Of a stretch of 64,000 bases of DNA, positions 1 through 64,000 are shown one piece after another. Origin of the DNA: a virus (lineage: Duplodnaviria > Heunggongvirae > Uroviricota > Caudoviricetes); IMG/VR virus record IMGVR_UViG_3300048930_000283; one strand, written 5' to 3'. The translations under genes were made by a program, and so were the position numbers. Numbering within the stretch: position 1 is the first letter of the stretch; each line of letters starts with the position of its first letter. The notes beneath the pieces were generated by a model. That model saw only the letters and a program-made list of their open reading frames with translations, was not told where the DNA came from and did not search any database.

Positions 1-211
1 CTTCTTCTATCTGCATCATGGTTTTTAGATCATTTGCTGCATTAGAGACACGTTCTATCCTGGCCATATCATTAACCAACTCGTTATACTCAGATTCAGA
101 AATTAATCCAGAATCAAGTTTTAATTTCAAATCCTTTGCCTTGAGTGCTTCGTCCTTAATCTCTTTAACAGGATTATTCAATAAATCGTCTAGGTTAATA
201 TTATAGGTCAT
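1..211 (-). CDS. Hypothetical protein, 5' part only. ATG at 209-211 overlaps the stop of the upstream gene (ATGA overlap) and the ORF runs off the window start. Coiled-coil-like N-terminus: MTYNINLDDLLNNPVKEIKDEALKAKDLK...
   Basis: Open minus-strand frame from 211 to the window edge. The ATGA overlap suggests translational coupling with the 208..597 gene. Confidence 0.4.
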   Translation of the reverse strand, partial: MTYNINLDDLLNNPVKEIKDEALKAKDLKLKLDSGLISESEYNELVNDMARIERVSNAANDLKTMMQIEE

Positions 212-597
212 TTCTTACCCCCAGTTGCTTTAGCAGCAATAACAGCGGCTTCTGATATATTAGTCATTTTAGTCTCACAATATACTTTAGATGCCACAAA
301 TGCAAAATTTTCATTTTTCCCATACTTAGACTGGAGTTCTATCGCCATATCAAATATTTCAGTTGCCATCTTTTCTTCAGCTTTTTTGTTTCGATATTTA
401 GCATTGTTGACTGCTAATTTAGCCAGAACAGCTAGATGATTAGTGATCTGCGGGACATTCAATGGTGTAGAACAAACCGATTTACCTAACTCTGCTGTAG
501 TTGCAATAGTAACAAACCTATCATATTCAACAGGGTCAAATGCTAATGAAGCACACCCAGTTAGAAAAATAACCAAAGTCACCAAAACTGTTTTCAT
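208..597 (-). CDS. Small lipoprotein of unknown function (129 aa; signal peptide with lipobox LTGC).
   Basis: N-terminus MKTVLVTLVIFLTGCAS fits a lipoprotein signal. It is co-oriented and downstream of gp23. Confidence 0.55.
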   Translation of the reverse strand: MKTVLVTLVIFLTGCASLAFDPVEYDRFVTIATTAELGKSVCSTPLNVPQITNHLAVLAKLAVNNAKYRNKKAEEKMATEIFDMAIELQSKYGKNENFAFVASKVYCETKMTNISEAAVIAAKATGGKK

Positions 598-698
598 TTA
601 TATACCTTCCTTTCCCATCTATCTTTAGGTAGAGTTCCACTTGCAGACTTAATTTCATGTGTTTATTCTATCCATATCATGTATTTATGAATGCTAAA

Positions 699-730
699 AG
701 CAAAAAATAATGGGGCCTTTCAGCCCCATT
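699..730 (-). terminator. Rho-independent terminator downstream of the major capsid gene.
   Basis: On the minus strand an 8-bp GC-rich stem (aatggggc / gccccatt) with a 6-nt loop is followed by auuuuuugcuuuu. It lies 44 nt after the gp23 stop. Confidence 0.6.
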
Positions 731-773
731 AATATACACTACAATGATTTTATTATTAGATCAAATTTACATC

Positions 774-2093
774 TTATGACAAGTTTTGAACTCTTGACAA
801 TCTGAAGTAGTAGTTTGATTGTGCTGCTAGTGTTGCTGCATCACCACTCAATGGATGGCTAATGACTGCATAACGAGTCTTGAAGCCAATCTTTGGTTGG
901 AATGTAGCAGGATCAACTGCTCTCATTAGCTGCAATGGAACATATGGGCAATAGAACAAGCCTGCATCAAATGGGCTGGTACCACGGTAACCAACCATCA
1001 TGAACTGATCTGCTGCACCGTTTGCCATATAAGGATCAACATAAACCTTATACTTGCCATTTAGAACACCGGCGAAGGTTGTTGATGCTTCATCTACGTT
1101 TAGGTTGGTACTCAATGCTGGAGCATAATCCAACTTACCTGCCATTGCTAGAGCTGATGCAACGTCTGCAGAACATAGGATGAAATTACCACGACCTCTA
1201 CGAGTTGTCTGAGCAATTCTGTTTGCTTCTTTTTCAACTTGGAAAAGCATACCCTTGAAACGCTCAACAGACCAACGACCATTTGAATCAACGTCTAGGT
1301 CGTAAGTACCTGCTGTAGTTGTGCCCTGAGAACCAGTCTTAGCGATCTTGTACATTGTACGAACAATCTCACGGTTGATTTCTGCAATAATTTCATTAGA
1401 AAGAATATTGCTTAGTTCACCTTCTGCGTCAAGACCATGAACTGCCTTAAGGTCTTGTTGCAATTCGATTGTGTACTCAGCCTTTAGAGCACGGCTCTTA
1501 GCAGTTGCAGTGTGCTTCTCGATTTTGAAGCTCATGGTATTCATGGTTAGACCATCAGTTGCACCCCAGTTTTGAGGATCTGTACCGTCAACACCTGTCA
1601 ATGGACGAGCACCATCAGAACCAGCAGCACCTGTGAAGCCTGGTGTACCATCCCATGGACCAAGACCATCTGTACCACCAACTGGGTTTGTACCAGCTGC
1701 TGCAGTACGTGTTGCAGAGAAGTTCGCATCAGCTTCATTGAATAGGGCTTCTGCGCCTGCTGCATTGGTGTAACGTGAGGTCAATGCAAAAACAAGACCT
1801 GTAGGCATTGTCATTGGCTGCACACCGCAGATATCATATGCAATCAACTGAGGCATTGCACGACGAACTAGACCGATAAGTACTGGGTCATAGTTCTGAA
1901 CGTTACCTGTTGCAGATGAAGGAATTGCCTCATTCAACACCTGACGCTCTTCTGCAACTGCTCTCTCTTGGTTCTCAAGAAGAACTGCAGTAACAGCCTT
2001 ACGATATGGGTTTTCAATCTTAGCTAGATCTGGATGATCTAGAACTGGAGACCACTTCTCCAATAGTTGCTCTTTACTTAACATTTTTGCCAT
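774..2093 (-). CDS. gp23: Major capsid protein, T4 gp23 family (439 aa).
   Basis: Blocks match T4 gp23 as recalled: EQLLEKWSPVLDHPDLAKIENPYRK; GLVRRAMPQLIAYDICGVQPMTMPTGLVFAL; KIEKHTATAKSRALKAEYTIELQQDLKAVHGLDAEGELSNILSNEIIAEINREIV. Position after gp22 matches T4 order. Confidence 0.95.
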   Translation of the reverse strand: MAKMLSKEQLLEKWSPVLDHPDLAKIENPYRKAVTAVLLENQERAVAEERQVLNEAIPSSATGNVQNYDPVLIGLVRRAMPQLIAYDICGVQPMTMPTGLVFALTSRYTNAAGAEALFNEADANFSATRTAAAGTNPVGGTDGLGPWDGTPGFTGAAGSDGARPLTGVDGTDPQNWGATDGLTMNTMSFKIEKHTATAKSRALKAEYTIELQQDLKAVHGLDAEGELSNILSNEIIAEINREIVRTMYKIAKTGSQGTTTAGTYDLDVDSNGRWSVERFKGMLFQVEKEANRIAQTTRRGRGNFILCSADVASALAMAGKLDYAPALSTNLNVDEASTTFAGVLNGKYKVYVDPYMANGAADQFMMVGYRGTSPFDAGLFYCPYVPLQLMRAVDPATFQPKIGFKTRYAVISHPLSGDAATLAAQSNYYFRLSRVQNLS

Positions 2094-2118
2094 TTTATTT
2101 CCTTTCTAGTCGAAACGA

Positions 2119-3384
2119 TTAAAACTTTAAATTCTTAGCGATTGCTTCAACATAGCTGTTGATTTGTTCAACTGGCTTTGTTGGTTCATCACTACCTGGG
2201 ATTGTATTCCCGCCTTTTGCCTTTGGAAAGTAATTTTCCTTGATGGTTCTCACCTTATCAGTAAAATCTTCCTCAGAATCAAACCCGACCTTCTCTGTCA
2301 ATTCAGCAAACTTCTCTTGCTCGACCTTAGTTAAATCAGACCCAACTTGTTCAACAATTGACTTCTTCTTAGTATTGTTCAATTGATCTTGGATTTCCTC
2401 ATTAACTGCAACCAAATCCTCCAGTTGCTTAGTCATTTCTTCGATTTGAGAAGCTTGATCTTCAACAATATCAAGTTTATCCTCTGGAATATCAAAATAA
2501 TGCTCTTTGAAGAGATCTTTCAGTCCATCAATAAAGCTATTCACAACTTCTACCTTCATAGCACTTTCTAAAGCAACAGCGTTGTCTTCAACCCACTGCT
2601 CAACTATAACGTTGAGGAATCCATCAACCTGTTCGACTAGCTCTGCTTTTACTTCTTCAACTGCCTCAGTAAGCTCTTCATCGAATTGCTCTTTGAGTTC
2701 ATTGATTCTTTGCTCTGCGGCCTGTTCAACCGCAGCTTCGAAAATTGTTTCTACTTTGGTTCGGAATTCTTCTGAAAGTTCCTCACCATTCATGATTGCA
2801 TCGATGTGCTCTTTAACACCGACTGGGTTCTTATCAACATTGTTTTTCTTGTTGGCCTCATTATCACCTTCAACTGAAGTTTTTCCGTCGGATAACTTAC
2901 CCCCAGAATCTTTCTTACCTGCGCCTGCTTTGATCCTAGCATTGTCACCATTGTCATCTTGCTTATCTGCAGATGCTGACATTTTTAAGGAACCCTTCTC
3001 ACCATCCTTACGACCCAGACCAGCCTTAATCTTAGCTGTCTTAGAAGAACCAGTCTCAGAACCATCGGTATTTGTCAGTTTGCCGAACGGATCTGAACCT
3101 TCATTGACTTTGACCTTATTTTCCTTAGAAACATCAGTTTCGCCATCATCTTCTTCATTATCATCACTACCACCTTCGTTAGAATCATCAGACTTGTTGT
3201 CAGAATCATCATCGGAAGAAGAATCAGAATCATCGTCATCAGTAATAGTTGTACCACTTTTAGTCTTGATGACTTCTTTCTCTTCTAAATCTTCAATGGA
3301 TTCGTTTAGCTCTTCTTCGGAAACACTTTCTTCCTTCTTGTGACCTTCCAAAATAGCCTTGATTTTATCTTCTAATGTTGGCAT
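2119..3384 (-). CDS. gp22: Prohead core scaffold protein (gp22-like; 421 aa). Long acidic D/E/S-rich N-terminal half and coiled-coil C-terminal half.
   Basis: Lies between gp21 and gp23 as in T4. Highly acidic low-complexity tract (DDDDSDSSSDDDSDNKSDDSNEGGSDDNEEDDGETD) plus heptad-like helical region typical of scaffolds. Longer than T4 gp22. Confidence 0.7.
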   Translation of the reverse strand: MPTLEDKIKAILEGHKKEESVSEEELNESIEDLEEKEVIKTKSGTTITDDDDSDSSSDDDSDNKSDDSNEGGSDDNEEDDGETDVSKENKVKVNEGSDPFGKLTNTDGSETGSSKTAKIKAGLGRKDGEKGSLKMSASADKQDDNGDNARIKAGAGKKDSGGKLSDGKTSVEGDNEANKKNNVDKNPVGVKEHIDAIMNGEELSEEFRTKVETIFEAAVEQAAEQRINELKEQFDEELTEAVEEVKAELVEQVDGFLNVIVEQWVEDNAVALESAMKVEVVNSFIDGLKDLFKEHYFDIPEDKLDIVEDQASQIEEMTKQLEDLVAVNEEIQDQLNNTKKKSIVEQVGSDLTKVEQEKFAELTEKVGFDSEEDFTDKVRTIKENYFPKAKGGNTIPGSDEPTKPVEQINSYVEAIAKNLKF

Positions 3385-3408
3385 TGTTTATATCTCCTTG
3401 AATACAAA

Positions 3409-3416
3409 TATTTATC
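3409..3416 (-). promoter_or_regulatory. T4-type late promoter-like box GATAAATA, 25 nt upstream of the gp22 ATG. A GGAG Shine-Dalgarno lies between.
   Basis: Minus-strand sequence GATAAATATTTG matches the T4 late consensus TATAAATA at 7/8. The same GATAAATA box recurs at a similar distance before gp25, gp4 and a gp48/54-like gene. Confidence 0.4.
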
Positions 3417-3452
3417 AAAATACAAATTTCACGAATCCAATCAATATTAATT

Positions 3453-4133
3453 TTACTTAGTTAGTTCTGTTAGGAGTCTAGAAAACTCCTTTATAAAGGT
3501 ATTTTCATCTATTCTACCCTTACGTTTATCCACTAAAGCCTGAATAATTCGACCATCCTCAAGCATCTCATATTCCACATTTTCCATAATACCATTAACA
3601 TAAGCACTAGGTGCCGACGGATCTGCAACTATATCCACCGTACTAAGGAAAAAATCCTCCTGAACCTCTTTAACACCATTATTCAATTGTTTAAGTGACC
3701 CCAGACCACGAGATGAAACACCAAGCTTGATACCCTCGTCGATTAGATTCTGAGCAATCTTACCCATCGGGGTATCTAAAATCTTAGCTCTACCAACTAC
3801 ATCAGTGTTACTCTTAAATGAGAGATTTTCAATAACGTGTGACACACGATCTAGATTGATCTGTGGCCCTTGTGGGTGACCCAGTTCACCCATAGATCTC
3901 TTATTTGAAATATAATCCGATTGATACTTTCCTAGAGCATTTTCCATGATACCCCTAGGATAGATACGTCCATTTCTATTCGGTGTATCTGCCTGCATGA
4001 AAACACCTTCTATATAGTAAGATTTCTTACCATTAGATGACTCGACTAGGTACTCAACTGACTCTGTTAATTCTGATATAAGTTTCATCTTAACACCCTG
4101 CCCTATATGCTTTAATTGTGTTTGCTCCACCAC
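3453..4133 (-). CDS. gp21: Prohead core protease (gp21-like, peptidase U9). Start may be the internal Met (MKLISEL...) at about 4088.
   Basis: Motifs recalled from T4 gp21 are present: NRNGRIYP, GELGHPQ, LGVSSRGLGSL, VDIVADPSAPSA. It sits between the portal and scaffold as in T4. Confidence 0.85.
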   Translation of the reverse strand: MVEQTQLKHIGQGVKMKLISELTESVEYLVESSNGKKSYYIEGVFMQADTPNRNGRIYPRGIMENALGKYQSDYISNKRSMGELGHPQGPQINLDRVSHVIENLSFKSNTDVVGRAKILDTPMGKIAQNLIDEGIKLGVSSRGLGSLKQLNNGVKEVQEDFFLSTVDIVADPSAPSAYVNGIMENVEYEMLEDGRIIQALVDKRKGRIDENTFIKEFSRLLTELTK

Positions 4134-4629
4134 CTGCAGAACCTACAGCAACAGTAAAGTTCAGTCTCATGTATGGATATGGTTTAGTAACTGGGATCTC
4201 TAACTGAGAACCTGCTGTCACCGCAGTTGCTGTACCATGATCTACCCAATGTGTCTGATCCAACGATCCCTGTGCTTTTGCTGTCACTGTTGCAGTTCCA
4301 TTAGATACTACATGGACCAATCCACTTACAGTATCATTGAATGATAGTGTGAATGTATCCTGCGCACCTGTAGCACCTGTTCCATAATTTTCTAAGAACA
4401 CAAATGATGGAAACTTCAATAGTGAGTTTGTACTTGAAACTGTCACAGTATCAGCGTCTGTAACTCCAGCAACAGTTAATGTCACTTCTTGTGTGGTAAC
4501 AGGATCAACAAATTTAAAGGTGTCTGCAGCAAGAAGATAATGTGCTGCACCAAAATTTATTGTCCAAGTATCTGTAGCCCAACTTGTTGAACTGATAGCA
4601 ACTTTTCTTTTTATTTGTGTTAGTTTCAT
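4090..4629 (-). CDS. Hypothetical beta-rich protein (179 aa) in the T4 gene 67/68 (prohead core) position.
   Basis: Assigned by position between the portal and protease. T/S/V-rich beta-strand composition. No motif recognised. Confidence 0.45.
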   Translation of the reverse strand: MKLTQIKRKVAISSTSWATDTWTINFGAAHYLLAADTFKFVDPVTTQEVTLTVAGVTDADTVTVSSTNSLLKFPSFVFLENYGTGATGAQDTFTLSFNDTVSGLVHVVSNGTATVTAKAQGSLDQTHWVDHGTATAVTAGSQLEIPVTKPYPYMRLNFTVAVGSAGGGANTIKAYRAGC

Positions 4630-4726
4630 CTTTATTCCTTAGTCAACTTTTTCACTGCTGTAGCAATACCATTTGATCGTTTCCCGTACTTGAACATAGC
4701 ATCACTATCCATCTTATTTGTGTGGT

Positions 4727-4897
4727 TTAAAGCTGCATCTCTGTATTTGTTCCTACTAACTGAGAGGCAACTGAAACTCGCATGTTTTCCAATGCCGAAG
4801 CAATCTTATCTGAAATAGCAGCGTTAAAACTCTGTTCAGCAGAGTCTAAATTGCCATCAGCAATATTGTTTAGCATGTCTTCAATATCTCTACTCAT
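4727..4897 (-). CDS. Small acidic protein (56 aa; MSRDIEDMLNNIADGNLDSAEQSFNAAISDKIASALENMRVSVASQLVGTNTEMQL), possibly a gp67-like prohead core protein.
   Basis: Its ATG overlaps the portal stop (ATGA at 4894-4897). It falls below the 60-aa cutoff of the supplied track and was found by manual translation. Confidence 0.35.
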   Translation of the reverse strand: MSRDIEDMLNNIADGNLDSAEQSFNAAISDKIASALENMRVSVASQLVGTNTEMQL

Positions 4898-6579
4898 TTT
4901 TGTACTCCTTGTTGTTCTTGATCTTGCTGTTCTTCTTCATCCTGTGGCGGCGCATTTGGATCCTGGAACGGATATCCGCCACCTTCCATACCATCACCAC
5001 CCGGTGGCATCATACCATCCATTGGCATTCCTTGCATTGTTGGTTGAGCAGTAGGATCATCCTTCTCTTCCTCAATCTCCTCATCCATCTTATCAATATC
5101 TTCGTCTGTTAATCTTAACAGAGTCTTTTGAACCCACTTCTTACTGAAAAACTTACCTAGATAAGGATCAACCTGCGGTAGAAGTGCCATTCTAGAAGTA
5201 AACATCTCTTGTTCTTTTAGTTCATCAAAGAAATTATCTCTTTGGAACCTAAACTTTATCTTATTAGATAATATTTCATCCCATTCTAAATTGTTGCATA
5301 CACCTGTTAATATCAGTTGTGTCTTCAAAACATCCATTAACAATACAGAAAATCTTCGGCGCAGTTTGTCAATAAACTTCTGAAACTTAACTTCATCTCT
5401 TGAAACTTCGGTACTACGTCCTAAACTGAATCCAGTATCTGGTTGAAGTCTAGAAACAGGAATGTTCAATGATTGATATAACTTCTTCTGAAAGTATTCA
5501 ACCGCCTCCAATTGGCCAGATATGTTTGTTGCACCTGGTAGAGTAGTAATTTCTGTTCCCTTACTATTGTCTCTACGAGGCATCCAAAAATCCTCAAGCA
5601 TCGACATATACTTCTTATCATCACGAATCTCACCAGTACGAGCATCATAGACCATCTTATTACGATACCTGTTCATGAGCTCTTTCATGTACTGCTCTGC
5701 CTTCATCTTTGGAAGGTTACCCACATCCACATAAAATATTCTTCGTTCAGGTGCTCTAGCGATGAAATATACTACTGTAGCATCCTCAAGCATTCTTAAT
5801 TGACTTGCAGGTCTTATGGCCTTTTGCACGTAACTAAGAACTGTGTTTGTGTTCCCATCTAAGTACCCAGACGGGCAATAAATTACTGAATCTGGACTCA
5901 ACTTAACACCTTGTACCGATGCTGTACCAGGATTTCCCTGCTGATTCTGAGCATTAGTACCAAATCCAGCATCACTATAAATGAAATACTCATTGATACT
6001 TTCAATTACTTCAACACCAGAAGGAGATTTTGTCTTTTTAATCTCCTTAACCTTTCGCATCTTGGTTGCATCAATAAGACGCAACTCAGAGATACCACGC
6101 TTAGTGTTATTCTTATCTACTACTACGTGATAGTACAGTCTACCATCAACATACCAGCGACGGAATATATCTGATGCTAACCTCTCAAATTTTAAAAGAG
6201 CTTGGCACTTCTGAAATTCATCTTGAATCTGTTCCTTCAACGAATCAGAGAACTCCAGTTCATCTAATATGATCTCAGCTATAGGACTATCGTCCTCATG
6301 TGGTATCGCCTCATTGACAATGTCCTGAATTGCAATGTCCACCTCAGGATATAATGAAATCTCACGACACTTTTGTATTGCCTGTGTTTCGTCTTTTACC
6401 AGTGCATTGGTATCAAAATAGACACCGTAATATGCTGCATTGGTAGCAGATGCAACAATTGATGCACCTTCATCATCTACAGGTAAAGCAAAAGAAGCAG
6501 ACTTATCTTCGCCTGGTTTCTCTTTTTTCTTAATCGTTAAACCGAATAAATTCAACCCAGTTTCATCAAACAACGCCAT
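4894..6579 (-). CDS. gp20: Portal vertex protein (gp20-like; 561 aa).
   Basis: Matches to T4 gp20 as recalled: FRRWYVDGRLYYH; YVDVGNLPKMKAEQYMKELMNRYRNKMVYDARTGEIRD; YFDELKEQEMFTSRMALL. It has the acidic C-terminus. Confidence 0.95.
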   Translation of the reverse strand: MALFDETGLNLFGLTIKKKEKPGEDKSASFALPVDDEGASIVASATNAAYYGVYFDTNALVKDETQAIQKCREISLYPEVDIAIQDIVNEAIPHEDDSPIAEIILDELEFSDSLKEQIQDEFQKCQALLKFERLASDIFRRWYVDGRLYYHVVVDKNNTKRGISELRLIDATKMRKVKEIKKTKSPSGVEVIESINEYFIYSDAGFGTNAQNQQGNPGTASVQGVKLSPDSVIYCPSGYLDGNTNTVLSYVQKAIRPASQLRMLEDATVVYFIARAPERRIFYVDVGNLPKMKAEQYMKELMNRYRNKMVYDARTGEIRDDKKYMSMLEDFWMPRRDNSKGTEITTLPGATNISGQLEAVEYFQKKLYQSLNIPVSRLQPDTGFSLGRSTEVSRDEVKFQKFIDKLRRRFSVLLMDVLKTQLILTGVCNNLEWDEILSNKIKFRFQRDNFFDELKEQEMFTSRMALLPQVDPYLGKFFSKKWVQKTLLRLTDEDIDKMDEEIEEEKDDPTAQPTMQGMPMDGMMPPGGDGMEGGGYPFQDPNAPPQDEEEQQDQEQQGVQK

Positions 6580-6599
6580 AATAATCCTTTACAGTTCTA

Positions 6600-7187
6600 T
6601 TAGATCGATACTCCAATTCCGCCAATCGGGGTATTTATACCAACCGAGGCTGAAATACCAGTAGGAGCATTTGTGGTCTCCCAGAAGGAATATGCAATCT
6701 CAACCGTAAATTCCTCAATTCGATCATTCTCAGAGAATTGAAGGTTTATATCACCCACACTAACAGGCCAGCAATCAGCTATCGTGTATGACTTCAAAAT
6801 AACACCGTTTCTATCCAACTGATGCACTGACATATTTGTGGTAACTGCCATTGGGTTGGTGATACCGGTATTATTTTTAACGTTGTTTATAGTATTTGAC
6901 CAAGACTCAAATGCATTACGGATACCAAAATCTGTATCATTAAGAACACTGATCTGCCAATTAGTAAATGTTCGTTCCCCTGGTAGTTTAACTTCACGAC
7001 CACGATACATTACTGGTGCAATACCAAGATGTGATCCAGGCAAAGATGCTCCATGACATAAAAACTGAGCCTTTCGTCCAGCATCTGTTCCACCAGATAC
7101 AAATCCTGGGAAGGTCAACTCAACTTTAAATTGGTTGGCACGGGCACCACCACCAAGAAAATTACTCTTAAATTCCAAAATCGACAT
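6600..7187 (-). CDS. gp19: Tail tube protein (gp19-like; 195 aa).
   Basis: N-terminal ANQFKVELTFPG, central GERTFTNWQISVLND and C-terminal CWPVSVGDINLQFSENDRIEEFTVEIAYSFWE match T4 gp19 blocks. It is adjacent to the sheath gene. Confidence 0.9.
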   Translation of the reverse strand: MSILEFKSNFLGGGARANQFKVELTFPGFVSGGTDAGRKAQFLCHGASLPGSHLGIAPVMYRGREVKLPGERTFTNWQISVLNDTDFGIRNAFESWSNTINNVKNNTGITNPMAVTTNMSVHQLDRNGVILKSYTIADCWPVSVGDINLQFSENDRIEEFTVEIAYSFWETTNAPTGISASVGINTPIGGIGVSI

Positions 7188-7201
7188 TTTATTCTCCTAT
7201 A

Positions 7202-7963
7202 TTAAACCGACTTATTCTTGCTACCCAGAGGTCGCCCACCTTTTACAGAACCCGGTACTCTACCTTTAGAAAATATTGGGTTTGCTGAAATAAATTTTTC
7301 AAATGATATAATATCTTGATTTCTTTTAGTATATTTATATGATTTTTCACCATCATTATACCAACGAAACCCTTTATTCTTAGGACCACCACGCTTACCT
7401 AGCTCAGATTGGGTGTTTGAATTGAAGAATCCAACACCCATTTTTCTAGCGGCTGCCAACCCTATCTTAGCGTATTCAATTTGTTGCTCTTTGGATGCCC
7501 CGCAAAAACCAAGTCCCATTTCTCTATTCTTAGCACCTCCACGTTTACCACCCAGTGATGCAATCTCTTTGAGTTTTGCTGGATCAGTGTTAGCTACTCG
7601 TTCCTTCTGATAGGCAGATCGTTGTTCAAATGTCCAAGCATGAATACCAATACCTCTTTCAACTACTGTTCTACCGTAATGACTGTTACCATATCCACCA
7701 GGTTTTACGTTATACGTATCTTTCCGTTGAATGAAATCTTCCGTAACTAATTCTGCTTCTTTTGCGTATGCCAATTCTTCAGAATCGAATGTGTGGAGAA
7801 TGTCCTTCTTAAAATTGCCCACCCCATACTTCTTTATAGCATTCTTAAGATACTTAGAAGATCCCATATAACCATCATCTACGTTGGTGTCGGCCACTCT
7901 ATGAACCCCAACGTAGATTTTACCGTTAAGTAAATTGGTTATTTGGTATATTACGTATGACAT
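7202..7963 (-). mobile_element. Free-standing GIY-YIG homing endonuclease (Seg/I-TevI-like; 253 aa) inserted between the sheath and tail-tube genes. The C-terminal half carries repeated basic GG.K..G (NUMOD-like) DNA-binding motifs.
   Basis: YVIYQITNLLNGKIYVGVHR gives GIY-(10 aa)-YVG, followed by conserved R and E (AKEAELV). C-terminal repeats: GGKRGGAKNREMG, GKRGGPKNKGFRWYN, GGRPLGSKNKS. It sits precisely between two universally adjacent core genes. Confidence 0.8.
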
Positions 7964-9756
7964 TAAGCACCAATCACTTGACTAAACGAAACATCTGTTC
8001 TAGTTGCGATAAAGTTAAGTGTTATGAAGTTGATCGATCGACTTGGTTTGATGTAGATACTAGCAACAAATTCATTACGATCTATTACTTCTCCGGTGTT
8101 ATTACTCTCATCACACTGTACGAAGAAATCGTAAATACCTCTTCTTCCCTGGATATTTCTTAGGTAGGGTTCAACCATGTTCTTAAACTGTGCTCTGGTG
8201 TAAGAATCATTAAACTCAAACAATTGATACTTAGCAGCTATTGCAATTGCTTTTTCCAGTACATTAAACAATCTACGAACGTTGATTCGATCAAATGCAC
8301 TTGGTTTCAATGTCATTGTTCGATCACCAAACAACACAACACCTTGCCCAGGGAAAGCAACAACTGGGTTCACTCCCTTAGGATATAGAACATCTCTTTC
8401 TGCATTATCTGGGTTATAAGCCAGCTTAATGACGTTACGAACACCCCCACGATTGAAACCACCAGGAGACCACCATGGGTCCGCAATGGAATCTGTCTGC
8501 GCACATAGACCTGCCATATCACCATTCAGCGGAACCCAACGATACTTACTGTTAAACTTATCGTAAATGTACTTGAATCCTGTATCCATGAACCCGTATG
8601 AGGAATATGTTTCTGCTACGTTAACTGTAGTTTGCTTATACGTAGAAATTGAACCTAGTGGATCTGCGTCTGAATCTCTGTATGGAGCCCCAGAATTATG
8701 TGGTGAAAGGAAAGCAACTGCATCTTTCCTCTTATACGCTACATTCTCTATAACATGAGCACACACCGCGGCAGATAACGCACCAGTAATTAGAAGGTTA
8801 ACGTCATATAACTCTGTATTAGCTAACTTGTCATATGCGTCGGTGTAATCTCCGTCTGTAGGTGCTGTGCCAGCAACACCTCCAGCTAACACTTCATAAG
8901 AGAAGTTAGGAGCAGCAATTACTGATATGCTAGCAAACACGTCACCTGCTTCGACAACTGTTTCAGTCAATGAACCGAAAGGAAGAATTCCTGCACCTGA
9001 AGTAACATCTGCAGTGTGTGCTGACCAACGAATGTATTGTGACTCTCTAGCAATAACGTTTGCATAGTACAATGACTGGCCTCTGTAATCCATGGCATCA
9101 GATGCTTTTGAAAGGCCCTCCCACATTTCTAGTACTGCATATCTAGTACCAGTAATGTGTCCATCAACATCTACAACCATAATATGAAGTTCATCCTTCT
9201 TGTTTTCTGTGGTTAAACGACGTGCCTCAATGTGTGCAGATGTTGCTGGCTGATCTCTAAAATAATCTCTTAGAGAAATGCCATTAGGGAACTGAGCAAT
9301 GTTGGTTGTACACCATGTACCAAATTCGTCCCATGTTGCGTTATCTACCATGATAACACCAATATTGTTACCAAATAGGCCAGGATCCTTAGCAACCCAT
9401 TCTTTTGCTGTTGTTCTGTCACCATTAGACATGTCTTCATAATCATCATCATTCAAAACAGCCACTCCTGTAGCACCACAAGTAGCGTTTAGAACTCCTG
9501 CTGGAGCTGCCCTAACACACCATAATCTATTTGTATAGAGCAGGAATTGGTTTGCTGCAAACCATTCATTATAGTTCGCTTCAGTTGGAGTACCAAATAC
9601 CTTGACTAACTCAGCCTCAGACGAAATCATCATAGGCTTTTCGATGGGTCCCTTAGCAAAATTAGCTACGACACCTCCAATACCACTAGCAACTGTTGGT
9701 ACTATATTGCTATAATCTTTTTCTTTAATCTCAACACCAGGACTTAAAAGTGCCAT
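7963..9756 (-). CDS. gp18: Tail sheath protein (gp18-like; 597 aa).
   Basis: MALLSPGVEIKEK N-terminus. FDRINVRRLFN and IDRNEFVASIYIKPSRSINFITLNFIATRTD match T4 gp18 C-terminal blocks. Confidence 0.95.
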   Translation of the reverse strand: MALLSPGVEIKEKDYSNIVPTVASGIGGVVANFAKGPIEKPMMISSEAELVKVFGTPTEANYNEWFAANQFLLYTNRLWCVRAAPAGVLNATCGATGVAVLNDDDYEDMSNGDRTTAKEWVAKDPGLFGNNIGVIMVDNATWDEFGTWCTTNIAQFPNGISLRDYFRDQPATSAHIEARRLTTENKKDELHIMVVDVDGHITGTRYAVLEMWEGLSKASDAMDYRGQSLYYANVIARESQYIRWSAHTADVTSGAGILPFGSLTETVVEAGDVFASISVIAAPNFSYEVLAGGVAGTAPTDGDYTDAYDKLANTELYDVNLLITGALSAAVCAHVIENVAYKRKDAVAFLSPHNSGAPYRDSDADPLGSISTYKQTTVNVAETYSSYGFMDTGFKYIYDKFNSKYRWVPLNGDMAGLCAQTDSIADPWWSPGGFNRGGVRNVIKLAYNPDNAERDVLYPKGVNPVVAFPGQGVVLFGDRTMTLKPSAFDRINVRRLFNVLEKAIAIAAKYQLFEFNDSYTRAQFKNMVEPYLRNIQGRRGIYDFFVQCDESNNTGEVIDRNEFVASIYIKPSRSINFITLNFIATRTDVSFSQVIGA

Positions 9757-9812
9757 TGTTCTTCTCCTTTGTTATATCTCATTCTAATCGAATAATTCTT
9801 AAATTCATCATA

Positions 9813-9820
9813 TATTTATG
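9813..9820 (-). promoter_or_regulatory. Late promoter-like box CATAAATA, 57 nt upstream of the gp18 ATG.
   Basis: 7/8 match to TATAAATA on the minus strand. The spacing is longer than for the other candidates, so this is weak. Confidence 0.25.
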
Positions 9821-9822
9821 TT

Positions 9823-11541
9823 TCACAACAGTTCACGAAGGCCTAAGTACTCAGGAGATTCTTCGTTAATCCAGTCCTGGCTAGTTATGATGGTAGGTGG
9901 CATGAGTTCATCTTCCATTTCCCTTACCTTATCACTGTACATTCTCGACCTAATATCCTTATCAGTTAGGTCACTAAACCATGGTTGCATTACGAGCCAA
10001 GCAAATAACCAAAGAACTGCTACAGAATCATCACGGAAACCCTCATCTGCCTCCCAGTTACCCGAGTCACTCTGCACGAAAGTTGCCAACTCCTGAATCA
10101 TTTGCCAATCATCTACTATTAGTTGCTTCTTCTCGATAATATCCTTAAGGTTAGCGCAACCAATTCTCTTAGTCTTCTTAGTGGTTCTGATACCAGGATA
10201 GTCATCTGCACCCTGCTTACCCAGAACATCACCTGTCTTAGTCCAGAACATCTCACCATATTCGTAAGTATAGTAAATTTCCTCTGCTACTTGACCACCA
10301 ATGTCATTGATCTCTACTAGGATATATGCGTCATTGTACTTCTTAGCCATGTTGTAGCAGATAGCAGAGTACATCAGTGGTGCTATATCTGCGTTGTTGT
10401 ACGTGGCAACAATCTTATGTGGATACTCAGTAACGTCAAATATACCGAACGCTGAGGAATCTAAGTGTCTGCCTCTGGATACGTCTACTGTCATGACATA
10501 CTTACGATCTACATCAGGCTTTTCATATATTTTAAGACCCTTATATTCACCTTTTGCATGTTGGAAATCTGGATTTCTATATGCTAATGCTCTGAGTGTT
10601 TCTCCAGTCAGCAACGTTTTAGACGACCCGAGAAATTCCATGCCAACCTCTTGGGTATACTTTAACTCACCCAAGACAGCTTTCTGTTCATCCGCCCATT
10701 TTTGATCTCTCTCTGGATGTTCCCACCAATCAAATCTTTGATGAATAAATCCATTGATACCTTTTTCAGCGTCGGTCCAAAATTTATAGAACATATTATA
10801 TCCATTTGGTGTGGAAGACATAAGAATCTTAGTCTCTTTACCAGATGATAATGTAGGGAACACTGATGTAAAAAATTCATCTGCTACGTGATTTTCAACG
10901 TGAGCAAATTCGTCGAGGTACAAAAGTGAAATAGAGTATCCTCGAATTGCGCTAGAACTTGTGGCGGACGCTAGAACACGGGATCCATTTTCTAACGCTA
11001 CTGATCCCTTATTCCACTCTACCACACCAGACTGCATCCATTTAGGGAGAAATTCATATGCAGTTTCAACTCGTTGTAGAATTTCTCTAGCTGTCTGTGC
11101 TTTATTAGCTAGAATAGCAACTGTTTTCTCGTCATTGAAAAGAATATACCAACAGATAAATGCTGCCGTTGTCGTGGTATTATGATGTAATAATCCATTA
11201 GCATAGAATGTGTGGTTCCCAGTAACTGAAAGGTCGTACATATGTTCTTTTCTATCAGTTTTTGTTATTGTTATTACTTCTTCTAATCCATATTGTCCCT
11301 TAATTAGATCACCGCACCTCAAATCTTTAACAAATACCTCAGAATTATTTTCGAGAAAAACTATATGATTGTCTGCACATTCTACTGAGCAGTTTGTTGT
11401 TACTAATTGATAAACCTCATATTCAATGGTCTTATTGATATGAGTCACATCAACCCATCCATCCTCCGTTTCTATTTCCCAATCAGAAACTTCAACAGTA
11501 TCTACAAATTTTCTCTCTATTGAGTCAGAAAGTTTATACAT
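9823..11541 (-). CDS. gp17: Large terminase subunit, C-terminal fragment (572 aa). The first roughly 121 aa are the C-terminal part of a split mini-intein (Hint blocks B, F, G). Residues from Thr122 on are the TerL C-extein (rest of the ATPase plus the nuclease domain).
   Basis: The N-terminus carries ...ECADNHIVFLENNSEVFVKDLRCGDLIKG (block B-like: TxxH variant, then L..GD) and EHMYDLSVTGNHTFYANGLLHHN (blocks F/G, terminal HN), followed by +1 Thr. The extein TTTAAFICWYILFNDEKTVAILANKAQ...GSRVLASATS...LLYLDEFAHV...STPNGYNMFYKFWTD aligns with T4 gp17 from just after its Walker A (SRQLGK|TTVVAIF...). Confidence 0.9.
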   Translation of the reverse strand: MYKLSDSIERKFVDTVEVSDWEIETEDGWVDVTHINKTIEYEVYQLVTTNCSVECADNHIVFLENNSEVFVKDLRCGDLIKGQYGLEEVITITKTDRKEHMYDLSVTGNHTFYANGLLHHNTTTTAAFICWYILFNDEKTVAILANKAQTAREILQRVETAYEFLPKWMQSGVVEWNKGSVALENGSRVLASATSSSAIRGYSISLLYLDEFAHVENHVADEFFTSVFPTLSSGKETKILMSSTPNGYNMFYKFWTDAEKGINGFIHQRFDWWEHPERDQKWADEQKAVLGELKYTQEVGMEFLGSSKTLLTGETLRALAYRNPDFQHAKGEYKGLKIYEKPDVDRKYVMTVDVSRGRHLDSSAFGIFDVTEYPHKIVATYNNADIAPLMYSAICYNMAKKYNDAYILVEINDIGGQVAEEIYYTYEYGEMFWTKTGDVLGKQGADDYPGIRTTKKTKRIGCANLKDIIEKKQLIVDDWQMIQELATFVQSDSGNWEADEGFRDDSVAVLWLFAWLVMQPWFSDLTDKDIRSRMYSDKVREMEDELMPPTIITSQDWINEESPEYLGLRELL

Positions 11542-12545
11542 TTATCTATTGTACCTTGTTTATCTTTCTTATAATCTTTTTCTCTAATTCTAAGTAACTT
11601 ATATCCATCTTTAATTAAGAGTTCCTCACGGAACTTCTCTCTGGTAGGATTAACTCTTGATTCAGAATGCCAATAATCACCATCAAATTCTATTACTTTT
11701 TTAGTTTTGACATCTACAAAATCTAACAACAGTCCTCTATTTTCTATCATTAATCTGAACTCTTTATTTTTATACTTTTTCATGTCAGATCTATCATAAG
11801 TTGCATAATAAATGTTCTCACTAATATACAACTTCACAATCTCATTAAAAAGCTCCTGAGATATTTTACTATAATTTTGCTTTTTAAAATTCTTAATCCA
11901 TTTTTCAGTTTTCATTGAGTACTTTTTTGTACCTATCTCAGTTCCATACTTAGTGGTAAACCAATTAAGATTTTTTGTTTGTGCTTTTTTATATTCAAAG
12001 TCTGAGTTATAGTATTCTCTGCAAAACGCATTTCTGCTTTTATCATTTAATGTTGGGTTATTTAGTTTGGCTTTAGATTTTGCTATTTTTACTATTTCTT
12101 CATTATGAACAATTGATTTTGATGACCAAGGTGAAAATTTACCTCCATGAGCATACGCAGGATTATTCTTTCCTCTAAATTTATCAGCTAATCTTTCATT
12201 CTTTAATTGCATATTGTTTGTAACAATGCGGTATTCTTTTGCACTAACATTGTGCATTTTATAATGAGTTTGTAACGTCTCAGCTCTATAACTACAAAGA
12301 GGACACTCTACCCAATTCTCTTTATTTTCTTTTGTATAAACTAAATGTGACTCCTTCACTGCACAACTTAAACATATCCTTTGCTTATATTTTACCTCAT
12401 TGCATTTACTGCATGTATTCCATCCATCATTTATACATGAATCACATAACTTCTGTTTCCACATCCCTAGAAAGTCATTTTGACACCTTAAACACACCTT
12501 TTTCAGTGTCTTGTTTGAACCCTTCTTTGAACTTTTGCCATTCAT
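11517..12545 (-). mobile_element. Free-standing homing endonuclease (342 aa) between the two terminase fragments. N-terminal Cys-rich zinc-finger-like region and C-terminal Vsr-like PD-(D/E)xK nuclease (EDxHD-type family).
   Basis: CxxC clusters (CLRCQ, CDSC, CSKC, CLSC, CPLC). Near the C-terminus, IEFDGDYWHSESRVNPTREKFREELLIKDGYKLLRIRE resembles the Vsr/DUF559 catalytic core (FVDGCFWH...). It is in a different frame and overlaps both terminase fragments (71 nt and 25 nt). Confidence 0.7.
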
Positions 12546-12918
12546 AAAACTCTCCTAAAGTAACTTCAACTATCTTATTAGTTGATTTTTGTTTTAACTT
12601 TACTTTAGTATTTATTCCCAAACACTTCCCTGCTTGGCGAAACAACATCGTGATAACCTTTCGATTATCAGCATACGCCTGAATCATTTTCTTTTGGTAT
12701 GGATACAACTTAAATGGTATTAGGCCTCGGTCAACATGTACTACCTTGACATAATTCTCAATAAAATAGATTGGGTCTTTTCGGCATCTCTTCAACTCGT
12801 CAAACATACTTTTAGTTAAAGAGACCTCCATTCCAGCAGGCCGCAAATTTGAATTATTGCGGAATGCTAGTTGTTGTAGATACTGCTCTATAGATAATGG
12901 GAGATCTAAGTTACTCAC
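12475..12918 (-). CDS. gp17: Large terminase subunit, N-terminal fragment (147 aa). The TerL N-extein runs up to the Walker-A GK. From Cys99 on (about 12478..12624) it is the 49-aa N-terminal part of the split intein. GTG start overlaps the gp16 stop.
   Basis: ELKRCRKDPIYFIENYVKVVHVDRGLIPFKLYPYQKKMIQAYADNRKVITMLFRQAGK aligns with T4 gp17 up to its P-loop (...SRQLGK). Then CLGINTKVKL is an intein block A-like start, and the ORF stops 49 aa later. Confidence 0.85.
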   Translation of the reverse strand: MSNLDLPLSIEQYLQQLAFRNNSNLRPAGMEVSLTKSMFDELKRCRKDPIYFIENYVKVVHVDRGLIPFKLYPYQKKMIQAYADNRKVITMLFRQAGKCLGINTKVKLKQKSTNKIVEVTLGEFYEWQKFKEGFKQDTEKGVFKVSK

Positions 12919-13366
12919 TCTTGGTTTCTTCTTCCTTTAACAGTGCATTGATGTTTCTAGATGTTCCTTGATACACTATACCCTCTGCTGCGTGTGCTGC
13001 TGGCAGTGGAATATGTTTTCCTGTTCTGACTTGTTTTATTACCTTGATATCTTCCTTTTCTCTAGCCAACTTCATGAGAGAGATGTTCATATCTGAAACA
13101 TTCTTAAGAAGTCCAGAGAGCACTTCAACTGCTCTTGGATTATCAGTCTGTTTAAGAATGCGAAGAGCATCACCCAACGCAGACTTGCCGGTCATCAATA
13201 GTTCATATTGATAACCCCTAGCATAGTCGTAGTCAGCGTCCTCTGCTTCTTTTGAATCTTGTATCACTACCAGGTTGTTGTTTTCTTCTGATTTTTGTTC
13301 TACTGGCTCTACATCAAATACTTCTTCTAACTTCTGTGTCATTAGAAATCGCTTTCTCCAAACCAC
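12911..13366 (-). CDS. gp16: Small terminase subunit (gp16-like; 151 aa).
   Basis: It sits immediately upstream of gp17. DADYDYARGYQYELLMTGKSALGDALRILKQTDNPRAVEVLSGLLKNVSDMNISLMKL parallels the recalled gp16 central helical region. Confidence 0.75.
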   Translation of the reverse strand: MVWRKRFLMTQKLEEVFDVEPVEQKSEENNNLVVIQDSKEAEDADYDYARGYQYELLMTGKSALGDALRILKQTDNPRAVEVLSGLLKNVSDMNISLMKLAREKEDIKVIKQVRTGKHIPLPAAHAAEGIVYQGTSRNINALLKEEETKSE

Positions 13367-14127
13367 TTTTCATCTATTACGTAAGTATCATCTTTGTTGG
13401 CACTCAATGGATTCACTTGATATACATGCCTATAATCTCCTGTTGCCTCTTGCCCAGTACCATCACCTTGCATTTGCTCAAGGTCTGTGTATGTAGTTTT
13501 AATGATCTTATTATTGTATGGAATGGGTCCGAATAGATCCAACTTAGCAACAAAGTTGAACGTCTGTACTACTGATCTTAGATTATCTGGTGATCCCTCA
13601 TACGAATCTGCAACATCTACACCCTGCAGCACCAAAGGAATATCCTTTCTGATTTGAAACTCAGGTATCACTTCAACTGAGATAGTCATACTTGGTGAAA
13701 AATATGGTAGAACTTGCTCAAGAATTTGTAGTGATTCTTCCTGAGAGTTACACATTGAGTATAAACCAATATGCACGTCGTAAGGTACTGGATTGAATAT
13801 TTTAGCTCTCATATCATCTATAGTACCTATACGATATGATCCCTGAGTACCAATTTTTCTAGCAGCGTCAAACCTGTAATCAATTACTTCAAAACTCAAT
13901 CTAGGTAGAGTTATTTGAAGTCCTTTAGTATAATCGGGTCTTTCACGAAGCATGCTTAACCACTTATCCTTAGGACCATATGCAATAGGAACGTCTAAAA
14001 CCTGCTCAGCTACACCGGCATCATTAGTTCTAGATATTCTCATACCACTAAATAGGTTACCAAAGGCGATAACCAATTTTCTTATGGTTCCGTGATAATA
14101 TGGCTGAAGTTTAAATATCTGTGTCAT
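13342..14127 (-). CDS. gp15: Tail sheath stabiliser / tail completion protein (gp15-like; 261 aa).
   Basis: Blocks match T4 gp15: IRKLVIAFGNLFSGMRISR; LQILEQVLPYFSP; TTYTDLEQ. Correct position. Confidence 0.85.
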   Translation of the reverse strand: MTQIFKLQPYYHGTIRKLVIAFGNLFSGMRISRTNDAGVAEQVLDVPIAYGPKDKWLSMLRERPDYTKGLQITLPRLSFEVIDYRFDAARKIGTQGSYRIGTIDDMRAKIFNPVPYDVHIGLYSMCNSQEESLQILEQVLPYFSPSMTISVEVIPEFQIRKDIPLVLQGVDVADSYEGSPDNLRSVVQTFNFVAKLDLFGPIPYNNKIIKTTYTDLEQMQGDGTGQEATGDYRHVYQVNPLSANKDDTYVIDEKWFGESDF

Positions 14128-14130
14128 ATT

Positions 14131-14874
14131 TTAACCAAATGGGTTTGTCACGTTGAATCCAATATCAGTAGCATGACCTTCGAATTCTGTCTTATATTGT
14201 ATTGTTGGTGGTGTTACATCTTGCTCGAGCAGTATTGAACCACGGAACTCTTGCACTAACACGTCTCCTGTCTCCAACAATAACTGATTCTGCAGTAGAT
14301 CAAATGATTCGGTTTCGAACGCATCAATCTCAGCAATACCTGTAGCAATGCCCTGAGAATCGTACTGATATGCTTCGCAACTTAAGTGATACAAATAATT
14401 TTTACCTACTTGGTAAAACTCTGTGTCATGATCTACGAACTTGATTTCCATCAAGAATTTAGTTAATGGATCATAAATCAGGTCACCTTCCTGAGGCCTC
14501 TTATTATTCAATACGTCGAATGTTGCCTCACCATTAAGAGCATTATTATCAAATTGGGTTTTGACCTCAGCTTCCCATCTGTCATTGGACACTATCAGAG
14601 TATATGAATTCTGAATAGATAACCCAAACTTACTGAACATCTCCTTATCACCTTGGAACCCCTGAGTATCAGCCATATACATTTCTATAGGGATAGCAAG
14701 AGTAAACTTCGATATGACGTCCTCACCCAGTACTAAGTCAATCTTCTGTAAGTCCCGTGGCAAGTAGTAATATGTCCGCCCCAAAACTTGAATAGCTTCA
14801 GTTTTAAGACCATTGAATAGAGACTGCTCAGTGGCAGTGTCCTTAGGGAAATAAGAATTGACAAGTGATGCCAT
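14131..14874 (-). CDS. gp14: Neck protein (gp14-like; 247 aa).
   Basis: Position between gp13 and gp15 and size (T4 gp14 is about 256 aa). No strong motif recalled. Confidence 0.6.
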   Translation of the reverse strand: MASLVNSYFPKDTATEQSLFNGLKTEAIQVLGRTYYYLPRDLQKIDLVLGEDVISKFTLAIPIEMYMADTQGFQGDKEMFSKFGLSIQNSYTLIVSNDRWEAEVKTQFDNNALNGEATFDVLNNKRPQEGDLIYDPLTKFLMEIKFVDHDTEFYQVGKNYLYHLSCEAYQYDSQGIATGIAEIDAFETESFDLLQNQLLLETGDVLVQEFRGSILLEQDVTPPTIQYKTEFEGHATDIGFNVTNPFG

Positions 14875-14875
14875 T

Positions 14876-15817
14876 TTAGCCTATTTCGAAAAATAAAGGA
14901 GCAGAGTTATTGGTTGCTTCCTGTTCCAACTCCTTTATCTCAGCAACAGCCTCGTCATATATCTGTTGACCATTATAGGTAAGTCCACCAGGTAAAGTCA
15001 TACCAGTATATTTTCGTAGATTAGAACCCCAGACCTTCTTAACCTGAGCAGTAGCGTACTTCTTCAACCAAACATCATTGAGCATCTCACCATAAGTGGT
15101 GTCGTCAAGTGCCTTATACACTTCAATCACTAAGTAGTCTCCAATCTTAACGTCACCCGCCCAATTTATGTCTAAGAAGACTTTATTCTGCCTACGATTG
15201 AATCTGAACGTCTTCTCTTTTCTTAGTATGAAGTCAAGGTGACTCATGTAGTTCATGACACCATACAGATACTGAGTCTGTGCTGCTGCGATGTTCTGAA
15301 TCTCACTTAGCATCATCTGATACTGAGCGTTAAACATATAGTCTGTAGAAGTAAGAACGTTCGTTAAGTTAATCACCTTAACCACGCTTACTATAGGGTC
15401 TGGCATGTCGATATAGCCTAGGTCCATAGTACCTTCAGTCACTGTAGTAATGGCAGTACTGTCTAGGTTGGCATTCTGGATTACTTCAGTGTTAGATAGG
15501 TGGGTGTCACCTGACATCTTACCTATAGTTAGAGTGTTACCATTCTTCTCTAAAATAGTTGCTGTAGCAAGAGAGGTCTGGCCAGTAATAACTTGGTTTA
15601 CTTCAAAATTGGTAGCGTCTGCCACTAACAGTGTCGTAGCTGTTACTTTATGCTTGACGAAGTCTCTTTCTATACCATCGAAGTGATACTCATTGTAATA
15701 TTGAATGGCTAGCTCTATTGCATCTTCTAACTGTTCGTTGGAAACTTCAATGTTAACTACACCACCACCCAATTGTCTTAGGCAAAAATTAGCTAAATCC
15801 TGTCTAGTTGTAATCAT
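14876..15817 (-). CDS. gp13: Neck protein (gp13-like; 313 aa).
   Basis: N-terminal RQDLANFCLRQLGGGVVNIEVSNEQLEDAIELAIQYYNEYHFDG and C-terminal KYTGMTLPGGLTYNGQQIYDEA...PLFFEIG match T4 gp13 ends. Confidence 0.9.
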   Translation of the reverse strand: MITTRQDLANFCLRQLGGGVVNIEVSNEQLEDAIELAIQYYNEYHFDGIERDFVKHKVTATTLLVADATNFEVNQVITGQTSLATATILEKNGNTLTIGKMSGDTHLSNTEVIQNANLDSTAITTVTEGTMDLGYIDMPDPIVSVVKVINLTNVLTSTDYMFNAQYQMMLSEIQNIAAAQTQYLYGVMNYMSHLDFILRKEKTFRFNRRQNKVFLDINWAGDVKIGDYLVIEVYKALDDTTYGEMLNDVWLKKYATAQVKKVWGSNLRKYTGMTLPGGLTYNGQQIYDEAVAEIKELEQEATNNSAPLFFEIG

Positions 15818-16328
15818 GCTCTACCTTTATTAGGTTTGACTGCCACCTAACCATGGCTTCATTTGTTATATCATCTGGTGTTAGTCCATCAAACAACTCT
15901 CCATCTGCTTCATATGTAGCGTTTACCAGCTCAGCACAGTGCCATTTATTGTCATCCCCTGCCTTTAACATACCGAAATATGTTTTGAATGCTTGCCAAC
16001 GAGAATATTTACTGCCAATTCTATTAAACGCCCAATCTATTGCGTTCCCACTTAACACCTTTTTTCGATGTAAGATGAAACTGGGTAAATCATCAGATAT
16101 TGGTCTCAATAAAACTCCATGACCTGTAGCATCAAAAACCATAATTCTATTCCTAACCCAAACAGCAATTCCTATATGACTATAAGCAGATTGCGTGAAT
16201 GCTCTAACTGCCCATATCTGAATTGCATCAATCGGTTTTCTCCAATTGGGTTCAGTTGCCCATATCAAAAGATCGCCAGTTTTTATTGAAGACCTTACCT
16301 TTGAATATTTCATCTTAGTGTTTTCCAA
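15804..16328 (-). CDS. Putative circularly permuted papain-fold peptidase (YiiX/NlpC-P60-like; 174 aa).
   Basis: His motif SAYSHIGIAVWV precedes Cys motif NKWHCAELVNATY. The His-before-Cys order and local context resemble permuted NlpC/P60 (YiiX-like) enzymes. Assigned by motif only. Confidence 0.45.
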   Translation of the reverse strand: MENTKMKYSKVRSSIKTGDLLIWATEPNWRKPIDAIQIWAVRAFTQSAYSHIGIAVWVRNRIMVFDATGHGVLLRPISDDLPSFILHRKKVLSGNAIDWAFNRIGSKYSRWQAFKTYFGMLKAGDDNKWHCAELVNATYEADGELFDGLTPDDITNEAMVRWQSNLIKVEHDYN

Positions 16329-16954
16329 GGACTCAGTGAGAACACTGGACTTCTCAACCTATCCTTCTCATCTGCATCCTGTGGCATTTCAGCGTGTGAT
16401 AACTTAAACTTGTACCCAATATCCAACATCAATGCTCGGTCCTGTTTAAATGGTATTGCCCATGAAATAAACATTCTATAGTAACTTCCACCTGTATCAC
16501 GATCAGTGGCCTTAAGGAACTGAGCACACTTGTGCCCGGGTTCCTCAATTACCTTATCATCTCCCCAAACCTTTTCAATGTCACATTTAGAAACATCAAA
16601 ACAAGCAACATTTCTACTGTAATAGTTTGATGGGTTCCTTATAGCACCCCACAACCACATACACCAAGGATGGTCTGCCCTCTTATTATACTTCTTAAGA
16701 CATTGGTCGTTCCAATATCCGCGTTTATCACCTAGTAGACCATCATATTGATTGTCCCACCATAGTAACCATTCAGGTAAACGAACTAACTGCCACTTTA
16801 GTTCATGAGGGAATTGCGTAAATTCCCTCTCTGTTTCTGGGAATTTACGCAAAAATAGAAGACCAATCGCAACTGTTACTAATCCAATAACCTTTATTGG
16901 TATTGAAACTAAAAAATTAAACAGTGAACGGTATAACCACTCGGCATACATCAA
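16310..16954 (-). CDS. Membrane-anchored protein (214 aa; N-terminal transmembrane helix, Trp/Cys-rich ectodomain).
   Basis: Hydrophobic segment FLVSIPIKVIGLVTVAIGLLFL. No recognised catalytic motif. Confidence 0.5.
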   Translation of the reverse strand: MMYAEWLYRSLFNFLVSIPIKVIGLVTVAIGLLFLRKFPETEREFTQFPHELKWQLVRLPEWLLWWDNQYDGLLGDKRGYWNDQCLKKYNKRADHPWCMWLWGAIRNPSNYYSRNVACFDVSKCDIEKVWGDDKVIEEPGHKCAQFLKATDRDTGGSYYRMFISWAIPFKQDRALMLDIGYKFKLSHAEMPQDADEKDRLRSPVFSLSPWKTLR

Positions 16955-17173
16955 TCAACCCTTCTTAAAAATACCTCGGGCGTTGTATAACCAAACCAAA
17001 GCCGCAATAAGTTGCTCGATTGCAGGCCATTTCGCTTCAATATTTTCAATAACCTCAGCCAACATCAACTTTGCTGCAGCCAGTTTCTCAGGTCCTTTGC
17101 CCGGCTCTGGTAACGCACCCTCAACTGCTTTAACAACAGTTACTACTGCCTTGATTGTATCTAAAATAATCAT
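16955..17173 (-). CDS. Small hydrophobic/amphipathic protein (72 aa).
   Basis: A complete ORF abutting its neighbours with no gaps. Composition is helical. Confidence 0.4.
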   Translation of the reverse strand: MIILDTIKAVVTVVKAVEGALPEPGKGPEKLAAAKLMLAEVIENIEAKWPAIEQLIAALVWLYNARGIFKKG

Positions 17174-17454
17174 TTTTTACTCTCCTTATCAGTCAATCCA
17201 ATTCTCTTAGTTGTAATCACTGTAATTATGGTATTTGCTATAGCAAGAATACCTCCAGCAAGTGCAACCACCTGTTCATTATTTATTGAAACATCAAATC
17301 CAAATGCAGAACCTACTTGTAATAACGCAACGATAAAAACAGTAAGAGCATTTACAGACACTTGCCCTAACTTCCACGTTTCTACATTTGAAACCTCTTT
17401 TCCTTTATGAAAAAGATCATAAAGAAGTTTTAACTTCGTGATTATTCCTGACAT
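17170..17454 (-). CDS. Small two-TM membrane protein (94 aa), holin-like topology.
   Basis: Two hydrophobic helices (ALTVFIVALLQVGSAFGF; VVALAGGILAIANTIITVI) and a charged C-terminus (KRIGLTDKESKK). Confidence 0.45.
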   Translation of the reverse strand: MSGIITKLKLLYDLFHKGKEVSNVETWKLGQVSVNALTVFIVALLQVGSAFGFDVSINNEQVVALAGGILAIANTIITVITTKRIGLTDKESKK

Positions 17455-17784
17455 TTAAGCACTCCCTGATGGTAGATCAATGGACACCACCTTACCCACC
17501 ATCTTCTTTATATCAGCCATTGTGGTGTCGGTGTTTGGGTCAGCAACCTTATCCTTCATTACAAAGAAATCAATTGGAGCATGACCTAAAATAAAGTTTT
17601 TAAGGTCATCTCCTGTGGGTGCAGGTATAGGTAATGTGATTGCATAATCCGTTCTATATCTGACTGGATTACCATTATGATCGTATGCTGACACTTCAGG
17701 TTTATATGAATCCGTGTAGAACCTAACTACTATTTGGTGATCAGCTTCATTGACTTCTATTATTTTATACTTTATCTTTTTCAT
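17455..17784 (-). CDS. Hypothetical protein (109 aa).
   Basis: Complete ORF in an operon-like arrangement. Confidence 0.5.
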   Translation of the reverse strand: MKKIKYKIIEVNEADHQIVVRFYTDSYKPEVSAYDHNGNPVRYRTDYAITLPIPAPTGDDLKNFILGHAPIDFFVMKDKVADPNTDTTMADIKKMVGKVVSIDLPSGSA

Positions 17785-17801
17785 AAACTCTCACGTGTCT
17801 A

Positions 17802-18914
17802 TTAATTAATTAAGGAACCAACAATTGATCCAGTAACCAAAAAAACAACATTGCTATTGCCATTAACAGCAGGACCATAATTGCCATTAGCTCCTGAGGA
17901 ACCTGCTGCACCAGCTGGCCCGCCGGCACCTCCAGATGATGCCCCACCAATTGAGTTGCTCTCTGATGTATTGTATCCAAAGGCAACTCCTGCCGACGAT
18001 GCATTACCTCCTTGGCCTGGATTCCCTGAATATCCTGCAGGCCCAGCGCTGCCTGCATTCCCACCATTCCCTCCGGCGCCACCGGTGGCACCTATACCAC
18101 TATCAGAAGCAGATGCACCAAAACCACCAGTGCCACCAGTGCCACTAGAGTTATTTCCTCCAGCTGTTGAAGATGATGTGCTTGATGGGGTAAATGGCGT
18201 GCTAGTGGATAGGGGTCGATACGCAGTCCACCCACCAGCACTCCCGCCATTTCCAGTCCACTGCGCACCGCCGCCGCCACCTCCTCCACCACCATCGGCA
18301 GATATCCAAGTATCATCAGATGACCTCCATGCTGTTTCTCTAGGACCGCTGGCACCGCCACCACCGCCACCGCCACCACCGCCACCACCGGCGCCTCCAA
18401 CACCACCAGTGCCGACAGTTGACCCCCTCGAAATTGTGCCGTTATTTATTATGGTAACAACCCGTGATGGCTGACTAACAACATAGATACCCGGGCCGGT
18501 GTCGCCGCCTGTGCCTCCATTAGATCCGGCTCCACCTGTATTCCCAGTACCACCATTTGCTCCTGCTGTTCCATTAGGGTAACTAGCCCCAGTAGATGCA
18601 CCTCCATTACCCCCTGACCCCAAACCGCCGGTGGCTCCGTTACTTCCACTGGATCCATTAGATCCATTTCCCCCCAGTAGTGTACTGTTGTTTACTATCG
18701 CAATATGTGTGCCTGCACCCCACGAGGATCCAACATACAATGAATATCCTCCAGGGTATGCGGTTGATCCTGTAATCGAAGCATTTATTTCTGCTATACA
18801 AACAATCGGACGATTACTTGGACTCCCTGCGGTTGCGTATAAATCTAACCCTGAGGTTTGGGGTGAAGATACTTGTACTACCTTAGTCTCCAATGGTAGG
18901 GGAGCTAACATCAT
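17802..18914 (-). CDS. Glycine-rich virion/fibre-like protein (370 aa) with G(N/S/T/A)G collagen-like repeats and poly-Gly tracts (G12, G13).
   Basis: Long GGNGSNGSSGSNGATGGLGSGGNGGASTG-type repeats. It lies in the structural module in the wac/gp12 region. All overlapping alternative-frame ORFs here are compositional artefacts. Confidence 0.65.
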   Translation of the reverse strand: MMLAPLPLETKVVQVSSPQTSGLDLYATAGSPSNRPIVCIAEINASITGSTAYPGGYSLYVGSSWGAGTHIAIVNNSTLLGGNGSNGSSGSNGATGGLGSGGNGGASTGASYPNGTAGANGGTGNTGGAGSNGGTGGDTGPGIYVVSQPSRVVTIINNGTISRGSTVGTGGVGGAGGGGGGGGGGGGASGPRETAWRSSDDTWISADGGGGGGGGGAQWTGNGGSAGGWTAYRPLSTSTPFTPSSTSSSTAGGNNSSGTGGTGGFGASASDSGIGATGGAGGNGGNAGSAGPAGYSGNPGQGGNASSAGVAFGYNTSESNSIGGASSGGAGGPAGAAGSSGANGNYGPAVNGNSNVVFLVTGSIVGSLIN

Positions 18915-18916
18915 AG

Positions 18917-19282
18917 TTAAGCAACTCCTCTAAGATATGATCCATATAAGTAACTGCCATCACAAATAAAAGAAAGTATATCCAATGAGTTCGCCACAGT
19001 TGATAGGACTGGTGTTGAACCTGCAGGCCACTTAAAATCTGACCCCCAAGTGACAGTTCTACTACCGGTGGCATCTTGTCGTAGAAGTAATATGTGAGTA
19101 CCCACTGTTCTATACTTAATACTAGGTAGCAATATTATACTAGATACGTTCCCTTTAAGGGTTAACTCAGTTACATTCCCTGCAGCTAAATCCCATCTAA
19201 GAATTGAACTATAAGTCAGTTCATTCTTAACAGGAAACACCCCTAAACTTTTTCCTCCTCCAGGAAAAATCCCATTATTCAT
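18917..19282 (-). CDS. Hypothetical structural protein (121 aa).
   Basis: Tightly packed in the baseplate/fibre block. Beta-rich. Confidence 0.5.
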   Translation of the reverse strand: MNNGIFPGGGKSLGVFPVKNELTYSSILRWDLAAGNVTELTLKGNVSSIILLPSIKYRTVGTHILLLRQDATGSRTVTWGSDFKWPAGSTPVLSTVANSLDILSFICDGSYLYGSYLRGVA

Positions 19283-19285
19283 ATG

Positions 19286-19669
19286 TTATAGGTCCCCTGC
19301 ACGAGTAACCAATATATTAAACGTTTCTGCGTTATGTGTAGCTGCTCTAAGAGACCATCCAGTTTTTAGTACTAGAGCAAGATTCTCCATATATACACTC
19401 CATACATCTACTGTAGTGCTGGGTGTCTTAGCAGTAACCAAAACCTCTCTCCATAGGCGATGATTTGTGCCATCTGACACAAATAACCTAATTACACCTG
19501 CTGTAGTAGTGCCAGCAGCAACAATAGCAATATCATCTATTCGTGTTCCATTCGCTGCAGATGACAAGATCGTAACTAAGGTACCTGTTCCGTCCCTATT
19601 GGTATTAGCTACAGTTAATTGTCCTTGCGCTGGCGCAGGTACTGATGCATAACTTGCGGTTGAAGACAT
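19286..19669 (-). CDS. Hypothetical structural protein (127 aa).
   Basis: Same operon. T/S/A/V-rich beta composition. Confidence 0.5.
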   Translation of the reverse strand: MSSTASYASVPAPAQGQLTVANTNRDGTGTLVTILSSAANGTRIDDIAIVAAGTTTAGVIRLFVSDGTNHRLWREVLVTAKTPSTTVDVWSVYMENLALVLKTGWSLRAATHNAETFNILVTRAGDL

Positions 19670-19670
19670 A

Positions 19671-20417
19671 TTATATTACTCCTAATGTTTGATAAACAAA
19701 TGATTCTGTTGTTCCTGATGATGCTGCTGGTGGTTCATATGAATAAGACACTATTTTCCATCCCTGTGTTCCGTCAATATATTCAAACTTTATTGCAGTG
19801 TCTTTTCGGTTTAATGTATAATCTGCTGCTGTGTTCATTATATTACTGCCATTCCTACCGACAGTTAAGTTGTAGGTAGCAAATGTCCTGGCAGCATCTA
19901 ACACCCAAACATAATCTTTTGCTGATGGTGTTGCTGGAAGAGTCACCTCAAATCCCCCTGCACTAGTATCACATAGCAAATAATCACCTGTTACTGCAGT
20001 ATACCCACTAGACTTAGCAGACCATGAGTACGTGACTACGGTTGTTACCTTAGGTATAATCTCAGTAGTTATATCACCATTACCATCTTTGGTATAACGA
20101 ACCAAATCACCTGCAGAACAAGTATAATTTTGATTATTCGGTAATGGGTGATTGGTTGCATGATGTACTAGTGGCCATGCACCCACAGCAATACACTGAT
20201 GTACTTGACCTATATTTAATGTCACCGAAGACGTTGGTGTGGTTCCTGTAACTCGAGTAATATTACCATCTAAAACAGAAAAATCAAGTGATGCTGCACT
20301 AGCAACATCGGCAGTCACACCAAAGGTTGTTTGTCCCTCGACAGTTAGGTTAGTAACAGATAATTCTATTACATCGAGGTTTTGAGTTGATTTAGGTGCT
20401 AATAATCTAAATGCCAT
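19671..20417 (-). CDS. Hypothetical structural (fibre/baseplate) protein (248 aa).
   Basis: Same operon. Confidence 0.5.
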   Translation of the reverse strand: MAFRLLAPKSTQNLDVIELSVTNLTVEGQTTFGVTADVASAASLDFSVLDGNITRVTGTTPTSSVTLNIGQVHQCIAVGAWPLVHHATNHPLPNNQNYTCSAGDLVRYTKDGNGDITTEIIPKVTTVVTYSWSAKSSGYTAVTGDYLLCDTSAGGFEVTLPATPSAKDYVWVLDAARTFATYNLTVGRNGSNIMNTAADYTLNRKDTAIKFEYIDGTQGWKIVSYSYEPPAASSGTTESFVYQTLGVI

Positions 20418-20418
20418 A

Positions 20419-20754
20419 TCATGATAACTCTAAAAGAGACAAAACAACATCGCAAGTATGAAGTGCATTATCAGTTTTGACCTGAATTTCATCTCCAGTC
20501 ACAAGAACAATTTTTTGCTCTCCACCAACTGCAACCAACGTATCACCCACATTAAGTGTGGTTCCTTTAACTATATACGTATTATTTGCCCCATCATAAA
20601 CAGAAACATCTACCGCAATAGCCGTTGAATATGTGTTTGCAATAGTCAAACCTATTAATGTAGATGACGTTGATGCAGGCACTGTATATGCCCCCACGCT
20701 GGTCCATGAGTTGGTAATACTTCTTGAAAGCTTTCGTGTAAAAACCTCTGCCAT
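20419..20754 (-). CDS. Hypothetical structural protein (111 aa).
   Basis: Same operon. Confidence 0.5.
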   Translation of the reverse strand: MAEVFTRKLSRSITNSWTSVGAYTVPASTSSTLIGLTIANTYSTAIAVDVSVYDGANNTYIVKGTTLNVGDTLVAVGGEQKIVLVTGDEIQVKTDNALHTCDVVLSLLELS

Positions 20755-20758
20755 ATTA

Positions 20759-20968
20759 TTATCCTAATGCTATAGCCATAGCGTATAGAGATCCTTTGTT
20801 AACTACTCGTGTTGAAATCTCATCTAACGCTTCAATGACTGTGGTTGGTTGTGGGCCTGATGGAGGAGTGTACATACTAGCCATGTCTCCGATAGCTGAA
20901 GATATGTCGTTTGTTTTGACACGCCACTCCTCAAATGTGTTACCTACAGTTACATTTATGACCGACAT
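20759..20968 (-). CDS. Hypothetical protein (69 aa).
   Basis: Same operon. Confidence 0.4.
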   Translation of the reverse strand: MSVINVTVGNTFEEWRVKTNDISSAIGDMASMYTPPSGPQPTTVIEALDEISTRVVNKGSLYAMAIALG

Positions 20969-20969
20969 C

Positions 20970-21176
20970 TTATTTCTCCAGTAGTTTTACTAGCATATCC
21001 TTAATGTTAGATATATCATTATTTATATTAGATATTTTCATCTCCAATTCACGTACCCTATCTGCATCTTGTTTTCTTCTTATTCTCATCAATTTATACG
21101 ACTCTCCATCATGCTCATTAGTATTTCTAAACACTCCAGGCGACACCTTTTCTATATTAGGTAAGTCAGTTTTCAT
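20970..21176 (-). CDS. Small coiled-coil protein (68 aa).
   Basis: Heptad-like C-terminus (RVRELEMKISNINNDISNIKDMLVKLLEK). The stop/start overlaps its neighbour. Confidence 0.4.
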   Translation of the reverse strand: MKTDLPNIEKVSPGVFRNTNEHDGESYKLMRIRRKQDADRVRELEMKISNINNDISNIKDMLVKLLEK

Positions 21177-22906
21177 ACCAGCGCTATAGCCCTAAAATCC
21201 TTGAGTCTAGGAACCAAAGCTGCATTGGTGGACCTAAACACAACCTTAACTTGAAACGTGTTAAATGCGCCTATATCTATATCATATTTTTGGTCTAAAA
21301 ACTCAGCGCTATTTAAATTTTTTCGATATGTGGTTGGTACATTAACCCAAGGATATTCTCTTATACCTTTGACACTATTTTTAACCGTTGCTCGATAATA
21401 TAGATCTATTTCTGCAGTTAAAGGAATATTTGCAGCAAACATAACTCTTAGAGATGATGAGATAGTCTCTAAATCGACAGGAATAGTTATGTACTTTGCC
21501 GCCGCTGAACCTGCATCTGGAGAAATTTCATCAATATATCCATTCTTCTGTACTATAGTAGTGGATGTGCTAAGGGTTTCATTAACAACAGTTGTGTTTA
21601 AATATACCTTATGCGTAGTGGTACTAAAATCAACATCAATAACCATAACCCCATCAGCAGTAGTATTGTTACTAGAGGATCCTGTTATGACAACATATGC
21701 CCCAGTCTTAAATCGCTGCAAGTCTACTGTAGCGGATGATATTGAATTATCAGTTGAAGAGAAGGATAATCCTGTACTAGCACTGAAAATTGTTTCGTTG
21801 TCTATTGCACTTAGGTTATCTGTCACCTGTGGGTTATTTATTCTATTACCAACAAAAACCATACCTAAAGATTCAACATCAACTTTAGGTGTTAGGTGGT
21901 TGATGTTTGACCAGATACCCAATTGAAATGCTAATGTGTCATCACCACTAAGAAGATTTGTTCTGTTTATATCAGAGTGAATGAATTTATTTTCGGATAC
22001 ACTAGTATCCCTATCAGAATCAAACTGAACAAATTTGGTATCTAGGCTAGTCGAATTTGCGGTTTTTAGCGCAGTTGAGAATTCAGTATTGGGATCTGCC
22101 TCAATATCTGTAGCTAAGGAAAATGTGTCATATCTAACGTCTTGCGTAGCATACACTACGTTTCCTCCCACTAAGTCAGTGGATGCAGCAGGTGAGGGCA
22201 ATTCAACCACATATGTATCAGGATGGAATGAATACATAACTTCAAATGTATCATTAAGATCTGCATAGGTTGACCCACTAAACGTAACGAACATACCAGC
22301 AACCTTACCATGATTCGGGTGATATACCCTGACTAACGTCTCTGCGTTAGTAATCTTAAACGGGTTACTGCCAAGAAGCACCGTAGGTAATGACGGAATT
22401 ACATAAAAGATGCCCGAGCCTGCAGTACCAGCAGAATACACTGCACGGTTGACCCTGAATGTTAGGTCCTCATCTGGAGTCTCAACCCAAAAACCATTGG
22501 ACATCTTATACAACACACCAGAATATGGTTGCTTAGATACTGTCTTAGATTTGTTTGTTATGTCAACCTCACCCACTTTAGCAGTCCATAAAACATATTT
22601 ACTTGAGGTCGAATGCAGTACTATTGCATATGTCTTCTGTGGTGCCAAAAACAATGGGGTTGCAAATAAGATATTTGTCTCTAAGAGTTTAGTTGTTGAG
22701 TGAGCAATCCCCTCATTATTAACAGTCACTGTCCCTAATACCTCATCAGTGGGAACACCCTTATCTGTTTCCACCACAGAGATCAATACTGGCTTGTTAT
22801 CTGTGGCATCGACCGACTTGAAAAACAAATCTATACTCGATAGATACATTCCATATTCAAACTCAGATGGCACAAAAAAAGTTTGTGCTATAGCATTCTT
22901 AATCAT
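21173..22906 (-). CDS. Large structural protein (577 aa), baseplate/fibre module.
   Basis: Position. S/T/N-rich beta composition. Confidence 0.6.
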   Translation of the reverse strand: MIKNAIAQTFFVPSEFEYGMYLSSIDLFFKSVDATDNKPVLISVVETDKGVPTDEVLGTVTVNNEGIAHSTTKLLETNILFATPLFLAPQKTYAIVLHSTSSKYVLWTAKVGEVDITNKSKTVSKQPYSGVLYKMSNGFWVETPDEDLTFRVNRAVYSAGTAGSGIFYVIPSLPTVLLGSNPFKITNAETLVRVYHPNHGKVAGMFVTFSGSTYADLNDTFEVMYSFHPDTYVVELPSPAASTDLVGGNVVYATQDVRYDTFSLATDIEADPNTEFSTALKTANSTSLDTKFVQFDSDRDTSVSENKFIHSDINRTNLLSGDDTLAFQLGIWSNINHLTPKVDVESLGMVFVGNRINNPQVTDNLSAIDNETIFSASTGLSFSSTDNSISSATVDLQRFKTGAYVVITGSSSNNTTADGVMVIDVDFSTTTHKVYLNTTVVNETLSTSTTIVQKNGYIDEISPDAGSAAAKYITIPVDLETISSSLRVMFAANIPLTAEIDLYYRATVKNSVKGIREYPWVNVPTTYRKNLNSAEFLDQKYDIDIGAFNTFQVKVVFRSTNAALVPRLKDFRAIALV

Positions 22907-22918
22907 GTTTGTTTCCTG

Positions 22919-25900
22919 TTATAAACTAGCTAAATATGCTGTTGGGTCTTCAGCGAATAATGCCCAATCTGTACTCGTCGGTGACTTCCTAGCTAAATGA
23001 TATGTGGTTCCACTAGAGGACTTCCACCAGAACGGCGTCTGTTTTCCTGAATTCGCACTGGCTAATATTGCATCGCCAGTCATTGAAACTGCAGGAACAC
23101 TATACACGGTAGTATATATTGTACTATCAACTGGAGCACCTGCATATTTAACTGGTGCCGGGGTTTGAGTTAGTGTAGTCAATTGTGTCAAATATTCCGG
23201 AGACAAGTATGCTGCCCCACTATTGGTCATCACACTACCAATACCTATATAAGTTGTTGTTGCGGTAACATTACCAGAAGATGCCACAACTGAATATGAT
23301 GACTTAAACGGAACTGATGGTGTCACAAATGACCCATAAAAACACCCAGTACTGTCAGTAACCATACCTGGATTGGTATCTACTGATGTTATTGTGGCTG
23401 AACCCGATCCTACCCACCCTTGGCCAGGAGTTAGTGTCCCTTTCACATTAACCACCTTTTTAACTGGGTAACCCATACCATCGGTTGAGTTTCCCACGTG
23501 CAAAGCAGATCCTGTATTTGTCACCATTGCATCACCAATATAAATGGTGTTTGTTCCTGCGTCCCTGGCGGTTAAAAAGTCAACCTTTGTTGTTTGAACT
23601 ACATCACCAGATAATACATAACCAGTACCAGATACTATTGAAGTTATAGACGCAGCTGGAGTGACGGATAAGGAAGCTCCGTCAAAAGTAAACGAAATTG
23701 GAGACTTTGGTGGCATCCCAGTAACAGTAACAACGATTGTCTTTTGGGATAACATTACATTATTAAGATTAACATTGTCCCAAATCTTATATGACGTAGG
23801 GTCTGGATTATACCAAGTCTCTCTAGCAGGGTACAGGGAAACAGTACCACTATACTTAGGGTTCGACACTGGTGAAATCGACACACCCCCAGATGGCGGG
23901 GTGTAAACCATAGACGAACTAGGAGCTGGGGGTGGAACATATGTGGATGCTAAACTTTGGTCAATAGCAACTTGAGATGTATATGGTAGGGTAATCACTG
24001 TTCCTATCATTGAGTAGTTACTTGCAGCACGTATAGATTCTGTAGTATCTTCCTTTTCATTCAATCTAACGTGCTTCATATAAAACGTAGGTCTAACTTC
24101 GTTCTCAGTAGGGTCGATCACACATTGGTTATCTGGATTTGTGGTGTCAATTACATCATAGTTTTTGAACTGATCTACCATAAACCCATTTTTATAACGA
24201 TCCAGCCCATACTGATCTACTATCTTCATAATTGCAGTATCGTTTTCTAGTGCAGTTAAGGCAACGAACTCTTCTACGTTAGTCAATCTTTTGTCTATCT
24301 GACCTATGCTACTCATGGTATATCTCTTATGCTCTTCGACATCAATATCAATTGAAGTAATGACGTTAGCTCTGTATCCAGCAGGAACATTGACGGTAGC
24401 TATTAGTAGATCAGTTACATTTGATGACTTAGTTGCAACAGGATATGTTGAGGGTGTTCCTTCAATTGCCTTAAATTGTTTATTAGTAGATAGGTATATA
24501 GTATCAACCCTAGGTAGATAATAAGAGCAATCCATGGTTAACACTTCATCCGATACAAGAGGTTCAGATATTGAGGCACCTGACCCACTAAACCCAATAC
24601 CAGAGTCACTCATCCTAGACCTGAAATCTAAGCAATCACCCAAGAACATGCCATTATGGTATGGTATATACGCATGAGGAACAGTTGAATATGAGTCAAT
24701 TGAGAAGTAATCACCATCACTATGGTCAAAATACTCAAAAGTAACCTTTATTGCTCTTTTTAGTTCAGGGTATCCTATTTTCTTTGTTATAGAGCCAATA
24801 GAATATACTTCGGGTTTTATACCATCATGCATATCAAACCAATCAGTAACATCTACCTCATTGGTTGCATTATATGCTCCTGTAGAACCAGACATAGTAA
24901 TTTTACATATTCGCAAAACATCTGCTTCAGTCAATGATATTGATTTATGTGTATAGTTTGAGGCAGTTGTAATCGGACTTCCGCCGTCGGTTGTTATTTG
25001 AGTATCTGTAACTATTATGGTTTTGGTAGAAAGTGTTTTTATTTTCTCCTTAGCAGTAACATCTGCACGTCTTATTTTAGCTAAGAGTGTAAAATCTGCC
25101 GCTGTTATCCCTGATATAGTTAATTGAGTTGCTGTTATGTCAAGAGCATACCCTGCATTTATGTGAGCGTTGTCAGATCTCACTAAGATGTGACCTGATG
25201 GTTCAAATGTCTCTCCCTGTGACGACAGGTTATATACGTAGCTAGTACCTGATGATGTAAATGAGAGACTCTTCATAATAATATATGAGGTGTCAAATGA
25301 CCCATCATCTGCCCGAATGGTTTTTATTGCATCAAAAGGCAACTTAATCACATATTCGCCTAGATTAACTAAGTCGCTTATAACCAAGTCACAAAATGTA
25401 TCGGCAACAGTTGATGAAAAATTGCTTGAAGCTTCAAACGCAAAGTCACTTGTGATTGATGACACTACTTTCTCCTGTCCATCAATCACAATAACCATAC
25501 CAACCTCTAATTCTTCGTCAAAGTTTGTCCCTTTACCAGTAACAGTGGCATCACCATTAGCTATTGATACAGAACCACTCAATCTCTTAGTCGATTGCAC
25601 AATATCACAACTAAACGATGAACCGATAACAACCTTATTTGCGTTGTATTTAAACGTCTTGCCGGTATTCATTTTTATCCCGACTAGAAAAAGCTTATAC
25701 GTAGCGGTTGCAGTACCAGGAGTTCCTGAAACAAATTCAACACTTCTAACATAAGCAGAACCAACTGTGGTATTAGCAACATCCTTCAGGCTGCATTCCT
25801 CATAAGTTGATATGTCAGGAACCCCTGATATGTTATCAACCACCACATATGTTCCTGTTGGAGCATACACCTGAAACTCATTAACAGATTCAGTGGTTAG

Positions 25901-27172
25901 TGCCTTTGATACTGGGATTTTTGTGTGTTCGGGGACACTAACCTCAAAACCCCTAATATATGCTTTACCATTGGATATGTCATAGATAAACTTATCTCTT
26001 GCTGTTTCTTGATCTTTAGTGGTTTCAGTTGATGATACAGTGTAAAACCCATTGGTTAGGTAAGGTGAGTTTATTTGTTGCCAGAATATACCACCGTCAG
26101 TTGCCTTACCATACGAATGTGTTGGTTGTGTTGCACCAGACACACCATTGGTTTTTGCATAGTAATACAACTCTGCCCCACTGCCATCAGATACCACAAC
26201 ATCACCTTGTAGGTAAGTTGTGTTTTCTGTCCACTCTCCTCGATAGTTATCTCGGTAATCTCTGGTGGTTACATCAAACGGATTGATTATATAGTCACCA
26301 GATTCATCATATGTTCTTCTTGCAAGCATTTTTTCAATTTCACTATACTCAGTTACAGTTGATGTTCGCTGAATATTACCATTAACAATTTTCATTATTT
26401 CTATGAAAGTCTCATCGGTAAGCTGTGTCAAATCATCCTCAGAAGATAACTCAAGACCAATTTGCAACCTATGTGCTCCCGGAGCTGCATAGTTATTAAA
26501 CCCTAATGCATTATCATACAATGTAGAATCATCTTCTTCAGTTATTACGTCCTCAACAACTTTTAATCCAATGTAGGTTGTTGGCTGTGCTGAGTATTTT
26601 GATACCACAATTGATTGCGGATGAACATAAACAAAATGTCCGTTTATATAATACACCCCAGCCTCAACACTAAATATGCTGCCTAACCCAGTATAGGTTG
26701 TGGTGTTATCTATTTGAAACAATATGCCAGATGACGACTCTATCACCTCATTTTTTTCAAACAGCATAGTGGTTGCAGAACCAGACTCATACTGAATGAA
26801 TATAGTAGGAGGGTCGTTACTTGAACTTTTCGAGGACTCTATAACCGTTGCAACTACACCATTGGTTTGACCAGTTATAGTTTCACCAACAACATCATCC
26901 AAGTATGAATCTGCATACTCATCATTGTAAGTTGGTTTTAGCTTTATATAGGTCACTTCGTTGTCAAAGTGGACGTTGCCCGGGATAACTGAAGTACCAT
27001 TTCTAAAGAAGTGATCAGAGTTCTTCTTTATTTGATCCTGAAGAATGCTCTGCAGTTGGGTTAGTTCCCTTGCTTGTACTGGATATCCCGGGCGAAACAA
27101 GATCCTTTGGTAATTCTTTTTGTCATCAAAGTCGTCAAAATATGGTGTTACGTTTAATGATTTTAGTGGCAT
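22919..27172 (-). CDS. Giant virion structural protein (1417 aa), probably a baseplate/fibre component.
   Basis: Uninterrupted 4.25-kb ORF in the structural block. No catalytic motif recognised. Confidence 0.65.
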   Translation of the reverse strand: MPLKSLNVTPYFDDFDDKKNYQRILFRPGYPVQARELTQLQSILQDQIKKNSDHFFRNGTSVIPGNVHFDNEVTYIKLKPTYNDEYADSYLDDVVGETITGQTNGVVATVIESSKSSSNDPPTIFIQYESGSATTMLFEKNEVIESSSGILFQIDNTTTYTGLGSIFSVEAGVYYINGHFVYVHPQSIVVSKYSAQPTTYIGLKVVEDVITEEDDSTLYDNALGFNNYAAPGAHRLQIGLELSSEDDLTQLTDETFIEIMKIVNGNIQRTSTVTEYSEIEKMLARRTYDESGDYIINPFDVTTRDYRDNYRGEWTENTTYLQGDVVVSDGSGAELYYYAKTNGVSGATQPTHSYGKATDGGIFWQQINSPYLTNGFYTVSSTETTKDQETARDKFIYDISNGKAYIRGFEVSVPEHTKIPVSKALTTESVNEFQVYAPTGTYVVVDNISGVPDISTYEECSLKDVANTTVGSAYVRSVEFVSGTPGTATATYKLFLVGIKMNTGKTFKYNANKVVIGSSFSCDIVQSTKRLSGSVSIANGDATVTGKGTNFDEELEVGMVIVIDGQEKVVSSITSDFAFEASSNFSSTVADTFCDLVISDLVNLGEYVIKLPFDAIKTIRADDGSFDTSYIIMKSLSFTSSGTSYVYNLSSQGETFEPSGHILVRSDNAHINAGYALDITATQLTISGITAADFTLLAKIRRADVTAKEKIKTLSTKTIIVTDTQITTDGGSPITTASNYTHKSISLTEADVLRICKITMSGSTGAYNATNEVDVTDWFDMHDGIKPEVYSIGSITKKIGYPELKRAIKVTFEYFDHSDGDYFSIDSYSTVPHAYIPYHNGMFLGDCLDFRSRMSDSGIGFSGSGASISEPLVSDEVLTMDCSYYLPRVDTIYLSTNKQFKAIEGTPSTYPVATKSSNVTDLLIATVNVPAGYRANVITSIDIDVEEHKRYTMSSIGQIDKRLTNVEEFVALTALENDTAIMKIVDQYGLDRYKNGFMVDQFKNYDVIDTTNPDNQCVIDPTENEVRPTFYMKHVRLNEKEDTTESIRAASNYSMIGTVITLPYTSQVAIDQSLASTYVPPPAPSSSMVYTPPSGGVSISPVSNPKYSGTVSLYPARETWYNPDPTSYKIWDNVNLNNVMLSQKTIVVTVTGMPPKSPISFTFDGASLSVTPAASITSIVSGTGYVLSGDVVQTTKVDFLTARDAGTNTIYIGDAMVTNTGSALHVGNSTDGMGYPVKKVVNVKGTLTPGQGWVGSGSATITSVDTNPGMVTDSTGCFYGSFVTPSVPFKSSYSVVASSGNVTATTTYIGIGSVMTNSGAAYLSPEYLTQLTTLTQTPAPVKYAGAPVDSTIYTTVYSVPAVSMTGDAILASANSGKQTPFWWKSSSGTTYHLARKSPTSTDWALFAEDPTAYLASL

Positions 27173-27175
27173 GGT

Positions 27176-28627
27176 TTACATCTCAATGATTATTTTAATC
27201 GTTTCGATCTGAGAATCAGATCGAGCTATTGGCCTTCTATATTCACTGTATATTATCATTCCACTCCTATGGCTAACCTCTGGTGGAGTAACCGAAAGAA
27301 TGGTGCCAGTGCCAGTGCCAGGGTCAATTGTTACTGTTTGTCCTGGAGCGAAACTATTGTTTGCCCCAAGTTGTCCTGAGTTTTCATTGTTGGTACGAAT
27401 TACTCGCATAGTTGATGAGGTTGCATCCCAATCAACCAATCTTCCTTTAATATTTCCAGTTGCGGACACCACAGTATCATCATTAAAAGTACCAGATTCC
27501 CCTGTTAGTGTTATACTATATGTACTATCCAAAGTGTTTGCTGTTGCTACAGTAGTGGTTCCATAATTACATGGATTTGATATTAGCAAAATTTTCCTGT
27601 AATCGTTTAAAACCGTAAAATCTCCTCCCTCATCTCCATCTAGCTCAACACTAAATATTAAAAAGAAAGCGTTCAGGTCTCTGACAGGATCAACTCCTAG
27701 TTTATTTGTTATTATTGGATAGAATGTTGCACCTGTACCACCAATTGCCTGAACTGTAGCAAAGGTATACCCAGTGCCAGGGTTTGTGACATCTATACTA
27801 GATATTACACCACCTGCCGTATAAGTTACTGTGCATTGCAATCCTGTACCGTTTCCTATTATTGTTAAATGGGTGTCGGTTTCTGCATCAGTAACGTTGT
27901 GTGTTCCTGCTGATCCAGAATTATACCCAGAACCACCACTTGTCACCATGATGTTATAGATTCCGTTTGTATATGTACTAGACGTTTGTTGATCTTCCCA
28001 TTGTCCATAGTAGTGATCACCACCACCAGGAGCTGTTGTTAGGGTTAGCACGGGTAGGTAATCTGCCGTCATAAAGGCAGATTGATTAGTAGGGGAACAT
28101 CTGGCAATTCGTTTCCACAAATATCCATCAGATGTTTGTATAACGCCAGTCGCACCTACTGGAGTACCAAGCTCTGGACTTTGCACAGAATCCTGAATCA
28201 CCCCGGCTACGGTTCCTTGTTTAAGGCAAACATAGACGTCATAACTAGAATTTACTACGTACCACTTAGCATCACTAAGGTTACTTGGGTATGCAACAGA
28301 GGGATTATCACCAGTATATACCGAGGAAACACTACCGTTCCAATCATGCCTATAAATGTCATATTTAGTATTGGCTTGCCACATCTCCTTATATACTGCA
28401 TGAGATATTCCTGTTGGATATACTCTCTTTAAGGACATCATGTCTTCCCAGTCCTGAACCAATGAGGATTCAGTATCATACGGAACTGGAATGACTGAGT
28501 CAGAAGATGTGCCAAGGTCCCAAAAATAAGGTCGGCCGATCCCCAAATACAGTGAGTTTGTTGATAGTGAGTCTATCAGATTTTTGGCGTTAAAAAACCT
28601 AAATCGTTCTTTTATAGTAGCAGTCAT
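27176..28627 (-). CDS. Baseplate-associated structural protein (483 aa; gp8 position) containing GGSGY/G[ST]GY repeat modules.
   Basis: Shares GGSGYNSGS and NPGTGYTF-type modules with the adjacent 1334-aa protein. Lies in the gp8 position. Confidence 0.6.
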   Translation of the reverse strand: MTATIKERFRFFNAKNLIDSLSTNSLYLGIGRPYFWDLGTSSDSVIPVPYDTESSLVQDWEDMMSLKRVYPTGISHAVYKEMWQANTKYDIYRHDWNGSVSSVYTGDNPSVAYPSNLSDAKWYVVNSSYDVYVCLKQGTVAGVIQDSVQSPELGTPVGATGVIQTSDGYLWKRIARCSPTNQSAFMTADYLPVLTLTTAPGGGDHYYGQWEDQQTSSTYTNGIYNIMVTSGGSGYNSGSAGTHNVTDAETDTHLTIIGNGTGLQCTVTYTAGGVISSIDVTNPGTGYTFATVQAIGGTGATFYPIITNKLGVDPVRDLNAFFLIFSVELDGDEGGDFTVLNDYRKILLISNPCNYGTTTVATANTLDSTYSITLTGESGTFNDDTVVSATGNIKGRLVDWDATSSTMRVIRTNNENSGQLGANNSFAPGQTVTIDPGTGTGTILSVTPPEVSHRSGMIIYSEYRRPIARSDSQIETIKIIIEM

Positions 28628-28633
28628 ATTAAT

Positions 28634-31600
28634 TTATGGTGTTATAGTAATTTCAGCCTCTTGTCGACCAATCAGTAACCTTTCATCTAATAAAGGATCT
28701 CCTGATGCTATACTTAGTTCATTGATAGAAATGTCAGAAAACACGTTCATTGGAGTATCTATCAGACTAAATCTAATTGGTTCAACCCATCTGTAAGTCA
28801 TAAAGGGAACAACCTGAATTGAATCATTTGCTCCCGGTTGTAATACAATATTTATGCCCTCGTCAATACCCTCAACCAAATTTGACTGATTTGTTTGAAT
28901 AAAGGTAGTATTCTGCATTCGTCCAAACATCTTATATCCAGCTGGATGAACGGAATTTGTAACCACATAATCATAATCCCTCATAGACAAAGAACTGTCA
29001 ATAACATATGCAAAGTCCTGTATCATATTGTTATCATGAAGTTTAATGGTTCTGTTACTAAGCATACTAAAGTTGTTGTCAAATCTAAAGTTATTGATTG
29101 CCATACCAGACAGTGATATATTGGCCACTGCTATATCTACTTTGTTAACTGCTGCCGTAGCAAACGAATTCACACCCTCAACTACGTCACCCACACTGAT
29201 TTTAATAGACATTTCATCGTTGATTGCCATGCCAGATTCAGTAATTAAAGTGTCTGAGTTTTCAGTAGTTAACTCATAATAGTTTCCAACTGGAACTACT
29301 CGTATTTTGTTCACTTCTGTGTCATAACTATTTATAGTTCCATATGAAGGAAGGGCCCTGTAATCATCAAACAGCAAGTCCAGGGATGAATCATCCTCTA
29401 ATTCAAATGGCACACCAGATTCTAAAATTAACTCACTAGTAAGATCCTCCTCCGTTAAATGAACCAGCGAATTAATAGTAACAGATTCTCCTGGAATGAA
29501 TGTTGAGTCATTCGTATATGATATATTAGAATAAAATACAGGTAATGGAATCTCAGTATAATCTATTCCAACCTCCCTAAACGTAACCTTAGACACCGAA
29601 CCTATTGTGGTGGATGCAGCATAAACCTCTGCGCCAGACCCGGAGATAGATGAAACTGATAGTATGGGTGCTGCCTTAAATTCATCATTCTTTTCTATAT
29701 CTATAGTAGAGATTCTTCCTGCTGCACTAAAATCTGACACTTTAATCGTTGGTATCGACGTGTACCCAGACCCACGATTGACTACCAATAAATCACGTAG
29801 AGATCTATATCTTCTTTCAGTTACTACCTCAAGTTTTGGTTTTGAGGTGAAATCACCCAATACATCAATCCCAGCAACTGTATAATTAGAACCATGATTT
29901 GTCACATCTACACTATGAATTTTTCGTTCAACCAAAGCCTGTAATGACGTACCTGATCCACTACCCACCACTATAGTGGGGTTGGAATAGAACGCACCTG
30001 AGGTTTCAACAATAACATTGGATATGGTTCCATCAGTTAATACTGCTCGAAGTGATGCCCCAGATCCTGTTGGATCTGTTACGGTTAGGGTAGGTACTGA
30101 AACGTGAGTTCCCCCACTATGAATTATCACACCTTCTATACCAGTATTAATGTTTAGGTTATATTGGGCTCCTTTGCCATCACCCCTAAGATATGTTTGT
30201 GTTCCATATTGGTAGTTGACACCACCATTGTTGATATACACTCTGATAATCTTACCATCAAATACTTCAGGCACTAACACTGCACCAGAACCCGATCCAG
30301 TGACAGTTATAGTATCTCCCTCGGAGTAGTTAGTCCCAGCGTGCAGCACCTTGACCTTTATTATCACACCACTCTCTATAATGGGATGCAGCAATACCCC
30401 ATACCCAGTTATTGAGTTCACATTTAGTTTTAGTGGGGGTACTTCTGAAGTATCCCACAGCCCAGACCCACCATCAACCACCTTTATACCTGAAATAACT
30501 GAAGAGTCAGATAACGTGACGGAAAGTGATCCAGGAGATCCATGAGAGATAAACAGGTTATCTGTTAGTGAATCATACAATAAGGAGTCATCAACATTTA
30601 TTAATAAACTATCCCCTGTTTCTTGCAGAAGACCGAAAGTCTGCAATGTATAACCAGATCCACCACTAACAATATCAACTGATTTTATAACACCAGCAAC
30701 CACGTTTGTAGTTAGTACTGCATTAACACCCGCACTAGTATCATATACTACAGTTGCACCACTCGAATATCCTGATCCTCCATCAACAACTTCAATCCTA
30801 TCAACTGATCCAGCATCCAAGTGAACTCTAAATTCGGCCCCTCGACCCCGACCACTTGAAAGATCAAAAGATACGTCAGAATAGTTATGCCCAACTTCAT
30901 GTATAGATGCATCGTATAATCTGTAATCCACATCAGCCACAAACCCATGGCCTGATCCTGTTAGATTAACGAATGGAATGTTGTACGCAGAAACATCTCT
31001 CTCATATACACCCCTAGAAATTATGTTGAAGGATACTACCTGTCCCTTACTTAGAGTTTGGTCATTTATCAGTAAATCAGCAGAGAAGTCAGAACCAGAC
31101 CTTTCCTTAATAATAATCGACGCTGTAGTATACCCACTGCCTCCAGCAGCAACTGTAATGGCTGTTATACGGCCGTTTGAGTCGACGGTAGGTCTCAGGA
31201 TAGCTCCCACACCATCACCAACCACCTCTAATATAGGATCTACATAGTTCCACCCATTAGTGTTTACTGTGACAGATGATATTGAATTGGTGGTTATAGT
31301 AGCGGTAGCTGTTGCACCAAACCCGTTTACCTTAAATTGTAGGTTGTTTGCTGATATTGAAGGTACAGCATCTAATTTAACATCCAAGATTGACCCGTTA
31401 CTCACCATAGATTGCGTGTATCCTATAACAGCATTCTTATCAGCTAGGTCATTAAATATCGCTGTTGCACTCAGTCCAGCAACGATACTATCACCTGTAG
31501 GATTGTAGATGACAGGACTAAAGTAACGATACCCTATACCAGGATTGTTTATTTCAATGTTCAGCAGTTCCCAGGTAGAATCAACTGCAGTCACCTGAAT

Positions 31601-32638
31601 TCTAAGTGGTAGTACAGACAGATCTCTGACCCCAAGATTGGTTGCTTCAAGTATGTCACCCACAGCATATGCATACCCATTATGCATTGCATACACGTCG
31701 TTTACTTCCAACCTAACACCAACCTCAGCTCCCGTTCCATCTACGGTAGATACTACACCACTAAATTCAGATTGACTATTCGTTGCACTAACAGTATCAC
31801 CTACAGCATAGCCGTAACCCCCATTCTCAATCATTACTTCATCAATTGTTCCTGCGTTTACTTCCTCAATAACAGCTAAAGCTCTCACTCCATTACCGTT
31901 GATTAAATTCACTCTATCGCCAGGAATGTAACCACTACCACCCCAAACAACACTCGAGGTACCCAAAAGAGGAAGAACAGTACCGGTTGCATAATCATTC
32001 TCAGTTGCGTCTTGCAGTAACACGTCACGGTGTAAGAATCTTACTGCACTGCCCACTTCAAACGTATTAATTACCTTCTTATGATCTAACAGAATGATGC
32101 ACACATCTCGGCCACCAATATTCGCTATCTCATATGATATAGCATACCCTGATGCATACCATGGTAGGGTTTGTTCTATTTTAGCTCCCAATATTTTGGT
32201 AAAGTCCCCAGTACCCACTTCAACTGCTATAGTTACATCATGTATGTACTTATTGTCGGACGGTCGGAGAACAAATTCACTCTGCCAGGATAATGTAACA
32301 TCCTCATTGAATATAGCCCGCATTAGGAATTCAAACGTGGGCAATGATCCCTTAGCAGTAAAAAACTCTCGTATATTTTTTACTAATATAGTTTTGTTTA
32401 TGTGGGATGTTTCAGGAAATAGATGCAAGAACATTCCTACTGTTCGATCTGCATAGTACTCACTTGCAGTGTCTATGTCTTTATTCTGAATCAGTCTATT
32501 GAGAACCCCTGTACCACTACTTTCCTGCTCAGCCCATTGATAGTAGTACTGAAGAAACTTCTTGAGATTTGGATGAGCTGCTCTTAGGTAGTCGGGTATT
32601 TGATACGCTACAACATCTGACGTTAGTGCCTTTACCAT
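28634..32638 (-). CDS. Large baseplate wedge protein (1334 aa) in the gp7 position, with at least 10 repeated GGSGY...GD.V modules.
   Basis: Immediately downstream of gp6 as gp7 is in T4. Repeated modules include GGSGYIPGDRV, NGGYGYAVGDTV, DGGSGYSSGATV, NRGSGYTSIPTI. Confidence 0.6.
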   Translation of the reverse strand: MVKALTSDVVAYQIPDYLRAAHPNLKKFLQYYYQWAEQESSGTGVLNRLIQNKDIDTASEYYADRTVGMFLHLFPETSHINKTILVKNIREFFTAKGSLPTFEFLMRAIFNEDVTLSWQSEFVLRPSDNKYIHDVTIAVEVGTGDFTKILGAKIEQTLPWYASGYAISYEIANIGGRDVCIILLDHKKVINTFEVGSAVRFLHRDVLLQDATENDYATGTVLPLLGTSSVVWGGSGYIPGDRVNLINGNGVRALAVIEEVNAGTIDEVMIENGGYGYAVGDTVSATNSQSEFSGVVSTVDGTGAEVGVRLEVNDVYAMHNGYAYAVGDILEATNLGVRDLSVLPLRIQVTAVDSTWELLNIEINNPGIGYRYFSPVIYNPTGDSIVAGLSATAIFNDLADKNAVIGYTQSMVSNGSILDVKLDAVPSISANNLQFKVNGFGATATATITTNSISSVTVNTNGWNYVDPILEVVGDGVGAILRPTVDSNGRITAITVAAGGSGYTTASIIIKERSGSDFSADLLINDQTLSKGQVVSFNIISRGVYERDVSAYNIPFVNLTGSGHGFVADVDYRLYDASIHEVGHNYSDVSFDLSSGRGRGAEFRVHLDAGSVDRIEVVDGGSGYSSGATVVYDTSAGVNAVLTTNVVAGVIKSVDIVSGGSGYTLQTFGLLQETGDSLLINVDDSLLYDSLTDNLFISHGSPGSLSVTLSDSSVISGIKVVDGGSGLWDTSEVPPLKLNVNSITGYGVLLHPIIESGVIIKVKVLHAGTNYSEGDTITVTGSGSGAVLVPEVFDGKIIRVYINNGGVNYQYGTQTYLRGDGKGAQYNLNINTGIEGVIIHSGGTHVSVPTLTVTDPTGSGASLRAVLTDGTISNVIVETSGAFYSNPTIVVGSGSGTSLQALVERKIHSVDVTNHGSNYTVAGIDVLGDFTSKPKLEVVTERRYRSLRDLLVVNRGSGYTSIPTIKVSDFSAAGRISTIDIEKNDEFKAAPILSVSSISGSGAEVYAASTTIGSVSKVTFREVGIDYTEIPLPVFYSNISYTNDSTFIPGESVTINSLVHLTEEDLTSELILESGVPFELEDDSSLDLLFDDYRALPSYGTINSYDTEVNKIRVVPVGNYYELTTENSDTLITESGMAINDEMSIKISVGDVVEGVNSFATAAVNKVDIAVANISLSGMAINNFRFDNNFSMLSNRTIKLHDNNMIQDFAYVIDSSLSMRDYDYVVTNSVHPAGYKMFGRMQNTTFIQTNQSNLVEGIDEGINIVLQPGANDSIQVVPFMTYRWVEPIRFSLIDTPMNVFSDISINELSIASGDPLLDERLLIGRQEAEITITP

Positions 32639-32639
32639 G

Positions 32640-34427
32640 TTAGGATGCTGTCCTTGATTGCACTGATATGTTCAACTCTCTTATTCTAGGGATGATATTC
32701 TGACCAAAACTTATATCATCCTCCTTAACCGTTGCATAAAAATACAGTTTATCCAAGACGGTTTTACTGATTAGTATTGGGTTCACATATATTGCTCCAG
32801 TAATGTAGTCGATCGTACCCGCAGCTGCATTTTCTATAACCTTTTCCTCATCATAGTAGTACACTAACCTAAGACTCCCACTCTTGTCATCCTCTAAGTA
32901 CATGATGTTATTTATATCTCCTACGTAGAACCCACTTGATATTACCGCAGGCGCCTTATAGTCTTGATTCAGTTCGTTTGAGAAGGTGAACTTTATCTGA
33001 TCTTCATGATAGAAGTTGGGGATCACTTCCTTAATAAGGGACAAGTTAGTGGTGTTTGATATAATAGCAGCAGCACTCTTATCTATTGTGGTTAACAGAC
33101 TTGACTTCCTGAAGACCCCCTCAAACAGTGATGGGTTTAATGTAGTAGTTACGTAGTCATATATGACCGACTTAGTGTCAGACTCCAACACACCAACTGC
33201 AATGTCTAACAGTCTCTTATCATACGTGATAACAGTTGTGACTTTAAGGTCAATATATTCAGGATCTACGAACTCAAAGTTCATATTAGCTACTGCCTTG
33301 GTTTTTAGGTAGTCTACTATTAACTCTTGATCGGATGGGATCAAGATCTCACCCTCTTTAGGAACCACACTGAGGAAGACAGTATTGAACTTTGGTGGTA
33401 CGTTATCCTCCCCACCCCAAGCAACTACAGATTTTGTTCGTACAGCAGGGAACGCTTTGACTAACATCGAGTAGTCCTTCGCAACTACTGCTCGGTTTTG
33501 TATTCCGTAGAAGTTCAATGCATTATGTTTTATGCTTAGTTCAGATTCTCTGTCTTCACCCCCCGATGATTGCTCAATGGTTGATATAACAATATCTGAA
33601 CCCGCCCAGCCTGCAGGTTCACTATAGAAGCTAAAGGTGTTCCCATTATTGGCATCACTTCCGTTGCATGTTACGTAGTTTATCTGTACTGATGAAGTGT
33701 CTATTGGATTGTATCCTACTACACCATCACCGAAGTATATTTGATACTTCGAGTCATAACCCTCCTGCAGGTAATAGACTTTTGACGTTCCATCCAATGA
33801 TAAGAATGAATTGACTCGGGAGTACTCAAGATATCCGTCACTATAGTTCTCCCTCACAAAAACAGATAACGTGTTAATATCAATGTTTTCATTGGGTATG
33901 GTTAGTAGTGGGTTTAGACGGTCGTATGAGTATATGTTCCTCGTGTAGGTACCCTCATATATCATAACACCTGAGAAAGTGTATGTGTTAGGAGACCCTG
34001 TCTCCACAACAGAATCATACACTGTAATAGTGTTAAATGTGTAGTCCTCATCATTTATGCTTACTGTGAATTGTGTTCCTGTAGGTATAATGAGACTGCT
34101 AGGGTTCCCTGGTACATTGGTTACTACAATGTTTAGTTTTGCTCGAGCAGCAGTCATTGAGATGGGTACATAGCCCAACTCCTTCGCTCGTGACACAATA
34201 GAAGATCTCTTAGCAGCAGTGTCTATGAACAATTCATTTACGGCATAGTTAGCCAAGAGGGCTTGGTAGTGTGAGTTGTACGCCAATATGTCCAATATTA
34301 CTGACAGACCAGACGCATCAAAATTGTGGTCGGTAAACTCAGCCTGAGATGATAGATACTGCTTAATGTCAGCTCGTATATCATCAAACTCAAGCGTAGT
34401 TATTCTGGTTTTTGTGTCTATGCTCAT
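32640..34427 (-). CDS. gp6: Baseplate wedge subunit (gp6-like; 595 aa).
   Basis: N-terminal region LEFDDIRADIKQYLSSQAEFTDHNFDASGLSVILDILAYNSHYQALLANYAVNELFIDTAAKRSSIVSRAKELGYVPIS parallels T4 gp6 (...EIKQNLIEWLNGQNEFLDYDFEGSRLNVLCDLLAYNTLYIQQF...LRSSVVQAAQDNGYLPTS). Confidence 0.85.
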   Translation of the reverse strand: MSIDTKTRITTLEFDDIRADIKQYLSSQAEFTDHNFDASGLSVILDILAYNSHYQALLANYAVNELFIDTAAKRSSIVSRAKELGYVPISMTAARAKLNIVVTNVPGNPSSLIIPTGTQFTVSINDEDYTFNTITVYDSVVETGSPNTYTFSGVMIYEGTYTRNIYSYDRLNPLLTIPNENIDINTLSVFVRENYSDGYLEYSRVNSFLSLDGTSKVYYLQEGYDSKYQIYFGDGVVGYNPIDTSSVQINYVTCNGSDANNGNTFSFYSEPAGWAGSDIVISTIEQSSGGEDRESELSIKHNALNFYGIQNRAVVAKDYSMLVKAFPAVRTKSVVAWGGEDNVPPKFNTVFLSVVPKEGEILIPSDQELIVDYLKTKAVANMNFEFVDPEYIDLKVTTVITYDKRLLDIAVGVLESDTKSVIYDYVTTTLNPSLFEGVFRKSSLLTTIDKSAAAIISNTTNLSLIKEVIPNFYHEDQIKFTFSNELNQDYKAPAVISSGFYVGDINNIMYLEDDKSGSLRLVYYYDEEKVIENAAAGTIDYITGAIYVNPILISKTVLDKLYFYATVKEDDISFGQNIIPRIRELNISVQSRTAS

Positions 34428-34807
34428 CTAACTCTCTCTACTGATATGTTTATGGAGTGGGGTTCAGGGTCACCTATGACGTGAAACTCTAGAGCAACGT
34501 ACACTGTATTTCTATCAGGTTGCAGTATGACCCTCACGTCATCAATGGCAGCTCGGGGTTCATATGAGAACACTTGCTCTCTGACTTTTCTCTTGAGAAT
34601 CATTTTAGAGGCAGGAGTCATATTTTCAAACAGCAAGTGGTTAATCCCCATACCGAAGTCAGGAGAGAAGGGCTTTTCATATCCTGTAGTTAGAAATATG
34701 TGTTTTATTGCAGCCTTGACTGCATCAACATCAAATTTCTTAAGAACATCCCCTGTACCGGGGTGCTTCTTGAATGAAAGGTCTATATCTCTGTACGTGT
34801 GTGACAT
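34424..34807 (-). CDS. gp25: Baseplate wedge subunit (gp25-like, GPW/gp25 family; 127 aa).
   Basis: FSPDFGMGINHLLFENMTP matches the gp25/GPW lysozyme-like fold motif (T4 gp25 ...DQLFENMTPL...). It is adjacent to gp6. Confidence 0.8.
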   Translation of the reverse strand: MSHTYRDIDLSFKKHPGTGDVLKKFDVDAVKAAIKHIFLTTGYEKPFSPDFGMGINHLLFENMTPASKMILKRKVREQVFSYEPRAAIDDVRVILQPDRNTVYVALEFHVIGDPEPHSINISVERVR

Positions 34808-34837
34808 CTATTCTATATCATTGGAGGTGCAATGATA

Positions 34838-34845
34838 TATTTATC
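34838..34845 (-). promoter_or_regulatory. T4-type late promoter-like box GATAAATA, 31 nt upstream of the gp25 ATG.
   Basis: Minus-strand GATAAATATATC. Same box and spacing as the gp22, gp4 and gp48/54-like candidates. Confidence 0.4.
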
Positions 34846-35021
34846 AGGTGAAATTAACAGAGAAGTGGTGTTTTATAACTTATTGATTTACTTAGGGAAT
34901 AAAAATGAGTTGAGTTGAGGTTTGACAATAAATAAATCGCATGTCAGTATGTGCTTGTTGCTGCTTCGGTATGTAATATAAAACCAAATTTAAAAAGATA
35001 TTTAGATCTCTATATCTTTTC

Positions 35022-35246
35022 TTAATTAGCTAGCTTAAACATCAAAGCATCTTTTGGGTCTTCGAAATATATTCTAAGTGTGCTTAAGCTTGAATCTGGT
35101 AAGATAGAATCTGAGGTTGAGATGTAATATCTACTATTAGATTCATGCTCTTTACACCATAGAATACAGAAGTAAAATTTCCTATCTGTTCGACATTCTA
35201 TTGATACCTGAGTCCAGTGCCACTTAGCTGATTCACTTGCTCTCAT
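35022..35246 (-). CDS. Small protein, member of the 'W..(N/H)C...DAL.FKL' paralogous family (74 aa). Last gene of the tandem array.
   Basis: C-terminus ...ILWCKEHESNSRYY...FEDPKDALMFKLAN. Confidence 0.55.
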   Translation of the reverse strand: MRASESAKWHWTQVSIECRTDRKFYFCILWCKEHESNSRYYISTSDSILPDSSLSTLRIYFEDPKDALMFKLAN

Positions 35247-35470
35247 TCTTCTACTTCAGTGATAGTAATCGAATCACCAATCCGAAGAAGTCCAATATTG
35301 GTTCGATCATCGACCTCAAGCAGTCTAATCAGTTCCTTCTGAATAGCAATATCATTGCTATTCGAGACCTCAATTACATAAGAGACCAATTCACCACCTG
35401 TTCCATTCAAAGCAATCTTTACTTTCATGCTGTTACTCCTTATCAGTGAGTCTTCATAGTACTTCGTCAT
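35243..35470 (-). CDS. Small hypothetical protein (75 aa) without the family motif.
   Basis: Complete ORF whose stop overlaps the next gene's start. Confidence 0.45.
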   Translation of the reverse strand: MTKYYEDSLIRSNSMKVKIALNGTGGELVSYVIEVSNSNDIAIQKELIRLLEVDDRTNIGLLRIGDSITITEVEE

Positions 35471-35640
35471 TATATCAACAAAGTATCTAAGAATGTAGAT
35501 ATTTTTACAACTGCTTGTTTATTCTTAAGTTATAGAGAAAACGGGTAGTGCTTGATGGTTAAGCATATCGAGGATGTATGGACATACATGGTCAAATAAA
35601 ACTCATTTTTGACCTTCGTAATATCTTGATTTTAAAGTTC

Positions 35641-35679
35641 TAAAAAACGCAAAATATCAGTTGCTGCCTGTTTAGCAAC
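35641..35679 (-). terminator. Possible intrinsic terminator (6-bp stem gttgct/agcaac, 8-nt loop, then uuuugcguuuuuua) within the array.
   Basis: Seen on the minus strand immediately after the 35684 stop. The short stem makes this only moderate. Confidence 0.3.
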
Positions 35680-35683
35680 ATAT

Positions 35684-35911
35684 CTATGTTTTTATGCAAC
35701 GAACAGCTTGAAGTCCTCCTACAGATAGCAGGAGTCGAACTACATCTGACTCATGTTTCATTCGTGACACCTTTCCATACCCATGTAGTAGTTGATAATC
35801 ACTATCACAATTCATTACAATCCACTCATGTGCTTTTTTCTTAATTTCTCTATCTTGATGGTCATGATAATATTTACCATCAACTGTGATTAGGAATTCA
35901 GTCATGACCAT
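35684..35911 (-). CDS. Small protein, subfamily B of the array (75 aa; AHEWIVMNC ... ESDVVRLLLSVGGL).
   Basis: Paralogous to 37105..37371 (AHEWIVANC ... ESEVVRLLLAVDGL). Confidence 0.55.
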   Translation of the reverse strand: MVMTEFLITVDGKYYHDHQDREIKKKAHEWIVMNCDSDYQLLHGYGKVSRMKHESDVVRLLLSVGGLQAVRCIKT

Positions 35912-36123
35912 CTCAACTTGAACATCATAGCATCTTCTTCGAATTCGAATGCTATAGCAGATGGATGTCCAAGCTCATGATACCTGACAGTGTACCTACC
36001 CTTCGAAGGATGGTTGTCACACCAGCTGGTTAGATCATATAACGCAACTTGGTACCAATTAAATTGAACTTTATACCATGGATGGTTTATATGAGGAGAT
36101 GAGTTGACACGAATCATAACCAC
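35902..36123 (-). CDS. Small protein of the DAL.FKLRW family (73 aa by the track; probably starts at the internal ATG).
   Basis: ...SWCDNHPSKGRYTV...FEFEEDAMMFKLRWS. ATGA overlap with its neighbour. Confidence 0.55.
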   Translation of the reverse strand: MVMIRVNSSPHINHPWYKVQFNWYQVALYDLTSWCDNHPSKGRYTVRYHELGHPSAIAFEFEEDAMMFKLRWS

Positions 36124-36296
36124 AGGCGAAACATCAGTGCATCATACGAATTGTCAAACCTAACCACACCAGACTCAGAGAACCAAAAGCGACCGCTGCA
36201 ATTCTCCTCACACCACTGATGAATAGAAAATATTGTGCGATCCATGAATGTCACACTAAAAGGGAACTGCCTAGCTAGATATTCATTCATGACCAT
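36114..36296 (-). CDS. Small protein of the DAL.FKLRW family (60 aa).
   Basis: ...IHQWCEENCSGRFWF...RFDNSYDALMFRLWL. Confidence 0.55.
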   Translation of the reverse strand: MVMNEYLARQFPFSVTFMDRTIFSIHQWCEENCSGRFWFSESGVVRFDNSYDALMFRLWL

Positions 36297-36592
36297 CTCA
36301 ACCTGAACAGTAAGGCGTCCTGCTTAGACCTGAATTCTACAACTCGTGCCCAATCATGCAATATTGATTTTTCCTGGCAGTGAAGTTCCAGCCATTTAAA
36401 GACCTCGGCACTATTCCCGTTAAAATAAATAGCAAGTTCTGGATCATCAGCAAATTGTCTTCTCTTCTTAGCAGTGTATCTCTCGAGGGAACCACTCAGG
36501 AGCGCATGAGGTGACATTGTATCTACAATGTCAGCAAACGTCTTACACTCGGTCTTTGATGTAGTAGTGTCCATAGTCACATATTCTTGCAT
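36287..36592 (-). CDS. Small protein of the DAL.FKLRW family (101 aa).
   Basis: ...VFKWLELHCQEKSIL...VVEFRSKQDALLFRLRWS. Confidence 0.55.
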   Translation of the reverse strand: MQEYVTMDTTTSKTECKTFADIVDTMSPHALLSGSLERYTAKKRRQFADDPELAIYFNGNSAEVFKWLELHCQEKSILHDWARVVEFRSKQDALLFRLRWS

Positions 36593-36671
36593 TCTAGGAA
36601 CTGCAGTTTCATAATGTCTTGATTATAAAGGAATTATCAATAATTGTCAAGAACTAAATTATACTTAGTAA

Positions 36672-36896
36672 TCAAGATGATACTGTGCTAACCCGAATTC
36701 GAACCTGCTCAACTTTAAGATTATTGAACTGCAGTTTAGCGAACACAACATCTGCCTCTGAAAACAGGTATACAGACCCATACAGATTAAGCCACAGGCC
36801 ATTACAATTAGTATTGGCCCACTCAATTAGATTATCAATAGTGGAATGAGATGGTGACACATGATACGCCACATGATACTCAGCTGGGATATCCAT
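36672..36896 (-). CDS. Small protein, diverged family member (74 aa; IEWANTNCNGLW ... FSEADVVFAKLQF).
   Basis: Shares the W-x-N-C and D-(A/V)-V-F-x-K-L core with its neighbours. Confidence 0.5.
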   Translation of the reverse strand: MDIPAEYHVAYHVSPSHSTIDNLIEWANTNCNGLWLNLYGSVYLFSEADVVFAKLQFNNLKVEQVRIRVSTVSS

Positions 36897-36904
36897 TTTA
36901 AACC

Positions 36905-37105
36905 TTAATTATAAAAATTGGGAATCAACTTAACAATAAGCTGCGTGAAGGTTAACTTAGCTAGGACAACATCCTGCTCGGACACACAGTATATTGCCCC
37001 ATGTATATCATCGTGCCAAGGTCCGATAAAATTAGCTCTAGCCCACACTACTAGCTCATCTCGCCGACCATAAGCTAACCAAAGACAATATACTGATTCT
37101 TCCAT
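36905..37105 (-). CDS. Small protein, diverged family member (66 aa; VVWARANF ... VSEQDVVLAKLTF).
   Basis: Paralogous to 36672..36896. Confidence 0.5.
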   Translation of the reverse strand: MEESVYCLWLAYGRRDELVVWARANFIGPWHDDIHGAIYCVSEQDVVLAKLTFTQLIVKLIPNFYN

Positions 37106-37371
37106 TACTCAATACTTCCACCCATCACTCTTAATCCATCTACTGCTAGTAGTAACCTAACTACTTCCGACTCATTTTTCATCCAAGCAACAGTCACGTG
37201 ACCACGGCCGTGGTCACGTGTCACGTGACCACGGATCAATCTATACGAACAACAGTTAGCTACTATCCACTCATGAGCAGTATCCCTAACTGAGTGCTCA
37301 CCTGACCGAGGATCCGATACTACAATGAGAAACCATCCGGGTAACATCACATCCACCTCAACTTGAACCAT
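37105..37371 (-). CDS. Small protein, subfamily B (88 aa).
   Basis: AHEWIVANCCSYRLIRG ... KNESEVVRLLLAVDGL. Confidence 0.5.
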   Translation of the reverse strand: MVQVEVDVMLPGWFLIVVSDPRSGEHSVRDTAHEWIVANCCSYRLIRGHVTRDHGRGHVTVAWMKNESEVVRLLLAVDGLRVMGGSIE

Positions 37372-37535
37372 GCTGCTGCTTTAGGGTCGTATATCTTAAT
37401 ATATCTTCCGTACTCACCTATAGTATAAGTGTCGGGACTGAGGTTCTCCTTGCACCACTTCTTTATCTCACGACCATCGGATCGAAACATGAGGTCGCAC
37501 AAGTACTGCTCACTACTATAGTTCACTTCGCCCAT
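37347..37535 (-). CDS. Small protein of the family (62 aa).
   Basis: ...IKKWCKENLSPDTYTIGEYGRYIKIYDPKAAAWFKLRWM. Confidence 0.55.
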   Translation of the reverse strand: MGEVNYSSEQYLCDLMFRSDGREIKKWCKENLSPDTYTIGEYGRYIKIYDPKAAAWFKLRWM

Positions 37536-37741
37536 AATCTGAATACTAGCGCATCTTGCTCGTTATCGAACTCAACCAGGTGTGCGCCAAGTGCTAAGTA
37601 GTACTTACCTACGTGATGCTGCTTCAACCATCTGCACACTTCTCCGTGACTATTACTATATGGTACTACTAAAGGGTGCGGGTTCTCCTTGAAGTACTCG
37701 TGAGCTGTCGGGTGCCAACTCATCTCACTCATCTTGACCAC
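37523..37741 (-). CDS. Small protein of the family (72 aa).
   Basis: ...VCRWLKQHHVGKYYLALGAHLVEFDNEQDALVFRLWAK. Confidence 0.55.
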   Translation of the reverse strand: MVKMSEMSWHPTAHEYFKENPHPLVVPYSNSHGEVCRWLKQHHVGKYYLALGAHLVEFDNEQDALVFRLWAK

Positions 37742-37976
37742 TTAGCTTGAATAGTAGCGCATCTTGCTCACTGCTGAAGATTACTGCCCATATTCCGTCT
37801 ACTAAGTACCACTCCTGCGAGCAGTGCTGCTCGCACCACGTTCTCACTTCTTTCTGACCACTAGCGTATGGTATCACGTACAACTCCTTCGTGCAGTGCT
37901 GAATGCACCATCTCACTTCTTGCTCACCACTATAGTACGGTATCACGTACAACTCCGCATTAGACGACTTAATCAC
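37725..37976 (-). CDS. Small protein of the family with an internally duplicated N-terminal half-module (83 aa).
   Basis: ELYVIPYYSGEQEVRWCIQHC / ELYVIPYASGQKEVRTWCEQHC, then ...FSSEQDALLFKLSGQDE. Confidence 0.55.
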   Translation of the reverse strand: MIKSSNAELYVIPYYSGEQEVRWCIQHCTKELYVIPYASGQKEVRTWCEQHCSQEWYLVDGIWAVIFSSEQDALLFKLSGQDE

Positions 37977-38037
37977 CTAGATCCACCATTTTTCTCTTGT
38001 TTTCTTACTTACCTGCTAAATTGGTTTTCTTACTATT

Positions 38038-38295
38038 TTATTGCACTAAATTGGAAACTCTTGTCTTGGGCTCTATTTTTAGATAGAACATTGTCATGTA
38101 TTTTTCTGGCTGGCACGTCAGCCAGACTACTTGCTTTGGATCTTCTATCTGTCTAAGAACCTTCGAAGCCTTGTACTGCCAGAAGTATGGATTTTGCTGT
38201 GCGTCTAGCTGCACTCTGGCTATTCCACCGTCTACTGAATTCGACCAGTGGATATAGTCCCAACCGAAAATCTTATTAAGCAACTTATATAGCAT
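38038..38295 (-). CDS. Small hypothetical protein (85 aa), not obviously of the family.
   Basis: Complete ORF in the array. Confidence 0.4.
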   Translation of the reverse strand: MLYKLLNKIFGWDYIHWSNSVDGGIARVQLDAQQNPYFWQYKASKVLRQIEDPKQVVWLTCQPEKYMTMFYLKIEPKTRVSNLVQ

Positions 38296-38491
38296 ATTTT
38301 AGCCTGAACCATAGTGCGTCTTTTTCGTTATTGAAGTAAAATACATCTTTTGTTCTTATTCTACCGTTTGAATCTCTCTGATTATTGGTACTATCAAGGT
38401 TTTTTACTTTAAAATTTATTTTCAATTCCACCAATTCCTTCTTGATAGATCCGTGTTCCTCGACTGAGGTGAATAATTCTACTTTAAACAT
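38285..38491 (-). CDS. Small protein of the family (68 aa).
   Basis: ...RTKDVFYFNNEKDALWFRLKYAI. Confidence 0.55.
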   Translation of the reverse strand: MFKVELFTSVEEHGSIKKELVELKINFKVKNLDSTNNQRDSNGRIRTKDVFYFNNEKDALWFRLKYAI

Positions 38492-38837
38492 ATTTTAGCT
38501 TAAACCATAGTGCGTCTTTTTCGTTATTGAAATAAAAGGTGTCTTTTGTTCTTAGACCCTTACCGCTCCCAACAACGTACTGATTTTCTACCCTATATTT
38601 GATATTGAGTTTAGTTAAAAGGTAGATAATATCCTCATAATCATTTACGGTCGAGTATAATTCTACTTTATATTCCATTTTATTTCCGAAAATTCGTTTT
38701 CTTTTGGTGGGTTTTGGTAGAATACCCTCTTCAATTAGTTGGTTCCATTTCATTCGTTCATAAAACATGCCGGTATAGAAGAATAATGGAATCCACAGTA
38801 GAGCAATAGCTAAATAACTAAACCATGACCAACTCAT
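38484..38837 (-). CDS. Membrane-anchored family member (117 aa; N-terminal TM helix plus ...TKDTFYFNNEKDALWFKLKYV). First gene of the array.
   Basis: N-terminal hydrophobic WFSYLAIALLWIPLFFY. The C-terminal module is almost identical to that of 38285..38491. Confidence 0.55.
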   Translation of the reverse strand: MSWSWFSYLAIALLWIPLFFYTGMFYERMKWNQLIEEGILPKPTKRKRIFGNKMEYKVELYSTVNDYEDIIYLLTKLNIKYRVENQYVVGSGKGLRTKDTFYFNNEKDALWFKLKYV

Positions 38838-38855
38838 CTTATACTCCGTTTCTTC

Positions 38856-39131
38856 TTACCAATCGGTTTCTTCCATAATTAGTTCTTTAAGCATGTTTTT
38901 GGCCTGCTTCAGAGCCTCAGCTGCACTTCCTACTGCTAAATTTGCGAACAACAGCGTACCTGTGACACCACAACGAATAATGGGCGACCAGGTTCCATTA
39001 CCATTCAAAACTGCTCTCAGTTTATACACCGGTGAGGTGTGGGTTACCGCTAACATCACCGAAGAGAATACCAAAATCTCCTTAACTGCAGGGTCACCAT
39101 CTACATCATGAACTTTAGAGAATTTCAACAT
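38856..39131 (-). CDS. Hypothetical protein (91 aa).
   Basis: Complete ORF upstream of the array. Confidence 0.45.
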   Translation of the reverse strand: MLKFSKVHDVDGDPAVKEILVFSSVMLAVTHTSPVYKLRAVLNGNGTWSPIIRCGVTGTLLFANLAVGSAAEALKQAKNMLKELIMEETDW

Positions 39132-39154
39132 GATTTAATACTCCTTTTCCAAAA

Positions 39155-40063
39155 TTAGGCCGTAGCCGAATACAGAGCAACACGGCTGAACATTTTCGCT
39201 TCGTCCTGATCCATGCTGTTGCGAATCTTGACCAAGTTCATGACGCTGCGAACGTTGAGATCGGTAAATTTGACCGAATTCTCACGAACGAACTGCATCA
39301 CTTCCATTTTGATGTAGTGGTCGACGTTCGGCATGAAACCACCTTCACTCATGACCATTTCGATACGATCGACCTTTTCTTCGGTCGTCATATCCAACGA
39401 CACCTTCGTGCAGCGGCTAACCAAGGCCTGCGGCACTTTGTTCATCGGGAGGTTGCTGATAAAGATGACTCGGCCAGTGAACTCAAAACGGGACGGGAGG
39501 TCGTCGTCTTGACTACGAGTCTCGGCCATCCAGCTGATAACACGCTTTTCGTTGGAATCCAAAGCACCTTTCAGGATGTTGATGCCAATCACGTCTTTGA
39601 ACGAACTGTCAGCATCATCAAACACGATGATCTTGCCGTTGTTTTCAAAGAGGCAGCGATACATGCCCTTCGCAGTGGTGAAACCCTTGATGACGATAAA
39701 ATCACCATCAATCTCACCGATCGTATCCTCGGTCTTACCACACTGCTTCAGGGTTTCCATGACAGTGTGCGTTTTGCCCAGACCACCGGGACCCGAAATG
39801 AACAACGCAGTGGATTGACCACGAGCAACCATCTTGACGAAATGCTCGAGGAAGGTGAATCGCTCATTGACAGAGAACTTGACTTTTTCTTGCTCGAAAT
39901 CGAAGTTCGAACCCTGACGATCATCAACCTCAATCGAAAGCCCTTTGCGGGCCAGGGAATTCATGACTTTCTGTTCGGTTGCAGCACGGGAAACAACACG
40001 CCCATCCACAACACCTTCCCATTTACCAAACCGCTTGTTGTAGCGAATTTCGACGTTTTCCAT
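39155..40063 (-). CDS. AAA+/P-loop ATPase (302 aa) with an N-terminal roughly 40-aa 'KFGKWEG.VDG.VVSRA' module. The gene is markedly GC-richer than its surroundings.
   Basis: Walker A ISGPGGLGKTHTV, Walker B KIIVFDDADSSF, sensor-like SRCTK. N-terminal RFGKWEGVVDGRVVSRAATEQKVMNSL. The high local GC generates a spurious 268-aa antisense ORF. Confidence 0.85.
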   Translation of the reverse strand: MENVEIRYNKRFGKWEGVVDGRVVSRAATEQKVMNSLARKGLSIEVDDRQGSNFDFEQEKVKFSVNERFTFLEHFVKMVARGQSTALFISGPGGLGKTHTVMETLKQCGKTEDTIGEIDGDFIVIKGFTTAKGMYRCLFENNGKIIVFDDADSSFKDVIGINILKGALDSNEKRVISWMAETRSQDDDLPSRFEFTGRVIFISNLPMNKVPQALVSRCTKVSLDMTTEEKVDRIEMVMSEGGFMPNVDHYIKMEVMQFVRENSVKFTDLNVRSVMNLVKIRNSMDQDEAKMFSRVALYSATA

Positions 40064-40080
40064 GACCTAAATAACTCCCA

Positions 40081-40146
40081 AACTCATTTAACCAATGAAT
40101 CAATTGTACATCAGTTGGATTAAATGTGGGAAATTAATTATAAGTT
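40081..40146 (-). promoter_or_regulatory. Conserved roughly 65-nt upstream element (copy 1) containing a late-promoter-like box and a conserved 5'-UTR hairpin. Other copies are at about 42912..42976 and, partially, 62216..62245.
   Basis: Copies 1 and 2 are about 90% identical although their flanking genes are unrelated. In the gene sense the consensus is ...TATAA(A/T)TAATTTCCCAYMTTTAAWCCAACTGATGTAYAATTRRTTCATTGGTT... Confidence 0.5.
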
Positions 40147-40152
40147 ATTGAT

Positions 40153-40419
40153 TTATAAGTAACTCAAAAGGTAATCGCTAATTGGTATTGCAGATAGTTG
40201 GGCTAGAATAACATCGTTTTTATCAACGAAACCTTTTGGAGCCGAAATAAAACCATCATCAAAGGGCATAAATCTTCGACGTGCATTCGGATATATGCTC
40301 AACCAAGTATCATCGCTATCGTGGAATTCAATTGAAGCACTAAACCAGCGGTAGTTATAAAAACCATCATCCGTATTTAGCTCAACGTAAAGGGTCCGGT
40401 TTGTCATTGTAGTATTCAT
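40153..40419 (-). CDS. Small hypothetical protein (88 aa), paralogous to 40382..40612.
   Basis: Shared pattern Y.EL...G.Y.WF....DG........D.ILA.LSA.PI..Y. Confidence 0.5.
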   Translation of the reverse strand: MNTTMTNRTLYVELNTDDGFYNYRWFSASIEFHDSDDTWLSIYPNARRRFMPFDDGFISAPKGFVDKNDVILAQLSAIPISDYLLSYL

Positions 40420-40612
40420 CGATTGGTTTAGCAGATAGGATAGCTAAAAGTATTTCGTCGTTGGTCATACTTGGAGTAGTTTTTGTTTTACCATCAGCAC
40501 TTAAGTAAAGTCTTCTTTTTGAGGAGGTGAAAGGGGGAATCCAACTGCAACCTAACACAAACCATTGATAGTTGCCATTATTCTGCAACTCAATATAGGT
40601 TTTTGGTTTCAT
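40382..40612 (-). CDS. Small hypothetical protein (76 aa), paralogous to 40153..40419.
   Basis: See its paralogue. Overlaps its neighbour by 38 nt. Confidence 0.45.
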   Translation of the reverse strand: MKPKTYIELQNNGNYQWFVLGCSWIPPFTSSKRRLYLSADGKTKTTPSMTNDEILLAILSAKPIDEYYNDKPDPLR

Positions 40613-40734
40613 TTAAATTTAATTGTGAAACAGACACGATCCTTAACCCCATTGATCTACCTCACGATAGTTGCTATACTTAGTAGCAAGACGATAGTGC
40701 CAACTGTTACGATTTAGTTCAAGTGTGTTCATAA

Positions 40735-41022
40735 TTAATCCTGTAGTTTAGACCAAATACCCCTAAGGATTGCCTTGACAGTTCGCATCTCCTGAGCAGT
40801 CATTTCACCTGCCATTAGACGGATATCCTGCTCTGTCATGTTCAATAGAGCATCGACACTATCACGAGCATAGTCCTTTAAAGGTTTCTTGTTTCGACAT
40901 AGTACCTTGCCATCAATGTCCAACTCGTACATATATCCATCACCAACAGATGCGTTAATGAACATAGCCTTAGCTCGCTTACGCTCAACCACACTTAGAT
41001 ATTTGAATGGCAGGGCGATCAT
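40735..41022 (-). CDS. Hypothetical protein (95 aa).
   Basis: Complete ORF. Confidence 0.45.
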   Translation of the reverse strand: MIALPFKYLSVVERKRAKAMFINASVGDGYMYELDIDGKVLCRNKKPLKDYARDSVDALLNMTEQDIRLMAGEMTAQEMRTVKAILRGIWSKLQD

Positions 41023-41028
41023 TTTGCT

Positions 41029-41409
41029 TTACTTTCTCTTAAGATACTCAACAGCAGCATTCATTCCGGTTAGATAACCATCCCAATAATCTGCTGTGTT
41101 TTTGTTATCACCTAAAATTAATTTAACCTTTTCGTTGAATTCAGTGAATGTATTTGACATTTTCAACAGACGGCAGATAACTCGGCGTTCCGTAAGATCA
41201 GTTGTGGGTCTTCCTGTTACATCCCAGAAGTCTTTCATTACATCTTGAAGTTCTTTCGGTAAAGAATCAACCCATTCCAGCCACTCAGTCGCTGTTTTAA
41301 ACGTTTTCTTCACATTATTCTCCTTGAAGAGCACCCTCAACACCATGCTTCTTGACCATGGTTTGGTTACATTTCTCTGCAGATGAAGCACGAGTGACCA
41401 CCTTACCAT
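41029..41409 (-). CDS. Hypothetical protein (up to 126 aa by the track). The real start is probably an internal Met, because the 5' part overlaps the upstream gene by 95 nt.
   Basis: ORF with internal ATG candidates (MVLRVLF..., MKDFWD...). Confidence 0.4.
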   Translation of the reverse strand: MVRWSLVLHLQRNVTKPWSRSMVLRVLFKENNVKKTFKTATEWLEWVDSLPKELQDVMKDFWDVTGRPTTDLTERRVICRLLKMSNTFTEFNEKVKLILGDNKNTADYWDGYLTGMNAAVEYLKRK

Positions 41410-41794
41410 TCACATAGCCATCATACTTACCGAATTTTTCATTCCACACAATAACCCCGTGCATACCCTGGGCATCCGCCGATTTTCGATATGCACGAGG
41501 TTTTTCAATAACCCTCTCATTGGGGACGAATTTCTGAATCACGTGGGGAAAGTCCTCAGCAAACTTGAGCACCTTGTTGTATGCGTAGGTACGCAGTTCG
41601 TCATCTTGTTTGCCCAAATAGTGACCCTGCACCAAGTACTTGTAGTAGTACTCCATATGGAAGGGCGCAGCATTCTCAGGTGCATCAATACCGAAGTCCG
41701 ACTTGAGCATGTTTTGATAGTCTGCATTCTCGGGTAGGGCTCGAAGGAACCCAACCATGTCAGTACCTGAAATAAACTTCGGAATCATTCGCAC
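41315..41794 (-). CDS. Hypothetical protein (159 aa) whose C-terminus carries the same 'KFGKYDG.VNGKVVTRA' module found at the N-terminus of the AAA+ ATPase and the SprT-like protease.
   Basis: C-terminal IVWNEKFGKYDGYVNGKVVTRASSAEKCNQTMVKKHG. Confidence 0.5.
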   Translation of the reverse strand: MRMIPKFISGTDMVGFLRALPENADYQNMLKSDFGIDAPENAAPFHMEYYYKYLVQGHYLGKQDDELRTYAYNKVLKFAEDFPHVIQKFVPNERVIEKPRAYRKSADAQGMHGVIVWNEKFGKYDGYVNGKVVTRASSAEKCNQTMVKKHGVEGALQGE

Positions 41795-41885
41795 ATCTCC
41801 TTAACTAAAAGACACAACTCAGGTGCAATGAAAAACAGGGCAACAGCAATTAGAGTTAGTTCAATCATCGAAAATATACCTCACC

Positions 41886-42395
41886 TCAACACTTGAGCGC
41901 TCCATACACCCGAGCGTTATCGAACACTTTAGTGTAACCATACACCCGAGCGTAACCATACACCCGAGCAGTACCGAACACTTGAGCGTTATCGCACACT
42001 TGAGCATCATCGAACACCCAAGCGTTATCGAACACCCAAACGTTCTCGAACACTTGAGCGCAACCTGACACCTGAGCATCACCATACACTTGAGCGTTAT
42101 CATACACTAGCGCTCGACCGGACACCTGCGCTCGATCGAACATTTGTGCGTCATCGAACACCTGCGCTCGACCGAACACTTGTGCCCGATTGAACACCCG
42201 AGCGTTACCATACACTTGAGCGTCATCGAACACCTGCGCATCACCAAACACCCAGCAGTTACCTCCGTGACTTAAGTTGGATTCTTTTTCGATCCAACCA
42301 CCAATGTCGCCTTTTTTAACCGAACCGAAATCTCGTACTGCTCGAATTTGCATCAAGCCATTTTTTTTGACGCCAGTGAATTCATATTTCTTCAT
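41886..42395 (-). CDS. Beta-helix (hexapeptide-like) repeat protein, copy 2 (about 169 aa from the internal Met). The track's 257-aa version (41886..42659) includes an out-of-frame read-through of copy 1.
   Basis: N-terminal MKKYEFTGVKKNGLMQIRAVRDFGSVKKGDIGGWIEKESNLSH is identical to copy 1. Then about 18 six-residue units, [GD][DN]A[QR]V[FYS]. Confidence 0.6.
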   Translation of the reverse strand: MKKYEFTGVKKNGLMQIRAVRDFGSVKKGDIGGWIEKESNLSHGGNCWVFGDAQVFDDAQVYGNARVFNRAQVFGRAQVFDDAQMFDRAQVSGRALVYDNAQVYGDAQVSGCAQVFENVWVFDNAWVFDDAQVCDNAQVFGTARVYGYARVYGYTKVFDNARVYGALKC

Positions 42396-42398
42396 GAT
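42277..42398. repeat. 122-bp perfect direct repeat (second copy at 42761..42882) covering the 5' ends of the two beta-helix-repeat genes.
   Basis: Identical strings ttggattctttttcgatccaaccaccaatgtcgcc...gtgaattcatatttcttcatgat occur at both loci, 484 bp apart. Confidence 0.8.
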
Positions 42399-42402
42399 TA
42401 TT

Positions 42403-42879
42403 TCACACCACCCGAGCGTTACCTGACACCCAAACATCACCTGACACCCGAGCGTTATTGAGCACTTGAGCGTGACCTGACACCCGAGCATCACCTGACA
42501 CCCGAGCATCACCTGACACCCAAGCATAACCGAACACTTGAGCGTTATCGAACACTTGAGCGTGACCTGACACCTGAGCATCACCATACACCCGAGCGTT
42601 ATCGAGCACTTGAGCATCACCTGACACCCGAGCTTTATCGCTAACTTGAGCGTTACCATACACCTGCGCTTGACCTAACACTTGTGCCCGATTGAACACT
42701 TGAGCGTCATCGAACACCTGCGCATCACCACGCACCCAACAAGTATCGTTATGGCTCAAATTGGATTCTTTTTCGATCCAACCACCAATGTCGCCTTTTT
42801 TAACCGAACCGAAATCTCGTACTGCTCGAATTTGCATCAAGCCATTTTTTTTGACGCCAGTGAATTCATATTTCTTCAT
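42403..42879 (-). CDS. Beta-helix (hexapeptide-like) repeat protein, copy 1 (158 aa).
   Basis: Same N-terminal 43 aa. Then GDAQVF DDAQVF NRAQVL GQAQVY GNAQVS ... periodic 6-mers. Confidence 0.65.
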   Translation of the reverse strand: MKKYEFTGVKKNGLMQIRAVRDFGSVKKGDIGGWIEKESNLSHNDTCWVRGDAQVFDDAQVFNRAQVLGQAQVYGNAQVSDKARVSGDAQVLDNARVYGDAQVSGHAQVFDNAQVFGYAWVSGDARVSGDARVSGHAQVLNNARVSGDVWVSGNARVV

Positions 42880-43270
42880 GATCTAAATCTCCTATTCAAT
42901 GAATAAATCAAACCAATGAACTAATTATACATCAGTTGGTTTAAAGATGGGAAATTATTTATAACTTATTGATTTTTAATGTGTTAGTAATTTGTTCACT
43001 TTTAGGCAATGTTCATGTTTCATGAACAACCATTAAAAGTGAACAAGCTAACGGATATGTTTGGATTCCCACCATTGATGGTATAGTTTTTCATCAGTAT
43101 ACCTTAGTAGTGCATACAGCGGAGGGATTAGTAGGATTGGGATAAACGAATGTGTACCAATTAAAATAAAAGGTATTGCAAGGATGGAAAGGAACGTAAG
43201 TTTGTTAATTAATGGATACATTGCGATAATATACCTTCAGTGTAGCCAACTATCAATCAGTTCAGAATAC

Positions 43271-43486
43271 TCAGTCATCTATTTCCTCTGGTGTATTAAC
43301 CTTTTCCATTAGTAACTGAATAAACTCAGGTTTGTGTTCCTTCAATACTTCTTTGGATGCTAGGAAATTGGCCAATTCAATCAAATCACCAGCCATGTAT
43401 CCTTTTTGTAGCAGGTACTCTGCGTGTGACAGTACACGATCCCTATCTTGTTGAGGTAAATTAAAAACTGAGATTTTATCATCCAT
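43271..43486 (-). CDS. Hypothetical protein (71 aa).
   Basis: Complete ORF immediately upstream of gp5. Confidence 0.45.
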   Translation of the reverse strand: MDDKISVFNLPQQDRDRVLSHAEYLLQKGYMAGDLIELANFLASKEVLKEHKPEFIQLLMEKVNTPEEIDD

Positions 43487-43497
43487 ATATGTCTCCT

Positions 43498-45981
43498 TTA
43501 AGCTAATAGTATCAATCCTTGACCGTATGTTCGATGGTTATTGAGTGTTAAGATTTGTTTTCTGTTTGATTCTTGACTAAATGATATATGAATCCAAACG
43601 GATCCTCCATCATATTCTAATAACAATTGATCGTATGGCACTAAATTCTTAATTTCCTTTGCTTTGTCAAAGTAAAACTGTCTGTTTCCTCTATGACCAC
43701 CGAATCCAATATCAACAGCCTGTCCCCTTTCGTGTTGCGAATTTCCTCCTAGACTTCTAAACCCACTGTTTATGGTAATACCATCACCGCCATATTTTTC
43801 AAAAAGAGGTTCAACCACGTTCATACATAGATGTTTTAGGTTGCAAGCTATTTTAGTGTCTTTGAGTCCTTGCCATTCCCCACCATAAGGGAACCTGTGT
43901 CCTGACATTATTAAGTCCTTCAATCTAAAGTTTGCTGTCAGTTTTGTACTTGGAGACAGAGGAAGTATAAAATCACACTCCGTGGTTTCTGGCTCAACCT
44001 CCTTTGGCTTTTCCTCATCCTTCTGTTCCTCAGATGGTGTGGGGGAGGTTGAATCTCTACTTGCTGCATCTGCTTTCTTAGCTGCTTCGTCTGTGTGTTC
44101 CAATGTTATGCTCTCCTCTTCTTTTCTAGTGAATGGTGTTGGAAGAACAATGGAAGGTGAATACGTTGGTATTTCTGATGCATAATCAGGGTCATTCGAT
44201 CCACTTCCAGCACGAGCACGGTGCACCTTCTCTGTTATCCAATGCACATCTTCTTGCACAGTCATATAGTAGTTGCCTCTAACATTGTTATGCCAATCCC
44301 CTTTGACATCTACGTAATAGTTTCCTTCTACGTTCATAGATGCATTGCCCGCTACGTCTATATTTGAATTTCCCATAATTTTAACTGACATATCACCCTG
44401 AATTGCTACATGTCCTGATCCTATCACATAAACTAAGTCATCCTTCTCAACAATAACAACTCGAGCACCTTTAACTCTATCAGTTTTGGTTCCGTGGTGA
44501 TCCACCTCAGAAAAGGTACCTGATTTGTGATAAAAATGAGTTCTCTCAAATCCTTTAGTATCGTCAAATTCCATGATATGTCCTGATTCAGACTGATAGA
44601 CGTGGTTATATGGATATTTTGCGTTATAAGGAATGTATGGTTGATACCACGTTGTTGAACTGTTAGCAACAGGAATATGTTGAATTCGTTCTTGTTCCTT
44701 TATATTCACTATCGTCTCATTTACTTTCTGTGCTCGTGACAGTCTATTGGTGTCTGGTTCATTCAAATGAGTTTCAAGTGGGTACTTCTTAAATGGATCC
44801 TTAAATCCGTCCAACTCACATTGCTTATCCTGCAGTTCCTCTTTCTTAGAAGTAGGGTCTTTAGATACATCAAACCTTTTGCAATTTCCTCTACACTTTG
44901 GCGATGGGTTTGTGCAAGCGGGTTTTTTGATGTTCTTAGGAGTAGGATTTTCTGCTGATTTAGGAGCAAAACCAGCTATAGCTGCATATCCGTTCTTGTA
45001 TGCCTGAAGTGTGGTTAGTCCATTTCCGTCCTTTGTTTGATATGCACCCTCACTATTTACATACTTGATCGCAGTACCTGCACCCTGGTTATGTGCAACA
45101 TATAACAGTCCACCCAATTTTGCTGGATCAACTTCCTCACCCTTTATTCCGGTGCCTTTAACTAATTGTTTGTAGTTGTTGTGAAGCATCCTGTCCATCA
45201 GGTTCTCTTGAAGTACTGGGTTGTTTAGAAGATCCTGTTTCGATGTTATACCTTCTTTGCCTACCCAAGCATCAGCATGGTCCACCGCTGCTGCACCATA
45301 CTTTTTGTATGCATCACCCTTGATATACCCATAATCAACCAACTTACCTGCACCTATTTGATACTTTCCTAAATAGTGACCGTTGTTTTTCTCTATTGCT
45401 TGATAATTATTTGATGACTCTAAGTTTCCTATATGTTGCTTTATTTTGGCATATTGATCTTTAGTCAAGGACCCAAGGTATTTTCCTTCAGGTGTCACCC
45501 CTTCGTTGGGATCTCCTGTGGTGACTGGAGCACCCTCACTATCGGTTACAATACCACCAGTGCCAGTACCAACATAACTTGGCTCAGGTGGTACTGGAGG
45601 ATCAGGTTCTAATGGTGGGGCGGATGGGGTTAATGCAGCTCCACTAGGCTGACCACCCATTTGATCCGATTCCACCTCACTTAAATATACATCTTTAACC
45701 AATGGGAATCCGCCTACCGTACCCAGTATTATGGGTGTTTGCATACTTTCGTCTGTGAATATACACAAAACCCAGGTTCCTTCTACAGGACCTGTCGGGC
45801 TGAATCCTATCCCATTCATTGCCGCACTAGTGAAGTTTTGCACAGGAGTTGCCCAGGGTAAATCCTCAGTTGGCAATTCTGCCTTATTCTCATTGTGCAA
45901 TCCCACAATTCTTACACGCAACCTACCTAACTTAAGAGGATCTAATCTATCCTCAACCACACCAAAGTGATAATTGTTCAC
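43498..45981 (-). CDS. gp5: Baseplate hub/central spike protein (gp5-like; 827 aa) with an N-terminal OB domain, a central transglycosylase-like region and a C-terminal zinc D-Ala-D-Ala-carboxypeptidase-like (M15) domain.
   Basis: N-terminal GVVEDRLDPLKLGRLRVRIVGLHNE...LPWATP matches T4 gp5 (VGVVEDVMDPSLIGRVRVRVHGLH...LPWA). Central GKYQIGAGKLVDYGYIK. C-terminal SGFRSLGGNSQHERGQAVDI (SxHxxGxAxD peptidase M15 motif). Confidence 0.85.
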   Translation of the reverse strand: MNNYHFGVVEDRLDPLKLGRLRVRIVGLHNENKAELPTEDLPWATPVQNFTSAAMNGIGFSPTGPVEGTWVLCIFTDESMQTPIILGTVGGFPLVKDVYLSEVESDQMGGQPSGAALTPSAPPLEPDPPVPPEPSYVGTGTGGIVTDSEGAPVTTGDPNEGVTPEGKYLGSLTKDQYAKIKQHIGNLESSNNYQAIEKNNGHYLGKYQIGAGKLVDYGYIKGDAYKKYGAAAVDHADAWVGKEGITSKQDLLNNPVLQENLMDRMLHNNYKQLVKGTGIKGEEVDPAKLGGLLYVAHNQGAGTAIKYVNSEGAYQTKDGNGLTTLQAYKNGYAAIAGFAPKSAENPTPKNIKKPACTNPSPKCRGNCKRFDVSKDPTSKKEELQDKQCELDGFKDPFKKYPLETHLNEPDTNRLSRAQKVNETIVNIKEQERIQHIPVANSSTTWYQPYIPYNAKYPYNHVYQSESGHIMEFDDTKGFERTHFYHKSGTFSEVDHHGTKTDRVKGARVVIVEKDDLVYVIGSGHVAIQGDMSVKIMGNSNIDVAGNASMNVEGNYYVDVKGDWHNNVRGNYYMTVQEDVHWITEKVHRARAGSGSNDPDYASEIPTYSPSIVLPTPFTRKEEESITLEHTDEAAKKADAASRDSTSPTPSEEQKDEEKPKEVEPETTECDFILPLSPSTKLTANFRLKDLIMSGHRFPYGGEWQGLKDTKIACNLKHLCMNVVEPLFEKYGGDGITINSGFRSLGGNSQHERGQAVDIGFGGHRGNRQFYFDKAKEIKNLVPYDQLLLEYDGGSVWIHISFSQESNRKQILTLNNHRTYGQGLILLA

Positions 45982-47271
45982 TTAAATCCCTTCATATCTG
46001 TCATTCAAAGAATCCTTCAATAGTTGCATTTTCATTTCATGCCTAGTTTTAGTCACACGATGCATTATTGCTCCTACTAAGTACTTACCGGTGTAGTATT
46101 TGTCCTGTTTAGTTTGCAATATTTCCTTCGCCTGTCCGTATGTACCCAATTCAAGATATACAACCTCACCTGCTGCAATATCTGTTCTTCCCTGTGCCTC
46201 AACATCTACACTAAAAATATCCATCTGCCCCAATAGAGGAAGCCGTTTATTGTGTATTTTACCTATCTTTAGTTCTATACCATCGTGCGTTCTAGGATAT
46301 ATTGTTGATACATTTAGCAGACCGTTTCTCTGGTCATAGGGGACAAAGTCAGTTGATACCTTAAACGGACTAAGATGTTTAGAGCTATCAAAATCTGTGC
46401 TATACACCCATTTGTGTTTCTTTATTTCCTTCCTAACTAAATCAACTTCTAACGTCGATGTTGAATACATTCCAGACATGTTCTGCTTTATGTAATCAAA
46501 TGAGTGATTTACGTATAGGTTTCTTATCGTCTGAACATCCCGCACAACATCTCTTACTGACTGCCCTTCTTTAGCCGAATCTACCCTTCTAGTGGCTGAG
46601 TCGTAGAAGTATTGATATTTAGGCTCTTGTGTTAATAGAGTTTCTAAGCTAACAAACCTATATTTTTTATTGCTCTCAAAAAAAATATAGTTGGGTGTTC
46701 CTTTTTGATTCTCAGCTAAGGATGCACAGTAGTTTATGATCTTGTATGGAGACCAAAAGTTTGACACAAACTTTAACTTGTTACTTGAGTTCTCGACTTC
46801 AATTGGTTTTTGGTACCTGTTAGAATCCTTCTCTATGTAACCACTAAAAACCTTCTTCACCGTTTCACTGAAGTTACCATTATACGGTTTACTTACCTTT
46901 TGGTTTAGGTCGTTTATCGCATCATATGATATTAGGTTTAGAACATACATTGACTTCATATCACTTCCCACTATACGAGACGTGATTTTATATACGTAGA
47001 ATCTATGTTTTATTTTTTTATCATCGGGAAATTCAGGTGTTTTAAATTCAAGATCTATCCACTCCTCACCTATGATAGGAACTAAGTATATTAGGTTGAA
47101 TGCTTCAACTAACGTAACTGTGCCAGTCATTACATTAGAAAATATATCTTCATATACGTCAATCTCAACTGTTAAGTTTTTTAAGTCTAATCGTTCAGTT
47201 CCTCCATTATAAACCAAATCTAACGTCTTAAGATGTGTTAAACCACCAGCTTGAAGTACTTCGGAACTCAT
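45982..47271 (-). CDS. Baseplate hub-associated protein, possibly gp27-like (429 aa).
   Basis: Assigned by position adjacent to gp5. Only weak pattern similarity to T4 gp27 as recalled. Confidence 0.45.
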   Translation of the reverse strand: MSSEVLQAGGLTHLKTLDLVYNGGTERLDLKNLTVEIDVYEDIFSNVMTGTVTLVEAFNLIYLVPIIGEEWIDLEFKTPEFPDDKKIKHRFYVYKITSRIVGSDMKSMYVLNLISYDAINDLNQKVSKPYNGNFSETVKKVFSGYIEKDSNRYQKPIEVENSSNKLKFVSNFWSPYKIINYCASLAENQKGTPNYIFFESNKKYRFVSLETLLTQEPKYQYFYDSATRRVDSAKEGQSVRDVVRDVQTIRNLYVNHSFDYIKQNMSGMYSTSTLEVDLVRKEIKKHKWVYSTDFDSSKHLSPFKVSTDFVPYDQRNGLLNVSTIYPRTHDGIELKIGKIHNKRLPLLGQMDIFSVDVEAQGRTDIAAGEVVYLELGTYGQAKEILQTKQDKYYTGKYLVGAIMHRVTKTRHEMKMQLLKDSLNDRYEGI

Positions 47272-47798
47272 GATACTAACTCATTGTTGAACATTTCAAT
47301 GAACTCATCTATAAATTTTGGTTTTATCAAAACAATATTCCTTTTCGCTTCATTCAAGCTCTCCTCATACTCTAAGTTGGTTATCGGATATGCATTTTCT
47401 GCTCCATACGTATCATTTATGAATGTTTGATCCATTGTAACACCATTATACTCATAATGGTGGATGTCATTGATATTATTTTCACCATATTTGGTAACTG
47501 CCAAGTCATAAACTGTCTTGTCTTGCAACGGCCATTGCTCTCCCAGATCATAAATTTTATTGACATACAGAATCACCCAATGTAGGTGGATGTTGCCGTA
47601 GTACTTGTATGCAATTATTTCTGGTGTTTCATCTAACGTAATGTAATACTTCTCAGTCCATTCACTTACATCGTCGTCATCTATTCTAGTTGTTATTTTT
47701 GTTAAAATATCTAAGATAGGGTAAACCTTCTTATCAGAATCCGTTCTAACAGTAAAGTCATATTGCAGGTTGTCTAATCTTGATAGGAACGTCGTCAT
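47268..47798 (-). CDS. gp53: Baseplate wedge protein (gp53-like; 176 aa).
   Basis: IAYKYYGNIHLHWVILYVN resembles T4 gp53 LANAIYGNPQLYWVLLMCN. C-terminal EESLNEAKRNIVLIKPKFIDEFIEMFNNEL resembles ...ENEKLRQIKIIAKSDINSFMNDLIRIME. Confidence 0.65.
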   Translation of the reverse strand: MTTFLSRLDNLQYDFTVRTDSDKKVYPILDILTKITTRIDDDDVSEWTEKYYITLDETPEIIAYKYYGNIHLHWVILYVNKIYDLGEQWPLQDKTVYDLAVTKYGENNINDIHHYEYNGVTMDQTFINDTYGAENAYPITNLEYEESLNEAKRNIVLIKPKFIDEFIEMFNNELVS

Positions 47799-47799
47799 C

Positions 47800-48789
47800 T
47801 TAATATCCCAATTCGATCATATTTCGATATAGTGGTTCGGTTTCTCTGAACTGTAACGACATAGTTATATGTACAGGGTGTGGTGTCTCATCAAATGCAG
47901 ACCAAGAACCGTTTGGGGTATAATCTACATTGCATGACTCAAGCACGCATGTTGCTATTCTCCCAACACTATCGTTTTCATTCTCTTTATAGTAATATTC
48001 AATATCAAACTCACTCGGTATGGCTAAGTATTGGCCTTGGTTGGCAGAGTCTAGTATTTCTGGATGCATATGAAACTTAAATAGCTTAATGATATTTTTT
48101 ACAGTTTCAGATTCTATTTCGTTCTTCGGCGCAAATATGTAATTGAACTCATGTCTTCTAAACCCAACAGACTTAAATAGTATTTCAGCTCGTGGATTTT
48201 CAACCTCACCTCTAGCTTTTTGAATTGCGCTATATGCACCTTCAACACCTACAGCGGCACCAACCCCACCCACCGCAGCAGCAATCCCCTCTTTGAGGAC
48301 CCCCGCGGCCGCGCTACTCGCTGCGTCAGTTAATGATTGGCCAGCCAATATGTTTTTTATTAGTGATCCTGCAATTCCACCATTTGTAAAGTCGTCATAT
48401 TCAGTTGAATATGATGCCTTAACTTGGTGCGGCATATGAAGAACTATTGCGTGAAGCAGACGCTTCATGGATGAAGAGGTAAAACTCTTGAGCATATCGG
48501 CTACTGAGCCACTACTAGTTTTTAGTTTTTCCATTGCAGCACCTGCATCCCTCGCCAACCCCTGGTTTGATGACTTTTGGGGCAAGCCCTTCAACTCAAT
48601 ATTTTTTGATTTCTTAGTTATGGTAGCTTTGGTGTTTGAGTTGATGTAGAATATGACGTAGTAGGGATACTTATCCTCACCCAAGTTGGATGGGAATTCT
48701 ATGGTTTCGTATTCACCACCTGGTTTATTCCTAGTACCAACAATATTCTTCTCTTTTTGTACTCCGTACCTATTAGCTAGATCTGACAT
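47800..48789 (-). CDS. Baseplate/tail-tube junction protein of the gp19-like family (gp48/gp54-like; 329 aa).
   Basis: N-terminal EYETIEFPSNLG and C-terminal WSAFDETPHPVHITMSLQFRE follow the gp19/gp48/gp54 pattern. Confidence 0.55.
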   Translation of the reverse strand: MSDLANRYGVQKEKNIVGTRNKPGGEYETIEFPSNLGEDKYPYYVIFYINSNTKATITKKSKNIELKGLPQKSSNQGLARDAGAAMEKLKTSSGSVADMLKSFTSSSMKRLLHAIVLHMPHQVKASYSTEYDDFTNGGIAGSLIKNILAGQSLTDAASSAAAGVLKEGIAAAVGGVGAAVGVEGAYSAIQKARGEVENPRAEILFKSVGFRRHEFNYIFAPKNEIESETVKNIIKLFKFHMHPEILDSANQGQYLAIPSEFDIEYYYKENENDSVGRIATCVLESCNVDYTPNGSWSAFDETPHPVHITMSLQFRETEPLYRNMIELGY

Positions 48790-48797
48790 TTTATTTT

Positions 48798-48805
48798 GAT
48801 AAATA
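48798..48805 (+). promoter_or_regulatory. Late promoter-like GATAAATA, 29 nt upstream of the gp4 ATG (plus strand). It is half of a divergent pair.
   Basis: Exact recurrence of the box with the same spacing as at gp25 and gp22. Confidence 0.4.
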
Positions 48806-48819
48806 TATGATTATTCCAA

Positions 48820-48827
48820 TATTTATC
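48820..48827 (-). promoter_or_regulatory. Late promoter-like GATAAATA on the minus strand, 31 nt upstream of the gp48/54-like gene. It is the other half of the divergent pair.
   Basis: As above. The two boxes lie back to back in the 44-nt intergenic region. Confidence 0.4.
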
Positions 48828-48833
48828 ATCTAA

Positions 48834-49274
48834 ATGAGGAACTACTTACAGGGAAAATACATTCTTAGGAATCCATCAAAGTACGTGGGGGATCCCAAAA
48901 ACATTGTCTTTCGATCTAGCTGGGAACTAAAACTGTTGAGGTTCTTCGATAGTAACCCAAACGTATTAAAGTATTCCAGTGAGGAGATTGTAATACCATA
49001 CTATGATAAAGCAACTGGAAGGAATCGACGGTACTTCGTGGATTTCGCGGCAATGATAAAACAGAAGGATGGGGTAATTAAGAAATATTTGATAGAAGTG
49101 AAACCACTAAAGCAAACTATCGCCCCCAAAAAGAAATCGAATAATTCTAAGGGATACTTAGAAGAAGTGACAACTTATATAACAAACAGGTGCAAGTGGG
49201 ACGCAGCAGAGGATTTCTGTAAGAAAAATGGGTGGGAGTGGATGATATTAACTGAAAAGAACTTAGGATTATGA
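48834..49274 (+). CDS. gp4: Head completion protein (gp4-like; 146 aa; TnsA-endonuclease-like fold).
   Basis: Pattern SSWELKLLRFFDSNPNVLKY...IPYY...RRYFVDFAA...KYLIEVKP...WDAAEDFCKKNGWEWMILTEKNLGL is typical of the T4 gp4 family. Confidence 0.7.
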   Translation: MRNYLQGKYILRNPSKYVGDPKNIVFRSSWELKLLRFFDSNPNVLKYSSEEIVIPYYDKATGRNRRYFVDFAAMIKQKDGVIKKYLIEVKPLKQTIAPKKKSNNSKGYLEEVTTYITNRCKWDAAEDFCKKNGWEWMILTEKNLGL

Positions 49275-49849
49275 ACCAAAATATATTTGACGTTGTTAGG
49301 AGAGACCCAAAGTATTCTACCACCAATTCGTGGTCTTGGTTCATGCGTAACGTGCGTGACCTGGCTACCGCTCAGGGAGTAAAACCATTGGCACTTATGG
49401 GGGATAACCAAATCCACCAAACAGATAGGATACTGCCTGGGTATTTCTATCAATTTTTCTATGACCCAAAATATAAGGAAGAACTACCTTTTTATGACAC
49501 GTTTCCTTTGGCAATTCCTTTCAGTGCAACGGGTCAGCACTTTACGTGTTTGAATATGCATATGATTTACCCACGTGCTAGGTTGTTACTCCTATCTAAA
49601 CTATTAGTATTCGCATCTGACGATAAATTGTCAGACAAGATGAGGATCAACTTATCGTGGAAATTTATAAGCAACGCATCTAGATTCCCGGGTGTGGATA
49701 AATGTGTTCGAATGTATCTAAAAAGTCACGTAAAATCTAAGTTTCTAAAGATTCCACCTGTCGACTATTTTTCAGCAATATTTTTGCCAGTGGAATCGAT
49801 GAAAAAGATGACCGTGCAAGAAGTGTGGAAGAAAAACTCACGATACTAA
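49271..49849 (+). CDS. Hypothetical virion-associated protein (192 aa), co-transcribed with gp4 (T4 gene 2/3 region).
   Basis: ATGA overlap with gp4. No motif recognised. Confidence 0.4.
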   Translation: MNQNIFDVVRRDPKYSTTNSWSWFMRNVRDLATAQGVKPLALMGDNQIHQTDRILPGYFYQFFYDPKYKEELPFYDTFPLAIPFSATGQHFTCLNMHMIYPRARLLLLSKLLVFASDDKLSDKMRINLSWKFISNASRFPGVDKCVRMYLKSHVKSKFLKIPPVDYFSAIFLPVESMKKMTVQEVWKKNSRY

Positions 49850-50766
49850 GCCATGTTTGGGTTTTTGAATCCGTATGCGCGAGGAACTAAATTGTGATCT
49901 TCATAGTTTTCAAGTATGCAGTCATATGTAAATCCAACTGCGGTGTCATGATCTATCTTTAATAATATCCTAGTTTTGTTTATTGATTTTGTATTTGCAT
50001 ATGTCTGTTTGAACAATTGAACAAATTCTTCCCAGGAGTTAACATGGTTATTACTTATAATTTCTACTACCTTCTTTCGTCTTCGATTGAACAAGAGAAC
50101 GTTACTAGGTTTTCTTCCTATTAATTTTTGTCTTATCTTATCACTATGCGCGGGTGATTGTGGTCCCAGCGGCATTCCTCTCCGTTTTGCCGCAATTTTT
50201 TCAACATGTTCTCGTGGTTTAGGGACTCCTCTTTGTCTTTCGGATATCAGCCTTTTTGATTTTTCACTGTGTTTTCTTCCCGTAGCAGCATTTACCCAAA
50301 TAACACCATCAATATACTCTCTCAGAAGCCTATCTGTTTCTCCAGTTAAAGTGTTTCTCGCATTTAGTAATTTCGTTGCTTCAGTTCGTGCAATTGCATA
50401 CTGCCAAGACGTTAGTGCCCTATCATATGATCTCTGAAACATTGTTATAGCATTTACCATCTTAGATTTTATTCTAACGTCAGAAAACATTTTGGATAGC
50501 AGTCGATGAGCAATGAAATGTTCCCTATGAGTCAATACAACTAAGTTGCATGGATCATTTTTCATCTCATCAGTTGAACACAGTGAAACAGGAAATATGT
50601 GGTGGCATTCAGAGTTCCCCGGCCCATACATATTTTTACCCATTACCCTTTTGTTGTATTTATTTGGTGCATAAAAATACCTAGATTCAATTAGATTTAT
50701 GTACCACCGAGTATATTTGTTGTTTAACGCAACTAATTTAATTTCATTGATATAAATATTGGACAT
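49846..50766 (-). mobile_element. Free-standing HNH homing endonuclease (Mob-like; 306 aa) with central NUMOD-like repeats.
   Basis: HNH core GNSECHHIFPVSL...CNLVVLTHREHFIAHR. Repeats GRKHSEKSKRLISERQRG, REHVEKIAAKRRG, AHSDKIRQKLIGRKP. Convergent with the neighbouring plus-strand genes. Confidence 0.8.
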
Positions 50767-50871
50767 GCTGACATTTCCTCCTTAAGGTTATAGTGTTAGA
50801 GTGGGTGGGAAGTTCCAATTCCGCGACCTACACTTTATTTATGATTTATTAAATTTCTACCTGTCAGAAGA

Positions 50872-51708
50872 TTGACACCAGAGGAGTTATCAGTAACTAT
50901 GATTCAAACGTTCTTAGCACAACTACATCAAAGTGGGTTTTCGTTATCTAAGCCCTGCATGTTTTTAGTTGAGTTTTCTGGTCACTTTGCAATTGATTCG
51001 GATTTGCGGTTTTTCTGTCACACAGCAACAATCCCTTCTTGGCAGATTCATACAGTGCCTAACAAGATATATGGTGTGACAAAAGAGATGCCATCAGACA
51101 TAAGTTACTCCTCAGCTAAAATGTCGTTTTATATAGATAGGTCTTGGGAGTTACCATCATCCCTTTACTCGTACAAGGATAAAGTGATAAACTCAACTAG
51201 TCATAGTTTTAAGTACTACGATGACTATGTCTTTGATACTAGAATAAAGGTATTGGATGCCTCAGGGGTTAATGATATGACAATATCTGAATTTGCTTTA
51301 CATAATTGCTTTATAAAGAACATAGATACAGATCAAGTGTCCTATGGCGCAATAAATACAGTTCATAATATTCACATTGATCTAACATATGAGTATTTTG
51401 AAATGATGTTTAGTGCAGCAGTTAACGAAAATATGATTGGTGTATCTAGTCCTCTTGAATCTATGAGTAGATCTATCTCTGGTATTAAGTCTATTCAAGA
51501 TGAGATTGGGTCATCACTAAATTTTGATACAGTGCGAACTCTTATGCCCGAGGCAGCTAATGCATTTGACCTATCCAAACTTAAATCGTTGGACCCAACA
51601 AAAACAATCTTGGGTGATGCATCTAAATATGCTCAAGACAAACTAAATAACGTCATACCAAGCGGTATATCATTACCAAGTTTTACTAACTCTATTATAT
51701 CATTCTGA
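50872..51708 (+). CDS. Second gp19-like family baseplate/tail-tube junction protein (gp48/gp54-like). The likely true start is the ATG at about 50899 (MIQTF...).
   Basis: N-terminal FLVEFSGHFA and C-terminal TYEYFE follow the gp19-family pattern. GAGGAG Shine-Dalgarno before the internal ATG. Confidence 0.5.
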   Translation: MTPEELSVTMIQTFLAQLHQSGFSLSKPCMFLVEFSGHFAIDSDLRFFCHTATIPSWQIHTVPNKIYGVTKEMPSDISYSSAKMSFYIDRSWELPSSLYSYKDKVINSTSHSFKYYDDYVFDTRIKVLDASGVNDMTISEFALHNCFIKNIDTDQVSYGAINTVHNIHIDLTYEYFEMMFSAAVNENMIGVSSPLESMSRSISGIKSIQDEIGSSLNFDTVRTLMPEAANAFDLSKLKSLDPTKTILGDASKYAQDKLNNVIPSGISLPSFTNSIISF

Positions 51709-51722
51709 TCGAAAGGATTATC

Positions 51723-52424
51723 ATGTTACCTGAATTGCAACTACCAACATATGAAGTAACCCTACCTACAACAAAAAAGAAAGTGAAGTATAGACCATTT
51801 GTGGTGAAAGAGGAAAAAATACTACTGCTTGCTATAGAAGAAGGTAAATCTGATTCTATAGTGAGATCAATGAAGCAGATAGTATCTGCGTGCACGTTTG
51901 AAAAGTTAGATGTGGATAGTATGACTGCTGCAGATATTGAATTCCTGTTTGTTCATATAAGAAATAAATCCTTTGGTGAGGGGGTTGAGATACAAACAGA
52001 ATGCAGTAAGTGCAAAACAAAAAAAATTCTGACTTTAGATATGTCTAAGATCAATATCACCAAAAAAACAATGGAGCCAGAGATCGAATTAGAGAAGGGT
52101 AAAGTTTGGGTTATTATGAAGTATCCTACTATGAATGCCACCTATAAGCTGTTGGATGCAACAGACGAAGTATCTGCAGCAGAGGAGTATATAGCATCAT
52201 GTATAGATAAGTTAATTATTGGGGAATCAACATATGACTATACTGAAGTCCCATTAGAAAAGCAGATTGATTTTATAGGTAACCTAACACACAAGCACAT
52301 TGAGTTGCTGCAAGAGTTTATATCATCAGCACCTAAGGTTTATTTGGAAGATAAGTTTGTATGTGTAAACTGTGGTGAAACAAACTCTATTTTATTGGAG
52401 GGCCTCGACAGTTTTTTCGCATAG
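51723..52424 (+). CDS. Hypothetical baseplate-hub-region protein (233 aa; gp28 position) with two CxxC pairs.
   Basis: Position immediately before the tape measure. ECSKCKTKK ... CVNCGETN. Confidence 0.4.
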   Translation: MLPELQLPTYEVTLPTTKKKVKYRPFVVKEEKILLLAIEEGKSDSIVRSMKQIVSACTFEKLDVDSMTAADIEFLFVHIRNKSFGEGVEIQTECSKCKTKKILTLDMSKINITKKTMEPEIELEKGKVWVIMKYPTMNATYKLLDATDEVSAAEEYIASCIDKLIIGESTYDYTEVPLEKQIDFIGNLTHKHIELLQEFISSAPKVYLEDKFVCVNCGETNSILLEGLDSFFA

Positions 52425-52483
52425 GCCTGTCATTAGAGACTCTATCTGATTTTTTTACTATAAATTTCTTTCTAATGACAAAA

Positions 52484-52590
52484 CATTCATATTCACTGTC
52501 AGAGTTGGAACAGATGATACCTTATGAACGTGAGATATATGTAACACTTTTAATACAACAGTTGGAAAAAGAGGCAAATAAAAATGGTTA
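52484..52590 (+). CDS. Possible micro-ORF (35 aa; MTKHSYSLSELEQMIPYEREIYVTLLIQQLEKEANKNG) whose stop overlaps the gp29 start.
   Basis: A TATAAATT late-like box lies 25 nt upstream (52459..52466). Speculative. Confidence 0.25.
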
Positions 52591-54458
52591 GAGCAACCCC
52601 AAAGTTTGGTTATGGAGACGAGTTAGAGCTAGCTAAAAAATGGGATGGACTACCTGAAAATTGGATTGCAAGAAATCCAGTTGAGCAAAATCAGTTATTA
52701 ACAGAGTATAGAAATGCACTTGCCTCAGGTTCAGTGCCCTCTGAGTTGGTTCCTCCAGACTCATGGTTGCGAAGTGAATTAAACATAGACCCAAAGCAAG
52801 CAAGACAGAGTGCCCCACCACCTTCTAGTGCTGGGGGTAATCAACCACCAACCAATAGAAGAACCATAACACAGGTAAAAGCAGAGAGAGATGCTCAACT
52901 GAAAGACCTCTATGAGTCTTCTGTTCCCTCTTGGATACGTAAGACCAAAGAGAAAACAAATGAGCAGATTTCTACAACCAAATCACCGGTAATGCGGGCT
53001 CTATATGGTGCATCCAGAGATGCAGCAGCTAAGTTAGAACGCAAATATACAGGCACTCAGGAATATACAGAAAAAGAGAGTGAGATAAAGTCTAAGGCAG
53101 ATGCAGAGATGGCGGGGCTTAGAAAAGCAGGCTCCTCTGACCCAGCAAACAAAAAAATAATATCACTACTGGAGGAGATTGCTGAGAATACTGCGAATGG
53201 GTCATCTAATTCTGTCGGGGCTCAAGATGATGATAATGAAGATGGTTCTAGTCGGAAAAAGGATAGTATACTTAGTAATTTGCTGAAACCCTTAGGGACC
53301 GCTGTTTTGGGTGGAGTGGCATCCACTGGGGGTTTTGGGTCACGAGCAGTTGCAACATCTGTATTTTTGAATAGTGTGTTATCTAAAACAGCGAGGAATG
53401 TAAAAGCAGCACATACTGCGGCACCTGCTACTACTGCGGCACCTGCTACTACTGCGGCACCTGCTACTACTGCCTCTGCGACACCTGCTGCAGTAACACC
53501 AATTTCACCCACGATGCCTGCAGTGTTCAGAAGTGGTAGAATTACGCAACAAGCACCTGCTGCAGTAACACCAATTTCACCCACGATGCCTGCAGTGTTC
53601 AGAAGTGGTAGAATTACGCAACAAGCACCTGATGCACCCGCCCAACAAGCAGAAGAGCAGAACACTCGTGTCGAACCTAGAAAGACATTTGCTGAAAGAT
53701 TGCAAACCATGTTTAGAGGTAAACCGAAAGAAGATGGAGATGGTGAGAAGGATCAAACAGGAAAATCCTCTCTATTTGGGGCACTCGCTGGAGGTTTTAA
53801 AGGGATATTTAAAAGATTACTACCAATACTTAAGGGTGGGTTTGGTCCGATCATTAAAGGGCTAATGGTTGCAATGGGACCCGTTATAGGACTATTTGGT
53901 AAGTTAGCAATGGCGTTGGGGCCAGTACTAGGTGTGATAGGTGCAGCAATGGCTGGGTTCAAAATTGGATCGTGGTTGAATAAGAAACTAGGGTTGAGCG
54001 ACAAGTTGGTTAGTGGAGTTGAAACAGTTCAAGGATGGTTCGGCTCTTCAACCGACGACAAAATAAAGCAGGGTGAGGAGAAACAAGAGCTTGAGTATTA
54101 CAACAAAGCTAAAGCGGAAGGAAGGCCGATTTCTACTGTATTAGCAAATAAATTAAAGGCAAGAGGAGTAGATGTAGATCCGAAATTAATCTCAGCTCCA
54201 GTAACCAACGCAGGCTCTAAAACAACCAGAGTGGCAGCGCAAATTAATACGTTGAAGGCAGTTGAGGACAAAAAAGAAGAGAAGAAAGAGAAGAAAGAAG
54301 ATGCTAAACACGCACAATTGGTTGAGGCCACAAAACAAGTAAAAGTTGTGACTACACCTGTTACATCAAATAGCAACTCTACTAATGTTACGTTGGGGGT
54401 GAGGAACCCAGATTCGACTCTGCAAACATTCCTGCAGAGTCGAATGAGGTACGCTTAA
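52584..54458 (+). CDS. gp29: Tail tape measure / baseplate hub protein (gp29-like; 624 aa) with internal tandem repeats and a Gly-rich hydrophobic C-terminal segment.
   Basis: Size and position match. GALAGGFKGIFKRLLPILKGGFGPIIKGLMVAMGPVIGLFGKLAMALGPVLGVIGAAMAGF is typical of tape-measure proteins. Contains a 2x 24-aa and a 3x 6-aa perfect repeat. Confidence 0.6.
   Translation: MVRATPKFGYGDELELAKKWDGLPENWIARNPVEQNQLLTEYRNALASGSVPSELVPPDSWLRSELNIDPKQARQSAPPPSSAGGNQPPTNRRTITQVKAERDAQLKDLYESSVPSWIRKTKEKTNEQISTTKSPVMRALYGASRDAAAKLERKYTGTQEYTEKESEIKSKADAEMAGLRKAGSSDPANKKIISLLEEIAENTANGSSNSVGAQDDDNEDGSSRKKDSILSNLLKPLGTAVLGGVASTGGFGSRAVATSVFLNSVLSKTARNVKAAHTAAPATTAAPATTAAPATTASATPAAVTPISPTMPAVFRSGRITQQAPAAVTPISPTMPAVFRSGRITQQAPDAPAQQAEEQNTRVEPRKTFAERLQTMFRGKPKEDGDGEKDQTGKSSLFGALAGGFKGIFKRLLPILKGGFGPIIKGLMVAMGPVIGLFGKLAMALGPVLGVIGAAMAGFKIGSWLNKKLGLSDKLVSGVETVQGWFGSSTDDKIKQGEEKQELEYYNKAKAEGRPISTVLANKLKARGVDVDPKLISAPVTNAGSKTTRVAAQINTLKAVEDKKEEKKEKKEDAKHAQLVEATKQVKVVTTPVTSNSNSTNVTLGVRNPDSTLQTFLQSRMRYA
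53420..53627 (+). repeat. In-frame tandem repeats inside gp29: 3x 18 bp (AAPATT x3, about 53420..53473) and 2x 72 bp (AAVTPISPTMPAVFRSGRITQQAP x2, about 53484..53627).
   Basis: Perfect nucleotide-level tandem duplications. Confidence 0.8.
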
Positions 54459-54739
54459 GTTATCTTACGGTCTGAGATTAGACCCTCGAATGTGTTCCAC
54501 ATACGATTGAATTTAATCTCATATAGTGCAGCGAGACCCTTTAGTGAATCAGAAAATTCACCAATAGTTGCTGAATTAAGATTAAATGCTTCATGCAAGA
54601 GACGAATATCATTCGTAACTTGCCAGCACTCCATGATTTGTTCTTCTAGATCGAACCTAGATACCGATTGTTCTGGGAATGTTGATGGTGTTTCTTCTTC
54701 GGAAACTTCAATATCCCACGGTGACGACCATTTATCCAT
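54455..54739 (-). CDS. Hypothetical acidic protein (94 aa).
   Basis: Complete ORF downstream of gp32. Confidence 0.45.
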   Translation of the reverse strand: MDKWSSPWDIEVSEEETPSTFPEQSVSRFDLEEQIMECWQVTNDIRLLHEAFNLNSATIGEFSDSLKGLAALYEIKFNRMWNTFEGLISDRKIT

Positions 54740-54741
54740 GA

Positions 54742-55605
54742 TTAATCTTCCTCAGCTAGTTTTTGAAAGAACGAAATAGAATCGTCATCGTCGTCTGCAG
54801 GTGTTTCCACCGCATCTTTCCGTTGCTGACGTTCAGTTTTCACTGGTACATCATCGTCTTCAACATCTTCCCTAGATTTAGATGCTTTATTATTGACAGG
54901 ACCACCAATAACTTTATACAGCTTATCCTTAAGATCATCATATGACTTAAACTCAGCTGGTGCTAAGAACACCTGCAAGTCATATATCTTACCCATGATG
55001 TCTTTAAGATCCTTCTTGTTGATGGCAGATGCTTCTTCGAATGCAGAGCTCTCAAAGTTTGCATATCCATCCTTACGACGCATCTTCAACTTGAAGTTTG
55101 CACCTGTTTCAGCATCGAATGGGTTAAGTGGCTTTTCATCTTCAAATTCTGGTTGCAGTGCATTGATGATCTTATCAAAGATTTGCTGACCATATTTGAA
55201 TAGGAAGACCTTACCTTCATTCTCTGGGTGGCGAGAGTCGGAAATAACTTGAATGTTGCTGATGTATGAAACCTTGCGCTTACGCTTACGGACAATATCC
55301 TTATTGGCTTCTACACCAGAATTCCATAGTGTATTATTTTCCTCACACACCGGACACTCTTGACCAATTGTAGTCAAGCAGTTGTCAATGAACCACTTAC
55401 CCGCTGCATTTTGGAAACCATGAGACATTGTCTTGATAAACACGTCATCATCTTCGGTATGACCAGGTAGGAAACGAATGACAGCAAATCCGTTACCTGC
55501 TGCGTCTGCCTCCATCCTCCAGAACTTATCCGCATGAGGGTCTTCGAATCCTTGGGATTTAGTTTTATTGACTTTATCTAGTAGTTTTTGCATTGCGTTT
55601 GACAT
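54742..55605 (-). CDS. gp32: Single-stranded DNA-binding protein (gp32-like; 287 aa).
   Basis: ADAAGNGFAVIRFLP matches T4 gp32 LDNAGNGQAVIRFLP. ENEGKVFLFKYGQQIFDKI matches ENEGKVFKYRFGKKIWDKI. Zn-ligand-like H/C cluster and acidic C-terminal tail. Confidence 0.9.
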   Translation of the reverse strand: MSNAMQKLLDKVNKTKSQGFEDPHADKFWRMEADAAGNGFAVIRFLPGHTEDDDVFIKTMSHGFQNAAGKWFIDNCLTTIGQECPVCEENNTLWNSGVEANKDIVRKRKRKVSYISNIQVISDSRHPENEGKVFLFKYGQQIFDKIINALQPEFEDEKPLNPFDAETGANFKLKMRRKDGYANFESSAFEEASAINKKDLKDIMGKIYDLQVFLAPAEFKSYDDLKDKLYKVIGGPVNNKASKSREDVEDDDVPVKTERQQRKDAVETPADDDDDSISFFQKLAEED

Positions 55606-55758
55606 ATCGCTTTTCTCCTTGTTTGCGTAAAATATCGTAAATTGCGTTATAGAATGACAAAATAACTTATCACCTACTATTTATCATAGTATAATTGGGT
55701 GTTTAATGCAAATTTTGACTGTAATTTTGACTCTAAATGAAGTTGATCTACTTTCCGA

Positions 55759-56034
55759 CTATACTGATGTTGCGCTCAATACTTGCATAATTATATCTGA
55801 CTCAAATGGTCGTCTACCTATAGGTTTGTATTCATCTGAAATTAGATTCCATGAGAATTGGTTGTCAGTCATTTCGTATGAGTACATGAATTTAAGATAA
55901 TTAGGCCAGATGAAACCTTTTTGATTATACTTCTTAACTAAAATTTCACCGGTGTCACGGTGACAAAATACAGCATAGATCATTGTCTGAAGAATTCTTT
56001 TAATGATTTGGCAGTCAACGCATCTAGTAGGCAT
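55759..56034 (-). CDS. Hypothetical protein (91 aa).
   Basis: First ORF of a densely packed minus-strand run of small accessory genes. Confidence 0.4.
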   Translation of the reverse strand: MPTRCVDCQIIKRILQTMIYAVFCHRDTGEILVKKYNQKGFIWPNYLKFMYSYEMTDNQFSWNLISDEYKPIGRRPFESDIIMQVLSATSV

Positions 56035-56255
56035 AGGTGTTTTTTATCTTCAAAATCACCCTCAATCAACTCACTTCGATAGTAATAAAATAGTTTTAAA
56101 TCTAACGAAAATACGTAGTCTAGCCAACCAGATTCAGATAAGAACATTATCACTCGATCTACTGTTGACTTATTTTTACTTACTACAGGTCTCTTTGACC
56201 TATAAAAATAACAACTACCATCCTTTAGTTTAACGTAGATCTTATTGAGCTTCAC
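55980..56255 (-). CDS. Hypothetical protein (91 aa).
   Basis: As above. Confidence 0.4.
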   Translation of the reverse strand: MKLNKIYVKLKDGSCYFYRSKRPVVSKNKSTVDRVIMFLSESGWLDYVFSLDLKLFYYYRSELIEGDFEDKKHLCLLDALTAKSLKEFFRQ

Positions 56256-56503
56256 TTAGGGGGCCAAAGATTATAAACTAGTTGAGATTTATCTTCGAAG
56301 GCGCTTAGTACTACTGTTAGCATTTCTTCCTTAGTTAATCTAACACAATCAGCCATGCTGCGATAGAAGTTCAAATTCTTCGCTTTTCCGTTTTTATTCA
56401 CCTTAAAGCAAACCACTTTAGTATTCGAACCCATCGGAACTATAGGCATTCCCAACGAACTCCAATAAACAGGACCACCTAAAACACCTGCGTAAAATTT
56501 CAC
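56252..56503 (-). CDS. Hypothetical protein (83 aa).
   Basis: As above. Confidence 0.4.
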   Translation of the reverse strand: MKFYAGVLGGPVYWSSLGMPIVPMGSNTKVVCFKVNKNGKAKNLNFYRSMADCVRLTKEEMLTVVLSAFEDKSQLVYNLWPPK

Positions 56504-56805
56504 TCTAGTTCCTCTGCAGACAATAACAACCTAAATACGGTGGATAACTCCCAATCGTTCTCAATGATGTTGGAAAAACTATCCACTATTTCACCACCCC
56601 AAATCATTTTGAAGAATTCTTTCTCACCATCTATATAGTTTATACCAATAGCATTGATTATATAGGATTTCCCAAATTTATCGCTATTTTGAAGTAGATT
56701 TATGTATCCAAGTGCGGTGTCATACTTTATTAGATATGTCCTCGATGAAACGTTATTGCTAGTAGGTGATAATTCTAGCAAGCACATTGTAGATTTAATT
56801 GTCAC
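56500..56805 (-). CDS. Hypothetical protein (101 aa).
   Basis: As above. Confidence 0.4.
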   Translation of the reverse strand: MTIKSTMCLLELSPTSNNVSSRTYLIKYDTALGYINLLQNSDKFGKSYIINAIGINYIDGEKEFFKMIWGGEIVDSFSNIIENDWELSTVFRLLLSAEELE

Positions 56806-57241
56806 TCAGTTTAACCAGCAGATTTAGATGTTCACTAGCACGTCGAATACTATCGTTAGTCATTTTAGCTTCAACCTTCTCCTGCAGGAGGTTGATTATA
56901 TGATCAACTATTTTATGTGCTGAATCTATTTCTATCCAATGGATCTTATTCTTTGTGCAGAACTTATTGAACTTTTCTATAGTTTCTTTTGAATTACCAC
57001 TAGTTCTACCTTCGGTTGTTTCGACTATGTATTTTGTTAGTTCATCTTCTATATTAGATACCACCGCCATAACTAAGTCATATTGAGGATCAATTTTCTG
57101 ATACGAGATAGTTCCTGGTTTGGATACAATCAACCAGGTACCATGATTAAAAGTTTGTGTTAAGTATTCACTAACCGGCACAAAGTTTCCGTCTGAGTCC
57201 TTCTCATACAATGTTTTAGTATTGTATATTGAGTGGGTCAC
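56795..57241 (-). CDS. Hypothetical protein (148 aa).
   Basis: As above. Confidence 0.45.
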   Translation of the reverse strand: MTHSIYNTKTLYEKDSDGNFVPVSEYLTQTFNHGTWLIVSKPGTISYQKIDPQYDLVMAVVSNIEDELTKYIVETTEGRTSGNSKETIEKFNKFCTKNKIHWIEIDSAHKIVDHIINLLQEKVEAKMTNDSIRRASEHLNLLVKLSDN

Positions 57242-57409
57242 TTTATTCTCCTCAAAAGACGATCATCGATTAAATCTATGTATGGATCATCTTCTTCCAG
57301 ATCAATTTCGTCGTCAAACTCTCGCATAGTAGAGTGCTTTTTCTTACCAGCATTTTTTTGCTCAATTCGATCATCGTCAAAAATGTGTTTATTACTGCGT
57401 TTCTTTGAA

Positions 57410-58006
57410 TCAGACATTTACCGCCAAATCCTCCAGTTTAGAAAAGTTACAAAAAGGTGTGTATTTAATCAATCTGAATACACAATCAGATGCCAAAGGG
57501 TCACTAGAAACCAGGTCAACCCAATTATGTAGGAACTGATGATTCCTATTAAGAAGACAGATTGTTTCAGGAAGAATCTTTTTAGTCTGATATAATTGAA
57601 GCAGAGGCGGAAGGCCACCTCTTCCAGTTTTAGTGTAAAGTTTTTCATTACTTTCAACCTTTTGTGACTTGATTAGATTTTCTAGCAGTGTTAGATCGTG
57701 CTCGACGTTTTCTTTAATCTGTTTTCTATTCTTAATCCATAGAGTATAAACAGACCAAGAATAATTTAGGTCTTGGTGGAGCCAGTTACCTGACTCATAG
57801 ATGAAGTTAGCAAGGCACAGACCTGCCGCTTTTTCCTTTGTTTGTGCCTTGGTTGCAATTCGATCGAAGAATGTCCGGTCGTTTCTCTTTTGGAATGCCT
57901 CAAAAGAAACGCCACGGACCTTTTGGCGATATTTGAATATGTCATATTCAGTTGTGAAGTGAAGATGAAGTGGATGAAACACCAAGAAAACTTCCCAGCC
58001 GTTCAT
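57410..58006 (-). CDS. Hypothetical protein (198 aa).
   Basis: As above. Confidence 0.45.
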   Translation of the reverse strand: MNGWEVFLVFHPLHLHFTTEYDIFKYRQKVRGVSFEAFQKRNDRTFFDRIATKAQTKEKAAGLCLANFIYESGNWLHQDLNYSWSVYTLWIKNRKQIKENVEHDLTLLENLIKSQKVESNEKLYTKTGRGGLPPLLQLYQTKKILPETICLLNRNHQFLHNWVDLVSSDPLASDCVFRLIKYTPFCNFSKLEDLAVNV

Positions 58007-58015
58007 GATTGCATC

Positions 58016-58231
58016 TCATATAGGTAAAACTGCAGTCTTTTTCATTAATCCATCCTCTATGGCGTCCAATCTTATTTTCTCTTTCAGGTTGGACGATACG
58101 ATTTTAGAAATATCAGATGGATCCATATTGTTTTCTTCACAGAAATGTAGTACGGCATCCATATATGATAGTCGTTTTACCTGAACTATTTCTTCAACTT
58201 TTAGTTGGAACGAAGCTTCTGTTAAAAACAT
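58016..58231 (-). CDS. Hypothetical protein (71 aa).
   Basis: As above. Confidence 0.4.
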   Translation of the reverse strand: MFLTEASFQLKVEEIVQVKRLSYMDAVLHFCEENNMDPSDISKIVSSNLKEKIRLDAIEDGLMKKTAVLPI

Positions 58232-58452
58232 TATTTACGGTTCCTGTGGTATTTTTTCGGATCGCACTCTTTAATTGCCATGGCTATCAACCACCCACAG
58301 ATCAAAAAGACAAAAATAGCAGTTAAAACTAATGTGGTTTTTGGGAATAAAACCACAAAAGCAATACCAGAAGCTAATAACGCAGACACCATCAATGTTT
58401 GACTTAACATACCCAAACCAAAGTACCAATCAACTAAGCCTTTTAGTTTCAT
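58231..58452 (-). CDS. Small membrane protein (73 aa; 2 TM).
   Basis: Hydrophobic helices LSQTLMVSALLASGIAFVVLF and LTAIFVFLICGWLIAMAI. Confidence 0.45.
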   Translation of the reverse strand: MKLKGLVDWYFGLGMLSQTLMVSALLASGIAFVVLFPKTTLVLTAIFVFLICGWLIAMAIKECDPKKYHRNRK

Positions 58453-58621
58453 TTCCCATATACCTCAACATATCAAATCTAATAAATGCAACCCGATGGA
58501 AATCTGGTGTTGCCTCAATATACTTAATACCGTCAATTTCCTTGAATACTGGTTCTGACGTAGTGTAATAAGTATCTCCAGATCCTACTGTTTCATATTT
58601 ATGAAATACTGTTTCCTTCAC
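58430..58621 (-). CDS. Hypothetical protein (63 aa).
   Basis: Same dense run. Confidence 0.35.
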   Translation of the reverse strand: MKETVFHKYETVGSGDTYYTTSEPVFKEIDGIKYIEATPDFHRVAFIRFDMLRYMGNETKRLS

Positions 58622-58962
58622 TTTCTACCTCGATAATAATTTAAAATTGAATATTTGTCACTCATACCTTTATACCAATTCCAACCATCTATATCCTCGT
58701 CATGCATTTTGTGTTTTCTAGCAGCATCATCACTATCTAAAAATGTATCTATTTCTTTCGATGTTCTGTTACATTCTGAGTTCAATAAATCTCTGAAAAA
58801 TTCTTGTAGTCCACTTTCTTTATTCTTGTTAAATTCATCGTGAATGAACAAATAGTAATCAAGACCAAATTTAGTTTGAATATGCACTGGGGTTTTCATT
58901 AGCCACCTCTTTTGTAAAGTAAAGATATTTAACTGCCAACACAACCCAAGCAAGGTTGCCAC
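58618..58962 (-). CDS. Hypothetical protein (114 aa).
   Basis: Same dense run. Confidence 0.4.
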   Translation of the reverse strand: MATLLGLCWQLNIFTLQKRWLMKTPVHIQTKFGLDYYLFIHDEFNKNKESGLQEFFRDLLNSECNRTSKEIDTFLDSDDAARKHKMHDEDIDGWNWYKGMSDKYSILNYYRGRK

Positions 58963-59176
58963 CCACTAAAACAGCACCACCCCAAAAACTAAACCACTGG
59001 TCTAGTGCTGGGTAGTAAATTAAGTTCCACAAACCCCACGCAGCAAAAAACATAGTTGTGGGCCAATAGATACCTTTTACCTGCTTATCACGTTTTAGAG
59101 TGATAAAATTCATCCAAGTAAAGTATGCCCCAAACAACTCAAACGAACCATTTACAATATCAAAAACTTGCATCAC
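58871..59176 (-). CDS. Membrane protein (101 aa).
   Basis: Multiple hydrophobic segments. Confidence 0.4.
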   Translation of the reverse strand: MMQVFDIVNGSFELFGAYFTWMNFITLKRDKQVKGIYWPTTMFFAAWGLWNLIYYPALDQWFSFWGGAVLVGGNLAWVVLAVKYLYFTKEVANENPSAYSN

Positions 59177-59454
59177 TTACCTTTCAACATACCCAAAATC
59201 TTATTAGGCTCAATTACCTCCATGAGACTGCTGGACTTCTTTATCGAATACTCAATCTCCTGAAATTCCCACTCATCCACGTTTTTGTAATAGACACCGT
59301 AATATTGAAATGACTTGAGTGCTTTTGTTATATGTGCTCTCAGGATGCCCTTATTAGGGAAAATCTTACTTTTAGTTTCCATATCAGTCAGTGTGATATG
59401 ACTACCTCCAGAAGACACCCACTTTCCCGACGGTTTGTGTAGTATTCTATACAT
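59173..59454 (-). CDS. Hypothetical protein (93 aa).
   Basis: Same dense run. Confidence 0.4.
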   Translation of the reverse strand: MYRILHKPSGKWVSSGGSHITLTDMETKSKIFPNKGILRAHITKALKSFQYYGVYYKNVDEWEFQEIEYSIKKSSSLMEVIEPNKILGMLKGK

Positions 59455-59810
59455 TATGATAACATTATATAGGTAGTGATTAAAGTTGTCAAGTGAATTG
59501 CTTGGTCAAATCCGATGACTACGAAGAAGTTGTGCCGTTCACCTTGACCCCATAATTTGCTGCAGAGTCTACTAGTGAAATAATCAGTCACCCAGTGTGC
59601 CAATGTGTTAATCCAAACCCAAGCAACACCAACCATTAAGGACTCAAACACAAACGGTACCATCACTAAGAATGGTAGTTGATATGTGAGAACGTGCTCA
59701 CTCAATGCTACGTTACTAGTACTTTTTGCTTGAGCAACTCGATCGGATTGCATAATGAAATCTGCAAGGAAGTGCAACCAAATTATAAGCAACAGCATTG
59801 TTAGATTCAT
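59454..59810 (-). CDS. Integral membrane protein (118 aa; DUF3307-like pattern).
   Basis: LHFLADFIMQSD ... multi-TM. The family call is a recollection only. Confidence 0.4.
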   Translation of the reverse strand: MNLTMLLLIIWLHFLADFIMQSDRVAQAKSTSNVALSEHVLTYQLPFLVMVPFVFESLMVGVAWVWINTLAHWVTDYFTSRLCSKLWGQGERHNFFVVIGFDQAIHLTTLITTYIMLS

Positions 59811-60025
59811 TTCACAGCCTCACTAATGTACGTATCACATATTTTGGCTTGCATCATCGAAAACACATCCAAGTATGGCTCTTCAACAAAGAATCGATAA
59901 TCTGGAAGCTGTCTACCATCAAACCGCAAGGATTTATACGCCTTAAGGTGGTTTGTATTCTTTGGATCAAAGTGTTGGTACTTGTTTTGCTGTTCTTTCA
60001 TCAAAATATTAAGAACTTGAGTCAT
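59807..60025 (-). CDS. Hypothetical protein (72 aa).
   Basis: Same dense run. Confidence 0.4.
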   Translation of the reverse strand: MTQVLNILMKEQQNKYQHFDPKNTNHLKAYKSLRFDGRQLPDYRFFVEEPYLDVFSMMQAKICDTYISEAVK

Positions 60026-60221
60026 CTTCTATTTCCTTTATCAGTTTACGAATTTCATTCTCAATTGCTACAGCACCCTCAATCCTGGTCCAGTCGGGGT
60101 TTTGATAACGTGATCGTTCCTGGATGATGTTTCTTTCATACACCTCACCCATCTGCCTTCGAGAAGCAGATGTTCTAGCCAGAAGGATATTTAGAACTTT
60201 AACAACATCCCCTGTATTCAC
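60009..60221 (-). CDS. Hypothetical protein (70 aa).
   Basis: Same dense run. Confidence 0.4.
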   Translation of the reverse strand: MNTGDVVKVLNILLARTSASRRQMGEVYERNIIQERSRYQNPDWTRIEGAVAIENEIRKLIKEIEDDSSS

Positions 60222-61309
60222 TTGTACGTCTCCTGTAGAAGGAATTGGTTGTTAATTGCTTTGAATGAAAAGTCTCTACTAAGACTCTTAAATACGATTC
60301 CTTCTCTAATAGAATTTCTAAGCGACGGTCCTTCCGCAAATTTCAGTAGTTCTGAGACAGACCTAAACGGTAATTTGGTTCTCTCATATAGTACAGGAAC
60401 ATGCTCACCACTAAATCCGAATTCCTTAAGACTCTGAAAGAATTCCACCCTATCCACAGCACTCATGTATTCCTGACGATCAATGTCAAAGATATTGAAT
60501 ACAAATAGTGTTAGGGATGAAAGATTTTCACGGTTACCCTGCACACCAGGCCCCATCAATTCTGCCTGGATGGCAACGTTCCTCGACAGCTTATACATCG
60601 CTTCAGGCAGGTTACTATCATGAACTGCTCGAATGAATGAGTTGTTCTTATTTTCTTCGTTATCCTTCAACCAAAAATTCCTGGAACAGATACCAAAGTC
60701 CTTTTCGTTAAGGAAAGTGGTGCATGAAGACCCATCAAGTTTTAAACTAATCTCAAACTCTTCACCAGAATCGAATGCTTGTTCAATTTCCGAGGTTAGA
60801 TTTTGGCAACGCTCTTCGTCTGTTTTAGGAACAAACGAAGGGAAGTTTCCGTGTGCCTGACCAACCAACTGGGTAGGAACTGGCGGATCCCACTTGGTGA
60901 TATTGAGTGTTTTGGTTAGATCGAAATTGGTGTATTTTTGAACTTCCCACCACTTTTCAGGCAGCAAATCCCAATCAATATCAACACTGCTCATGGGGAC
61001 AATAAGTCCCTGAGAAACTTGACCACGAAGCCTGATGGTACGAAGTCTAAATCCTTCGCCCCCAGGCAACCAATCACGCTGCACATAACACGATTTGCGT
61101 AGAAACTCAAATTCTGGTTTGACTGGGAGGACCGAATCAATTTCAAAATAGACGACGTGGTCTCCGACTAGAAATTCATTTTTCTTAATGACAACCTCCC
61201 AACCATCCACCATGGCGCACTCAATTGCATCCGCACCATTGATTGGTTTGATCTCCGCAATTTTGCGGATTGAGGCTAATTTTCTTTCAGACATTTTATT
61301 TTTCCACAC
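60218..61309 (-). CDS. ATP-dependent polynucleotide (RNA) ligase (363 aa). N-terminal module plus a nucleotidyltransferase domain (DraRnl/Rnl5-like architecture).
   Basis: Motif I KLDGSS (KxDG). Motif IV REGIVFK (EGxV). Preceding N-terminal domain IAEIKPINGADAIECAMVDGWEVVIKKNEF. Confidence 0.6.
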   Translation of the reverse strand: MWKNKMSERKLASIRKIAEIKPINGADAIECAMVDGWEVVIKKNEFLVGDHVVYFEIDSVLPVKPEFEFLRKSCYVQRDWLPGGEGFRLRTIRLRGQVSQGLIVPMSSVDIDWDLLPEKWWEVQKYTNFDLTKTLNITKWDPPVPTQLVGQAHGNFPSFVPKTDEERCQNLTSEIEQAFDSGEEFEISLKLDGSSCTTFLNEKDFGICSRNFWLKDNEENKNNSFIRAVHDSNLPEAMYKLSRNVAIQAELMGPGVQGNRENLSSLTLFVFNIFDIDRQEYMSAVDRVEFFQSLKEFGFSGEHVPVLYERTKLPFRSVSELLKFAEGPSLRNSIREGIVFKSLSRDFSFKAINNQFLLQETYK

Positions 61310-61514
61310 TAACAGAAGGACGAAGTATGATTTGAAACAGAACCATGAGACCCCACATTTGGAGCCAACCCACCTCTTGAATTGCAGGTACAGCAGGAAC
61401 CAAACAGTAATTCCAGAGAAACATTAGCGGGTATGATACCAGTAAATTGATAAAGAATACTGCAGTAAGAAAGATTAAAAACAGACTAATACGATCCGCA
61501 AACGAATATTTCAT
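61296..61514 (-). CDS. Small membrane protein (72 aa).
   Basis: Two hydrophobic helices. Confidence 0.4.
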   Translation of the reverse strand: MKYSFADRISLFLIFLTAVFFINLLVSYPLMFLWNYCLVPAVPAIQEVGWLQMWGLMVLFQIILRPSVSVEK

Positions 61515-62197
61515 TTTATCACCATGGAGTGTTTAAAAGAGATTGAATTACCACATTTACAACGATAACCACGACTGTTGCCTGTTTGGATAATGGTATG
61601 AATCTTTTTACCAACCTTGTATTCTTTACTGCAAGTATTGCAAGAATACACCCACTTAGTTCGTTTTTGAGCACAATTGCTAACATCCATCTGATGGCAG
61701 GTTTTCCCATTTCCACCAAGCAAAAGAAGAGTTCTTTTAAACTCATGACCATGAGGTTTGGCAAATGGATGTATTTTGCGAACTACATGGTGCGCAATTT
61801 CATGTTTGATCGTATTTACGAATTCGATCGGGTTCTCCTTGGCGAGAACCTCATTGAACCCAACCTCAAATGAGCTGTATCTAGCAAACCCAGCACGAGA
61901 ACCACGATTAAAAAATGACACTTTGAGTCCGTCTAGGTCAGTACCGAAAATTCGTTCTGCATCTTTTTTAATCTGCTCGGTTTTAGTGATAACTCGATCT
62001 CGAACAGCATAATCAATCGTAAATTTGGGTTTGCTAACAGGTTTCACTGCATTTTTGTTTCTGCAGGAACCAGTAGCCAGAATTTTATTGATTGTGTTCT
62101 GAACTCGTTCGGGTGTTTTGGCACGAGATACAACCTTACCATCGATCTTGCCTTCGAACATCCCATACTTAACACTAAAATAGACCTGAATACTCAT
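61511..62197 (-). CDS. SprT-like zinc metalloprotease (228 aa) with the N-terminal 'KYGMFEGKIDGKVVSRA' module and a C-terminal zinc ribbon.
   Basis: HEIAHH (HExxH) plus downstream H. C-terminal CNTCSKEY ... CKCGNS. N-terminal module similar to that of the AAA+ ATPase at 39155..40063. Confidence 0.65.
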   Translation of the reverse strand: MSIQVYFSVKYGMFEGKIDGKVVSRAKTPERVQNTINKILATGSCRNKNAVKPVSKPKFTIDYAVRDRVITKTEQIKKDAERIFGTDLDGLKVSFFNRGSRAGFARYSSFEVGFNEVLAKENPIEFVNTIKHEIAHHVVRKIHPFAKPHGHEFKRTLLLLGGNGKTCHQMDVSNCAQKRTKWVYSCNTCSKEYKVGKKIHTIIQTGNSRGYRCKCGNSISFKHSMVIK

Positions 62198-62279
62198 TTC
62201 CTATGCTCAAAATATAACCAATGAATCAATTATATCAGGAAATGAGTATTCCTTGTAAATTATTTGTAATTCGTTGAAT

Positions 62280-63089
62280 TTACTTAATATTTACTAGAGC
62301 TTTGGTGTCTGCAGGCATCACCACAGTGTGAGTTCCTTTACCAGCAAACTCACGCATAGCTTCAATCCGTCGGAGTTCAATCAGTTGATTGGTGATACTG
62401 TTTGCAATGATTTGGTTTGCCTTGGCTTGACCTTCGGACTCTACACGAATTCGTTCTGCTTCAGCTTTGGCAAGTTCAATTTGCTGCTTCTTAGCATTAA
62501 TTTCGTTTTCGACACGAACCTTTGCCTGAATTGAAGCCTCAAGAGCAGGATCAGTTGCTAGATTACGAACAATGACTTTGGTGACAGTGAAGGTACCTTT
62601 ATCATCCCTATCCAAATCTTCCTGGGTCCGATCAAGAATCATTTTCTCCAATTCGGAACGTTTCGTGTGCATTGTGAGTGAGTCAAATTTAGAAACAGAA
62701 TCATATACGGCGCCTCGACCAACTCGCTCAAGAAGAAGATATGCTGGGAATTTGTGTCCTTCTTTATCCACTCCAGTCATGCTAGAATATTTAACCAATA
62801 GTTCAGCTACTTGACCCGGGTTTACACGATAGAAAATCGAAATGTCTAGATCGTTAAGTAACAGGTTGTCTTTTGCTTTTGGCGTTAAGTCGTTAAATTC
62901 AACCTGAGTTTCCTTAATGTCGTAGTGATCAACAGAGGTTAAAACTGCAGCATACCACCCAGGGTTAAGTTCATTCATTTCAACTGTTTTGTTAAAATCA
63001 GTTCGAACACCAACCTCACCTGTTTCAATACGACCACACCCCACAGCAACAACAGATGCAACAGCAATAGCAAGAATAGACTTCTTCAT
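62280..63089 (-). CDS. SPFH/band-7 (prohibitin/HflKC-like) domain lipoprotein (269 aa).
   Basis: Lipobox VAVGCG. SPFH-like core then coiled coil (...EINAKKQQIELAKAEAERIRVESEGQAKANQII...). Confidence 0.7.
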   Translation of the reverse strand: MKKSILAIAVASVVAVGCGRIETGEVGVRTDFNKTVEMNELNPGWYAAVLTSVDHYDIKETQVEFNDLTPKAKDNLLLNDLDISIFYRVNPGQVAELLVKYSSMTGVDKEGHKFPAYLLLERVGRGAVYDSVSKFDSLTMHTKRSELEKMILDRTQEDLDRDDKGTFTVTKVIVRNLATDPALEASIQAKVRVENEINAKKQQIELAKAEAERIRVESEGQAKANQIIANSITNQLIELRRIEAMREFAGKGTHTVVMPADTKALVNIK

Positions 63090-63091
63090 AA

Positions 63092-63274
63092 TTAAACCCC
63101 CGAAATAGTATTCAAAAAATATAGACCAAATAATGCAGCGCCACTTAATAGGGCAGAAAAAAGAATCTTAAGTCCAAAATCCTTCACCACCTTCTTTCCT
63201 CGCCAGGTTAGAATGTATAACCAAGCAAAGACACCAGCGTTGATAAGACCCCAAATCAAGAAAAACCGAATCAT
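63092..63274 (-). CDS. Small two-TM membrane protein (60 aa).
   Basis: FFLIWGLINAGVFAWLYILTW ... ILFSALLSGAALFGLYFL. Confidence 0.45.
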   Translation of the reverse strand: MIRFFLIWGLINAGVFAWLYILTWRGKKVVKDFGLKILFSALLSGAALFGLYFLNTISGV

Positions 63275-63285
63275 AGTGTATCTCC

Positions 63286-63741
63286 TTACTTAATCACCCT
63301 CGTTTTACCATTGTTATCTACTAATTTGACAACATCACCAACATTGAATACTGTCCCATCATCATCTTGAACAAGCACATACCTACTGCGATTCTCAGTC
63401 AGTACAGTTAATTCAACACCAGCACGAGAATTCATGTTCTTTTCGATTGCTGAGGACGCCGCCCACCCAAGCATGGCACCCAACAGAGCGCCGTAAGTTC
63501 TACCTGATCCCTTACCTATGGTGTTATACCCAGCAGCACCACCAAGAAGCACTCCGGTACCAGAACCGATACCAGAGGTGTCACCCTCAATCTCAACCTT
63601 CCGAACAGATTCCACTCTAGCCATAGTCACATAGCTACGTGAGCCCACAACTCGCTCAGCGTAAGTATTAGGTTTGAATGTATTACCTCCACAACCCACC
63701 AACCCAATGCTAATCATAGCTGCGATTAGTACTTTCCGCAT
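63286..63741 (-). CDS. Glycine-zipper outer-membrane-type lipoprotein (SlyB/Pcp-like; 151 aa).
   Basis: Lipobox LVGCGG. Glycine-zipper GSGTGVLLGGAAGYNTIGKGSGRTYGALLGAMLGWAAS. Confidence 0.55.
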   Translation of the reverse strand: MRKVLIAAMISIGLVGCGGNTFKPNTYAERVVGSRSYVTMARVESVRKVEIEGDTSGIGSGTGVLLGGAAGYNTIGKGSGRTYGALLGAMLGWAASSAIEKNMNSRAGVELTVLTENRSRYVLVQDDDGTVFNVGDVVKLVDNNGKTRVIK

Positions 63742-63947
63742 TTTAGCCCTTTCATTGTCGTTTCGTGTTCAATCAAAGTAAGCACACCCGTTCGGTATGC
63801 ATGAGTATCAATCATGAGATGATTTGTCACTTTGTCAGAGTTTATAAATTGGGGTTTCTTCACTGGATTGTGCCCCACGTAAGTAATCCGAAAGTTCTGG
63901 TCGTAATCTGTACCGTTATAATCCACATTTTCGGATGACTTTACCAA
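63726..63947 (-). CDS. Hypothetical protein (73 aa).
   Basis: Complete ORF at the window edge. Confidence 0.4.
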   Translation of the reverse strand: MVKSSENVDYNGTDYDQNFRITYVGHNPVKKPQFINSDKVTNHLMIDTHAYRTGVLTLIEHETTMKGLKCGKY

Positions 63948-64000
63948 ACTGAGATCACGTAAGTGACGGAGAAGATTACGATTCCATACAAACTCATCCA

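Follow-up and report, generated by a model that had tools for sequence, protein, structure and literature searches.

AceL-TerL, GOS-TerL and the consensus Cat intein (PDB 6dsl) are said to have been reported by Thiel in 2014, by Bachmann and Mootz in 2015 and by Stevens in 2018. Fractured genes, including a Lake Gatun 'Terminase' locus, were described by Dassa, London, Stoddard, Schueler-Furman and Pietrokovski in 2009 and are of phage origin (PMC2677866). Contiguous terminase inteins have been found in mycobacteriophages, where TerL1-a, in a terminase_1 family protein, carries an in-frame endonuclease domain (Kelley et al. 2016, PMC5050341), and in the Ackermannviridae, where the intein of Mooltan was noted in PMC6486243 and some records carry an annotation. 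The prototype of the EDxHD family of endonucleases is I-Bth0305I, whose gene lies in a group I intron of recA and which binds DNA through NUMOD/HTH modules (Taylor et al. 2011, PMC3239194; PDB 3r3p). Here, we analysed a stretch of 64,000 nucleotides of viral DNA, hereafter named the window. It very probably contains a genuine fractured terL, in which a composite selfish element sits at the Lys/Thr codon junction of the Walker-A P-loop, with a Vsr-like endonuclease gene in the intein break.

Organisation of the terL locus

From the ORF list and the sequence, terL lies on the minus strand as two ORFs, with a third one in between:

12918..12475, minus strand: N-half ORF, 147 aa; TerL residues 1-98 up to ...MLFRQAGK, then CLGINTKVKLKQ... 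(Cys plus 48 aa) and a TGA stop
12545..11517, minus strand: middle ORF, 342 aa, in the +1 frame relative to terL
11541..9823, minus strand: C-half ORF, 572 aa; 121 aa up to ...NHTFYANGLLHHN, then TTTTAAFICWY... and the remaining TerL
12625..12918, minus strand: terL N-extein, 98 codons, ending at the first half of Walker A (...FRQAGK)
9823..11178, minus strand: terL C-extein, 451 aa plus stop, beginning with Thr+1 of Walker A (TTTTAAF...)

The middle ORF overlaps the upstream terL-N ORF by 71 nt and the downstream terL-C ORF by 25 nt. A first-pass annotation, made from the sequence alone, had described an N-extein ending in ...FRQAGK and followed by Cys, 48 residues and a stop, exactly as we find. 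It had also described a stretch of about 121 aa with Hint blocks, fused to the rest of TerL starting TTTAAF; this stands, except that four Thr residues follow HHN, not three.

Both halves match the PHROG terminase large subunit (PHROG 5989 for the N-half, E 2.9e-24). The N-extein starts with a GTG that overlaps the terS stop and aligns to T4 gp17 from residue 88 onward. The C half matches Pfam Terminase_6N (72.6 bits) and Terminase_6C (37.8 bits); its extein has an intact Walker B (LLYLDE), includes the nuclease domain and aligns to the T4 gp17 structures 3ezk and 3cpe. When spliced in silico, the 549-aa TerL aligns with T4 gp17 (...SRQLGKTTVVAIF...) without a gap over the junction (E 7e-93), RQAGK-TTTT being paired with SRQLGK-TTVV. 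Removal of the insert restores a colinear host protein in this alignment, so that the predicted split intein interrupts Walker A precisely at GK|T, the position proposed at first.

The locus belongs to a T4-like block of late packaging and tail genes, gp14-gp15-gp16(TerS)-gp17-gp18-gp19-gp20-gp21-gp22, with one ORF at the gp13 position. No second terL-like sequence was found in the 64-kb window, and promoter and terminator signals between the three ORFs did not exceed chance (17 found, 14.3 expected). The first-pass annotation had presented this genomic context as special. That claim is weakened by about 39 non-redundant, diverged IMG/VR viral contigs with the same layout and by several cultured phages with related ones: the arrangement is already known from metagenomes and is common in related phages. 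More useful by-products are the allelic series, the nested endonuclease genes and the split terL of cultured phages.

Intein halves and their proposed splicing

The insert comprises the following coding fragments:

12478..12624, minus strand: N-intein fragment, 49 aa, with Cys1, block A (CLGINTKV), strand beta-2, helix alpha-1 (LGEFYEW) and a 22-aa tail
12475..12477, minus strand: stop codon of the N-intein, read from the sequence
11179..11541, minus strand: C-intein fragment, 121 aa, with block B (ECADNHIV), block F (HMYDLSV) and block G (FYANGLLHHN)

Judged from these elements, the P-loop insert is a class-1, naturally split intein with an atypical S2 break (S2 as defined in PMC13014065). 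A Cys, the N-terminal nucleophile, directly follows ...FRQAGK, and the C-terminal ...LLHHN|TTTT provides His-Asn plus Thr+1. The two parts (49 + 121 aa) are in separate ORFs and the break falls after helix alpha-1 and before block B, in a variable loop after alpha-1 (...IGEFY) according to the alignment with the contiguous allele of Dickeya phage LIMEstone1. The Hint blocks seen in the first-pass annotation are recovered by profile searches, the fused halves scoring 37.3 with Pfam Intein_splicing (cut-off 35.8) and the C-intein 22.0 with TIGR01443 intein_Cterm (cut-off 15.6). In addition, the fused intein matches the PDB inteins gp41-1 (6qaz, E 7e-6) and VidaL (6vgv, E 1.5e-5). Since the AF2 model of the fused intein, made from the single sequence, has a pLDDT of 44, it is the sequence profiles that carry the fold assignment.

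The N-intein aligns with allelic inteins, the contiguous Ackermannviridae one among them, and is 47% identical (tblastn) to that of a related locus, L006. Seven allelic inteins, among them the contiguous mini-intein of LIMEstone1, share Cys1, the block-B His, the terminal His-Asn and Thr+1 without exception. Block B reads A-D-N-H instead of the usual T-x-x-H: its His is invariant, while Ala replaces Thr throughout the allelic family (A-D-x-H). This variant is presumably functional, because the family includes inteins of viable cultured phages. The C-intein compares with that of L006 at dN 0.17 and dS about 2 and is, on the resulting dN/dS of about 0.09, under purifying selection. Between the same two loci the C-intein is 75% identical and the exteins 43-45%, which indicates horizontal transfer of the intein. 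An empty allele is found in L005 (...PRQMGK|SQTTAAF), whose exteins are 66-88% identical to those of the window and which shares 59 of 90 nt around the insertion site with the spliced window allele; both sequences are candidate substrates of the endonuclease.

In the mechanism that we propose, the three ORFs would be co-transcribed, and TerL(1-98)-IntN (49 aa) and IntC (121 aa)-TerL(99-549) would be made as separate polypeptides. The short N-intein would dock on the larger C-intein, completing the HINT fold. Class-1 protein trans-splicing would then proceed through an N-S acyl shift at Cys1, transesterification to Thr+1, cyclisation of the terminal Asn aided by the penultimate His, and an O-N shift. 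The product would be a 549-aa TerL of about 63 kDa, with the P-loop RQAGK-TT restored; the TerL ATPase could not be active before this step. The 342-aa protein would be translated from its own strong SD and ATG, both of which lie within the N-intein codons. Its predicted activity is to bind DNA via the zinc modules and to cut the intein-less terL of co-infecting relatives near the P-loop codons, whereupon repair would copy the intein and the endonuclease gene into the cut allele (homing). We infer splicing, cleavage and target site from the sequence.

Splicing being inferred, the TerL fragments might also function without covalent ligation, the intein halves acting as a dimerisation module only. 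A precedent comes from Aeromonas phage Aeh1 (PMC3045599), in which NrdA is split by an endonuclease and the fragmented ribonucleotide reductase reportedly assembles via mobile-element-derived interaction domains. We nevertheless consider this improbable, given the invariance of every splicing residue listed above in the allelic family, the purifying selection on the C-intein, and the roughly 170 intein residues between the P-loop Lys and Thr, which should block nucleotide binding; Kelley et al. (PMC5050341) reason likewise for TerL inteins.

It is very unlikely that the terL locus is decaying, as a pseudogene or a dead end of the homing cycle, with another terminase elsewhere and an inactive endonuclease. 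The visible part of the genome is 64 kb, and all close relatives have an identical endonuclease, which makes its activity not inferable from the population. However, the window holds no other terL, and exteins, intein and endonuclease all retain their catalytic residues. The low dN/dS of the C-intein also speaks against decay, as do the persistence of the layout across loci whose endonucleases are only 26-41% identical and the single split terL of the plaque-forming phage PhiW-14.

The endonuclease gene and its start signals

Within the composite element, the middle ORF has the following features:

11517..12545, minus strand: free-standing homing-endonuclease gene, Vsr-like / EDxHD-type, 342 aa (assigned from Pfam DUF559, homologues and AF2)
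12363..12494, minus strand: two Cys4 zinc-ribbon-like motifs (CLRC..CDSC, CSKC..CLSC), endonuclease residues 18-61, read from the sequence
12222..12314, minus strand: Ros/MucR-type C2H2 zinc finger (C81, C84, H94, H98), endonuclease residues 78-108
11520..11813, minus strand: Vsr-like nuclease domain (D275, I-E286-F-D-G-D-Y-W-H293, E303, E322), endonuclease residues 245-342

The Vsr/DUF559-like core proposed at the outset is confirmed by a Pfam DUF559 match of 27.3 bits (cut-off 20.6). The protein has a Vsr-type nuclease fold (AF2 model, pLDDT 84.9) and 154 homologues, many of them labelled very-short-patch-repair endonuclease. D275, E286 and H293, which correspond to the family's metal-binding Asp, its Glu at the place of Vsr Phe62 and its general-base His, are invariant among 41-51 homologues, and IEFDGDYWH aligns to IEVNGVYW(H213A) of I-Bth0305I. 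The last acidic catalytic position, E303 here, is D in most family members. The zinc-finger-like cysteines reported in the first pass correspond to the two Cys4 ribbons and the C2H2 finger. The first Cys4 motif aligns with Cys pairs of several homologues; over the Cys4 region the model confidence is low (pLDDT 58-72). For the finger, the endonuclease family profile matches Ros (2jsp, E 1.6e-4), PF05443 ROS_MUCR is precomputed on several homologues, and in the homologue alignment C84, H94 and H98 are invariant and C81 nearly so. Pfam gave no NUMOD match in the 342-aa protein, where the Cys4 ribbons and the finger take the place of NUMOD/HTH repeats. The predicted DNA-binding architecture is thus different from that of the I-Bth0305I family, on the same nuclease.

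Of the 80 viral loci retrieved, nearly all have a relative of the endonuclease placed between intein halves or nested in them, the intein host genes being terL (at two sites), gp41/DnaB-type helicases and other P-loop ATPases. Such a spread over intein breaks is what one would expect if the nuclease is a mobile partner of inteins. In its own population, represented by four near-identical contigs, the endonuclease is 100% identical, and no direct sign of ongoing homing at the window site was seen.

Could the middle ORF be a domesticated Vsr/DUF559-type nuclease with another role (repair, competitor-phage exclusion or defence), merely housed in the intein break? The Pfam assignment (DUF559/MTES_1575), the repair-endonuclease labels of the homologues and zinc modules unlike the NUMOD/HTH modules of I-Bth0305I are compatible with this idea. 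We hold it to be highly improbable, as the relatives occupy intein breaks almost throughout the 80 loci and the fold and catalytic residues match those of I-Bth0305I, an experimentally proven homing enzyme; moreover, cutting the terL of competitors would not differ mechanistically from homing.

The two terL ORFs share a reading frame, with 459 codons (1377 nt) between them, and the relatives L015-L020 and L027 do have a continuous terL ORF across the endonuclease gene. Even so, a truly continuous terL (either with an unsplit intein that includes the endonuclease domain in frame, or free of any insert) broken by an assembly or sequencing artefact, the frameshift alternative raised in the first pass, is ruled out: the terL frame has 58 stop codons inside the endonuclease ORF, close to the expectation from synonymous shuffles (56 +/- 3.4), and about 70 between the two terL ORFs, so that one or a few indels cannot account for the split, three independent JGI assemblies agree at 99.9% identity through the whole locus, and dozens of diverged loci have the same layout.

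Two further elements lie upstream of the endonuclease start:

12550..12556, minus strand: Shine-Dalgarno AGGAGAG of the endonuclease gene, 4 nt before the ATG (12543-12545), read from the sequence
12555..12608, minus strand: predicted RNA hairpin (tentative), 9-bp stem with arms 12600-12608 and 12555-12563, ending within the endonuclease SD

The intein codons for T-L-G-E-F-Y-E contain both the SD and the ATG. L016, L027, L037/L040, L039 and L056 have the same two signals at +68 nt, counted from the Cys1 codon, and L032 has the same ATG with TGGAGA as SD. The hairpin has an MFE z-score of -3.0, equalled by 1 of 200 shuffles; across nine related loci 80% of cells pair and covariation is modest, at 0.188 (shuffles: 0.090, with 3 of 500 attaining the observed value). 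As it also occurs in L006, which is without an endonuclease gene, the hairpin may not be regulatory. On the other side, the C-intein ORF has a weak SD only (AAGG, 13 nt upstream) and its ATG sits 25 nt inside the endonuclease ORF, ...CINFLTQ* being dual-coded with MYKLSDSI of the C-intein; the same overlap is present in relatives.

It is possible, if rather doubtful, that the endonuclease gene and the split intein did not come together recently by chance but have long been adapted to each other, as a composite through which the selfish gene governs the expression of essential host fragments. This would fit with the location of the endonuclease SD and ATG in conserved intein codons, T-(I/L)-G-E-(F/L)-Y, with a covarying hairpin that ends in this SD, and with the weak SD of IntC-TerL-C, whose start is located within the stretch that encodes the conserved C-terminus of the endonuclease (C-I/L-N-F-L dual-coded with M-x-K-L-S-D). 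In that case, ribosomes on terL-N would gate the translation of the endonuclease, to which TerL-C synthesis would in turn be translationally coupled, an 'addiction' that would stabilise the element and set the stoichiometry of the two TerL halves.

Comparison with known systems

In its sequence organisation, the window locus is a 'fractured gene' in the sense of Dassa et al. 2009 (PMC2677866), as recognised in the first pass. Here as there, the host gene consists of two same-strand ORFs, each with a split-intein half, with a free-standing endonuclease gene between them (Vsr-like or GIY-YIG in their loci) whose 3' end overlaps the downstream ORF, by 25 nt in the window. Their terminase intein has an unusual break point too, with a C part of 122 aa against 121 aa here. 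Their loci have a hairpin before the endonuclease start, often containing TATAAATA; in the window locus this motif is absent and the hairpin is a tentative prediction. Finally, theirs are short read assemblies, mostly truncated, while the window locus is complete and lies in a 64 kb T4-like context; it sits at GK|T.

AceL-TerL and GOS-TerL, with which the first-pass annotation had compared the locus, are of like build: naturally split T4-like terL inteins of metagenomic origin, with an S2 break after helix alpha-1 and a short N and a long C part (25/104 and 37/115 aa, against 49/121 aa). However, they have Cys+1 (and Ser1 in GOS-TerL), unlike the Cys1/Thr+1 of the window intein. Cat (6dsl) matches the L070 intein at a third terL site (QE..|C-x-FLGS) with E 2e-16 and is absent from the matches of the window P-loop intein even at E<=10. 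With the site taken from Cat, AceL-TerL and GOS-TerL appear to be analogues at another terL site, not alleles.

Allelic relatives are found in the Ackermannviridae (LIMEstone1, Vi01, Maynard, Marshall, Mooltan and others), whose TerL mini-intein is homologous, occupies the same bond (SGK|C...SHN|TT) and is 35-41% identical in the C part. The P-loop TerL intein family counts 311 cultured-phage records, mostly from this group. In contrast to the split window intein with its endonuclease gene, the Ackermannviridae intein is part of an unbroken polypeptide, splices in cis and contains no endonuclease gene; LIMEstone1 instead has a homing-endonuclease gene immediately upstream of terL. The cultured, viable Delftia phage PhiW-14 (NC_013697) has a single terL locus, split at the same bond (GK|C...HN|TTT) and in the same intein loop, but with a 48-nt gap between the halves and no endonuclease gene. 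Its 155-aa N fragment is unannotated in the record, and the split has seemingly been overlooked.

The enzyme differs from I-Bth0305I in being free-standing in an intein break rather than intron-encoded, in carrying two Cys4 ribbons and a Ros/MucR-type C2H2 finger rather than NUMOD/HTH modules, and in having Glu at the position equivalent to D222. TerL1-a, a 'classic' P-loop intein, separates the invariant Lys of Walker A from the nucleophilic Thr in a TerL ATPase, as the window intein does. TerL1-a is contiguous and resides in a terminase_1 protein, whereas the window intein is split, resides in a terminase_6 (T4-type) TerL and is accompanied by a separate endonuclease gene.

The terL locus and the reality of the split

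On the minus strand of the window, terL is carried by two ORFs with an endonuclease gene between them that overlaps both.

ORFs of the split terL locus (window positions)
12918..12475, minus strand: terL-N ORF, 147 aa; TerL residues 1-98 ending ...MLFRQAGK, then in frame CLGINTKVKLKQKSTNKIVEVTLGEFYEWQKFKEGFKQDTEKGVFKVSK and a stop
12545..11517, minus strand: endonuclease ORF, 342 aa; frame different from that of terL; strong AGGAGAG Shine-Dalgarno (SD) sequence 4 nt before the ATG
11541..9823, minus strand: IntC-TerL-C ORF (C-intein fragment and rest of TerL), 572 aa; starts MYKLSDSIERKF..., runs through ...EHMYDLSVTGNHTFYANGLLHHN, then TTTTAAFICWYILFN... to the end of TerL

Both outer ORFs match terminase PHROGs in profile searches, and Pfam places Terminase_6N and Terminase_6C on the third ORF (11541..9823). 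The intein parts are recognized as well: intein_Cterm (TIGR01443) is above its cut-off, and the joined parts score 37.3 with Pfam Intein_splicing (gathering score 35.8) and match the PDB inteins gp41-1 (E 7e-6) and VidaL (E 1.5e-5). The middle ORF contains DUF559 above the Pfam cut-off. Upstream lie T4-type gp14, gp15 and TerS, with another ORF at the place of gp13; downstream are sheath, tube, portal, prohead protease and scaffold. The layout proposed by the first-pass annotation, a terL gene split at an intein around a middle ORF in a T4-like packaging module, is confirmed by the ORFs, their profile matches and the gene context. Its description needs one correction: four threonines, not three, follow HHN. 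By megablast, the locus has no match among 50,697 phage records, and the phage is absent from INPHARED.

The two terL ORFs share one frame, 459 codons apart, and about 70 stops lie between them in that frame (hand count of the straight translation). Inside the endonuclease ORF, 58 terL-frame stops are observed versus 56 +/- 3.4 in synonymous shuffles. Three JGI contigs, each from its own sample (3300048837, 3300061720 and 3300048587), encode an endonuclease protein 100% identical to that of the window; over terS, terL-N, the endonuclease gene and IntC, their nucleotide identity with the window is 99.9%. A search of IMG/VR with the endonuclease yielded 80 loci; after our own grouping of near-identical loci, the endonuclease lies between RQxGK/C... 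and ...HN/(T/S) terL halves in ~39 of them (slashes mark intein-extein bonds). These stops, contigs and further loci eliminate an assembly frameshift, and the split announced by the first-pass annotation is real. The idea that the shared frame is generally left over from a contiguous ancestor was rejected: the non-redundant loci (same grouping) are distributed 17:10:12 among the three frames, which is not significant.

Insertion site, conservation and proposed splicing

Once joined, the exteins form a 549-aa protein that aligns without gaps through the junction with T4 gp17 (E 7e-93; window mlfRQAGKTTTTAAFicwyilFN, T4 gp17 nlSRQLGKTTVVAIFlahfvcFN). Therefore, the element sits exactly between the Walker-A Lys and Thr, as had been read from the sequence at first pass. 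This Lys/Thr position is the 'classic' P-loop intein site of Kelley et al. (PMC5050341). Seven inteins at this bond were aligned: those of the window, of the loci L006, L009, L010 and L011 (the last in a helicase), of Delftia phage PhiW-14 and the contiguous one of LIMEstone1. Cys1, the block-B His (A-D-x-H), the F-block M-(Y/F)-D-L, the terminal His-Asn and Thr+1 are kept throughout. Every split version in the alignment breaks in one variable loop, after ...IGEFY (helix alpha-1) and before RKFVESF.... A break after alpha-1 corresponds to S2, the 'atypical' split position of AceL-TerL and GOS-TerL (PMC13014065).

The C part of the window intein is 75% identical to that of L006, for exteins that are 43-45% identical, and shows a dN of 0.17 with a dS of about 2. 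Together, these figures argue for protein-level selection on the intein and for its horizontal movement. In a separate locus, L011 (IMGVR_UViG_3300035698_014834, 1926..3962), a split intein occupies the P-loop (GSAGLGK/C... and ...LSHN/TLILGN) of a DnaB/gp41-type helicase. Its C part is 49% identical to that of the window, and one intein lineage apparently uses the GK/T bond of unrelated ATPases.

The sequences establish how the genes are laid out, that catalytic residues are conserved, that TerL is exactly colinear once the insert is removed, and that other alleles are empty or differently filled. In the proposed mechanism, the 147-aa and 572-aa products would associate through their intein parts and undergo class-1 trans-splicing, in which a Cys1 thioester would form, followed by transfer to Thr+1 and Asn cyclisation. 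The product would be a ~63-kDa TerL with an intact P-loop, containing the junction peptide ...QAGK/TTTTAAFICWYILFNDEK. The 342-aa protein would cut intein-less terL alleles, leading to homing. By analogy, such a split must be compatible with packaging, because the only terL of cultured PhiW-14 is split at the same bond. Four other explanations, in which the split is an artefact, the halves complement each other non-covalently, the locus is decaying or the nuclease does not act in homing, are each very improbable.

The endonuclease gene and its overlaps

A large protein database contains 154 relatives of the endonuclease, many with PF04480/PF18741 and some with PF05443 (ROS_MUCR). The single sequence gave only noise against the PDB (phmmer), but a 41-sequence profile reached the I-Bth0305I catalytic domain (3r3p, E 2e-4) and the Ros zinc finger (2jsp, E 1.6e-4); neither NCBIfam nor PHROGs returned a match. 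D275, E286, G289, H293 and E322 are invariant in the homologues. The motif I-E-F-D-G-D-Y-W-H aligns with Vsr I61...H69 and with I-Bth0305I IEVNGVYW-H213 (H213A in the crystal). In the N-terminal part, residues 18-61 form two Cys4 ribbons and C81, C84, H94 and H98 a C2H2 finger of Ros/MucR type; NUMOD repeats are absent from this part. The zinc-finger-like cysteines and Vsr/DUF559-like core noticed at first pass are thus both recovered.

Both ends of the endonuclease gene overlap intein codons, and a predicted hairpin leads into its SD.

Features at the start of the endonuclease gene (window positions)
12550-12556 (SD) and 12543-12545 (ATG), minus strand: inside the intein codons T-L-G-E-F-Y-E
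12555-12608, minus strand: predicted RNA hairpin of 9 bp ending in the endonuclease SD; z -3.0

An AGGAGA...ATG at +68 nt from the Cys1 codon is also found in L016, L027, L037/L040, L039 and L056; L032 has the ATG at +68 nt too, but with TGGAGA. In the window and these relatives, the dual-coded SD and ATG map to the conserved intein stretch T-(I/L)-G-E-(F/L)-Y. The 3' end is dual-coded as well: the nucleotides for the conserved endonuclease C-terminus C-(I/L)-N-F-L also encode M-x-K-L-S-D, with which IntC begins (window 11517-11541, same positions in these relatives). Because both gene ends are dual-coded with conserved intein residues, the comparison hints at a composite element whose parts have evolved together for a long time, and not at a recent insertion.

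Across nine loci, 80% of the cells of the hairpin pair and its covariation is matched or beaten by 3/500 shuffles, for a small sample and a structure derived from one of the same sequences. The hairpin is also present in L006, which lacks the endonuclease gene. For these reasons, the hairpin is no more than suggestive. Around the IntC start, no RNA structure was found (fold z 0.04). In some of the loci of Dassa et al., the endonuclease brought a late promoter (PMC2677866). Here, promoter and terminator scans of the locus are at chance level and the locus lacks the T4 late-promoter motif TATAAATA, so that the idea of a late promoter belonging to the endonuclease was dropped. The simplest reading is that the ORFs are co-transcribed as part of the late operon.

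The closest relatives of the window endonuclease (41% identical), in L015-L020 and L027, are encoded wholly inside a continuous terL ORF of about 1000-1130 aa, in another frame.

Examples of nested endonuclease genes (positions in each locus)
L016: terL 3619..7011, nested ORF 3989..4828
L027: terL 3571..6597, nested ORF 3911..4852

Across these nested genes the terL frame stays open for ~300 codons, with 0 stops versus 18.9 +/- 2.8 and 22.9 +/- 2.8 in synonymous shuffles. This opening looks selected, since the two nested endonucleases share only 54% identity. The arrangement reads as an endonuclease gene overprinted on a contiguous intein. For actinobacteriophages, a recent report describes inteins that harbour out-of-frame and antisense endonucleases (bioRxiv 10.1101/2025.01.02.630785); L015-L020 and L027 would add, for T4-like phages, a Vsr-like case on the same strand.

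A search of the window found no additional inteins or copies of the endonuclease. A free-standing SegE-like GIY-YIG endonuclease gene lies between tail-sheath (gp18) and tail-tube (gp19) at 7202..7963, minus strand (Pfam SegE_GIY-YIG 34.1 bits, GIY-YIG 24.0 bits), and is a second selfish nuclease in the structural block of the fractured terL. At 49846..50766 (minus strand), a 306-aa ORF without Pfam match may be another free-standing endonuclease-like gene; its similarity to the 386-aa NUMOD3-containing ORF of L004 is weak (23% over ~200 aa, E 3e-4).

Allelic states and comparison with described systems

At the P-loop bond, L005 has no insert and Ackermannviridae have a contiguous mini-intein. 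The intein is split with no endonuclease gene in PhiW-14 and L006, and split with a free-standing one in the window and ~39 contigs; in L016 and L027, the ORF is continuous and the endonuclease gene is nested in it out of frame. These states come close to a natural series illustrating the Dassa/Pietrokovski model of endonuclease acquisition by inteins, and are useful for research on the gain, carriage and loss of endonuclease genes by inteins. The window contributes a complete, unambiguous fractured terL in 64 kb of T4-like genome.

Contigs 99.9% identical to the window differ from it only at Walker B, which in the window is uninterrupted (SISLLYLDEF, 10915-10945).

Walker-B insertions in these contigs (positions in each contig)
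L093 4408-4872 and L094 2439-2925: second split intein, no endonuclease gene; SIS/CVTGDTKI... and ...VTSHN/CLFLDEF
L092 (=L004) 4408-5999: same split intein with the 386-aa free-standing NUMOD3-containing ORF

Three stages of a homing cycle appear to coexist at Walker B in what looks like one phage species, a snapshot of an ongoing cycle. L005 (IMGVR_UViG_3300023208_000053, 1247..3988), whose exteins are 66-88% identical to those of the window, has the empty P-loop site PRQMGK/SQTTAAF. Its terL is instead fractured three codons further into Walker B than that of L004 (SISLLY/CVAGNTKI... and ...YVSHN/CDEFAH), by a different intein and with a 237-aa GIY-YIG-like ORF between the halves. L010 (IMGVR_UViG_3300010344_000531, 3495..7068) carries three terL inteins, at the P-loop, upstream of Walker B and at a third site (site 3; QEVS/C... 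and ...KN/CEFLGSS); in the second insertion, the N-intein and a GIY-YIG endonuclease read as a single ORF.

Three cultured phages offer systems where trans-splicing of the packaging ATPase could be studied in vivo. In PhiW-14 (NC_013697), terL is split at GK/C...HN/TTT into 2482..2949 and 2998..4755, with a 48-nt gap and no endonuclease gene; in the record, the 155-aa N-terminal ORF (2482..2949) is unannotated and the annotated 'terminase large subunit' begins with the C-intein. Its predicted junction peptide is ...ARQMGK-TTTVAAF.... In Vibrio phage Va1 (MK387337.2), terL (1155..2315 and 2284..4572) is split at site 3 (QNFE/CVSGSTII... and ...VLNHN/CNFLGSS), and the C-intein/TerL-C protein, annotated 'putative terminase', starts with a Vsr-like endonuclease (IEFQGNYWH) as an in-frame fusion. 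The 297-aa 'terminase large subunit' of Salicola phage SCTP-2 (MF360958.1, 2992..3885) is a middle TerL piece, with a P-loop C-intein at its start and a Walker-B N-intein at its end (SISLLY/CLDGETTV...). The genes upstream are on the opposite strand, so that no N-terminal piece adjoins it, and the record has three intein-like places; terL of this cultured jumbo phage may be dispersed in three or more pieces.

The organisation of the window locus is that of the fractured genes of Dassa et al. 2009, who described a Myoviridae-type terminase locus with an intein 'fractured at an unusual point' and a 122-residue C part (PMC2677866). Like the window intein, AceL-TerL and GOS-TerL reside in TerL and are split at S2, but they have Cys+1 where the window has Thr+1. 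Their consensus intein, Cat (PDB 6dsl), matches the L070 intein at site 3 (QE../C-x-FLGS, E 2e-16) and does not match the window intein. From the Cys+1 and these Cat comparisons, we infer that AceL-TerL and GOS-TerL are analogues at another terL site, their site being deduced through 6dsl. The fractured-gene architecture recognized in the first-pass annotation holds. At the window's own bond, Ackermannviridae carry a contiguous mini-intein, and the intein family occurs in 311 cultured-phage records, mostly Ackermannviridae, some of them annotated as intein.

Architecture, atypical split, Vsr-like endonuclease family, TerL host and Lys/Thr P-loop site have each been described before, and the locus is a textbook 'fractured gene' that will not surprise a specialist. 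What is new is the previously uncharacterised Cys1/Thr+1 atypically split P-loop intein of a T4-type TerL and its pairing with a Vsr-like endonuclease bearing a predicted zinc-finger/Ros-type DNA-binding part. Unrelated in sequence to Cat/AceL-TerL, this split family is of possible interest to protein engineering for orthogonal short-N-fragment inteins.
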